Shown: piece by piece, positions 1 to 3,361 of the stretch
Position numbering within the stretch: the first letter of the stretch is position 1
Layout of the letters: each line of letters starts with the position of its first letter
Source of the DNA: a virus
Taxonomy: Duplodnaviria; Heunggongvirae; Uroviricota; Caudoviricetes
Reading direction: 5' to 3' (one strand)
Length of the DNA stretch: 3,361 nucleotides
Virus record (IMG/VR): IMGVR_UViG_2703718871_000023
Position numbers and translations under genes: made by a program
The notes under the pieces: generated by a model
Databases searched by the model: none
Told to the model about the DNA's origin: nothing
What the model saw: the letters and a program-made list of their open reading frames with translations, nothing else

Positions 1-79
1 TTATTTTTTTTGTTTATTGCTTACCTATTTTCTCTCATAAAAAATGCTCTCGAACGATAACGAACGAGGGCGTTTTTAT

Positions 80-304
80 ATGAACCAACTCAAACAATCG
101 CAATCACTATCAGATCGCGTAATCCGTGAGGATGAATGCCGTAAGTTAACTGGAGTGTGCCGCACTACACGTTACGAACTGGAGAAAAAAGGGCGCTTTC
201 CGTCACGTCTTAATCTGGGCGGTCGTTCTGTAGGGTGGCTGCTGTCCGAGGTTATGGAATGGGTTAAAAGCAGGGATCGTATTAATTCAGGTAAGGCAGC
301 GTAG
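80..304 (+). CDS. alpA: AlpA-family phage regulatory protein (Vis/excisionase-like winged-HTH DNA binding protein), 74 aa
   Basis: Translation MNQLKQSQSLSDRVIREDECRKLTGVCRTTRYELEKKGRFPSRLNLGGRSVGWLLSEVMEWVKSRDRINSGKAA has the AlpA/Vis layout I recall: TG..R.T.Y helix-turn-helix, then FP...LG.RSVGW...E...W near the C-terminus, at the typical ~70 aa size. I chose ATG 80 over the ORF-track start at 44 because GAGGG (66-70) lies 9 nt upstream of 80, while ATG 44 has no Shine-Dalgarno. Family assignment is from memory, not a search. Confidence 0.85.
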   Translation: MNQLKQSQSLSDRVIREDECRKLTGVCRTTRYELEKKGRFPSRLNLGGRSVGWLLSEVMEWVKSRDRINSGKAA

Positions 305-320
305 GGGGAACATATGACAC

Positions 321-350
321 ATAAAACAAAGGCGACCTGGGGCGGTCGCC
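321..350 (-). terminator. Rho-independent terminator for the minus-strand transcript (GC-rich hairpin followed by a U-tract on the minus strand)
   Basis: Plus strand reads GGCGACC (331-337), TGGGGC (338-343), GGTCGCC (344-350): a 7-bp stem with 6 GC pairs and a 6-nt loop. On the minus strand the hairpin is followed by TTTGTTTTAT (complement of 321-330). On the plus strand it is followed by AATGGGAAAACAC with no U-tract, so it looks unidirectional. It sits about 90 nt past the stop of the minus-strand gene 442-624. Confidence 0.6.
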
Positions 351-397
351 AATGGGAAAACACTAAACATAAGCCCGAACATCATAGCGATTTGCTG

Positions 398-437
398 GCT
401 GGTGGGCAATGTGCTCAGTGTGCTGGCTTGCTGGTGG
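398..437 (+). other. Two tandem Chi octamers (5'-GCTGGTGG-3') in non-coding DNA, embedded in an imperfect direct repeat
   Basis: Exact GCTGGTGG at 398-405 and 430-437, same orientation, 32 bp apart, inside the repeat GCTGGCTGGTGG (394-405) / GCTGGCTTGCTGGTGG (422-437). They lie between the stop of the minus gene (442) and its terminator. Whether they act as Chi sites depends on the host being E. coli-like. Confidence 0.5.
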
Positions 438-441
438 ACTA

Positions 442-624
442 TCAGCCTTTTGGTTCTATGCCTTCTTTGCGTAGCTTGTCACGACAGGCATTTTTAACCC
501 ATGAACTGAAATTACCAGGCCCAGCAACTTCGTTAATTTGTTGCAACAATGTGTCTTCGAAGCGGATGTTTTTCTTTGTGCTGCCAGAGCGATCAAATTT
601 TGGTTTCTCATTTTTTTCTTGCAT
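442..624 (-). CDS. Small basic YlcI/YnfO-like (DUF3950-like) protein, 60 aa; possible small DNA-binding regulator
   Basis: Translation MQEKNEKPKFDRSGSTKKNIRFEDTLLQQINEVAGPGNFSSWVKNACRDKLRKEGIEPKG is protein-like and matches the pattern I recall for prophage YlcI/YnfO proteins (basic N-terminus, KNIRF...I, then G.GNFS.WV..ACR..L). An in-frame TAA lies 5 codons upstream of the single ATG. It has its own terminator (321-350). The RBS is weak (GGTGG about 9 nt upstream). The overlapping plus-strand frame translates to low-complexity sequence. Family name is from memory. Confidence 0.65.
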   Translation of the reverse strand: MQEKNEKPKFDRSGSTKKNIRFEDTLLQQINEVAGPGNFSSWVKNACRDKLRKEGIEPKG

Positions 625-646
625 TGGTACGTACCACCGTTATAAA
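619..646 (+). promoter_or_regulatory. Candidate sigma70-type promoter for the rightward operon (-35 TTGCAT, 16-bp spacer, -10 TATAAA)
   Basis: TTGCAT at 619-624 and TATAAA at 641-646 with a 16-bp spacer that is filled by palindrome copy 1. The predicted start near 653 would put palindrome copy 2 just downstream. The -35 match is weak and this is a by-eye call only. Confidence 0.3.
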
Positions 647-670
647 CTGAAACCCAATGGTACGTACCAT
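625..670. promoter_or_regulatory. Pair of identical perfect palindromes TGGTACGTACCA; candidate operator sites between the divergent minus gene and the plus-strand operon
   Basis: TGGTACGTACCA at 625-636 and 658-669, each its own reverse complement. The second extends to a 14-bp perfect palindrome ATGGTACGTACCAT (657-670). Centres are 33 bp apart. Copy 1 abuts the start codon of the minus gene and lies in the spacer of a candidate rightward promoter. The motif is directly observed; the operator role is inference. Confidence 0.55.
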
Positions 671-769
671 ATTGAAGATACGCAACCATTAAATACAGCG
701 AAGCCCCGCAGTGGTGGAACACTCGCAGGGCTTCTAACCACCAACGATAGCAACAGTATCGAGGTAGCT

Positions 770-970
770 ATGAGAAATCATACCACACACCCGCAAGGGC
801 GGGACTTGCACAACCTGAATAAATTCACCTGGCGTTTTATCGCCCTGAGCACGGCACAACCGCGCGTGATTACCATTGAGGCCACCAGCGAACAGGAAGC
901 ACGCCAGCAATCCCCGGCTGGCTGCGTGATGCTATTCGCTGCCCGTATTCGCCAGGGGGTAGGCTTATGA
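770..970 (+). CDS. Small protein, 66 aa, first gene of the operon; possibly Icd-like host cell division inhibitor family (tentative)
   Basis: ATG 770 is preceded by GAGGT (761-765). The stop TGA 968-970 overlaps the next start ATG 967-969 (ATGA coupling). Translation MRNHTTHPQGRDLHNLNKFTWRFIALSTAQPRVITIEATSEQEARQQSPAGCVMLFAARIRQGVGL recalls Icd-like proteins of P4-like prophages (F.WRF.A ... E.EAR ... FAAR), from memory and unverified. The ORF track reports this frame open from 314, but the upstream part looks non-coding. Confidence 0.5.
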   Translation: MRNHTTHPQGRDLHNLNKFTWRFIALSTAQPRVITIEATSEQEARQQSPAGCVMLFAARIRQGVGL

Positions 971-1200
971 GCCAGGAAATCACACTACAACAGGCAGCAG
1001 AACGCGCCCACCAAATCGAAGTTATTTGCGCACTGGCAGAGGATTACCCTGGCATGATGACCGACAGCGAATCAGGGGCAATCATCGGCTTACTTAAACG
1101 CCTTAGCGGTGAGGTCTGCGTATTCCTGAGCGATGAACAGGAAAGAAGAACGCTTATTTCTAACGAAAAAAAATGCGGAGGGGTACACCATGTGCAATAA
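967..1200 (+). CDS. Hypothetical small acidic protein, 77 aa
   Basis: ATG 967 has GGGGG (955-959) 7 nt upstream. It is start/stop coupled to the ORF before it (ATGA) and overlaps the next gene by 11 nt. Translation MSQEITLQQAAERAHQIEVICALAEDYPGMMTDSESGAIIGLLKRLSGEVCVFLSDEQERRTLISNEKKCGGVHHVQ. No family recognised. It carries an A8 tract (1166-1173) near its 3' end. Confidence 0.5.
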   Translation: MSQEITLQQAAERAHQIEVICALAEDYPGMMTDSESGAIIGLLKRLSGEVCVFLSDEQERRTLISNEKKCGGVHHVQ

Positions 1201-1411
1201 CATCCGTCCGGACGCAGCCGCCGCCGCACTCACTACGCTGATGCACGCGCTTATTGATATTGAATGCACGGCAGAGCTTGCACAAAAGGAAGAACGGGAG
1301 GAATACACATTGTTCGCCCTGGAATGTATCCGATACACCGCCACGCGGTCGCTGAATGACGCTAAAAATATTCTTGTTGCAGATTGTGAAAATGGGGGGG
1401 GTTATGCGTGA
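1190..1411 (+). CDS. Hypothetical small protein, 73 aa
   Basis: ATG 1190 has a strong Shine-Dalgarno GGAGGGG (1177-1183) 6 nt upstream. The ORF-track start at 1133 has no RBS and would overlap the upstream gene by 68 nt. Translation MCNNIRPDAAAAALTTLMHALIDIECTAELAQKEEREEYTLFALECIRYTATRSLNDAKNILVADCENGGGYA. No family recognised. A G8 tract (1394-1401) sits at its 3' end. Confidence 0.5.
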   Translation: MCNNIRPDAAAAALTTLMHALIDIECTAELAQKEEREEYTLFALECIRYTATRSLNDAKNILVADCENGGGYA

Positions 1412-1637
1412 TGATCGTTTTAATTCCCTGAAACAAGAATTTTCCGGCGTTCCTGATGATGCGGCTGATGCGCTTTCGTCAATGCCAGAACTTATTAGAG
1501 CGGCTTTTTTCTTACTTTCCACGAGAGAATATAAATCAACGGGGCTTGATGTACTGAATATCGCCGCCGATTATGCGGAATATGTGGCAGAGGCGCGTTA
1601 CAGAAGAAAATTTCCTGAGGATGTAAGCCATGCGTGA
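1404..1637 (+). CDS. Hypothetical small protein, 77 aa
   Basis: ATG 1404 lies just after the G-run 1394-1401, which can act as a Shine-Dalgarno, and overlaps the upstream stop by 8 nt (ATGCGTGA). In-frame ATG 1392 is an alternative start. Translation MRDDRFNSLKQEFSGVPDDAADALSSMPELIRAAFFLLSTREYKSTGLDVLNIAADYAEYVAEARYRRKFPEDVSHA. No family recognised. Confidence 0.5.
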   Translation: MRDDRFNSLKQEFSGVPDDAADALSSMPELIRAAFFLLSTREYKSTGLDVLNIAADYAEYVAEARYRRKFPEDVSHA

Positions 1638-1863
1638 TATTTACCACGAAACAACAGAACGCGTATTTCTTGCACTTTCTCACAGTGAAAACATGCTGGA
1701 AATATTGCGCATATGGCTTGAAACACTTGGCGACAATGAACGCGACAAACAAAAATCAAGAATTGTCACGGCATTAATAACGCTTCTTGAGCCTGTAATA
1801 ATGGAACTACAAGAAATAGAGACATTGCACGACAGATATAACGAACAGCACACCGGAGAATAA
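1630..1863 (+). CDS. Hypothetical small protein, 77 aa
   Basis: ATG 1630 overlaps the upstream stop with the same ATGCGTGA junction seen at 1404. GAGGA (1616-1620) lies upstream. Translation MRDIYHETTERVFLALSHSENMLEILRIWLETLGDNERDKQKSRIVTALITLLEPVIMELQEIETLHDRYNEQHTGE, predicted mostly helical. No family recognised. Confidence 0.55.
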   Translation: MRDIYHETTERVFLALSHSENMLEILRIWLETLGDNERDKQKSRIVTALITLLEPVIMELQEIETLHDRYNEQHTGE

Positions 1864-1868
1864 AAATA

Positions 1869-2168
1869 ATGAAACTTAAATATTCTGGCTTAACTGCCAG
1901 TGGCAACACTCACCCTAAATTTACGCGCGGTGATATTTACCGCGACCAGTACGGCGGTACGGTAATGATTAAGGGCGTGGCGGGACGGTGCGTAACTTAC
2001 CGCCGTGAAGGTTACGAATATGATTGCGTGATGCCTGTTTATCAGTTCCGGCGTGATTTTTCTCTGGTACAGACCGCGCCGCATAACGTGCCCACCAGCA
2101 GGGAGAAAGCACGCGCCAATATTCAGAAGATGAAAAACATGATTAACGGATTCAGGGGCAAGAAATGA
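1869..2168 (+). CDS. Small protein, 99 aa, possibly DUF4222-like (tentative)
   Basis: ATG 1869 with GGAG (1855-1858) upstream. Its stop TGA 2166-2168 overlaps the ATPase start ATG 2165-2167. Translation MKLKYSGLTASGNTHPKFTRGDIYRDQYGGTVMIKGVAGRCVTYRREGYEYDCVMPVYQFRRDFSLVQTAPHNVPTSREKARANIQKMKNMINGFRGKK. The core (YRD...G.V.I.GV.GR.V.Y.R.GYE..CV.P...F) resembles what I recall of enterobacterial prophage DUF4222 proteins; unverified. Confidence 0.6.
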   Translation: MKLKYSGLTASGNTHPKFTRGDIYRDQYGGTVMIKGVAGRCVTYRREGYEYDCVMPVYQFRRDFSLVQTAPHNVPTSREKARANIQKMKNMINGFRGKK

Positions 2169-3361
2169 AAAGCGCACCGAACTTAAAAAAACAGCCTTAC
2201 GACAAGATGACCGAAGTCATCATTTTTGCGGGTAGTGATGCGTGGGCACATGCGAAACAGTGGCAGGAACAGGACGGGCGACTGGCTGGCGATAATGTGC
2301 CTCCCATTGTGCTGGCTGATGATCAACTGGATGAACTGGCAGACCTGAGAATCATCGACGAGGGGCGCTATTGTGTCCGGCTGTACAAGGCAGGCCACAT
2401 CAGGCCATCAAATATTAATGCCATTGCGCACAAGCTGGCGGCGGCGGGCGTAACTGATGCGAATTATTACCCCGAAGGGATACACAGCCAGAAGCGGGAG
2501 AACTGGCGCGAATATCTGGAACGGGAGCGGGGGAAAAAGCCAGGGGAAGAACACCACCAGCGAAAAACCACGCTACCGATGAGCGTTGGATCTGCCGGAT
2601 ACGACACGCAATTAGATTACGTGGTAAAGGGGATTATTCCGGCATCGTCGCTTTGCAGCATATACGGGGCGAGCGGTTCCTATAAATCATTCCTTGCGGG
2701 TTCGTGGGCGTGTCACGTTTCCACGGGCCGCCAGTGGGGAGGCCGCAGGGTGGCGCATGGCGCTGTTCTCTATGTGGTTGGTGAAGGCGGTATCGGCGTT
2801 CCGCGTCGTGTAAAAGCCTGGGAGGTTGTGCACGGTGAGCAGGTGAAAAATCTGTATCTGGTAAACCGTCCCATCTTTCCGGCGGTCCCGCTTGATGTTG
2901 ATGAAATGGTTATCGCTGCCCGTCAGGTGGAGCGGGAAACGGGTAAACCTGTACGCATGATTATTCTGGATACGCTGGCGCGTTGCTTTGGTGGGAATGA
3001 TGAAAATGATTCCCGTGATATGGGGGCGTTTATCCGTGGTTGTGACGAACTGAAACGACGCACAGGGGCCACGGTGCTGGTGGTTCACCATTCCGGCAAG
3101 GATGAGACGAAAGGCGCGCGCGGTTCCAGTGCATTTCGTGCATCACTGGATGCTGAATACCGGATACGCAGGGAGGACGCAGGAAGCGAAGCGCTGGTTA
3201 TCTCATGCACCAAAATGAAGGACGCGGAGGAACTCAAAGAGGCTGCCTATGATTTGCGGGTGGTGGAGCTTTTTACCGACGCTGACGGGGAGTTAATCAC
3301 GTCGCTGGTGGTGGTGGATAAGCCGCGCCCTCCCGTTGAACTGGAGCGCATCGAGGAGGCA
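2165..3361 (+). CDS. RecA-fold replication ATPase (AAA_25 / RepA-like helicase-type domain), probable satellite replication or primase-associated protein; 3' end truncated by the window (399 codons, no stop)
   Basis: The frame is open from ATG 2165 (AGGGG 6 nt upstream) to the last base of the window, which is why the stop-delimited ORF track does not list it. Motifs: P-loop-like IYGASGSYKSFLAG (2660-2700), Walker-B-like MIILDTLA (2957-2980), and VLVVHHSGKDETKGARGSSAFRASLDAEYRIRRE, which resembles the RepA/AAA_25 sensor region. The first ~160 aa are an unassigned N-terminal region. Confidence 0.85.
   Translation, partial: MKSAPNLKKQPYDKMTEVIIFAGSDAWAHAKQWQEQDGRLAGDNVPPIVLADDQLDELADLRIIDEGRYCVRLYKAGHIRPSNINAIAHKLAAAGVTDANYYPEGIHSQKRENWREYLERERGKKPGEEHHQRKTTLPMSVGSAGYDTQLDYVVKGIIPASSLCSIYGASGSYKSFLAGSWACHVSTGRQWGGRRVAHGAVLYVVGEGGIGVPRRVKAWEVVHGEQVKNLYLVNRPIFPAVPLDVDEMVIAARQVERETGKPVRMIILDTLARCFGGNDENDSRDMGAFIRGCDELKRRTGATVLVVHHSGKDETKGARGSSAFRASLDAEYRIRREDAGSEALVISCTKMKDAEELKEAAYDLRVVELFTDADGELITSLVVVDKPRPPVELERIEEA

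Follow-up and report, generated by a model that had tools for sequence, protein, structure and literature searches.

A predicted one-way terminator and a long open frame across an antisense gene in the regulatory module of a Gram-negative phage-inducible chromosomal island

Results

Gene content and island identity

The window (the whole stretch of DNA analysed here, 3,361 nt) covers the module for regulation and replication of a Gram-negative phage-inducible chromosomal island (PICI). Membership was judged by the presence of int, alpA and primase/helicase genes in one direction over ~10–15 kb with few or no structural genes (terminase, portal, tail). A near-identical locus occurs in E. coli A34, where int, alpA, icd, DUF4222, primase and a terminase-small-subunit remnant lie between chromosomal genes, and the layout is as in EcCICFT073, an island that has been studied by experiment. 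The gene order of the window (int, alpA, a short variable zone, icd, small ORFs, DUF4222 and primase/helicase) is common to Gram-negative PICIs (EcCICFT073; Fillol-Salom et al. 2018, PMC6092414; four-zone layout of Mageeney et al. 2023, PMC10111431). A megablast search of a phage collection with the window gave no match, and a protein search of the same collection with the Icd-like gene recovered one record.

The features of the alpA–icd region are listed in Table 1. The window holds 79 nt upstream of alpA, the product of which also matches the PHROG family 'excisionase and transcriptional regulator' and PDB entry 8c3t (E=6e-8), with the same annotation in E. coli A34. That entry ('AlpA family phage regulatory protein') was the only one returned by a PDB sequence search with AlpA; no RNA-polymerase-complex chain was found at E<=1, the comparison being with the Pseudomonas aeruginosa AlpA antiterminator.

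Table 1 Features of the alpA–icd region (positions in the window)
Feature	Position	Strand	Basis or remarks
alpA, AlpA/Vis-family regulator	80–304	+	Pfam PF05930 Phage_AlpA, E=2e-16
Ribosome-binding site GGGGGAA (305–311) and ATG (314–316)	305–316	+	ATG 10 nt past the alpA stop; candidate translational coupling
Eta-like frame, 218 codons	314–970	+	ORF list; open through the hairpin, Chi sites, ylcI antisense, operators and leader; ends as the Icd/Kil-like protein
Terminator U-tract TTTGTTTTAT	321–330	−	Read from sequence and hairpin scan
Terminator stem-loop, GGCGACC-N6-GGTCGCC	331–350	−	Scan, score, shuffles and stem pairing in relatives
Candidate promoter, TTGCCC, 17 nt, TATGAT	381–409	−	Scan; would yield a ~50-nt RNA ending at the terminator
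Chi site GCTGGTGG	398–405	+	Within the conserved 15-mer GGCTGGTGGGCAATG, whose conservation is biased because related loci were gathered by exact match to it
Second Chi site	430–437
ylcI, YlcI/YnfO family (DUF3950), 60 aa	442–624	−	DUF3950 E=5e-8; NCBIfam YlcI_YnfO_N
Candidate operators, two perfect 12-bp palindromes TGGTACGTACCA	625–636, 658–669		33 nt start to start
Structured leader of the icd/kil-like gene	700–765	+	Hairpins 700–734 and 740–765
Icd/Kil-like gene, 66 aa, nested in frame at the end of the eta-like frame	770–970	+	NF033153 phage_ICD_like E=2.5e-19

A terminator predicted to act on one strand

As the original prediction had stated, alpA and the YlcI-like gene are convergent. 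The former lies at 80–304 on the plus strand and the latter at 442–624 on the minus strand, with 137 nt separating their stop codons. A hairpin of 7 bp (6 G:C pairs, dG -13.9) lies in this interval, 92 nt past the ylcI stop codon on the same strand. Its tail reads TTTGTTTTAT on the minus strand and AATGGGAAAA on the plus strand, and the predicted asymmetry was borne out by a d'Aubenton-Carafa-type terminator score of d=+24.3 on the minus strand against d=-48 on the plus strand. The minus-strand value is similar to those of the trpA terminator (30) and lambda tR2 (25) under the same scoring, and nowhere else in the window does either strand have a site with d>0. Among 200 dinucleotide-preserving shuffles, 17 contained any site with d>0 and none a site with d>=20.

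The hairpin had been described as a unidirectional terminator shared by the two genes; the unidirectional part of that description stands, while the sharing does not, as it would act on the leftward transcript only. A bidirectional terminator common to both genes is rejected on the plus-strand tail, its score of -48 and the distribution of T-tracts among relatives: a leftward hairpin with a T-tract occupies the equivalent position in all 58 related island variants, with several distinct hairpin sequences, and a plus-strand T-tract at the hairpin occurs in none of the 58. Across 27 distinct variants, 98.9% of stem cells are paired, one position shows a compensatory change (G:C to C:G), and 11 stem cells are G·U combinations that pair in the minus-strand RNA only. 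Most T-tract columns of alignment A3 are invariant or nearly so. Scores and comparisons together confirm the hairpin as a strong predicted intrinsic terminator of the minus strand only, and support the view that its one-way orientation is held by selection. The ylcI transcript is expected to have its 3' end at the U-tract, about 17–26 nt short of the alpA stop codon. Bidirectional intrinsic terminators are known between convergent genes and likewise consist of a GC-rich hairpin between the two; the hairpin described here differs in its one-sided A-tract, its predicted action on a single strand and the conservation of that asymmetry.

The same inverted repeat might instead work in DNA, as a protein-binding palindrome or a Chi-linked recombination hot-spot, given that the Chi sites at 398 and 430 adjoin the hairpin and homology breakpoints are present in the hairpin/Chi region. 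A DNA palindrome would be expected to be strand-symmetric and sequence-specific, whereas here the stem persists under a loop that varies in sequence and length, G·U-type substitutions keep pairing on one strand only, and unrelated hairpins with T-tracts substitute in the same orientation. We consider a DNA-level role highly improbable and treat the repeat as a minus-strand terminator in what follows.

A conserved block upstream of the hairpin

The hairpin forms part of a block (323–411) that is conserved across 714 E. coli genomes regardless of the flanking genes, which raises the question of a separate minus-strand small-RNA gene. Its promoter would be the site at 409..381 found by the scan, its start would lie near 374, and its product would be an RNA of ~50 nt made up of a conserved, unpaired 5' segment and the terminator, acting as an antisense or trans regulator; such a gene would be compatible with the hairpin also ending the ylcI mRNA. 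The -10-like hexamer keeps its 17-nt spacing in four variable versions (TATGAT, TATCAT, TGgCATTGT and TGgTATTCT), although only these four are independent, and the minus-strand fold of 310–450 has z=-2.4. The -35 region, however, overlaps the Chi site, and the loci were picked by the exact 15-mer that contains it; in addition, the block lies within the eta-like frame described below, so that other constraints could account for its conservation. The Rfam isrD model was also matched weakly over its full length, but at 20.6 bits the match falls far under the gathering score of 37 and comes mostly from the terminator stem, and isrD identity was rejected. Rfam searches over the whole window and over 300–450 gave sub-threshold matches only (isrD, MicA and RsaJ). 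We regard an independent small-RNA gene as quite unlikely.

An open frame across the antisense gene

Rightward from alpA, a permissive scan picked up two weak hairpin-plus-T sites on the plus strand, at 430–446 and 474–489 inside ylcI, and both were rejected as terminators (d ~ -45 each), in keeping with the earlier statement that alpA has no obvious terminator. The plus strand of this region carries the 218-codon eta-like frame (314–970), which had not featured in the original prediction. Its GGGGGAA motif is conserved in alignment A1, and among 17 representative islands the distance from the alpA stop to the first start codon in frame ranges from 4 to 57 nt. In about half of 61 loci, the frame, followed upstream, falls short of alpA at a more downstream point, which may be an intervening plus-strand (Bro-type) gene.

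Within the alpA-to-icd interval of the window, the frame contains no stop codon, against 9 and 8 in the other two frames. Over 4,821 codons of the 17 diverse representative islands the counts are 2 against 319 and 274, with the qualification that related islands share ancestry and are not independent samples. In locus L011, a 1,404-nt stretch holding four minus-strand genes has 0 stops in this frame against 38 and 21 in the others, and the equivalent frame is open also in Pantoea, Xenorhabdus and EcCICFT073. Synonymous shuffles of the minus-strand genes often left the frame open within a gene (0.16–1.0 per gene); stop avoidance inside those genes is thus largely set by amino-acid content, and the spacers, the number of independent variants and the diversity of the intervals carry the statistical weight. 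Read with that weighting, the comparisons establish a selectively open frame at the level of sequence.

The ylcI gene lies wholly antisense inside this frame, and third codon positions coincide between the two; its own frame is under purifying selection, whereas the overlapping plus frame is merely open. No recognised domain was found in the eta-like frame outside its Icd part, and the frame is apparently kept open across the antisense genes for translation itself and not for a protein product. In the plus-strand RNA, C is in excess over G at 441–520 and 581–760, a composition that would favour Rho loading if the RNA were untranslated. In public annotation, pipelines give 'Icd-like' proteins inconsistent starts, and fragments of this zone are called Icd-like, BRO-N or ash pseudogenes.

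Candidate operators, leader and YlcI

The two TGGTACGTACCA palindromes abut ylcI and overlap candidate promoters, leftward for ylcI and rightward for icd, the hexamers of which were chosen by eye and are to be taken as candidates. In Pantoea (L002) the motif is likewise present as a pair set 33 nt apart, and the search pattern matched one copy in Xenorhabdus (L003) and one in L007. Further downstream, hairpin 740–765 of the structured leader pairs with the ribosome-binding site GAGGT (761–765), and the RNAalifold consensus of the leader shows compensatory changes in 8 of 17 pairs across 11 islands.

A homologue search with YlcI gave 8 close relatives, and a genome scan gave 6 loci, which served as cross-genus checks and are too few for covariation analysis. 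The AlphaFold model, of modest quality (pLDDT 67), places helices at 25–34 and 39–54 after an unstructured segment. The homologue in locus L011 (BLASTP E=3e-9) matches Pfam Arc at 16.5 bits, under the cutoff of 20.4. No PDB match to YlcI was found by sequence, profile or fold, and no function was found for it in the literature searched. YlcI may be a repressor of the ribbon-helix-helix class (Arc/MetJ/CopG), whose members have a strand-helix-helix fold and bind palindromic operators as dimers. Its standing as a regulator is presumptive, and repression by it would be exerted at the palindromes.

Comparison with satellite phage P4

The original prediction had drawn an analogy with P4 vis, and this proved to involve homologous parts. 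P4 Kil matches NF033153 (E=1.6e-21), as window positions 770–970 do, and both match phrog_1743. Sequence comparison shows parts of the window to be homologous to P4 vis and kil. The Eta frame of P4 starts at the stop codon of vis, and Kil forms its end. The window likewise has an AlpA/Vis-family gene first, a long frame from near its stop and a Kil/Icd gene of ~65 aa nested in frame at the end, with an internal promoter region inside the long frame and replication (primase) genes downstream, so that its wiring matches that of the P4 left operon as far as sequence can tell. For the long frames, homology could be shown for the Kil/Icd part only, by way of shared profiles: BLASTP of P4 Eta against the window frame gave no similarity.

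The P4 left operon is described, according to Forti et al. 1999 as cited in PMC10111431, as promoter PLL, vis and nested eta/kil genes, with immunity termination at timm and with eta translation permitting read-through of the late transcript. P4 immunity depends on the CI RNA with seqA/seqC, encoded on the same strand. In the window, by comparison, Rfam C4 and isrK gave no match anywhere at E<=1, and a CI-type RNA with seqA/seqC was not found; the covarying two-hairpin leader at 700–765 is a different structure. The window differs from P4 further in that a protein gene, ylcI, lies antisense in the frame and has a predicted one-way terminator of its own and a pair of palindromic candidate operators.

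In EcCICFT073, too, ylcI is convergent with alpA, terminators point leftward and the frame is open; the terminators form a tandem pair, and the plus strand has none from alpA to the end of the primase gene. A search of the literature found no RNA-seq of EcCICFT073. The minus-strand ylcI unit, its terminator and the antisense-spanning frame gave no mention in a term search of the text of PICI papers including PMC6092414 and PMC10111431.

Discussion

Proposed read-through from alpA

With alpA as the proposed first gene of a rightward transcript, programmed read-through across ylcI antisense and into the operon is well supported by sequence, because the frame that begins 10 nt past the alpA stop stays open and joins the Icd-like gene in frame, as in the vis-eta-kil arrangement of P4. 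The read-through itself, together with translational coupling, Rho involvement and interference, is what we infer from this arrangement.

The pair could also be an ordinary convergent one, in which the hairpin merely ends the ylcI mRNA, the alpA mRNA ends soon after its gene (by Rho or processing in an untranslated 305–441), AlpA activates the icd-pri promoter in trans and the long frame has no read-through function. AlpA is indeed a DNA-binding activator that acts in trans on promoter fusions (PMC6092414), candidate sigma-70 elements and operators lie directly upstream of icd, and weak plus-strand hairpin-plus-T sites exist inside ylcI, although their scores argue against them. Left unexplained by such an arrangement are the absence of stops over about 0.45–1.9 kb of varied sequence, non-coding spacers included, in 17 islands, the start codon adjoining the alpA stop and the homologous arrangement in P4. 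We judge it unlikely, and place the combined model of a ylcI unit with a one-way terminator and ribosome-shielded alpA read-through into the replication genes somewhat on the probable side; against it, AlpA could instead activate the icd promoter directly.

According to the combined model, ylcI would be transcribed leftward from the operator region at ~650–685 and end at stem 350..331 and U-tract 330..321, and the one-way terminator would keep leftward transcription out of alpA and int. As the plus strand has no U-tract and the hairpin lies inside a frame that would be translated, a polymerase from the alpA promoter is proposed to meet no terminator. Ribosomes finishing alpA would re-initiate on the eta-like frame and translate through the hairpin, ylcI antisense, the operators and the structured leader; their passage would shield the transcript from Rho-dependent termination, as eta does in P4, and the polymerase would thus reach icd/kil and the replication genes. 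Such read-through would collide head-on with ylcI transcription, cross the ylcI promoter and produce an RNA fully complementary to the ylcI mRNA, and lowered expression of the putative repressor would lock in induction. In the uninduced state, a ylcI mRNA of ~330 nt would be complementary to the initial stretch of the eta-like frame and could block its translation, imposing polarity on stray alpA transcripts. The antisense coverage had been envisaged as mutual; as predicted here it is one-sided, since the ylcI RNA would stop some 20–25 nt before the alpA coding sequence and the alpA read-through would cover all of ylcI.

Convergent transcription of this kind has precedents in the interference between the convergent promoters pR and pL of coliphage 186 and in the lambda PRE transcript, which runs antisense through cro. 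As proposed for the window, an activator-dependent transcript in these phages goes head-on through an opposing regulator gene before its target genes. The window differs in that ribosomes apparently translate the read-through RNA all along the antisense gene and in that the opposing transcript would be halted by a dedicated one-way terminator.

Implications for PICI regulation

Whether Gram-negative PICIs have a global repressor has been called unclear (PMC6092414). The antisense-embedded ylcI unit is a tentative candidate for their missing immunity switch, a suggestion we put forward as possible, though we think it doubtful: YlcI would repress the replication operon at both palindromes, its ~330-nt mRNA would block translation of the eta-like frame so that stray alpA transcripts terminate, and helper-induced, ribosome-shielded alpA read-through would overrun ylcI and throw the switch. 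If true, this would amount to a protein-plus-antisense replacement for the CI RNA immunity of P4, and one DNA stretch would be read on both strands for regulatory reasons.

The locus offers an unusual case of a frame held open over 0.5–1.9 kb across antisense genes, and would tie PICIs mechanistically to P4, a link between satellite families. It also supplies a concrete circuit, consisting of a candidate repressor with operators, a predicted one-way terminator insulating alpA and int, and an alpA-coupled frame with a layout homologous to P4 eta/kil, with which the silencing of PICIs and the switching on of their replication genes by AlpA, open since the description of these islands, would become testable.

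Island identity and gene order

By gene content and order, the window's island is a Gram-negative phage-inducible chromosomal island (PICI). An E. coli A34 locus with 96.8% identity to the window's first 770 nt has the order int, DUF6387, alpA, ylcI (opposite strand), icd-like gene, small ORFs, DUF4222, primase, SSB, ProQ/FinO, PerC and a terminase-small-subunit remnant, and the whole set is inserted between chromosomal genes. The PICI prototype EcCICFT073 has the same layout, convergent ylcI included; there AlpA activates its own promoter, helper phages switch on alpA, AlpA is required both for induction and for an ORF3 reporter fusion to be expressed, and it is given as unclear whether there is a global repressor (PMC6092414). 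The best E. coli matches to 699–3361 (96% identity) stop at a mosaic junction at ~699, with none extending further left, and 1–770 matches other strains; the regulatory and replication modules differ in history.

The hairpin upstream of alpA (dG −10.3), followed by GTTTTTAT, ends 1 nt short of the alpA ATG, and the likely alpA ribosome-binding site lies within its 3' arm. As a possible terminator or attenuator of transcription entering from int and DUF6387, it could bear on how AlpA 'auto-activates'.

Features of the window (promoter hexamers were picked by eye)
Feature	Position	Strand	Detail
Hairpin upstream of alpA	46–79		GCTCTCG-N12-CGAGGGC
alpA	80–304	+	Pfam Phage_AlpA, E=2e-16
Long frame	314–970	+	ATG 314, GGGGGAA upstream, 10 nt past alpA stop
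Hairpin between alpA and ylcI	331–350	− only (terminator)	GGCGACC-N6-GGTCGCC
ylcI (YlcI/YnfO, DUF3950)	442–624	−	60 aa
Candidate rightward promoter	619–624 / 641–646	+	TTGCAT / TATAAA
Palindromes	625–636, 658–669		perfect, 12 bp, TGGTACGTACCA
Candidate leftward promoter	685..680 / 662..657	−	TTGCGT / TACCAT
Leader hairpins	700–734, 740–765
Icd-like gene	770–970	+	66 codons; NF033153, E=2.5e-19
Chi	398–405, 430–437, 3076–3083, 3304–3311	+
Chi	882–889, 2092–2099, 2554–2561	−

A one-way terminator between alpA and ylcI

A consensus scan listed the hairpin between alpA and ylcI as a terminator on the minus strand only (tail TTTGTTTTAT), and a d'Aubenton-Carafa-type function gave d=+24.3 on that strand and d=−48 on the plus strand, the same script returning d=30 for the trpA terminator and d=25 for lambda tR2. 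It was the only site with d>0 on either strand of the 3,361-nt window, and d>=20 was reached in 0 of 200 dinucleotide-preserving shuffles, which confirms a one-strand hairpin that is not due to chance. The original prediction that its U-tract serves the minus strand alone, and that alpA lacks an obvious terminator, is thus upheld; the terminator is not common to both convergent genes, as the accompanying idea had it. Two plus-strand hairpin-plus-T sites inside ylcI (430–446 and 474–489) were rejected as weak (dG about −5, d about −45).

The stretch immediately to the right of alpA (about 323–411) has matches in 714 E. coli genomes, irrespective of flanking genes. IMG/VR loci gathered by the exact 15-mer at 397–411 included about 70 PICI-like ones, with alpA alleles of identity down to 28%. 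A hairpin with a T-rich minus-strand tail occupies the same position in 58 of 58 distinct variants, none of which has a plus-strand T-tract there, and its versions include GGCGACC/GGTCGCC, GGCCACC/GGTGGCC, GGCGGCTCC.../GGGGCCGCC and GGGCGTTCCG.../CGGGGCGC. In the 27 distinct sequences that could be aligned, pairing holds in 98.9% of stem cells, a compensatory G:C to C:G change occurs at one position, and G·U or U·G pairs, which in plus-strand RNA would become A·C mismatches, account for 11 cells. Together, the minus-only tails, the pairing and the minus-strand-only G·U cells show selection on the hairpin in minus-strand RNA, with its one-way character maintained. That the hairpin is a DNA-level element is highly improbable given this strand-specific G·U pattern. 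A separate ~50-nt minus-strand small RNA, which could coexist with the read-through circuit proposed below, appears decidedly unlikely. Its candidate promoter (409..381) keeps a −10-like hexamer in four sequence versions, but the match to Rfam isrD does not reach the threshold.

EcCICFT073 (E. coli CFT073, NC_004431.1) has two tandem leftward terminators (d=23 and d=52), and the stretch from alpA to the end of the primase gene contains no terminator with d>0 on the plus strand. The strong tandem pair (locus coordinates 5163..5144 and 5039..5020) lies inside that island's long frame.

The 3.36-kb window contains seven Chi sites (GCTGGTGG). Chi density in 68 PICI-like IMG/VR loci, in both orientations and with the collecting site left out, was 0.81 per kb, where E. 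coli K-12 averages about 0.22 per kb. The invariant collecting 15-mer GGCTGGTGGGCAATG contains Chi, and homology breakpoints clustered near it.

An open frame across the leftward unit

Absent from the original prediction is a long plus-strand frame that spans the hairpin, the antisense of the entire ylcI, the operator region and the leader, and whose final 66 codons are, in frame, the Icd-like gene.

Stop codons in the alpA–icd interval (alpA stop to icd start), by plus-strand frame
Interval	Length	icd frame	Other two frames
Window	465 nt	0	9 and 8
IHE3034 island	724 nt	0	15 and 12
L011 (island with four minus-strand genes)	1,404 nt	0	38 and 21
EcCICFT073	about 1.14 kb	1, upstream of the frame's ATG	28 and 19
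17 representatives	4,821 codons	2	319 and 274

In all 17 representative intervals (at most half of 11-mers in common), the first in-frame start codon falls 4–57 nt past the alpA stop; the two icd-frame stops both precede that start codon, no more than about 40 nt from the end of alpA. This open frame would go unexplained if alpA and ylcI were an ordinary convergent pair and AlpA worked solely in trans, a reading that we consider unlikely. Synonymous shuffles left the frame open at a rate of 0.16–1.0 per minus-strand gene, so stop avoidance within these genes is largely set by protein composition, and the signal comes mainly from the spacers and the variety of intervals.

In Pantoea and Xenorhabdus, too, ylcI is spanned by the open frame. 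YlcI amino acid identity in these comparisons (0.70–0.75) exceeds nucleotide identity (0.67–0.70), plus-frame amino acid identity is lower (0.62–0.65), and differences are concentrated at third codon positions, which both frames share. By this pattern, ylcI encodes the protein under purifying selection and the plus frame is simply kept open.

In some islands the leftward unit holds as many as four small minus-strand genes, two YlcI-like paralogues among them, and the open plus-strand frame spans them all; L011 has four (2593–3723). The frame's N-terminal part in EcCICFT073 (locus coordinates 4767–5040) resembles a Bro-N domain remnant. In the window (302–316) and two other islands (L012, L047), the long frame shares its reading frame with alpA and is parted from it only by the alpA TAG; reading through this amber codon would join AlpA and the eta-like product in one protein. 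This is probably incidental, because the frames differ in other variants.

Candidate operators and leader

The palindromes lie between ylcI and icd at a spacing of 33 nt and overlap face-to-face candidate promoters, and the motif with this spacing also occurs in Pantoea stewartii. Their position by the ylcI start codon, a predicted helix-helix core and a homologue's sub-threshold Pfam Arc match point to YlcI as a putative repressor; searches for a structural match to YlcI came back empty. The two leader hairpins are conserved, with compensatory changes in 8 of 17 predicted pairs (11 islands), and the second pairs with the ribosome-binding site GAGGT (761–765). The leader (700–765) has no Rfam match and may serve to control translation in place of the CI/seq sites of P4.

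Comparison with P4 and a proposed circuit

The P4 Eta frame (199 codons) starts at MMM codons overlapping the vis stop and ends as the 65-aa Kil, which matches NF033153 (E=1.6e-21) and, like window 770–970, phrog_1743. By these shared features the window has an arrangement homologous to vis-eta-kil, in line with the P4 vis parallel drawn originally. As summarised in PMC10111431 (citing Forti et al. 1999), P4 eta translation prevents immunity-dependent termination, and late-promoter transcripts therefore read through. Unlike P4, the window has no detected CI-type RNA (Rfam C4 or isrK), the non-Kil part of its frame lacks similarity to P4 Eta, and the frame encloses, in antisense, a protein gene that has a one-way terminator of its own.

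We propose that leftward ylcI transcription would end at 330..321, sparing alpA and int antisense transcription, and that polymerases moving rightward from the alpA promoter would meet no terminator. Rho-dependent termination would be prevented by ribosomes that re-initiate at 314 and translate through this stretch; over 441–520 and 581–760 the plus-strand RNA is rich in C compared with G. The read-through transcript would then enter icd/kil and the replication genes, and by colliding with ylcI transcription and lying antisense to ylcI would favour commitment after alpA induction. Without induction, ylcI mRNA could pair with the frame's 5' part and impose polarity on stray transcripts. Since the ylcI transcript would stop short of alpA and rightward read-through would cross ylcI, antisense coverage is predicted to be one-sided, and the interference asymmetric rather than mutual as first suggested.

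Anatomy, conservation, strand specificity, the open frame and homology of parts are established at the level of sequence, and alpA read-through looks programmed and homologous to that of P4. The original interpretation is thus partly supported and here extended, and the proposed circuit provides a testable scheme for PICI repression and induction.

Follow-up and report, generated by a model that had tools for sequence, protein, structure and literature searches.

The window, a stretch of 3,361 nt of viral DNA, carries seven exact copies of GCTGGTGG, the octamer recognised by RecBCD of E. coli, and two of these Chi sites form a tandem pair between two convergent genes. With a probability of about 0.6, the pair is part of a Chi saturation that selection maintains in a whole family of satellites (at about 1-2 sites per kb and with both strands occupied), and RecBCD would then spare and recombine their DNA.

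Genes of the window and the parent element

By its predicted genes (Table 1) and by its near-identity to the element described below, the window is identified as the early region, from alpA to RepA, of an E. coli phage-inducible chromosomal island of the capsid-forming kind (cf-PICI). The gene for the RepA-family helicase runs past the window end and is cut off at 3361. The ylcI/ynfO-family gene is convergent with alpA and is probably the regulator of a divergent icd operon. The families matched by the icd-like gene bear the names of a host cell division inhibitor and, in PHROGs, of a 'transcriptional repressor'.

The DUF4222 protein led to a contig, L103, that is 99.5% identical to the window over its whole length. 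The element on this contig is about 14.6 kb long, lies beside rcnR (rcnR/yehA) in an E. coli-type chromosome, and ends at the right junction. The gene order is int, DUF6387, alpA, the window genes, SSB, and PerC, and in the last part major capsid, prohead protease, portal, head closure, connector, HNH, and small and large terminase. Phage_capsid, Peptidase_S78, Phage_portal, HCP, connector, HNH, Terminase_4, and TerL, followed by the end of the element, were recognised both in L103 and in a second relative, L094. This capsid and terminase set is coded outside the window itself and has no tail or lysis genes with it. The layout of integrase, alpA, regulators, and replication genes is that of a PICI, and the relatives have the same arrangement.

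Parts of the window are 94-100% identical to elements in complete E. coli genomes. Related elements were found in 1847 of 5426 such genomes, at up to six places per genome; they are integrated at tqsA, rcnR, cspD, and roxA, and their replication and packaging modules vary. No match to the window was found by megablast among 50,697 phage records. As the window matches E. coli elements at these identities (94-100%, and 99.5% for the element at rcnR of an E. coli-type chromosome), its host uses GCTGGTGG as Chi, in agreement with the initial annotation. Chi of Pseudomonas is GCTGGCGC.

Recombinase, annealase, exonuclease, and RecBCD-inhibitor families of NCBIfam, PHROGs, and Pfam were not matched by ORFs of the window or by unannotated ORFs of the relatives L093 and L094, and the small ORFs without known function could conceal a RecBCD inhibitor. 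An SSB gene is carried by some relatives.

Table 1. Predicted genes, Chi sites, and other features of the window.
Feature	Position	Strand	Basis and remarks
alpA, excisionase-type helix-turn-helix regulator	80-304	+	PHROG 2790, E 1.9e-18; RefSeq in relatives; Pfam Phage_AlpA in L103
Intrinsic terminator of ylcI transcript	321-350	-	Hairpin 331-350 (GGCGACC/GGTCGCC), T tract 330-321; terminator scan
Imperfect direct repeat bearing both Chi sites of the pair	394-442	+	17-nt units 394-410 and 426-442; 82% identity, spacing 32
Chi 1 of tandem pair	398-405	+	Exact GCTGGTGG; inside invariant block GGCTGGTGGGCAAT, 397-410
Chi 2 of tandem pair	430-437	+	Exact GCTGGTGG; 4 nt past ylcI stop
ylcI/ynfO-family small gene	442-624	-	NCBIfam NF041551, E 1.8e-7; RefSeq in relatives
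icd-like gene	770-970	+	NCBIfam NF033153, E 2.7e-18; PHROG 6196, E 4.7e-45
Chi	882-889	-	In icd-like gene; codons ACC AGC, Thr-Ser
DUF4222 gene	1869-2168	+	Pfam PF13973, E 2e-23
Chi	2092-2099	-	In DUF4222 gene; Thr-Ser
RepA-family (AAA_25) replicative helicase	2165-3361	+	PHROG 2850, E 1.8e-220; RefSeq 'helicase RepA family protein'; AAA_25 in L103
Chi	2554-2561	-	In RepA helicase gene; His-Gln
Chi	3076-3083	+	In RepA helicase gene; CTG GTG, Leu-Val
Chi	3304-3311	+	In RepA helicase gene; CTG GTG, Leu-Val
Four small hypothetical ORFs besides the named genes	Within window

The tandem pair and its surroundings

The pair is located 3' of alpA, between alpA and the ylcI/ynfO gene, and its two sites are the only ones of the window outside annotated genes; the other five are coding. 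Judged by their sequence, both octamers between the genes are true Chi sites. As the initial annotation had described, they lie 32 bp apart (start to start) in the same orientation, in an imperfect direct repeat. The units GCTGGCTGGTGGGCAAT (394-410) and GCTTGCTGGTGGACTAT (426-442) were found in a repeat search, in which TGCTGGCT was also present twice, at 393 and 421. The placement of the pair in non-coding DNA stands in so far as RefSeq annotates nothing there in near-identical relatives, but the pair also lies inside a stop-free plus-strand frame of 221 codons that extends from the stop codon of alpA to that of the icd-like gene. From 305 to 441, a ribosome-binding site with ATG at 314 (rated strong) is followed by the terminator, a conserved block, a variable patch at 374-397, Chi 1 with its flank, and Chi 2.

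Conservation of the pair in related elements, a point for which the initial annotation had turned to homologous elements, was found. In the intergenic alignment of 12 diverse PICIs, GGCTGGTGGGCAAT (397-410) is the longest invariant run. Chi 1 and its 3' flank are unchanged in all 12 relatives, even where the adjoining bases are scrambled; in the 24 bases 5' of the block (374-397), lineages differ at more than half of the positions. Both Chi sites are present at the 32-bp spacing in six of the 12 aligned relatives and also in the rl0044 element (L095), and elements that keep the pair in this way include A34, VG35A2, 2014-01-7375, ECONIH2, STEC2018-607, and rl0044. Chi 1 is lost and Chi 2 retained in L096. 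In Citrobacter amalonaticus (L013), a homologue of Chi 2 in a recognisable Chi 2 context is located 6 nt past the stop of a minus-strand gene. A similarly flanked Chi lies 1.8-2.3 kb upstream of RepA (1.77 kb for the pair of the window) at six of the 10 loci from other genera of Enterobacteriaceae, namely Superficieibacter, Leclercia, Kosakonia, Phytobacter, Kluyvera, and Trabulsiella, where positional equivalence is inferred from the flanking sequence alone.

The 3' flanks of the sites are not of the most active kind. Chi activity is raised, without this being required, by A or G at nucleotides 4-7 of the 3' flank (Taylor et al. 2016). These nucleotides are ATGT for Chi 1 and ATCA for Chi 2. 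The Chi sites of the PICIs represent 62 distinct sequence contexts, and none of the 62 has one of the best tetramers AAAA, AAAG, AAGG, and AAGA, so there is no enrichment of optimised flanks.

The main reason for keeping the pair might be a hotspot of recombination at the border between modules: in Chi-stimulated exchange between PICIs that share a cell or newly enter it, the int-alpA integration module would be shuffled against regulatory, replication, and packaging modules, with protection of DNA as a secondary effect. In 708 E. coli genomes, the points where homology breaks off are clustered at 418-426 and 442, flanking Chi 2, and two overlapping sets of matches, from 1 to 442-462 and from 314-323 to 720, share only the segment with the Chi sites. 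Also in agreement with exchange at this point, the Chi 1 block GGCTGGTGGGCAAT is common to three lineages with unrelated sequence to its right, in one of which its bases are the last codons of a different minus-strand gene; genomes may carry up to six related places, and a rearrangement of the chromosome of strain A34 has its ends in two PICI integration sites. A hotspot as the main reason is nevertheless unlikely. Selection for evolvability is second-order and weak, and Chi-stimulated exchange spans kilobases 5' of Chi rather than one point. The patch 374-397 is variable although it lies directly 5' of Chi 1, which misfits leftward homogenisation from a Chi cut, and the coding regions with about one Chi per kb, kept at synonymous sites, are left unexplained.

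It is similarly improbable that the block is constrained for a cause other than RecBCD, such as a 3'UTR or small RNA of ylcI, a site bound by a protein, or coding sequence, real or remnant, with Chi as an incidental part of it. The conserved block extends 5-6 nt past the Chi 1 octamer, to GGCTGGTGGGCAAT(G), and a constraint unrelated to Chi could act there. The minus-strand RNA from 447 to 318, that is, the 3'UTR upstream of the terminator, folds better than its shuffles (z = -2.98), and the terminator stem is kept in 10 of 11 relatives. However, the fold of the alignment supports pairing in the terminator only, while the stem upstream of it shows no compensatory changes and is disrupted in KE21-type sequences. 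The plus-strand fold of the stretch is no better than its shuffles, and when the complete window was scanned with Rfam at E <= 1, there were only sub-threshold matches at chance level and no C4/CI-type immunity RNA. A match to isrD at 325-371 was rejected, as it represents the terminator.

As to coding, the frame from the alpA stop to the icd stop is open in nine of 11 elements, a 218-aa protein is predicted in it by one gene caller, and its Ala-Gly-Gly-Gln-Cys motif is preserved as Gly-Gly-Gln-Cys in L096 despite the loss of Chi 1. On the other side, substitutions at 305-441 and 625-769 show no bias towards third codon positions, and the 152 N-terminal residues match no protein family in NCBIfam and PHROGs; on these two grounds the frame was rejected as the cause of the conserved block. 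Chi 2 and the Chi sites of other genera have the octamer in common and differ in their flanks, which also speaks against such a constraint, and a constraint of any of these kinds leaves unexplained that enrichment extends over the whole element.

Chi density in the family, orientation, and codon usage

The seven sites were found by an exact-match scan of both strands of the whole window. All six listed in the initial annotation are present, but its total was one too low, as the site at 2092-2099 had been overlooked. Its estimate of about 0.1 sites expected at random was reproduced by dinucleotide-preserving shuffles, in which the mean was 0.10 and the maximum two; none of 200 shuffles reached seven, and enrichment across the window, as had been claimed, is evident. 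With the rate of the host as baseline, the Poisson probability of seven Chi sites in 3.36 kb is about 1e-5. The E. coli chromosome has 1008 Chi sites in 4.6 Mb (0.22 per kb in K-12), about one per 4.6 kb, and the average of one per 4-5 kb given in the initial annotation was right.

Related E. coli elements have 0.9-1.9 Chi sites per kb, and the chromosomal DNA that flanks them has 0.257 per kb (22 in 85.6 kb). The density in the elements is about 4-9 times that of the host, at an element G+C content of 46-51%. The element of L103 carries 17 sites in 14.6 kb, and its left flank of 5.7 kb has none. Four other E. coli elements have 14, 16, 19, and 15 sites (1.1-1.9 per kb), and five further cf-PICIs 14-16 each; because related elements have common ancestry, such counts are not fully independent. 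In parts of the elements that are not homologous to the window, the density is still 1.0-2.4 per kb. Family contigs in IMG/VR, recovered by the terminator sequence, have 0.55-0.89 per kb (n=5, too few for statistics). Chi is the commonest octamer of four E. coli elements, with 64 copies against 26 for the runner-up. The runner-up shares seven bases with Chi by overlap.

For a comparison among hosts, 80 loci with relatives of RepA were taken, one genome per species, and grouped by clade and host. The closest RepA clade in Enterobacteriaceae (10 loci, flanks included) has 0.59 Chi sites per kb, 100 on the plus and 21 on the minus strand. The density is 0.02 per kb at 25 loci, of which 24 are from Xenorhabdus (RepA 65-76% identical), 0.07 per kb in more distant RepA islands of Enterobacteriaceae hosts, and 0.06 per kb in other Enterobacterales. 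Chi richness is therefore a trait of the PICI lineage in Chi-enriched hosts and not of the RepA family. No replacement octamer was found in the Chi-free Xenorhabdus relatives, where only A-rich words and words resembling ribosome-binding sites are over-represented.

The E. coli PICIs have Chi in the two orientations in almost equal numbers, 36 sites on the plus and 28 on the minus strand, and further elements have 10-11 plus to 3-6 minus. Dense Chi in both orientations would suit protection from breaks anywhere, as expected also if the sites were a self-mimicry against defences fed by RecBCD, by which fewer degradation products would lead to less acquisition of CRISPR spacers and the satellite would evade adaptive immunity. 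In published discussion, Chi limits spacer acquisition on its 5' side. This origin of the density has a low probability: no sequence feature is specific to it, and it uses the same RecBCD-Chi interaction as the main explanation, from which it is inseparable here.

Codon usage was considered in the initial annotation as a possible cause of the coding sites. The sites at 3076 and 3304 are in Leu-Val frames as it had stated, but codon usage fails to explain the coding copies, as five were observed in the window and 0.32 expected after shuffling of synonymous codons. In three related elements, 31 were observed against 3.2 expected, and none of 1000 shuffles reached 31; in genes of the host flanks, 15 were observed against 4.25. 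The ratio of observed to expected is 9.8 in the elements and 3.5 in the host genes, and resampling with the codon usage of the host gave an equally low expectation. Antisense coding sites are enriched like the sense ones (12 observed, 1.16 expected). In the satellites, the coding density of Chi is about four times that of the host and the excess over codon expectation about three times as large, so after codon correction, too, they exceed the host background that the initial annotation had set as a comparison.

Chi sites are also conserved where the amino acid sequence leaves the codons free. In 18 orthologous groups from 16 loci, Chi was kept in 322 of 443 comparisons across genera with identical amino acids, when 96 are predicted by octamers of the same phase and 115 by octamers of preferred codons. 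These comparisons are phylogenetically correlated, but the controls come from the same sequence pairs, and divergence is accounted for. At synonymous sites, Chi survives across genera 3-4 times as often as the control octamers, and in the most diverged class it is conserved in 64% of cases against 12-16% for the controls. An origin of the excess as a side effect of composition, codon usage, amino-acid content, or a long stay in the chromosome is highly improbable and was rejected after the shuffles, the flank comparison, and the conservation at synonymous sites: the five coding sites of the window do lie in Leu-Val, Thr-Ser, or His-Gln frames and host genes also exceed codon expectation, but the density is 4-7 times that of the flanks despite the G+C content of the elements, antisense and sense sites are equally enriched, conservation goes beyond preferred-codon controls, and not one Chi is present in the 11,624 bp of phage P4 (X51522).

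Proposed role of RecBCD and comparison with known systems

Starting from the sites, their enrichment, its independence of codon usage, and their conservation, which are demonstrated, we infer every step that involves RecBCD. The host enzyme probably spares and recombines the Chi-rich satellite DNA rather than degrading it. A satellite without a recognisable recombination module or RecBCD inhibitor would nevertheless expose double-strand ends, and cos-cut concatemers, linear DNA after injection, tails of rolling circles, and restriction breaks are candidates for them. From such an end, RecBCD would meet a correctly oriented Chi within about 1 kb, where degradation would stop, the DNA would be nicked, and RecA loaded. 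The preserved DNA could then be used in recombination, that is, for the formation of circles or concatemers, for repair against sister or resident copies, and for exchange of modules. As one Chi alone is not recognised every time, two copies 32 bp apart would raise the chance of recognition per passage.

The pair lies on the plus strand, on which the terminase genes are also coded, and would be active towards RecBCD moving from the side of replication and packaging towards alpA-int. If cos is located upstream of terS, plus would be the active orientation for an enzyme that enters at the right end of a genome packaged with terS first. The near balance of orientations points to protection against breaks or ends at both sides, not solely at the packaging end. 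Some observations fit a role of RecBCD less well, namely the balanced strands; the 3' flanks, which are not optimal; and, with L094 (SW070917) linearised at a cos that is assumed to lie directly upstream of terS, the distance of about 6 kb from the terS end to the first active Chi. Gam, encoded by many helper phages, would render Chi irrelevant in the donor cell.

A more far-reaching proposal is tentative. Enterobacterial PICIs and cf-PICIs may be the most Chi-dense natural replicons noted, with one step of their life cycle dependent on RecBCD and RecA of the host instead of on the helper phage; the pair would be a RecBCD switch and a point of module exchange. Survival of injected or cos-cut linear DNA, formation of concatemers for packaging, or recombination with resident islands could be this step, and the tandem pair at the alpA/ylcI junction would serve as a dedicated switch of high efficiency that guards the int-alpA establishment module.

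In the best reading of these data, PICIs would join the class of mobile elements with no Rec module and high Chi, as a member not previously described. Lambdoid phages without a Rec module are rich in Chi, and their growth is improved by RecBCD (Zheng et al. 2025, PMC12315714; Bobay et al. 2013, PMC3784561), and phage LLS has one Chi per 1.86 kb with an orientation bias of 20:3 (PMC12315714). The satellites resemble this class as mobile elements of enteric bacteria in which no recombinase or RecBCD inhibitor was detected, with Chi as the leading octamer, with enrichment beyond codon usage, and with cos-type packaging that requires concatemers. The cf-PICI relatives outside E. coli are moreover biased 100:21 to the strand presumed to be active from the right end, with cos assumed upstream of terS. 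They differ in size (8-15 kb against autonomous phages of 40 kb), in a density 2-4 times higher (0.9-1.9 against about 0.54 per kb), in the almost equal orientations of the E. coli PICIs, and in the conservation of one intergenic position, here that of the tandem pair. With a ratio of 36:28 in E. coli against 20:3 in LLS, the model of one open end during packaging is not directly transferable. A full-text search of the literature found papers on Chi-rich phages but none that connects Chi with PICIs or other satellites, and the survival of satellite DNA against host nucleases without anti-RecBCD genes was not addressed in the literature searched. The new finding is best filed as the addition of satellites to these elements, of which they are the densest when compared with the cases in the cited papers on Chi-rich phages.

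If the Chi load is functional, transfer of satellites would be set by the RecBCD status of donor and recipient and by the Chi content of the element. The rule of having either an own recombination module or many Chi sites would be widened from phages to their parasites, and the extreme mosaicism of PICI islands might be accounted for. A Chi density several-fold over that of the host would also be a cheap signature for the discovery of satellites in enterobacterial genomes. PICI-type satellites move virulence, resistance, and defence genes among enterobacteria.

Phage P1, as cited in PMC12315714, has 50 Chi sites in 94.8 kb, one per 1.9 kb, and needs RecA and RecBCD. Like the PICIs, it has a high density, Chi as the top octamer, and makes use of host recombination. 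It differs in that it circularises by recombining its terminal redundancies, while the PICIs related to the window have cos or cos-like packaging and are established by an integrase, and in that the density of Chi is about 2-3 times higher in these PICIs. In work of Dabert, Ehrlich and Gruss from 1992, Chi reportedly protected linear and rolling-circle plasmid DNA. Attenuation of RecBCD degradation of a DNA tail by a correctly oriented Chi is the same mechanism as that proposed for the pair in the initial annotation; those plasmids were engineered and had one or few Chi sites, and the pattern of the satellites is natural, family-wide, and on both strands.

Phage P4 is likewise an integrative satellite of enterobacteria that has an AlpA/Vis-type regulator, a gene of icd type, and a primase-helicase of its own, but it differs in the complete lack of Chi. 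P2 and P4 package from monomeric circles, and P4 would for this reason need concatemers or end protection less. The E. coli chromosome uses the same octamer, also above codon expectation, and has a Chi bias of about 3:1 towards the orientation productive for replication. The satellites differ from it in their several-fold higher density and in having little orientation bias despite their fixed orientation of insertion.

Chi in regulatory cassettes, phage P4 and Xenorhabdus

In some cf-PICIs, a two-gene regulatory cassette coded on the minus strand, composed of a small hypothetical gene and a gene of the ylcI family, is present as a tandem duplicate. Each copy has a plus-strand Chi at its distal gene: in the first cassette, the octamer overlaps the 3' end of this gene (in the related element L100, Chi 7537 and gene end 7533), and in the second, it is located within the gene (L100: Chi 8347, gene 8250-8477).

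The archetypal satellite, phage P4 (L098, AC No. X51522.1, positions 1-11624), has 0 Chi octamers when both strands are counted, in sharp contrast to the PICIs. AlpA-, icd- and primase-type genes are common to P4 and PICIs. The octamer GCTGGTGG is also nearly missing from the Xenorhabdus loci (L014-L037 and L050), which encode a RepA 65-76% identical to that of the window; it occurs there at 0.02 per kb, in islands and flanks alike. The words AAAAGTGA, AAGTGAGG, AGTGAGGA and GTGAGGAA were each found in 6-8 copies, in several of these loci. Combined, they spell AAAAGTGAGGAA and probably represent contexts of ribosome-binding sites.

Open frame and repeats between alpA and the icd-like gene

From the alpA stop to the stop of the icd-like gene, a plus-strand frame of 221-368 codons is free of stops in nine out of 11 elements, while 6-26 stops are present in the remaining five frames of this stretch. 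In these nine elements, it crosses ylcI in antisense and both "intergenic" stretches, and in five loci it begins at the codon directly after the alpA stop, in the same frame as alpA. A protein of 218 aa was predicted from the open frame by one gene caller. No codon-position bias was identified in the frame outside icd, and no protein family was matched by the N-terminal part of its product in NCBIfam and PHROG searches. One possibility that could account for the frame staying open is a translation-coupled read-through that leads from alpA to the replication operon.

The 12-bp perfect palindrome TGGTACGTACCA is present in two exact copies 33 bp apart, with 0 expected by chance. The pair resembles operators, and the YlcI-family protein is plausibly their ligand. 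A strong hairpin coincides with position 699, the left edge of the stretch in which most E. coli relatives match the window at 94-96%. Units of a 19-nt imperfect direct repeat flank the minus-strand terminator hairpin on both sides.

Location of the structural features
Feature	Sequence	Position	Strand	Remark
Tandem cassettes		L100 7533-8714; L102 7539-8720	-	
Stop-free frame		window 305-970	+	also in L002, L003, L011, L012, L093, L094, L095, L097
Palindrome, copies 1 and 2	TGGTACGTACCA	window 625-636, 658-669		divergent region, ylcI start (624) to icd-like gene (770)
Strong hairpin	GAAGCCCCGCAG...CGCAGGGCTTC	window 699-733		immediately upstream of icd-like gene
19-nt imperfect direct repeat	GGGAACATATGACACATAA, GGGAAAACACTAAACATAA	window 306-324, 354-372		74% identity

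Flanks of the island in E. coli A34

The left neighbour of the island in E. coli A34 (L002, AC No. NZ_CP028741.1, locus 13500-25000) is rcnR, as it is for L003, L004 and L103 at the rcnR-thiM site, and its right neighbour is clpS-clpA, which in L093 borders the cspD site on its far side. These flanks suggest that two resident PICIs recombined in A34, resulting in a chromosomal rearrangement.

What the first reader, a model, noticed from the sequence alone, without database searches (positions are those of the whole stretch)
619..670. Twin perfect palindromes (TGGTACGTACCA x2, 33 bp apart) between a divergent small regulator gene and the small-ORF operon
Two identical 12-bp perfect palindromes will not occur by chance in 3.4 kb. 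Their centres are three helical turns apart, which places both sites on one face of the DNA, as expected for a dimer-of-dimers repressor. Copy 1 fills the spacer of the candidate rightward promoter and abuts the start codon of the minus-strand YlcI-like gene; copy 2 sits near the predicted transcription start. This is the layout expected of an immunity or induction switch for the satellite's early operon. The binding protein is unknown: it could be the adjacent small protein, AlpA, or a helper-phage or host factor. As RNA, the palindrome would also sit at -1 to -12 of the minus-gene mRNA and could occlude its weak RBS.
Basis: partly seen in the sequence, partly recalled or inferred. Interest (0 to 1): 0.6.

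Follow-up and report, generated by a model that had tools for sequence, protein, structure and literature searches.

The report
Twin operators of a satellite repressor
The two identical palindromes are most likely the DNA docking sites of the tiny protein encoded right next to them, which would keep a phage-parasitising island silent; such a repressor has not been described for this class of islands in Gram-negative bacteria.

Summary
TGGTACGTACCA occurs at 625-636 and 658-669, 33 bp centre to centre, and in none of 200 shuffles.

The pair is conserved upstream of the adjacent 60-aa YlcI/YnfO (DUF3950) gene in about 50 loci from some 25 genera. The proximal site always abuts the ATG. Spacing is 33-35 bp, and 30 bp in two distant subfamilies.

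The operator core GGTA-NN-TACC changes together with residues 17-19 of the protein. It is unchanged where the upstream AlpA-like gene is unrelated. The gene plus sites (442-698) move as one cassette between backbones that are capsid-forming PICI satellites.

Best explanation: these are two operators for a probably ribbon-helix-helix repressor. They overlap a rightward early promoter, whose -35 is the reverse complement of the repressor's own ATGCAA, and a leftward repressor promoter.

Binding, the fold, the promoters and the derepression route are inferred, not shown.

The mechanism is classical, but no repressor has been described for Gram-negative PICIs, so this gives a directly testable candidate. 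Novelty: new member of a known kind. Interest about 0.55.

The parts
625..636 (.). Operator O1 (proximal), TGGTACGTACCA, core GGTA-CG-TACC. It abuts the start codon of the repressor gene and fills the -35/-10 spacer of candidate P_R.
   Evidence: A site with its centre 5-6 bp before the ATG is kept in about 50 loci.
657..670 (.). Operator O2 (distal), ATGGTACGTACCAT (the 12-bp copy is 658-669). It lies at about +5 to +17 of candidate P_R and contains the -10 of candidate P_L.
   Evidence: Conserved 33-35 bp from O1 (30 bp in L062 and L073).
442..624 (-). 60-aa YlcI/YnfO-family (DUF3950) protein, the proposed ribbon-helix-helix repressor. Predicted strand around residues 17-23 (KKNIRFE), helices at 25-34 and 39-54.
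   Evidence: Substitutions concentrate at third codon positions and the sense frame is the better conserved. Distant family members hit RHH_1, CopG, NikA and MobC. A 33%-identical homologue hits Arc at E=0.038.
619..624 (+). Candidate -35 of rightward early promoter P_R (TTGCAT). It is the reverse complement of the repressor's ATG-CAA.
   Evidence: ATGCAA is invariant in nearly all loci. The O157:H7-type relative has a perfect TTGACA overlapping its ATG. The consensus scan did not call it, because it matches only 3 of 6.
641..646 (+). Candidate -10 of P_R (TATAAA), 16 bp after the -35.
   Evidence: TATAAT or TATAAA is at the same 16-bp distance in L010, L011, L013, L017, L018 and L020-L022. 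It is weaker in other loci.
657..662 (-). Candidate -10 of leftward repressor promoter P_L (TACCAT on the minus strand), inside O2.
   Evidence: Inference from conservation. Not called by the consensus scan.
680..685 (-). Candidate -35 of P_L (TTGCGT on the minus strand), 17 bp from TACCAT.
   Evidence: 'GCAA' is kept at a fixed distance from O2 in about 15 divergent loci whose intervening bases differ. It is absent from the Enterobacter-type group and the O157 type.
442..698 (.). Exchangeable repressor-operator ('immunity') cassette.
   Evidence: Window 112-848 matches L001 at 98.8%, and 699-3361 matches L067 at 96%. L067-L069 carry other cassettes between the same flanks (390-442 and 698 onward).
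331..350 (-). Intrinsic-terminator-like hairpin plus T run on the minus strand, downstream of the repressor gene.
700..769 (+). Structured leader of the controlled operon: hairpin 700-709/725-734, a conserved box TCTAACCACCAAC, and hairpin 745-749/757-761 before the Shine-Dalgarno sequence.
   Evidence: 9 of 13 pairs show compensatory changes in 22 loci. No Rfam family matches.
770..970 (+). First gene of the controlled rightward operon (Icd-like). It is followed by small ORFs, DUF4222 (1869-2168) and a RepA/AAA_25 helicase (2165 onward).
80..304 (+). AlpA/Vis-family gene. This is context only and is not the operator binder.
   Evidence: Pfam Phage_AlpA 2e-16. Loci with unrelated upstream HTH proteins keep identical operators.

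Best explanation
The two palindromes are operator sites O1 (625-636) and O2 (657-670) for the 60-aa protein encoded immediately to their left (442-624, minus strand). That protein belongs to the uncharacterised YlcI/YnfO (DUF3950) family and is probably an Arc/CopG-like ribbon-helix-helix dimer.

Proposed binding: one dimer inserts its two-stranded sheet (residues about 17-23, KKNIRFE) into the major groove at the centre of each GGTA-NN-TACC site.

Proposed promoters: O1 occupies the spacer of a rightward early promoter P_R (TTGCAT-16-TATAAA), whose -35 is the reverse complement of the repressor's own ATG-CAA. O2 covers the start region of P_R and contains the -10 of the leftward repressor promoter P_L (TTGCGT-17-TACCAT).

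Proposed effect: occupancy would shut off the early operon (structured leader, Icd-like gene, small ORFs, DUF4222, replicase) and limit the repressor's own synthesis.

The gene and its sites form a self-contained specificity cassette that recombines between capsid-forming PICI and PICI backbones.

Shown here: the existence, conservation, fixed position and spacing of the sites; their co-variation with the adjacent protein and not with AlpA; and the cassette mosaicism.

Inferred: the fold, the binding, the promoter positions, repression and autoregulation.

Speculative: derepression, either by a helper-phage factor or by AlpA-driven read-through from the co-directional alpA gene, which runs antisense to the repressor gene.
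For: 1. The sites are not chance.

2. In 54 genome loci plus 7 others, from about 25 genera, a pair of sites lies upstream of the homologous gene. The proximal centre is 5-6 bp before the ATG and spacing is 33-35 bp, or 30 bp in L062 and L073. The 21 bp between the sites are poorly conserved.

3. Protein and operator change together, each protein class having its own operator core:
- STKKN-IRFED: GGTACGTACC
- STMKH: GGTAGTTACC / GGTAACTACC
- STMKN: GGTAGGTACC / GGTACCTACC
- STRRT: GGTTCG[CA]ACC
- a 50%-identical Aliiglaciecola protein: GGTGCGCACC
- a 33%-identical O157:H7 protein (YQMRLP): GGTAATTACC
The invariant Arg21 accompanies the nearly invariant GGT/ACC ends.

4. L002-L004 keep identical operators and a protein from about 90% nucleotide-identical DNA, but have upstream HTH proteins with no similarity to the window's AlpA.

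5. The cassette is mosaic. In the same slot, sister elements carry other small beta-alpha-alpha-looking proteins. Their own repeats sit in the spacer and at +1 of clear TTGAC[AG]-17/18-TAnAnT promoters.

6. Only these two sites occur in a complete 14.1-kb cf-PICI.

7. Fold evidence: AlphaFold gives an extended N-terminus followed by two helices. Distant profile hits include RHH_1 (2e-6), CopG_antitoxin, NikA and MobC. hhalign places N19/R21 on Arc N11/R13. The O157 homologue hits Arc at E=0.038.

8. [quoted passage not shown]
Against: No binding or expression data exist.

Both candidate promoters have weak -35 hexamers (3 of 6) and were not called by the consensus scan. P_L is not conserved in the Enterobacter-type and O157-type groups. 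The P_R -10 is poor in several groups.

The protein-operator classes are few, about 5-6, and are probably clades, so the number of independent co-changes is small. Buttiauxella proteins (STMKN) have a mixed pair of sites.

The repressor gene has no recognisable Shine-Dalgarno sequence. Phage lambda's DUF3950 ORF has no such palindromes, so the family is not always associated with them.
Confidence: 0.7

Rival explanations
1. The two copies act as RNA. They would form the arms of a 12-15-bp hairpin in the 5' leader of the repressor mRNA. Its 3' arm ends at -1 of the AUG, so the hairpin would control translation of a gene that lacks a Shine-Dalgarno sequence.
For: If a leftward transcript starts beyond 670, the fold is a 15-bp stem of -29.3 kcal/mol, z = -4.8. 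Mirrored centre dinucleotides (GG/CC, GT/AC) keep inter-copy complementarity in several groups. GT/GT would still pair through G-U in the leftward RNA. The absence of a Shine-Dalgarno sequence is conserved.
Against: Inter-copy pairing is broken by one or two mismatches in Xenorhabdus (CG/CA, CG/CACA), Buttiauxella (GT/CC) and the STRRT group. What is invariant is the symmetry within each site. The best-conserved candidate promoter for the gene starts between the copies, so the mRNA would hold only one copy. This model does not explain co-variation with the protein's residues 17-19, nor the analogous non-palindromic repeats in sister cassettes.
Confidence: 0.1
2. The sites are bound by a host or helper-phage factor rather than by the adjacent protein. 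One candidate is a GntR/FadR-type host regulator, whose boxes resemble TGGT-N-ACCA. Another is a helper-encoded inducer.
For: Resemblance to PdhR/ExuR-type boxes is recalled from memory and is a lead only. In Gram-negative PICIs induction depends on an unidentified helper function (PMC6092414).
Against: The sites change in step with the adjacent gene across genera and move with it as a cassette. A conserved host factor would not tolerate six different cores. No similar sequence was found in 50,697 phage records.
Confidence: 0.1
3. The sites are AlpA/Vis binding sites through which AlpA activates the early operon.
For: AlpA activates downstream genes in EcCICFT073 (PMC6092414). alpA lies 320 bp upstream.
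Against: L002-L004 have identical palindromes but upstream HTH proteins with no detectable similarity to the window's AlpA. L001 shares both alpA and the cassette, so the association is not obligatory.
Confidence: 0.03
4. The pair is a DNA-level structural or recombination element, such as a cruciform, a cassette-exchange site or replication iterons, rather than a transcription operator.
For: The arms are inverted repeats of each other (I1). The cassette boundary at about 698 is only 30 bp away.
Against: The exchange junctions lie in the conserved flanks (390-442 and 698 onward), not at the palindromes. The sites sit on promoter-like elements and abut a start codon in every locus.
Confidence: 0.05

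Closest known systems
Arc and Mnt repressors and their operators in the immI region of phage P22 (ribbon-helix-helix)
   Same: Both involve a protein of about 50-60 aa with an N-h-R-h strand motif followed by two helices. Both have short symmetric operators overlapping divergent or overlapping promoters, and both autoregulate. hhalign puts N19/R21 on Arc N11/R13.
   Different: Statistical support for homology is weak. Here there are two separate 12-14-bp palindromes 30-35 bp apart, rather than one 21-bp operator bound by a tetramer. Here the context is a satellite, not a phage.
Tn10 tetR/tetA control region (own knowledge)
   Same: Both have two palindromic operators about 30 bp apart on overlapping divergent promoters, so that one repressor controls both its own gene and the divergent operon.
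   Different: TetR is a helix-turn-helix protein with a small-molecule inducer. No inducer is known here.
Stl/Rpr master repressors of Gram-positive PICIs (SaPIs)
   Same: Both have a repressor gene divergent from the excision and replication operon of a phage satellite. In SaPIs it keeps the island silent until a helper acts (PMC6092414).
   Different: Stl is a larger helix-turn-helix protein inactivated by a helper protein. Here the protein is 60 aa and probably ribbon-helix-helix. In these elements AlpA is known as the activator, and no anti-repressor is known.
P4 immunity (CI RNA of the Rfam C4 family, with seqA/seqC) and P1 c4-icd-ant
   Same: The location is the same: between the alpA/vis-like gene and the early or replication operon. 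An Icd-like gene follows, as in P1.
   Different: No C4 or isrK match was found in the window, although the same tool finds both in P4. Control here appears to be protein-operator based, with a different structured leader RNA.
Lambdoid immunity regions (imm434, imm21 and others)
   Same: In both, repressor plus operators behave as an exchangeable specificity module between conserved flanks.
   Different: The repressor fold, size and operator layout all differ. The cassette here is only about 260 bp.

Membership tests
YlcI/YnfO family (Pfam DUF3950 PF13132; NCBIfam NF041551) | Score above the curated cut-off of the family models | tested here: met
   Pfam 33.1 bits against a cut-off of 25. NCBIfam 31.1 bits against a cut-off of 30. 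All 19 members of A4 and 68 of the 101 members of A7 hit DUF3950.
Ribbon-helix-helix (Arc/MetJ/CopG) DNA-binding proteins | Sequence membership in an RHH family model | tested here: inconclusive
   The window protein hits no RHH model. RHH_1 reaches E=0.12 in 1 of 19 close relatives. Among distant profile hits, RHH_1 reaches 2.3e-6, and CopG_antitoxin, NikA-like and MobC also appear. The O157 homologue hits Arc at E=0.038, below the cut-off. hhalign to the Arc family gives 3-15% probability in the expected register.
Ribbon-helix-helix (Arc/MetJ/CopG) DNA-binding proteins | Strand-helix-helix fold forming an intertwined dimer | tested here: inconclusive
Ribbon-helix-helix (Arc/MetJ/CopG) DNA-binding proteins | Binds short symmetric or repeated operator sub-sites through the strand residues | not testable with these tools
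   Only indirect evidence: operator cores co-vary with residues 17-19.
Repressor-operator switch on overlapping divergent promoters | Operators overlap the core elements of the regulated promoters | tested here: inconclusive
   The conserved TTGCAT-16-TATAA[AT] and TTGC[GT]T-17-TACCAT elements overlap O1 and O2, but the consensus scan did not call either promoter. Sister cassettes show the same layout on strong promoters. No transcript 5' ends are available.
Capsid-forming PICI / Gram-negative PICI satellites | int, alpA and replication genes plus own capsid, portal, protease, connector and terminase genes in a 10-16 kb island | tested here: met
   This is met for elements carrying the identical twin sites. 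L072 (14.1 kb) has the full set. L067 and L073 have capsid genes downstream. The window itself shows only alpA, the cassette, the early genes and the RepA helicase.
P4/P1-type RNA immunity (Rfam C4 RF01695, isrK RF01394) | Covariance-model match upstream of the early or icd genes | tested here: not met
   No match even at E up to 10 in 600-1000. P4 served as a positive control: C4 74.9 bits and isrK 60.8 bits.
AlpA/Vis binding sites | Sites co-occur and co-vary with the AlpA-type protein | tested here: not met
   Identical sites occur with unrelated upstream HTH proteins.

The most novel reading that the evidence does not exclude
The small DUF3950/RHH-like proteins with twin operators would be the missing master repressors of Gram-negative PICIs and cf-PICIs. 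This includes an unannotated 57-aa ORF in the O157:H7 (EcCIEDL933-like) element. They would come in many exchangeable specificity types that set satellite 'immunity'. Helper-dependent induction would work by overriding this repressor, for example through AlpA-driven read-through transcription that runs antisense to the repressor gene and across its operators. AlpA would therefore not be acting as a simple activator.
Probability: 0.3. Interest if true: 0.75.

Novelty: new member of a known kind. Interest (0 to 1): 0.55.

Why it matters
Since 2018 the accepted picture has been that Gram-negative PICIs, including the capsid-forming ones that spread between species, are switched on by the activator AlpA, and that whether they have a global repressor is unclear (PMC6092414).

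A conserved cassette of about 260 bp, holding a tiny repressor-like gene and two matched operators on the early promoter, offers a concrete and testable candidate for that repressor.

It would also give a first function to the DUF3950 (YlcI/YnfO) family, whose members are found in many E. coli genomes and in phage lambda itself.

It would explain the mosaic 'dynamic zone' of these islands as exchange of specificity modules.

It also flags an annotation gap: in O157:H7 the homologous ORF is not annotated, and a pseudogene is called across it.

Tried and rejected
Structure route:
- Two AlphaFold monomer models, with 7 and 111 sequences, gave only moderate confidence.
- The afdb50 library was unavailable.
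- PDB sequence and profile searches gave only chance hits.

RNA families: the window has no C4 or isrK match, so the P4/P1 RNA-immunity reading was dropped.

AlpA as binder was rejected, because identical sites occur with unrelated upstream HTH proteins.

An RNA or cruciform hairpin as the main constraint was rejected, because inter-copy pairing is not systematically kept.

Helper-phage copies of the site: there was no match to 612-700 in 50,697 phage records.

The simple promoter scan called nothing in 600-700. The promoter assignments therefore rest on conservation only.

An attempt to locate EcCICFT073 in the CFT073 genome by coordinates hit the lambdoid prophage at icd instead and was abandoned.

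The long + strand ORF 314-970 was examined as a possible real overlapping gene. It is at least partly a shadow ORF, because its third codon positions coincide with those of the minus-strand gene. Its N-terminal 150 aa match no family.

Full report
**Observation.** The window holds TGGTACGTACCA at 625-636 and again at 658-669, so the copies are 33 bp apart. Copy 2 is a 14-bp palindrome, ATGGTACGTACCAT, at 657-670. No exact copy appeared in 200 dinucleotide-preserving shuffles. Copy 1 touches the start codon (624-622) of a minus-strand 60-aa ORF (442-624). That ORF passes the curated cut-offs of Pfam DUF3950 and NCBIfam YlcI_YnfO_N.

**Surroundings.** To the left lies an AlpA/Vis-family gene (80-304, Pfam 2e-16). 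To the right lies a co-directional string of genes: Icd-like (770-970), four small ORFs, DUF4222 (1869-2168) and a RepA/AAA_25 helicase (2165 onward). A minus-strand terminator-like hairpin (350-331) follows the small gene.

**What kind of element this is.**
- The right part of the window (699-3361) is 96% identical to an E. coli island that continues into SSB, PerC and a major capsid gene.
- The left part (112-848) is 98.8% identical to another island with a different primase.
- Three IMG/VR contigs carry the exact twin motif. One of them (14.1 kb) encodes integrase, the cassette, a DUF927 primase, SSB, capsid, prohead protease, portal, connector, HNH, TerS and TerL.
- That gene set is the capsid-forming PICI (cf-PICI) layout described in bioRxiv 10.1101/2022.09.08.507074.
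- No complete E. coli genome in the collection holds the window's exact combination, so the window is a mosaic.

**Conservation of the sites.** I collected 54 loci from one-genome-per-species contigs using the protein alignment, and further loci by exact protein look-up. They span Escherichia, Pantoea, Erwinia, Serratia, Hafnia, Pluralibacter, Photorhabdus, Xenorhabdus, Proteus, Buttiauxella, Enterobacter, Citrobacter, Kluyvera, Leclercia, Kosakonia, Scandinavium and others, out to Aliiglaciecola.

Nearly all have two sites of the form GGT-N4-ACC upstream of the gene. The few exceptions are loci with an insertion, a truncation or a disrupted start. The proximal centre is 5-6 bp before the ATG, and spacing is 33 bp (group 1), 34-35 bp (Enterobacter-type and Buttiauxella) or 30 bp (Aliiglaciecola). 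The 21 bp between the sites and the sequence beyond them are much less conserved. In 5-14 kb of flanking DNA, including a complete island, no further site occurs.

**Who binds.** The core changes in step with the protein segment just before the invariant IRFE motif:
- STKKN goes with GGTACGTACC.
- STMKH goes with GGTAGTTACC / GGTAACTACC.
- STMKN goes with GGTAGGTACC / GGTACCTACC.
- STRRT goes with GGTTCG[CA]ACC.
- The 50%-identical Aliiglaciecola protein goes with GGTGCGCACC.

An O157:H7 island of the EcCIEDL933 type has an unannotated 57-aa minus-strand ORF, MSTPLEKRSPPYQMRLPEDFRAQLEEAAKADGDTSLATWIKRVLRKELQQRGIEPKG. It is 33% identical to the window protein (pairwise E = 3e-9). It has twin GGTAATTACC sites 30 bp apart, the proximal one abutting its ATG.

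By contrast, three E. coli islands with identical palindromes and about 90% nucleotide-identical small genes have upstream HTH proteins with no detectable similarity to the window's AlpA. The sites therefore follow the small gene, not AlpA.

Caveat: there are only five or six classes and they are probably clades, so few independent co-changes underlie the pattern. Buttiauxella also has a mixed pair of sites.

**Cassette behaviour.** Homology to other islands breaks at about 442 and about 698. Between the same flanks, sister islands carry other small proteins, for example MATKAVNAKSQTVAARVPHEV...GES...FVTAALKREV. PGAP also names these YlcI/YnfO, but they show no BLASTP similarity to the window protein. 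They come with their own repeats: GTGTTCAACAC three times, TGTAAG-type, and GTGGGCCACAC twice. These repeats lie in the spacer and just after the -10 of clear TTGAC[AG]-17/18-TAnAnT rightward promoters. This is the behaviour of an immunity module.

**Fold.** AlphaFold monomer models give an extended N-terminal segment, then helices at 25-34 and 39-54, at pLDDT 67-73. That is what a ribbon-helix-helix monomer looks like without its partner. Fold searches found nothing and PDB sequence searches found nothing real.

Sequence evidence is suggestive rather than significant:
- The family is small, with 119 clusters at 50% identity among 1.84 billion proteins.
- Its distant members include proteins that hit RHH_1 (2.3e-6), CopG_antitoxin, NikA-like and MobC.
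- hhalign against an Arc-family alignment always gives the register N19/R21 = Arc N11/R13, at only 3-15% probability.
- The O157 homologue hits Pfam Arc at E = 0.038.
- The variable residues 17 and 19 and the invariant R21 fall on alternate positions of the putative strand. In Arc these positions face the DNA (established knowledge of Arc-operator structures; inference here).

**Promoters.** These are inferred from conservation only.

Rightward P_R is TTGCAT (619-624), 16 bp, TATAAA (641-646).
- The -35 is the reverse complement of ATG-CAA, which is invariant in almost every locus, including the most distant.
- In the O157 type a different second codon yields a perfect TTGACA over the ATG.
- TATAAT or TATAAA sits 16 bp downstream in many group-1 loci but is poor in others.
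- O1 fills the spacer, and O2 lies at about +5 to +17.

Leftward P_L is TTGCGT (685-680), 17 bp, TACCAT (662-657, inside O2).
- 'GCAA' is kept at this fixed distance in about 15 divergent loci whose intervening bases differ.
- It is absent from the Enterobacter-type and O157-type groups.

The consensus scan called neither promoter, because both -35 hexamers match only 3 of 6. If both are real, they are overlapping divergent promoters with starts near 653 and 650. Bound protein at O1 and O2 would block both. This is functionally like the Tn10 tet control region (own knowledge).

**Spacing.** The conserved 30-35 bp spans -50 to +120 degrees of helical phase. Strict same-face geometry is therefore not conserved. 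The fixed distances imposed by the two promoters explain the spacing at least as well as dimer-dimer contact does.

**RNA rival.** If both copies were transcribed leftward, they would form a 15-bp stem ending at the AUG (-29.3 kcal/mol, z = -4.8). Mirrored centres (GG/CC, GT/AC) are compatible with that. However, other groups have direct (GT/GT), mixed (GT/CC) or mismatched (CG/CA) centres, and the candidate P_L starts between the copies. I keep this only as a minor rival, or as an added layer of control.

**Comparison with known systems.** P4 controls the equivalent region with the CI RNA. The Rfam C4 and isrK models find both RNAs in P4 but find nothing in the window. Gram-positive PICIs use the divergent Stl/Rpr repressor. 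[quoted passage not shown] The cf-PICI preprint does not mention a repressor. A survey of PICI organisation describes a 'dynamic zone' with Bro-network proteins and immunity RNAs (PMC10111431). I found no paper on the function of YlcI, YnfO or DUF3950. The mechanism proposed here is classical. Its assignment to this protein family and to this class of satellites appears to be new.

**How induction might pass through this switch (speculative).** alpA and the early operon are co-directional and the repressor gene lies between them on the other strand. The terminator at 350-331 works only leftward. AlpA-stimulated transcription could therefore read through, run antisense to the repressor gene, sweep the operators and enter the early operon. 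Alternatively, a helper protein could inactivate the repressor. Neither was tested.

**Verdict.** The class of mechanism is ordinary, but the candidate is useful because it makes an open question about Gram-negative PICIs directly testable.

Noticed in passing
window 700-769 (hairpin 700-709/725-734; box 733-745; hairpin 745-749/757-761): There is a conserved structured leader at the head of the rightward operon, shared by all cassette types. In 22 loci, 9 of 13 predicted pairs show compensatory changes. It matches no Rfam family, although P4's C4 and isrK RNAs are detected by the same tool. It could be a new regulatory or immunity-type RNA upstream of the icd-like gene.
   Followed up: partly
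window 314-970 (+): A 218-aa open frame runs antisense through the small repressor gene, across both palindromes and the leader, in frame with the Icd-like gene. It stays open (500-1584 nt) in all group-1 relatives. Third codon positions coincide with those of the minus-strand gene, so it is at least partly a shadow ORF. Only its Icd-like C-terminus matches a family. PGAP annotates it as an 'Icd-like' or 'ash family' pseudogene in several genomes.
   Followed up: partly
L073 2630-2803 (-) (E. coli O157:H7 DEC4E, NZ_CP038398.1): An unannotated 57-aa RHH-like ORF, homologous to the window protein, has twin GGTAATTACC sites and a perfect TTGACA over its start codon. It lies in an EcCIEDL933-like cf-PICI. 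RefSeq instead calls a pseudogene across the region.
   Followed up: partly
L065 200-394 (phage lambda J02459, about 48303-48112, minus strand): Phage lambda itself carries an unannotated 64-aa DUF3950 ORF (MSTKNRTRRTTTRNIRFPNQ...) between the lysis region and cosR. It has an Arc-like NIRFP strand motif but no twin palindromes upstream. Its function is unknown.
   Followed up: partly
window 390-442: The left flank of the cassette is conserved between islands with different cassettes (94% to L069). It contains direct repeats GCTGGCTGGTGGGCAAT / GCTTGCTGGTGGACTAT, 32 bp apart. It may be a recombination flank or a binding site.
   Followed up: no
alignment A7 (distant DUF3950-like representatives): 13 of 101 distant family representatives are 110-160 aa long and hit the Pfam 'Recombinase' domain downstream of the DUF3950-like N-terminus. 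This suggests fusion of this DNA-binding module to other functions.
   Followed up: no
L013 3332-3398 (-): An Rfam int-alpA RNA (RF02996, 41.6 bits) lies in the Photorhabdus relative between the integrase and alpA. The window starts too late to contain the equivalent region.
   Followed up: no

What the first reader, a model, noticed from the sequence alone, without database searches (positions are those of the whole stretch)
770..2168. Tightly coupled operon of six uncharacterised small ORFs between the alpA region and the replication ATPase
Six consecutive plus-strand ORFs of 66-99 aa are linked by start/stop overlaps (ATGA at 967 and 2165, ATGCGTGA at 1404 and 1630, an 11-nt overlap at 1190), which implies co-translation as one unit. 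In P4 the equivalent position between vis and the replication gene carries kil, eta, epsilon and the immunity determinant, i.e. host-takeover and helper-manipulation functions. I could place only two of the six in a family, both tentatively. These are therefore candidates for undescribed helper-phage sensing, antirepressor, anti-defence or host-interference proteins. Three of them (967, 1404, 1630) are exactly 77 aa, which may be coincidence.
Basis: inference. Interest (0 to 1): 0.55.

Follow-up and report, generated by a model that had tools for sequence, protein, structure and literature searches.

The report
Early operon of an E. coli phage satellite
The six small genes are real and tightly linked, but they are the standard early operon of an E. 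coli phage satellite (PICI), not a P4 element; two belong to known families, and two others are halves of one gene split at a run of G bases whose length varies between strains.

Summary
Six + strand ORFs lie at the stated coordinates with the stated overlaps. The same junctions recur in about 85 related loci, and all six ORFs are under purifying selection.

- The element is a PICI-type satellite of Escherichia, not a P4 relative. Its closest relatives are capsid-forming PICIs such as CP-933C/Sp7.
- ORF6 is the orthologue of RgdR (81% identity, RGD motif kept). RgdR is an experimentally studied regulator.
- ORF1 is a homologue of phage P1 Icd and overlaps the next gene by ATGA, as P1 icd does with ant1.
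- ORF3 and ORF4 are two halves of one two-domain gene. A poly-G tract (G8 here) splits them, and its length varies from G7 to G11 between near-identical loci. The gene therefore appears either as a 148-aa fusion or as two proteins.
- ORF2, ORF3/4 and ORF5 are acidic, helical, found in satellites only, and have no detectable relatives of known function.

Upstream I found three likely control elements: a promoter flanked by two palindromic operators, a divergent ribbon-helix-helix gene, and a leader hairpin supported by covariation.

This is an ordinary member of a known kind of element. The poly-G toggle and the control region appear undescribed.

The parts
80..304 (+). alpA (AlpA-family HTH regulator), the known activator of Gram-negative PICI cycles
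   Evidence: Pfam Phage_AlpA 2e-16. Role of AlpA in PICIs: PMC6092414.
331..350 (-). Intrinsic-terminator-like hairpin plus T run, ending the minus-strand ylcI transcript
   Evidence: GGCGACCGCCCCAGGTCGCC followed by TTTGTTTTAT.
442..624 (-). Divergent small gene of the YlcI/YnfO family (DUF3950), read here as ribbon-helix-helix. Candidate repressor of the operon promoter.
   Evidence: Pfam DUF3950 5e-8 and NCBIfam NF041551 1.8e-7. Its start codon abuts operator 1. Its allele tracks the operator type across loci. The ribbon-helix-helix reading rests on sequence pattern only.
619..646 (+). Putative sigma-70 promoter of the operon: -35 TTGCAT, 16-nt spacer, -10 TATAAA
   Evidence: Read from the sequence. 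L085 has the same layout with consensus TTGACA-N17-TACTAT. The consensus scan did not call it. Inferred.
625..636 (.). Operator copy 1, palindrome TGGTACGTACCA, inside the promoter spacer
658..669 (.). Operator copy 2, identical palindrome, just downstream of the predicted transcription start
700..734 (+). Conserved leader hairpin, followed by the invariant sequence TCTAACCA(C/A)CAACG
   Evidence: Present in 78 loci as 47 sequence variants. 9 of 14 pairs show compensatory double changes; 83.7% of cells are paired against 33-46% in slid controls; 0 of 500 shuffles reach the observed value. No Rfam family matches.
770..970 (+). ORF1: Icd-like protein (66 aa, pI 11.3), first gene of the operon
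   Evidence: NCBIfam NF033153 2.5e-19, 69 bits against a cut-off of 25. 35% identity to P1 Icd, E 6e-6. 48% identity to ECs1577.
967..1200 (+). ORF2: acidic helical protein (77 aa, pI 5.0), optional module, function unknown
   Evidence: phrog_1478 3e-28. 52% identity to ECs1579 of Sp7. Present in about a quarter of related loci.
1190..1411 (+). ORF3: N-terminal helical-hairpin domain of the two-domain gene (73 aa here); the more variable half
   Evidence: phrog_5146 and phrog_2512 positions 1-76. Fused to ORF4 in L001 and many others. Identity to the window across loci is 46-100%.
1394..1401 (+). Hypervariable poly-G tract (G8 here) that sets whether ORF3 and ORF4 are fused or separate. It also serves as the Shine-Dalgarno-like element of ORF4.
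1404..1637 (+). ORF4: conserved C-terminal domain of the two-domain gene (77 aa), with its own ATG 2 nt after the G run
   Evidence: phrog_24341 1.8e-41 and phrog_2512 positions 78-154. C-only clusters start exactly at profile position 72.
1630..1863 (+). ORF5: acidic helical protein (77 aa, pI 4.9), function unknown
   Evidence: phrog_2196 4.7e-38. An identical protein occurs on 676 contigs, all named 'hypothetical'. 29% identity to ECs1580.
1869..2168 (+). ORF6: rgdR orthologue (DUF4222, 99 aa, pI 10.1), whose stop overlaps the rep start
   Evidence: Pfam DUF4222 2e-23. 81% identity over 99 aa to ECs1581, with R20-G21-D22 kept. AF2 model: SH3/Tudor-like barrel plus a C-terminal helix.
2165..3361 (+). 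rep (cut by the window end): conserved N-terminal domain of about 125 aa plus an AAA_25/RepA-helicase ATPase
   Evidence: Pfam AAA_25 1.5e-43. phrog_2850. PGAP name 'helicase RepA family protein'.

Best explanation
This is the early (regulation and replication) operon of an Escherichia phage-inducible chromosomal island. Its closest relatives are capsid-forming PICIs of the CP-933C/Sp7/EcCIEDL933 type.

Proposed mechanism:
1. One polycistronic mRNA starts at a sigma-70 promoter near 619-646. Two copies of an allele-specific palindromic operator bracket that promoter, and a small divergent ribbon-helix-helix gene (YlcI/YnfO family) lies next to it. I take that gene to encode the repressor that keeps the operon quiet (inferred).
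2. The mRNA carries a conserved leader hairpin at 700-734. Its role is unknown. Candidates are an attenuator that AlpA lets RNA polymerase read through, or a stabilising 5' structure (inferred).
3. Translation starts at an Icd homologue and passes from gene to gene through overlapping stop and start codons, as in the icd-ant unit of phage P1. The whole set is therefore made together with the replication initiator (anatomy shown; coupling inferred).
4. The last small gene is rgdR, a basic Tudor/KOW-like barrel protein that binds DNA non-specifically. Its stop codon overlaps the rep start in every locus examined. I infer that its native job is tied to Rep or to transcription of the island. Its known effects on LEE and motility would then be side effects on the host.
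5. The genes in between (ORF2, the ORF3/ORF4 two-domain gene, ORF5) are acidic helical proteins found only in satellites. Their most likely role is binding helper-phage or host proteins (weak inference).
6. ORF3 and ORF4 are one gene. Its flexible Gly linker is encoded by a slippage-prone G tract, so natural alleles make either a tethered protein or two separate halves.
For: Element identity:
- The best relative (96% identity) has integrase, alpA, this operon, a RepA helicase, PerC, then HK97 capsid, protease, portal, connectors, HNH, TerS and TerL.
- Sakai Sp7 has the same layout and homologues of ORF1, ORF2, ORF5 and ORF6.
- A classical PICI carries the same alpA-ylcI-operator module.

Genes are real:
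- dN/dS is 0.27-0.40.
- Junctions are conserved.

Icd:
-.
- P1 icd/ant1 overlap by 4 nt, and icd is annotated as 'required for expression of ant'.

RgdR:
-; PMC3378721.
- PMC6092414 states that RgdR is encoded by all analysed E. coli PICIs and that AlpA activates PICI genes.
- Fold.
- The rgdR/rep overlap is -4 in 85/85 loci.

Poly-G tract:
-.
- The AF2 model shows two helical hairpins joined by a disordered linker at residues 70-90.

Control region:
-.

Satellite-specific:
- Almost no tblastn hits among 50,697 phage records for ORF1, ORF5 and ORF6.
Against: - There is no expression or binding data for this locus. The promoter, the repressor assignment and the role of the hairpin are inferred from anatomy and co-variation.
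- The operators and the ribbon-helix-helix gene are adjacent, so their co-inheritance is partly expected from linkage alone.
- The hairpin has no U tract on the + strand, so it is not a canonical terminator.
- RgdR has a phenotype in uninduced EHEC (PMC3378721), so at least rgdR is expressed without island induction. That fits poorly with a tightly repressed operon and may mean an internal promoter exists.
- The window stops inside rep, so whether this particular island forms its own capsids cannot be seen.
- Nothing indicates what ORF2, ORF3/4 and ORF5 bind. The AF2 model of ORF3-4 is weak (pLDDT 60) and its fold matches are generic helical bundles.
Confidence: 0.85

Rival explanations
1. One reading: a P4-like satellite in which these ORFs are the counterparts of kil, eta, epsilon and the immunity determinant.
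For: - The position between an AlpA/Vis-like gene and the replication gene is the same.
- Icd-like genes also occur in P4-like elements (PMC13612085).
- PGAP places 'ash family protein' and Icd-like pseudogene calls in the leader of related islands.
- One related island (L085) carries isrK plus C4 antisense RNA upstream of its Icd-like gene.
Against: - Relatives carry PICI or cf-PICI gene sets, with no sid/psu/delta.
- No C4/CI RNA is found in the window at E up to 1.
- Megablast of the window and tblastn of ORF1, ORF5 and ORF6 against a phage collection expected to include P4 (not verified) find nothing P4-like.
- PMC6092414 reports that only AlpA, Pri-Rep and Int are distantly shared between PICIs and P4.
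Confidence: 0.04
2. The ORF3/ORF4 split is damage or error: a frameshifted pseudogene, or a homopolymer sequencing mistake, in what should be one 148-aa gene.
For: - PGAP labels one G9 allele 'frameshifted'.
- The fused form is common and defines phrog_2512.
- Homopolymers are error-prone in some sequencing chemistries.
Against: - G8 is the commonest state in 53 metagenome contigs (27/53) and the second commonest in 71 IMG/VR loci (21/71).
- G7, G8 and G9 all occur in complete genomes, including Nissle 1917, 042, O26 11368 and TW14359.
- ORF4 keeps its own ATG 2 nt after the run in every allele.
- Both halves show purifying selection.
- Interrupted runs (GGGGTGGG, GGGGGTGG) fix the split state, and G4 fixes the fused state.
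- N-only and C-only clusters exist separately.
Confidence: 0.1
3. The poly-G tract is an adaptive switch (phase variation) that changes function between a tethered two-domain protein and two free proteins. The alternative is a tolerated, neutral hypermutable linker.
For: - Tract length differs between loci with identical 660-nt flanks. It is essentially randomised at 1% divergence or less: 20% of pairs share a length and 31% share a frame.
- The run and its flanks are kept across alleles that are otherwise only about 82% identical.
- Poly-G phase variation occurs in Enterobacteriaceae (Klebsiella rmpA, bioRxiv 10.1101/2025.09.12.675794).
- C-terminal switching by repeats is known (PMC2823697).
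Against: - All three frames are common and none abolishes either half, so no on/off phenotype is evident.
- The G run may be kept simply because it doubles as ORF4's ribosome-binding site and encodes a Gly linker.
- Stable interrupted alleles exist in both states.
Confidence: 0.3
4. ORF2, ORF3/4 and ORF5 are anti-repressors, anti-defence proteins or helper-phage interference proteins.
For: - In P1 the gene coupled to icd is the antirepressor ant.
- Enterobacter PICIs carry Ant/BRO/Rha genes (PMC13612085).
- The proteins are small, acidic (pI 4.5-5.0), helical and satellite-specific.
- ORF3 is highly variable next to a conserved ORF4, as expected of a target-recognition module.
Against: - There are no hits in PADLOC, Pfam or NCBIfam and no PDB sequence relatives.
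- Fold matches are uninformative.
- In PICIs, known interference genes lie downstream of rep.
Confidence: 0.25

Closest known systems
Capsid-forming PICI EcCIEDL933 (= CP-933C / O-island 51 of EDL933; Sp7 of Sakai)
   Same: The order is the same: int, alpA, leader, Icd-like, small ORFs, rgdR, rep. ORF1, ORF2, ORF5 and ORF6 have homologues there at 48%, 52%, 29% and 81% identity. The N-terminal domain of rep is 68% identical. The leader hairpin is the same.
   Different: Sp7 has no ORF3/ORF4 gene and carries ECs1578 in that place. Its rep C-terminus is a primase type rather than an AAA_25/RepA helicase. Its leader has a different operator type.
Phage P1 immI unit (c4 - icd - ant1/ant2)
   Same: A homologous Icd protein is the first ORF and overlaps the next gene by ATGA. 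A related island (L085) even has C4 and isrK RNAs ahead of its Icd-like gene.
   Different: The window has no C4 RNA. Control appears to be protein and operator based. The downstream genes are not Ant homologues, and the operon runs on into a replication initiator.
RgdR (ECs1581), a prophage-encoded regulator of LEE/T3SS and motility in EHEC
   Same: 99 aa, 81% identical, DUF4222 domain, RGD motif at residues 20-22, and the same position directly upstream of rep.
   Different: Activity was not tested for this allele. The host strain may lack LEE. I propose a native role in the island's own cycle, which the RgdR papers did not address.
P4 left operon (kil, eta, cI RNA, epsilon, alpha)
   Same: A satellite operon of small genes ahead of the replication gene, downstream of a Vis/AlpA-like gene.
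   Different: No sequence relationship was found for ORF1, ORF5 or ORF6 by tblastn, or for the whole window by megablast. There is no CI RNA, and the relatives have a different morphogenesis strategy.
Pseudomonas aeruginosa AlpA, a Q-like antiterminator
   Same: An AlpA-family protein lies upstream. A binding element lies in the promoter spacer and a structured element lies a few tens of nt downstream of the start (PMC7969949, PMC9371919).
   Different: Here the operators track the neighbouring ribbon-helix-helix gene, not the AlpA allele. The hairpin lacks a U tract. Antitermination by PICI AlpA is untested.

Membership tests
Gram-negative PICI / cf-PICI (Fillol-Salom 2018; Alqurainy 2022 preprint) | int - alpA - small ORFs - pri/rep in one orientation, in an island of about 10-16 kb | tested here: met
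   alpA and rep lie in the window. Relatives show int upstream and island sizes of about 10-15 kb.
Gram-negative PICI / cf-PICI (Fillol-Salom 2018; Alqurainy 2022 preprint) | Own HK97-type capsid, portal and terminase module (cf-PICI) or its absence (classical PICI) | not testable with these tools
   The window ends inside rep. The closest relative over 699-3361 is a cf-PICI. The closest over 1-770 is a classical PICI.
Gram-negative PICI / cf-PICI (Fillol-Salom 2018; Alqurainy 2022 preprint) | Induction by a helper phage through AlpA, and transfer at high frequency | not testable with these tools
   This needs an experiment.
Icd-like proteins (NCBIfam NF033153) | Score above the curated cut-off, and similarity to P1 Icd | tested here: met
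   69 bits against a cut-off of 25. BLASTP against P1 Icd gives E 6e-6. P1 Icd itself scores 52.6 bits.
Icd-like proteins (NCBIfam NF033153) | Inhibits host cell division | not testable with these tools
RgdR / DUF4222 | DUF4222 domain above the gathering score | tested here: met
   82.1 bits against a cut-off of 27.
RgdR / DUF4222 | RGD motif (R20 is needed for activity; the R20C variant is inactive) | tested here: met
   The sequence reads KFT-R20-G21-D22-IYRD. The requirement comes from PMC3378721 and PMC10877973.
RgdR / DUF4222 | Activates LEE1 and represses motility | not testable with these tools
   This needs an experiment.
P4-like satellites | CI/C4-type immunity RNA in the leader | tested here: not met
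   No Rfam C4 match in the window at E up to 1. The model does detect C4 in L085.
P4-like satellites | sid, psu, delta and epsilon genes | tested here: not met
   These genes are absent from the full islands of the closest relatives. The window itself does not reach that region.
Simple-sequence-repeat phase-variable genes | Homopolymer inside or next to a coding region, whose length differs between otherwise identical sequences | tested here: met
   G7 to G11 are observed, and loci with identical 660-nt flanks have different tracts.
Simple-sequence-repeat phase-variable genes | Reversible, high-frequency switching within a clone, with a phenotype | not testable with these tools
   This needs deep sequencing of single strains and isogenic alleles.

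The most novel reading that the evidence does not exclude
Two features of this operon could be new biology.

1. The hypervariable poly-G tract may be a real switch. By slippage, it would convert a satellite protein between a tethered form (variable N domain plus conserved C domain) and two free proteins. That could diversify how the island deals with different helper phages within a clonal population.

2. The divergent YlcI/YnfO-family ribbon-helix-helix gene, with its paired allele-specific operators, may be the master repressor of Gram-negative PICIs. PMC6092414 describes the existence of such a repressor as unclear. The covarying leader hairpin would be a second checkpoint in that control.
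Probability: 0.2. Interest if true: 0.7.

Novelty: new member of a known kind. Interest (0 to 1): 0.4.

Why it matters
Part of this window matches DNA in about a third of complete E. coli genomes. The module occurs in EHEC, UPEC and the probiotic Nissle 1917. It drives replication of islands that spread virulence regulators such as RgdR and PerC and that interfere with phages. Three of its genes still have no function, so it is a compact and very common target for satellite-helper biology.

If the ribbon-helix-helix gene and its operators prove to be the missing repressor, the question of how helper phages induce Gram-negative PICIs becomes directly testable. If the poly-G tract is a functional switch, it would be a rare case of repeat-driven protein-architecture switching in E. 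coli and in a phage satellite.

As it stands, the finding mainly re-labels an ordinary, already mapped PICI operon.

Tried and rejected
- **Rfam scan of the window**: only chance-level hits. There is no C4 or isrK, although both are found in L085.
- **PADLOC**: nothing for any of the six ORFs.
- **Pfam and NCBIfam for ORF2-5**: nothing above noise.
- **PDB sequence profile searches for RgdR and ORF3-4**: no hits even at E = 10.
- **Paralogy among the 77-aa ORFs**: rejected.
- **The A8 run near the end of ORF2 as a second variable tract**: rejected. It is A8 in 18 of 19 loci; the one A7 allele fuses ORF2 to ORF3.
- **AlpA as the operator-binding protein**: disfavoured, because one AlpA cluster occurs with ten or more operator types.
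- **The 218-aa ORF at 314-970, in frame with ORF1**: rejected as a gene. It runs through a minus-strand terminator and antisense to ylcI, and PGAP treats its counterparts as pseudogene fragments.
- **Genome-contig scan with the RgdR alignment**: only Shigella flexneri and E. albertii. The search patterns were too narrow to map the wider DUF4222 distribution.
- **Promoter and terminator scan**: counts equal the shuffled expectation. The operon promoter I propose fell below the scan's threshold.
Full report
**1. Observation**

The six + strand ORFs exist exactly as described:

| ORF | Coordinates | Length |
|---|---|---|
| ORF1 | 770-970 | 66 aa |
| ORF2 | 967-1200 | 77 aa |
| ORF3 | 1190-1411 | 73 aa |
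| ORF4 | 1404-1637 | 77 aa |
| ORF5 | 1630-1863 | 77 aa |
| ORF6 | 1869-2168 | 99 aa |

The replication gene follows from 2165. The junctions are overlaps of 4, 11, 8 and 8 nt, then a 5-nt gap, then an overlap of 4 nt. Each start has a G-rich Shine-Dalgarno-like motif upstream.

This is not a chance arrangement. In about 85 related loci, fetched from IMG/VR, complete E. coli genomes and other collections, the same junctions recur:
- ORF6/rep: -4 in 85/85
- ORF5/ORF6: +5 in 76/78
- ORF1/ORF2: -4 in 19/21
- ORF2/ORF3: -11 in 19/21
- ORF4/ORF5: -8 in 55 and +1 in 19

All six ORFs show purifying selection, with median pairwise dN/dS of 0.27-0.40. The rep ATPase domain gives 0.08. Part of the window matches DNA in 1847 of 5426 complete E. 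coli genomes.

**2. What the element is**

The best match is 96% identical over 699-3361. It lies in an island with integrase, an alpA-type HTH gene, a minus-strand YlcI/YnfO gene, an Icd-like gene, hypothetical genes, a DUF4222 gene, a RepA-family helicase and PerC. These are followed by an HK97-type major capsid protein, prohead protease, portal, head closure and connector proteins, HNH, TerS and TerL.

That is the gene set of a capsid-forming PICI (bioRxiv 10.1101/2022.09.08.507074). The prototype, CP-933C / O-island 51 / Sakai Sp7, has the same layout. The left part of the window (1-770) is 97% identical to a classical PICI-like island of about 10 kb in strain A34. That island carries int, alpA, YlcI, Icd-like, three hypothetical genes, DUF4222, primase, SSB, ProQ and PerC.

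The module is therefore shared by both PICI types. Because the window stops inside rep, I cannot say which type this island is.

It is not P4-like:
- No relative carries sid, psu or delta.
- Megablast of the whole window against 50,697 phage records finds nothing.
- tblastn with ORF1, ORF5 and ORF6 finds only two small 'phages' of 8.6 and 16.5 kb, which look like satellites themselves.
- Fillol-Salom et al. state that only AlpA, Pri-Rep and Int are distantly shared between PICIs and P4 (PMC6092414).

**3. The individual genes**

*ORF1* belongs to NCBIfam NF033153, 'host cell division inhibitor Icd-like' (69 bits against a cut-off of 25). It aligns with P1 Icd itself at 35% identity over 43 residues, E 6e-6. 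P1 Icd hits the same model. In P1, icd overlaps ant1 by 4 nt and is annotated as required for ant expression. ORF1 and ORF2 have the same ATGA overlap.

*ORF6* carries DUF4222 (2e-23) and is 81% identical over all 99 residues to ECs1581. ECs1581 is RgdR, which activates LEE1 and type III secretion, represses motility and binds DNA without specificity. It needs R20 of its RGD motif (PMC3378721, PMC10877973). The window keeps R20-G21-D22. PMC6092414 notes that RgdR is encoded by all analysed E. coli PICIs.

*ORF2, ORF3, ORF4 and ORF5* match PHROG families of unknown function. They have no Pfam, NCBIfam or PADLOC assignment. They are acidic, with pI 4.5-5.0, whereas ORF1 and ORF6 have pI 11.3 and 10.1. 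ORF2 and ORF5 have homologues in Sp7 at 52% and 29% identity; ORF3 and ORF4 do not. A protein identical to ORF5 occurs on 676 contigs, always named hypothetical. The ORF families are unrelated to each other (hhalign probability at most 1%), so the three 77-aa lengths are coincidence.

**4. ORF3 and ORF4 are one gene with a variable poly-G hinge**

The closest relative has G7 where the window has G8 (1394-1401). There, ORF3 and ORF4 form one 148-aa gene. phrog_2512 (154 aa) covers both halves.

The flanks CTGATTGTGAAAAT and TTATGCGTGATGATCG are invariant, but the tract length varies:

| Sample | n | G7 | G8 | G9 | G10 | G11 | G4 | Other or interrupted |
|---|---|---|---|---|---|---|---|---|
| IMG/VR and related loci | 71 | 24 | 21 | 12 | 4 | 2 | 3 | 5 |
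| Metagenome contigs | 53 | 10 | 27 | 12 | 1 | 0 | 0 | 3 |

Complete genomes also differ: Nissle 1917 has G8, 042 has G9, O26:H11 11368 has G9, O157:H7 TW14359 has G7, and RM9131 has G9, which PGAP annotates as 'frameshifted'.

Changing only the tract length in the window sequence gives the following products:
- G4, G7 or G10: a 147-149-aa fusion with a GG(G)V linker
- G8 or G11: a 73/74-aa ORF3 ending ...GGGYA
- G9: an 80-aa ORF3 that overlaps ORF4 by 28 nt

ORF4's own ATG sits 2 nt after the run in every allele, so the C-terminal half can be made in all states.

Tract length changes much faster than point substitutions accumulate. Loci with identical 660-nt flanks differ (the window has G8 and L040 has G9; L019 and L020 have G7 and L076 has G9). 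Among pairs with an identical ORF4, only 56% share a tract length. At 1% divergence or less, only 20% share a length and 31% share a frame, which is close to random.

The AF2 model of a fused form is weak (pLDDT 60). It shows two helical hairpins joined by a disordered segment at residues 70-90. An exhaustive HMMER search finds only 56 clusters among 1.84 billion representatives. These fall into fused, N-only and C-only forms, and the C-only forms start exactly at the Met after the tract.

I conclude that the split seen in the window is a common natural state, not an error. Whether the variation is adaptive or merely tolerated is open. A full-text search found no paper that links PICIs with homopolymeric tracts.

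**5. Control region (outside the stated coordinates, but needed for the mechanism)**

Between alpA (ends at 304) and ORF1 lie the following features:
- A minus-strand terminator at 350-331.
- A minus-strand YlcI/YnfO-family gene at 624-442. Its sequence pattern suggests a ribbon-helix-helix fold (my reading).
- Two identical 12-bp palindromes, TGGTACGTACCA, at 625-636 and 658-669.
- A plausible sigma-70 promoter, TTGCAT-N16-TATAAA, at 619-646 with the first palindrome in its spacer.
- A hairpin at 700-734.

Locus L085 has the same layout, with consensus hexamers and the palindrome TGGTAATTACC.

Across loci the paired palindromes come in many types. Each type goes with one cluster of the divergent small gene, while a single AlpA cluster occurs with ten or more types. 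This favours the divergent protein as the operator-binding repressor. Physical adjacency contributes to the association, so this is not proof.

The hairpin occurs in 78 loci as 47 variants, including Sp7. It is well supported by covariation: 9 of 14 pairs show compensatory double changes, 83.7% of cells are paired against 33-46% in slid controls, and 0 of 500 shuffles reach the observed value. It matches no Rfam family and has no U tract on the + strand.

Pseudomonas AlpA is a Q-like antiterminator. It loads at a site in the promoter spacer and reads through a terminator a few tens of bp downstream (PMC7969949, PMC9371919). A similar role for PICI AlpA at this hairpin is an idea, not a result.

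In L085 the leader additionally carries isrK (66 bits) and C4 antisense RNA (77.6 bits) ahead of a second Icd-like gene. This ties the module historically to the P1 immI design.

**6. How it most likely works**

*Shown:* the anatomy; the homology of ORF1 to Icd and of ORF6 to RgdR; the conservation of the junctions; the tract variability; and the hairpin covariation.

*From the literature:* AlpA, whose expression is switched on by a helper phage, activates PICI genes (PMC6092414).

*Inferred:*
- One mRNA starts near 650 and is held off by the ribbon-helix-helix protein at two operators.
- Translation begins at the Icd homologue and is passed along by the overlapping stops and starts, so that RgdR and Rep are made only when the upstream ORFs are translated.
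- RgdR works with Rep or with transcription of the island.
- The acidic proteins bind helper or host proteins.

*A point against tight repression:* rgdR deletion has a phenotype in uninduced EHEC (PMC3378721). An internal promoter-like site at 1774-1802 is a candidate explanation, but it is not significant on its own.

**7. Verdict**

The finding is a correct description of a real, conserved operon, but in the wrong frame. It is the ordinary early operon of a PICI. One gene has been characterised (rgdR), one belongs to a named family (Icd-like), and the count of six depends on a variable tract.

The poly-G hinge, the operator and ribbon-helix-helix cassette, and the covarying leader hairpin appear undescribed in the papers I could search. 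They are the most useful leads.

Noticed in passing
window 1394-1401: Poly-G tract (G8) at the ORF3/ORF4 junction. Its length varies from G7 to G11 between near-identical loci, which toggles the gene between a 148-aa fusion and two separate proteins. Interrupted alleles and G4 alleles fix one state or the other.
   Followed up: yes
window 700-734 (plus the invariant TCTAACCACCAACG at 733-746): Conserved leader hairpin about 35 nt upstream of ORF1, with strong covariation (9 of 14 pairs compensatory) across 47 variants. It is not in Rfam, has no U tract, and its function is unknown.
   Followed up: partly
window 619-669: Putative promoter TTGCAT-N16-TATAAA, with two copies of the palindrome TGGTACGTACCA: one in the spacer and one just after the predicted start. 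Other islands have different paired palindromes at the same place.
   Followed up: partly
window 442-624 (minus strand): YlcI/YnfO (DUF3950) gene divergent from the operon, ending at a minus-strand terminator (350-331). Its allele tracks the operator type and AlpA's does not. It is a candidate for the PICI repressor whose existence PMC6092414 calls unclear.
   Followed up: partly
window 314-970: A 218-aa ORF in frame with ORF1 stays open across the terminator and antisense to ylcI. Similar long ORFs (up to about 480 aa) occur in related loci, and PGAP calls them 'Icd-like' or 'ash family' pseudogenes. They are probably spurious, but why they stay open is unexplained.
   Followed up: partly
L085 1062-1247 (E. 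coli O26:H11 11368): A related island carries isrK (RF01394) and C4 antisense RNA (RF01695) between a truncated first Icd-like ORF and a second Icd-like gene. PICI leaders therefore come in RNA-controlled and protein-only versions.
   Followed up: partly
window 2165-2539 and related loci: The N-terminal domain of rep (about 125 aa) is conserved and always follows rgdR. The C-terminal part is swapped between an AAA_25/RepA helicase and P4-type primase modules.
   Followed up: partly
window 1165-1172: An A8 run near the end of ORF2. One related locus (L029) has A7, which fuses ORF2 to ORF3. Proteins of 220-221 aa in the database (for example P0008, on 52 contigs) may be ORF2-ORF3-ORF4 triple fusions.
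   Followed up: partly
window 1774-1802: Promoter-like site (TTAATA-N17-AATAAT with an upstream TG) inside the AT-rich ORF5, about 70 nt before rgdR. It could explain rgdR expression in uninduced cells. It is not significant by the scan's own control.
   Followed up: no
window 1404-1412 and 1630-1638: ORF4 and ORF5 both begin ATGCGTGAT (MRD), with the upstream stop inside the same octamer. Given the ATG...TGA constraint, only about three free positions match, so this is probably chance.
   Followed up: no

Follow-up and report, generated by a model that had tools for sequence, protein, structure and literature searches.

Two runs of eight identical nucleotides lie close to the ends of two small genes in a row of overlapping open reading frames, and each is placed so that the loss of a single base joins one frame to the next. 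Is this one gene in pieces, a site of programmed recoding, a genetic switch, or a row of separate genes? An earlier note on this DNA had proposed that three of the frames could be one gene of ~220 aa split by homopolymer errors or phase variation, or that the runs could be sites of transcriptional slippage or +1 frameshifting. These proposals were followed up for the whole stretch of 3,361 nt, hereafter called the window (IMG/VR record IMGVR_UViG_2703718871_000023, Caudoviricetes), and for related loci.

Judged by its genes, the window is the early operon, under AlpA control, of an E. coli phage satellite of the PICI type. The plus strand carries, in this order, alpA, an icd-like gene, the small overlapping genes A to D, a DUF4222 gene and a primase/helicase gene. 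The alpA gene (44..304), encoding an AlpA-family HTH activator (Pfam Phage_AlpA, E = 2.9e-16), marks the beginning of the satellite early operon; an HTH regulator is also annotated in homologous loci, and the PGAP homologues begin at the internal ATG 80. A DUF3950 (YlcI/YnfO) gene is located on the minus strand (442-624). The icd-like gene (770..970; NCBIfam phage_ICD_like, E = 2.5e-19), annotated by PGAP in the first four E. coli loci compared (L001-L004), ends in a stop codon that overlaps the start of gene A (ATGA). Gene A (967..1200, 77 aa, phrog_1478) is an optional module. It is followed by gene B (1190..1411, from ATG 1190 to the stop ending at 1411; 73 aa, phrog_5146), gene C (1404..1637, ATG 1404; 77 aa, phrog_24341) and gene D (1630..1863, 77 aa, phrog_2196), which overlaps C via ATGCGTGA. 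The DUF4222 gene (1869..2168; Pfam DUF4222, E = 2e-23) and the 5' part of the primase/helicase gene (2165..3361, running past the window end; Pfam AAA_25, E = 1.5e-43) complete the window. Homologues of the latter are annotated as 'DNA primase family protein' or 'phage/plasmid primase, P4 family'.

A 99%-identical full element is present in NZ_AP045178 (E. coli JNEC-KY202), inserted between rcnR and thiM. It contains int, alpA, icd, small ORFs, primase, ssb, perC, capsid, protease, portal, HNH and terminase. A PICI or cf-PICI is characterized by int, alpA and primase/replicase in this order on an island of ~10-15 kb, capsid and packaging genes being optional. In its gene content the element agrees with this, and its layout is that of a capsid-forming PICI. 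A signal scan revealed no prominent promoter or terminator in the interior of A-D, and the arrangement is therefore compatible with a single operon. With respect to function, A-D had no match in Pfam, NCBIfam or PDB, and in PHROGs they matched only function-unknown families. AlphaFold2 modeling of a natural A-B-C fusion (49 sequences) yielded helical hairpins only (pLDDT 44, pTM 0.31), and an Rfam scan of the window gave no match.

The A8 run (1166..1173, plus strand) forms the codons GAA-AAA-AAA (Glu-Lys-Lys) close to the end of gene A. The G8 run (1394..1401, plus strand), which is separated by 2 nt from the start codon of C, forms the terminal Gly codons of B (GGG-GGG-GGT). Each of the genes A, B and C is offset by +1 from the preceding gene, with an overlap of 11 nt between A and B and of 8 nt between B and C. 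Removal of one A from A8 resulted in ...SNEKNAEGYTMCNNIRPD..., joining A to B, and removal of one G from G8 in ...CENGGVMRDD..., joining B to C; both single-base deletions together led to a 222-aa product. The positions of the two runs and the fusion by 1-nt loss, as given in the earlier note, were thus reproduced from the window sequence. The note had further argued that exact placement at two junctions in a row was hardly chance. The placement holds, the improbability is less marked. In dinucleotide shuffles G8 was obtained in 21 of 200 cases and two or more A8/T8 runs in 18 of 200, and the homopolymers by themselves are barely above chance expectation. Their exact placement is also less special, since any -1 shift inside ~60 nt before each junction would fuse the overlapping genes (fusion-permitting zones of ~68 nt, 1133-1200, for A/B and ~56 nt, 1356-1411, for B/C).

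For the G run, the position has a functional explanation, because the run would be the Shine-Dalgarno (SD) sequence of C. It forms the strongest predicted anti-SD duplex in the window (-11.1 kcal/mol, first percentile), which makes the earlier proposal of G8 as ribosome-binding site of the ORF at 1404 very plausible; we consider this role probable. The other genes of the operon have G-rich SDs 5-9 nt before their starts. That of B is GGAGGGG (1177..1183, plus strand), 6 nt before ATG 1190, with a predicted anti-SD duplex of -10.0 kcal/mol. Behind the G run, the start of C overlaps the stop of B in ATGCGTGA (1404..1411, plus strand), a canonical coupled junction that is formed at tract lengths of 2 mod 3. 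The same overlap recurs at the C/D junction (1630-1637) and, in loci L058-L065, between a further gene (E) and C. A stop over a start, an SD inside the upstream gene and recurrence in homologues, the sequence hallmarks of a coupled overlapping gene pair, are all present here. Distant B homologues end in ...IQEVGHA*, corresponding to CAGGAGGTG..CATGC.TGA. Among 120 proteins listed, nearly all retain the ATG of C, and at least 5 have the Met or the next residue replaced (e.g. by Leu or Ile). A 9-bp hairpin (1396-1404/1421-1429) that might mask the SD and AUG of C was also considered and found to be unsupported.

Are A, B and C nevertheless the remains of one gene? With a virtual A-B-C fusion as query, a protein search retrieved naturally occurring triple fusions (217-224 aa; one such sequence is on 52 contigs) and many B-C fusions, which are 144-155 aa long and of which single sequences are present on 152-258 contigs. 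A-B fusions also occur in nature. Together with PHROG phrog_2512, which treats B-C as one 154-position family, and with the PGAP label 'frameshifted' for the JNEC-KY202 allele with a G12 tract, the triple fusions would fit an ancestor encoded as one gene (~220 aa, or ~150 aa for B-C only) that was broken by homopolymer frameshifts, be it a decaying pseudogene or a sequencing or assembly error. The wider family does not agree with this reading. A B-C profile search of 1.84 billion representative proteins matched 54 proteins, of which ~28 were B-only (72-93 aa, several ending ...HA*) and ~19 were C-only, with the Met of C as first residue. Full-length B-C fusions were confined to the closest clusters, and a few other matches partly span the junction. 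The distant homologues are hence stand-alone B or C proteins. Genes A, B and C also occur in other combinations. In most loci B directly follows icd, with its own ATG preceded by CAGGAGGTG or CAGGGGGTG, and another gene can separate B and C: in L058-L065 a B variant ending ...DVQEVHHA* is followed by the 127-aa gene E and then by C, which is preceded by G6-TAAAC-ATG, again with the ATGCGTGA stop/start overlap.

Further observations argue against decay. Every gene has an ATG and an SD, and the split state forms the canonical ATGCGTGA overlap as at C/D and E/C. The dN/dS ratios are 0.38 for B and 0.32 for C (0.31-0.38 across B, C and D, at a median dS of 0.4-0.7) and show that these three genes evolve under purifying selection. 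The exact B protein of the window, which represents the G8 state, was found on 925 contigs and the exact C protein on at least 1000. A, B and C are thus separate genes and unrelated modules, each with its own ATG and Shine-Dalgarno sequence. The single split gene of ~220 aa seems largely refuted already by these comparisons, and we regard it as extremely unlikely. Two other candidates were discarded. Genes A-D are not tandemly repeated copies of a single small gene, as all pairwise hhalign probabilities between them were below 1%. Apparent Icd-A fusions of 153-155 aa proved to be a long icd-frame ORF (protein cluster 1 also contains icd-like ORFs).

Differences at the tracts were evident already in the four E. 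coli loci that were compared first. JNEC-KY202 (L001) has G12 and the 'frameshifted' pseudogene call by PGAP, a Nissle derivative (L002) combines A8 and G8 and keeps every gene separate, L003 has A7 with A and B annotated as a single 145-aa CDS, and L004 has G7 with one B-C CDS of 144 aa. In order to count tract lengths in IMG/VR, DNA was scanned with a pattern in which the flanks were fixed and the tract was free. The G tract in the 89 loci obtained was G7 in 22, G8 in 34, G9 in 18, G10 in 4, G11 in 2 and interrupted in 9, the interrupted forms being GGGGGTGG, GGGGTGGG, GGGGGGGGTGG and GGGGAGGGGGGG. Translated into frame states, B and C were fused in 29% of these loci and split in 47%, while 24% had the third frame. 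When complete E. coli genomes were sampled in a spread manner, the 44 informative rows comprised G7 (19), G8 (14), G9 (10) and G10 (1). In a diverged lineage the tract is G4, a fixed fusion without a long run. The check on homologues that the earlier note had called for thus turned out in favour of variation: the G tract in related loci is 4 or 7-12 nt long, and many genomes carry fused ORFs (B-C, A-B and A-B-C). The junction peptides follow the tract, with CENGGVM corresponding to G7 and CENGGGVM to G10; a third peptide, CENGGGM, would correspond to G8 minus one T. A scan of genome contigs with protein C as query yielded at least one Shigella locus.

The tract changes among close relatives. 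When loci were clustered by 650-nt flanks no more than 3 bases apart, 6 of 11 clusters were polymorphic in tract length. The cluster that includes the window is near-identical except for the length of the tract, which is G8 in the window, G9 in L042 and G12 in JNEC-KY202. Of the tips with a nearest neighbour at most 1% divergent, 17 of 29 differed from this neighbour in tract length. A neighbour-joining tree of 85 unique B-C-D segments required at least 37 length changes, compared to a mean of 37.3 for shuffled tips, where the counts are somewhat inflated by the collapsing of identical sequences and recombination may contribute. The G tract appears to be a slippage hot spot that mutates fast relative to its flanks.

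The lengths are also inherited. All 17 O157:H7-type rows were G7, i.e. fused, and Nissle 1917 and a derivative were both G8. O55:H7 DEC5A, which is G8, differs from an O157:H7 strain by 4 SNPs and one G along 3.1 kb. Where the O157:H7 strain is annotated with a single CDS of 154 aa, O55:H7 DEC5A has two, of 79 aa and 77 aa. Identical fusion proteins recur on 52-258 contigs. From these data, the tract states are heritable alleles and, being inherited, cannot be sequencing errors. Their consistency within clones and the numbers of contigs rule out sequencing error as the general cause, and the 'homopolymer errors' suggested at the outset cannot account for the variation as a whole. That the states track clones is a further point against a broken single gene. 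The slippage rate is high compared to point substitution, yet the consensus length does not scatter within a clone.

The A tract behaves differently, although the two tracts had been presented as parallel features. It was A8 in 29 of 31 IMG/VR loci and A7 in the other 2, and among complete genomes 203 of 260 matched the A8 76-mer exactly, the A7 rows belonging mainly to the O111 clone. A8 is thus nearly invariant, in contrast to the variable G tract, and is ordinary Glu-Lys-Lys coding sequence. It rarely contracts; A7 is an A-B fusion that is clonally inherited. Gene A itself is absent from most related elements, although its exact protein was found on at least 1000 contigs.

These findings bear on programmed recoding, by which RNA polymerase slippage on A8 or G8, or a +1 frameshift on GGG-GGG-G, would yield A-B and B-C isoforms. 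A -1 or +2 change at either run does join the frames, the A8 length is kept in most elements, and tRNA-Gly could re-pair perfectly with the G run after a +1 shift. Runs of 8 A can give productive slippage in some organisms, but selection against slippage in bacteria is typically evident from 9-nt runs (PMC1088944); A8 is shorter than this and fully explained by its Lys codons. Programmed sites keep their length and their separate frames, whereas here the G run, a non-canonical run for transcriptional slippage, varies in the DNA, and many elements encode the fusion directly. As most elements lack gene A, an A-B isoform cannot be conserved among them. With regard to a prfB-type +1 frameshift, GGG-GGG is followed by GGT TAT, neither a stop nor a rare codon, at a site of unconserved length, and local RNA folding flanking the two runs was not significant (z = -1.25 and +0.52). 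With an unconserved tract and neither a flanking stop, a rare codon nor a stable structure, the programmed slippage or +1 frameshifting once proposed for this locus is very unlikely. Low-level adventitious slippage may occur.

We favour, with fair confidence, separate genes A, B and C that are translated in a coupled manner, and slippage at G8 that gives rise to heritable, tolerated length alleles. Each upstream stop overlaps the next ATG, and it is therefore proposed that A, B and C would be translated by termination-reinitiation coupling. G8 would have a double role, encoding the final Gly-Gly-Gly of B and serving as SD of C, and the SD embedded in the end of B would have grown long enough to slip during DNA replication. 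The product then would depend on tract length. At 2 mod 3 (G8, G11 and the interrupted 8-mers) B is predicted to end GGGYA*, with B and C separate and the ATGCGTGA overlap in place. At 1 mod 3 (G7, G10, G4) a single B-C fusion protein is expected, and at 0 mod 3 (G9, G12) B would receive the tail ...GLCVMIVLIP*, with a stop 27 nt inside C. In all three states C would probably still be made from its own ATG and SD, which would explain why all of them are common and none has been purged. We infer that the tract variation is a tolerated by-product and not a dedicated switch. Overall, the poly-G variation looks like an ordinary mutational hot spot and not like a new coding mechanism.

The same data invite the question of whether the variation is put to use. 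In an adaptive contingency locus, slippage would switch between split B/C, a B-C fusion and an altered-tail B with reduced C, and switching would change the response of the island to helper phages or its interference with them. As in phase-variable loci, the repeat has at least ~7 units in or next to coding sequence, its lengths differ among close relatives, and at the sequence level a change in length alters the encoded product (split, fusion or LCVMIVLIP tail). Most loci have at least 7 G in the tract, over a range of B alleles with 57-100% identity, all three frames are common, the tract state is uncorrelated with the flank phylogeny, and the near-identical elements of the window's cluster (G8, G9, G12) differ in nothing but tract length. 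On the other hand, near-uniform use of the frames is also expected from neutral slippage. Clones keep their consensus length (17 of 17 O157:H7-type rows G7; Nissle 1917 and its derivative G8), and the rate is therefore moderate and not obviously that of a contingency locus. Mismatch-repair-proficient E. coli is not known for such use of mononucleotide repeats, and a literature search on homopolymers or phase variation in PICIs found none. Adaptive phase variation is thus unlikely, while deserving some weight. A three-state satellite switch that diversifies clonal E. coli, with the G7 of O157:H7 as one fixed phase, is a little more doubtful still.

A related point is whether the tract itself is under selection. 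The G run is long and uninterrupted in ~90% of loci, at a median dS of ~0.7 between B/C alleles, and from the persistence of such a long, pure run the hypermutable tract itself could be selected. The whole junction block of ~75 nt is unusually conserved, however, and not the run alone, and this conservation is partly imposed by the search pattern. Stabilised alleles exist for both the split and the fused state (GGGGGTGG, GGGGTGGG and G4). They speak for selection acting at the tract and, at the same time, against its use for switching. With the fused state fixed in the G4 lineage and the split state fixed in interrupted lineages, both may be functional alternatives and not neutral noise.

The junction is carried by ~900 of 5426 complete E. 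coli genomes and is annotated inconsistently by pipelines, which call a gene pair, a single gene or a 'frameshifted' pseudogene or leave it without annotation. Taking the split state as canonical and the fusions as slippage alleles resolves this inconsistency. The locus is an example of a mononucleotide hot spot in E. coli, located in the early operon of widespread PICI satellites, with three frame states that are all common and clonally inherited. If B or C acts in induction or helper interference, O55:H7 (G8) and O157:H7 (G7) offer a natural, isogenic-like pair.

How does the locus compare with known systems? PICI and cf-PICI satellites of Enterobacteriaceae, such as EcCICFT073 and EcCIEDL933, are treated in the main text of 10.1101/2022.09.08.507074. 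Like these, the window's element has int, alpA, small early genes and a primase/replicase, and the closest full element adds capsid, portal and terminase. A word search of that main text found no account of the small ORFs that separate alpA from the replicase, nor of their homopolymer junctions. Programmed transcriptional slippage is represented by A9 in Thermus dnaX, T9 in Shigella mxiE and A9 in IS elements (PMC1088944). These sites share with the satellite a homopolymer just before joinable overlapping frames. Theirs are runs of at least 9 A or T with conserved length and with frames that are separate in the DNA, whereas the A run of the satellite is 8 long and encodes Lys-Lys, and its G run varies in the DNA such that fusions are directly encoded.

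The poly-G phase-variable genes of Neisseria, Haemophilus, Campylobacter and Helicobacter, in which some repeats switch a C-terminus or fuse ORFs (e.g. PMC2823697, PMC5320596), resemble the satellite in several respects. A G run of 7 or more lies in coding sequence, its length differs between close strains, and length modulo 3 sets the C-terminus or a fusion. The satellite differs in that it is a phage satellite in a mismatch-repair-proficient E. coli host, in that the tract probably doubles as RBS of the next gene, and in that the consensus length is stable within the O157:H7 clone. With coupled overlapping genes of the ATGA and ATGxxTGA type it shares the stop over the next ATG (ATGCGTGA at B/C and C/D) and the SD inside the upstream gene, a design that recurs through the satellite operon and in distant homologues. 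Unlike in those pairs, the SD of the satellite has been enlarged to a slip-prone homopolymer, and since it expanded far enough to slip, the B/C coupling junction is genetically unstable. No new coding or regulatory mechanism is revealed by this locus; it is a new, well-populated example of a known feature, a slip-prone run at a coupled junction that gives rise to heritable split and fused alleles.

A satellite adjoining phoQ is common to O157:H7 strain 3-5-1 (NZ_CP038416.1; locus L188) and O55:H7 DEC5A (NZ_CP038394.1; L189). Across 3.1 kb, the two copies differ by four SNPs and by the length of the G run at the junction of genes B (1190-1411, + strand) and C (1404-1637, + strand). The run has seven residues (G7) in the former and eight in the latter, as in the window (G8, 1394-1401). 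Therefore, B-C is a single 154-aa protein in O157:H7 3-5-1 and two proteins in O55:H7. G7 was present in 17 of 17 O157:H7-type rows of the complete-genome sample.

RefSeq calls for the same junction region differ: it is annotated as two separate genes, as a single gene or as a pseudogene marked "frameshifted" (loci L001-L004; sample rows H150-H159). In the O111 genomes of this set where the A run (1166-1173) is contracted from eight to seven residues, fusing gene A (967-1200, + strand) to B, the sampled part of A carries zero annotated features. Upstream, a 218-aa ORF on the + strand (314-970) continues in frame into an icd-like gene and overlaps a DUF3950 (YlcI/YnfO) gene on the - strand (442-624). 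In homologues, PGAP labels the + strand part a partial "Icd-like" pseudogene.

The B/C junction lies in a conserved block of ~75 nt (1374-1450) that runs from the final part of B through the G run and covers the first ~15 codons of C. Column identity in this block is 0.93-1.0, in part imposed by the search pattern that gathered the loci, and is well above that in the remainder of B and C (0.64-0.9). A boundary at which modules recombined, or a constraint at the RNA level, could account for the remaining conservation. In the minimum-free-energy fold, 1396-1404 (the G run, the two U residues after it and the first base of the AUG) pairs with downstream UAAUUCCCU (1421-1429) in a 9-bp stem. Such a predicted stem could keep the Shine-Dalgarno sequence and the start codon of C covered until ribosomes translate B. 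The stem itself has no statistical support (z = -1.25), and the sequence is too conserved to reveal covariation.

The start-stop overlaps of B/C (1404-1411) and C/D (1630-1637; D, 1630-1863, + strand) share the identical 8-mer ATGCGTGA, and both C and D begin with Met-Arg-Asp. Because of these overlaps and starts, many small proteins of the operon family end in His/Tyr-Ala-stop: C in SHA, B in GYA, the 127-aa gene E in KHA and distant B homologues in GHA or HHA.

Fusions onto C were also found without a long homopolymer. In a diverged IMG/VR lineage (L076, L077 and L079), a run of four G residues (...TGTGAATATGGGGTTATG...) gives an in-frame B-C fusion. Here, the N-terminal portion of B is replaced, and open frames of up to 509 aa extend into C; the 477-aa representative P0172 gives the same type of match. 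A 167-aa protein (representatives P0182 and P0184) consists of gene E, which in L058-L065 lies between a B variant and C, fused to C at ...VSRERLRDDRFNSLK.... This fusion seems to have originated through a deletion between two short repeats, RLRDD and MRDD, and thus a route to C fusions that is independent of homopolymers also exists.

Follow-up and report, generated by a model that had tools for sequence, protein, structure and literature searches.

A phage-satellite replication helicase carries a tyrosine where the Walker A glycine that precedes the lysine is normally found, and this variant is conserved and widespread in a subfamily of phage and satellite helicases, with no sign of a dead enzyme. 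The gene lies at the end of a 3,361-nucleotide stretch of DNA from the virus record IMGVR_UViG_2703718871_000023 (the window) and is the 5' part of the replication protein gene of an E. coli phage-satellite island. Both the protein family and the island type are already known and annotated: RefSeq calls relatives 'helicase RepA family protein', and a match to phrog_2850 spans the full length of the ORF product. On the sequence evidence given below, we consider it reasonably probable that the protein would be active as a hexameric helicase of the RecA fold whose Walker A variant is specific to the subfamily and tolerated. The gene has the following features, with residues counted from its ATG.

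2165 to 3361, + strand: helicase gene, 399 codons (1197 nt) open from the ATG at 2165 and leaving the window at its 3' end
2165 to 2530, + strand: N-terminal module of about 122 amino acids, residues 1-122
2600 to 3106, + strand: match to Pfam AAA_25 (PF13481), residues 146-314
2666 to 2689, + strand: Walker A motif or P-loop, G168-A-S-G-S-Y-K-S175, residues 168-175
2681 to 2683, + strand: TAT codon of Tyr173, just 5' of the Walker A lysine codon, at the usual Gly site
2783 to 2785, + strand: Glu207 of motif 1a, the catalytic glutamate of RepA-type helicases according to PMC8965321
2957 to 2971, + strand: Walker B motif, M-I-I-L-D269, residues 265-269
3086 to 3103, + strand: motif 3, H308-H309-S-G-K-D, residues 308-313
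3119 to 3130, + strand: R319-G-S-S, candidate arginine finger, residues 319-322

The initial annotation had read GASGSYKS, with Tyr before Lys, at 2660-2700, and the translation agrees, narrowing the motif to 2666-2689. It had also allowed that the motif was misaligned and that an HMM alignment might move the P-loop elsewhere, to a canonical GKS/T. Neither is the case. Pfam AAA_25 scores the ORF product at 149.1 bits against a cut-off of 27 (E 1.5e-43, profile positions 18-194 of 195), with residues 146-314 covered by the match. A phmmer search of PDB sequences aligns the RSF1010 RepA segment 'vspggagksmlal' to 'ygasgsyksflag' without gaps, setting the Gly of the RepA GKS over Tyr173. The AlphaFold2 model of residues 140-399, built from a diverse alignment (mean pLDDT 95.5, pTM 0.92), shows residues 163-168 as a strand, 169-173 as a loop and Lys174 as the first residue of a helix; Tyr173 is therefore the last residue of the loop, that is, the canonical pre-lysine position. 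Foldseek against the PDB with this domain model returns RepA 1g8y with the top TM-scores among the matches listed (0.67 and 0.72), along with RecA folds of the Rad51/RadA type. An earlier model of all 399 amino acids, computed from a shallow alignment of 42 close homologues, had a mean pLDDT of 64, with residues 148-171 below 50, and gave weak RadA matches alone in Foldseek; we replaced it with the domain-only model.

Pfam, the RepA alignment, the fold model and Foldseek are thus concordant in placing Tyr173 in the genuine P-loop. We give next to no weight to the alternative that the motif is an artefact, whether through an error in sequencing, a frameshift or the assignment of the motif to the wrong place while the real P-loop lies somewhere else: the frame is open for 399 codons, a search for a second G....xK[ST] motif in this ORF found none, the motif recurs in all 120 of the closest protein clusters, and three independent alignments agree with the fold model on its position. 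As for class, the protein scores above the PF13481 gathering threshold and has the RecA-like core fold expected of RepA-like/AAA_25 helicases. Its Walker A departs from the canonical GxxxxGK[ST] at the second Gly, which is Tyr173 here; the first Gly, Lys and Ser are all kept. This deviation is no bar to membership of AAA_25, because other well-scoring members of the family share it.

A lineage-specific variant had been one of the readings put forward at the outset, and relatives uphold it. G[AP]SGSYKS is present in 120/120 of the closest protein clusters, at 59-100% identity and from six genera (Escherichia, Salmonella, Enterobacter, Klebsiella, Citrobacter and Yokenella), with the Tyr invariant; Tyr173 is therefore no chance or private substitution. 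Further afield, the ATPase domain gave 33,632 matches when scanned with HMMER against 1.84 billion representatives, and we aligned the best 150 (clusters at 50% identity) to the query. In this set of 151 sequences, two of which do not contain the region, the pre-lysine residue is Y in 48, F in 37, G in 51, L in 7, C in 3, A in 2 and R in 1, proportions that are not representative of AAA_25 overall, since these 150 are the sequences most similar to a query that is itself of the Y type. Tyr or Phe accounts for 85 of the 98 non-Gly cases in this sample of the best 150 of 33,632 plus the query. Nearly all of the nearest 75 or so representatives are of the Y/F type, and Gly takes the majority under about 43% identity.

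Glycine and its replacements have changed places repeatedly. Parsimony on a simple neighbour-joining tree, with the pre-lysine column masked, counts at least 15 Gly/non-Gly changes and 42 changes among all states. Independently of any tree, discordant Gly/non-Gly pairs occur at up to 55-67% domain identity, for example GDPGTYKSF and GDPACGKSF at 61%. The codons of Cys (TGY) are a single nucleotide step from those of Gly (GGY), Tyr (TAY) and Phe (TTY), which makes Cys a plausible intermediate state.

Outside this one position the active site is unchanged. K174, E207, D269, H308, H309, R319 and K350 are each 100% conserved, whether in the 85 sequences of the Y/F class or in the 51 of the Gly class, and F176 is conserved in 99%; position 175 is Ser in 93% of the Y/F class and 82% of the Gly class, the rest being mostly Thr. 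The MIILD, HHSGKD and RGSS motifs, described as intact by the initial annotation, are indeed so (residues 265-269, 308-313 and 319-322), with D269, H308, H309 and R319 invariant. The query accordingly has the motif 1a Glu (E207), the Walker B Asp (D269), the motif 3 His (H308/H309, which align to RepA 'lhhask') and, at R319, the candidate arginine finger of the AAA_25 helicase class. That R319 would be the equivalent of RepA's arginine finger is suggested by its position, its conservation, the published motif set and the RepA sequence; the RepA alignment as obtained stops just short of the RepA arginine that we take to be its counterpart. The catalytic residues of the query match the set given in PMC8965321 for an experimentally active helicase of the RepA cluster, namely a Lys in Walker A, a Glu in motif 1a, an Asp in Walker B, a His in motif 3 and an arginine finger.

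The nucleotide sequence tells of constraint. Measured against a 96%-identical relative (L001), the overall dN/dS is 0.118, with 0.071 for the ATPase domain, and every one of the 14 nucleotide differences in 1197 nt that separate the gene from its counterpart in a second island (L002) is synonymous. The ATPase domain is under strong purifying selection.

The same variant is found in autonomous phages. A tblastn search with the ATPase domain against 50,697 phage records matched 1,339 of them, and we sampled 12, which carry the following Walker A motifs.

Jerseyvirus VT223, Jerseyvirus S120 and Kagunavirus Ro145c2YLVW: GESGTYKSF, Y before Lys
Vibrio phage 1218: GATGTFKTF, F before Lys
Mycobacteriophage Wanda: GRWGTSKSF, S before Lys
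Serratia phage Smarc2 (L007): GASGAKKTF, K before Lys
Murrayvirus IME_EC2 (L013): GESGAKKTF, K before Lys
Mycobacteriophages MelsMeow and Mortcellus and Gordonia phage Sour: GPPG(I/V)GKS, G before Lys
Dhillonvirus bob and phiEap-2: GESNIGKSF, G before Lys

The Glu, Asp and HH motifs are retained in 12/12 of these phages and the Arg in 11/12; in Vibrio phage 1218, 'GMEGSHA', without an Arg, aligns at the arginine-finger site. The record of VT223 has no annotated integrase, and no gene in it other than the Y-type gene, a 'replicative helicase-primase', bears a primase or replicative helicase annotation; one further gene is labelled just 'DNA helicase'. Going by annotation, the Jerseyvirus and Kagunavirus phages would depend on the Y-type protein. 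Like the query, the VT223 helicase-primase (WWE96475.1) has an ATPase domain of the AAA_25 type with GESGTYKSF and the Glu, Asp, HH and RGS motifs; unlike it (identity is about 28%), the phage protein is 728 aa long with a long N-terminal primase region, and the phage record annotates tail genes of its own.

As a separate observation, even charged residues are allowed at the pre-lysine position in phages that are apparently functional, Smarc2 and IME_EC2 both having Lys. The suggestion that the position is freely variable in active enzymes is thereby half borne out: it does vary (G, Y, F, L, C, A, R, S, K), in relatives that are known by sequence.

Glycine before the Walker A lysine is among the most conserved residues of P-loop NTPases and is built into most definitions of the motif, and substituting it can abolish nucleotide binding in other P-loop proteins. 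With GxxxxGK[ST] broken at a normally very conserved Gly, the protein could be a degenerate ATPase, serving as a non-catalytic origin-binding or scaffold protein while a host helicase such as DnaB unwinds the DNA. We find this highly improbable, as all other catalytic residues, including the trans-acting Arg, are invariant in the 85 Y/F representatives, which is unexpected for a pseudo-enzyme; a domain dN/dS of 0.07 is unlike that of a decaying or non-catalytic domain; and autonomous phages carry the same variant in the gene that is annotated as their replicative helicase-primase. Of the altered or absent ATPase activity proposed initially, absence is contradicted by the invariant catalytic set, the purifying selection and the autonomous phages, while the rate, the affinity or the specificity might be altered.

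Our preferred reading, an active helicase with a tolerated variant, can be put in mechanistic terms. The gene would encode a PICI-type satellite replication helicase in which the N-terminal module of about 122 amino acids is fused to a RepA-like ATPase domain of the superfamily 4 type. This domain would presumably form a ring with ATP at the subunit interfaces and unwind the DNA of the island origin after induction. Its Walker A loop would be a subfamily-specific G-x-S-G-S-[Y/F]-K-S-F in which the aromatic side chain is tolerated and catalytic competence is kept. The residue before the Walker A lysine contacts phosphate through its backbone NH only, which is why an aromatic side chain could be accommodated there. 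ATP hydrolysis, hexamer formation, DNA unwinding and a Tyr side chain facing away from the phosphates are what we would expect of such an enzyme.

One consideration runs against tolerance. The Gly before the Walker A lysine usually has a left-handed backbone conformation, and in the small GTPases the equivalent Gly to Ala replacements, Ras G15A and RhoA G17A, strongly reduce nucleotide affinity; a bulky residue could therefore be costly. Functional Walker A motifs with Ala or Ser before the lysine are, on the other side, found in the AAA+ ATPases of the MCM and MoxR types. A deviating Walker A can stay functional in Kti12 as well (K14L; PMC7363723). These cases differ from the query in having an AAA+ or kinase-like fold and either a small replacement residue or a replacement at a different position, and none of them has an aromatic residue before the lysine.

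Alternatively, the aromatic residue may be functional, the Tyr or Phe ring building a base or ribose pocket or a subunit interface together with Phe176 and tuning affinity, nucleotide preference or inter-subunit coupling. We regard this as possible but doubtful. It would fit the strict invariance of Tyr over 59-100% identity, the preference for Y/F among non-Gly cases (85/98), the 99% conservation of F176 one helical turn on, and three alignment columns that differ between the Y/F and Gly classes (381, L vs C/A; 336, R vs K; 159, P vs E). However, these class-specific columns may just reflect phylogeny, the neighbour-joining tree calls for 15 or more Gly/non-Gly switches at the site, with discordant pairs at 55-67% domain identity, and finding L, C, A, R, S and K there as well looks like tolerance with no fixed chemical role. 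The exchange of Tyr for Phe excludes a need for the hydroxyl group. A stronger form of the same idea, that an aromatic pre-lysine residue marks an unrecognised mechanistic subclass of phage and satellite ring helicases with a modified P-loop and the ring and Phe176 engaged in nucleotide binding or coupling, seems unlikely to us; if it were true, the repeated Gly-to-aromatic switching would speak of selection, for example for nucleotide preference or escape from an inhibitor, and not of neutrality. Between these possibilities we continue to favour a tolerated variant in an active enzyme.

The closest structural reference is RSF1010 RepA (PDB 1G8Y, 1NLF and 1OLO), the only solved relative of the query by sequence (profile E 1e-14 against PDB sequences). 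It shares the RecA-like fold (the TM-scores of 0.67 and 0.72 given above) and the order of Walker A, Glu, Walker B and HH, with an arginine finger presumably next. It differs in its canonical ...GAGKS, in its 17-21% identity to the query over the structural alignments, in being without the N-terminal module of about 122 amino acids, and in being plasmid-borne and loaded by RepC. A profile search of PDB sequences for a solved member of the Y/F type returned canonical RepA and Rad51 paralogues only, and the literature search likewise yielded no characterised protein of this type.

The GP46 helicase of Lactococcus phage F13 is a second point of reference. Like the query, it is a RecA-like protein of the RepA cluster with the Lys/Glu/Asp/His/Arg-finger set, and its ATP-dependent 5'-3' unwinding was shown experimentally (PMC8965321). 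Unlike the query it belongs to a distant, separate branch, and the accessible part of the paper reports no non-Gly pre-lysine residue. Neither PMC9599734 nor PMC2674469 says anything about the residue before the Walker A lysine, and searches of the accessible literature, including a full-text motif search, turned up no paper that describes RepA-like helicases with Tyr or Phe before the Walker A lysine.

The rest of the window places the gene in a satellite island, with the following features upstream of the helicase gene.

80 to 304, + strand: alpA
442 to 624, - strand: small DUF3950 ORF of 60 aa, at the position of the YlcI/YnfO gene in L001 and EcCICFT073
770 to 970, + strand: Icd-like gene (phrog_6196)
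967 to 1863, + strand: four small overlapping ORFs
1869 to 2168, + strand: DUF4222 gene, its stop codon overlapping the start codon of the helicase gene in ATGA

Gene order in the window is the same as in EcCICFT073 and EcCIEDL933. L001, the 96%-identical relative, carries this module in an island that adjoins pntAB, at tqsA, and has an integrase upstream; downstream of RepA come PerC, an HK97-type capsid protein, a protease, portal and head-closure proteins, an HNH protein, TerS and TerL, and tail genes are absent. This architecture is that of a capsid-forming PICI (bioRxiv 10.1101/2022.09.08.507074), and L002 is an island of the EcCICFT073 type. The layout of PICIs and cf-PICIs (int, alpA, then the Icd-like gene, small ORFs, DUF4222 and rep running rightward, followed by packaging and capsid genes without tail genes) is recognizable here, its downstream part through the relatives; the integrase and the packaging genes of the window's own island lie beyond the window edges. 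The neighbourhood is therefore that of a PICI or cf-PICI-type satellite and not of the P4-like elements that the initial annotation had pointed to. A P4-like satellite, which would carry a P4 alpha-type primase-helicase (D5_N or P4-family primase) and the P4-specific genes sid, psu and delta, was considered and rejected, the helicase domain being AAA_25 and not D5_N and the neighbours in L001 and L002 being PICI-type. The Pri-Rep proteins of PICIs differ from P4 alpha (PMC6092414).

Several smaller observations concern this upstream region. A 218-aa ORF at 314-970 (+ strand) is probably no single gene, as the match to the Icd-like phrog_6196 is confined to its final 66 codons (770-970). Stop/start overlaps chain the small ORFs to the helicase gene (967/970, 1190/1200, 1404/1411, 1630/1637 and 2165/2168), an arrangement that suggests a single translationally coupled operon from the Icd-like gene through rep. 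Two of the small ORFs, 1190-1411 (73 aa) and 1404-1637 (77 aa), are separated by a G8 tract at 1394-1401. With G7 at this place, L001 (9492-9938) has the two halves joined in a single 148-aa ORF that matches both halves of the 154-position profile phrog_2512; L002 shares the G8 of the window. The tract could be a slipped-strand switch between the split and fused forms, or a plain frameshift.

The N-terminus of the helicase links it to other islands. The first 122 or so amino acids are common to the query, the Pri-Rep of the PICI EcCICFT073 (WP_000761835.1; L017 20241-21995) and the rep product of the cf-PICI EcCIEDL933 (WP_000761781.1; L019 4038-6170), at 65-70% identity, and each of the three Pri-Rep alleles has the DUF4222 gene (81-86% identical) immediately upstream as its unvarying partner. 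The three proteins part ways in their helicase modules, which are unrelated (AAA_25 in the query; D5_N/DUF5906/Pox_D5, with a canonical GDGGSGKS, in EcCICFT073; DUF927 in EcCIEDL933). The shared N-terminal module has no Pfam family; it matches phrog_864 'DNA primase' and gives only weak Toprim-like fold matches. The shared N-terminus and the shared DUF4222 gene fit the '4 allelic variants' reported for Pri-Rep (PMC6092414). In EcCICFT073, rep-ori drives plasmid replication and deletion of pri-rep cuts transfer about 100-fold (PMC6092414), and EcCIEDL933 replicates upon induction (bioRxiv 10.1101/2022.09.08.507074). These data show the role of the module and have no bearing on the Tyr P-loop, because the helicase modules differ.

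The only database protein that is 100% identical to the 399 amino acids in the window is a singleton fusion of 563 aa (P0001, L002 10001-11692), which joins RepA without its last 20 or so amino acids (residues 1-446) to a head-decoration domain like that of lambda gpD (PF02924). The fusion probably arose by deletion in an island of the EcCICFT073 type, where capsid and head-decoration genes normally lie downstream. We considered P0001 as the window gene's own product and ruled it out: the DNA differs at 14 synonymous sites, and the upstream region is only about 91% identical or mosaic. Given these differences from L002, the window comes from another genome than P0001's.

The variant leaves the biology of the island largely as it was, since what it affects is the RepA-type allele of an interchangeable PICI replication module. 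It does matter for sequence annotation, as patterns built on GxxxxGK[ST] would miss such proteins or mis-flag them as inactive. For the helicase family, a large branch from phages and satellites has swapped the glycine mostly for Tyr or Phe, switching repeatedly while the rest of the active site stayed frozen, and the natural series of G, A, C, S, L, F, Y, K and R at one site offers a test of the backbone requirements of the P-loop.
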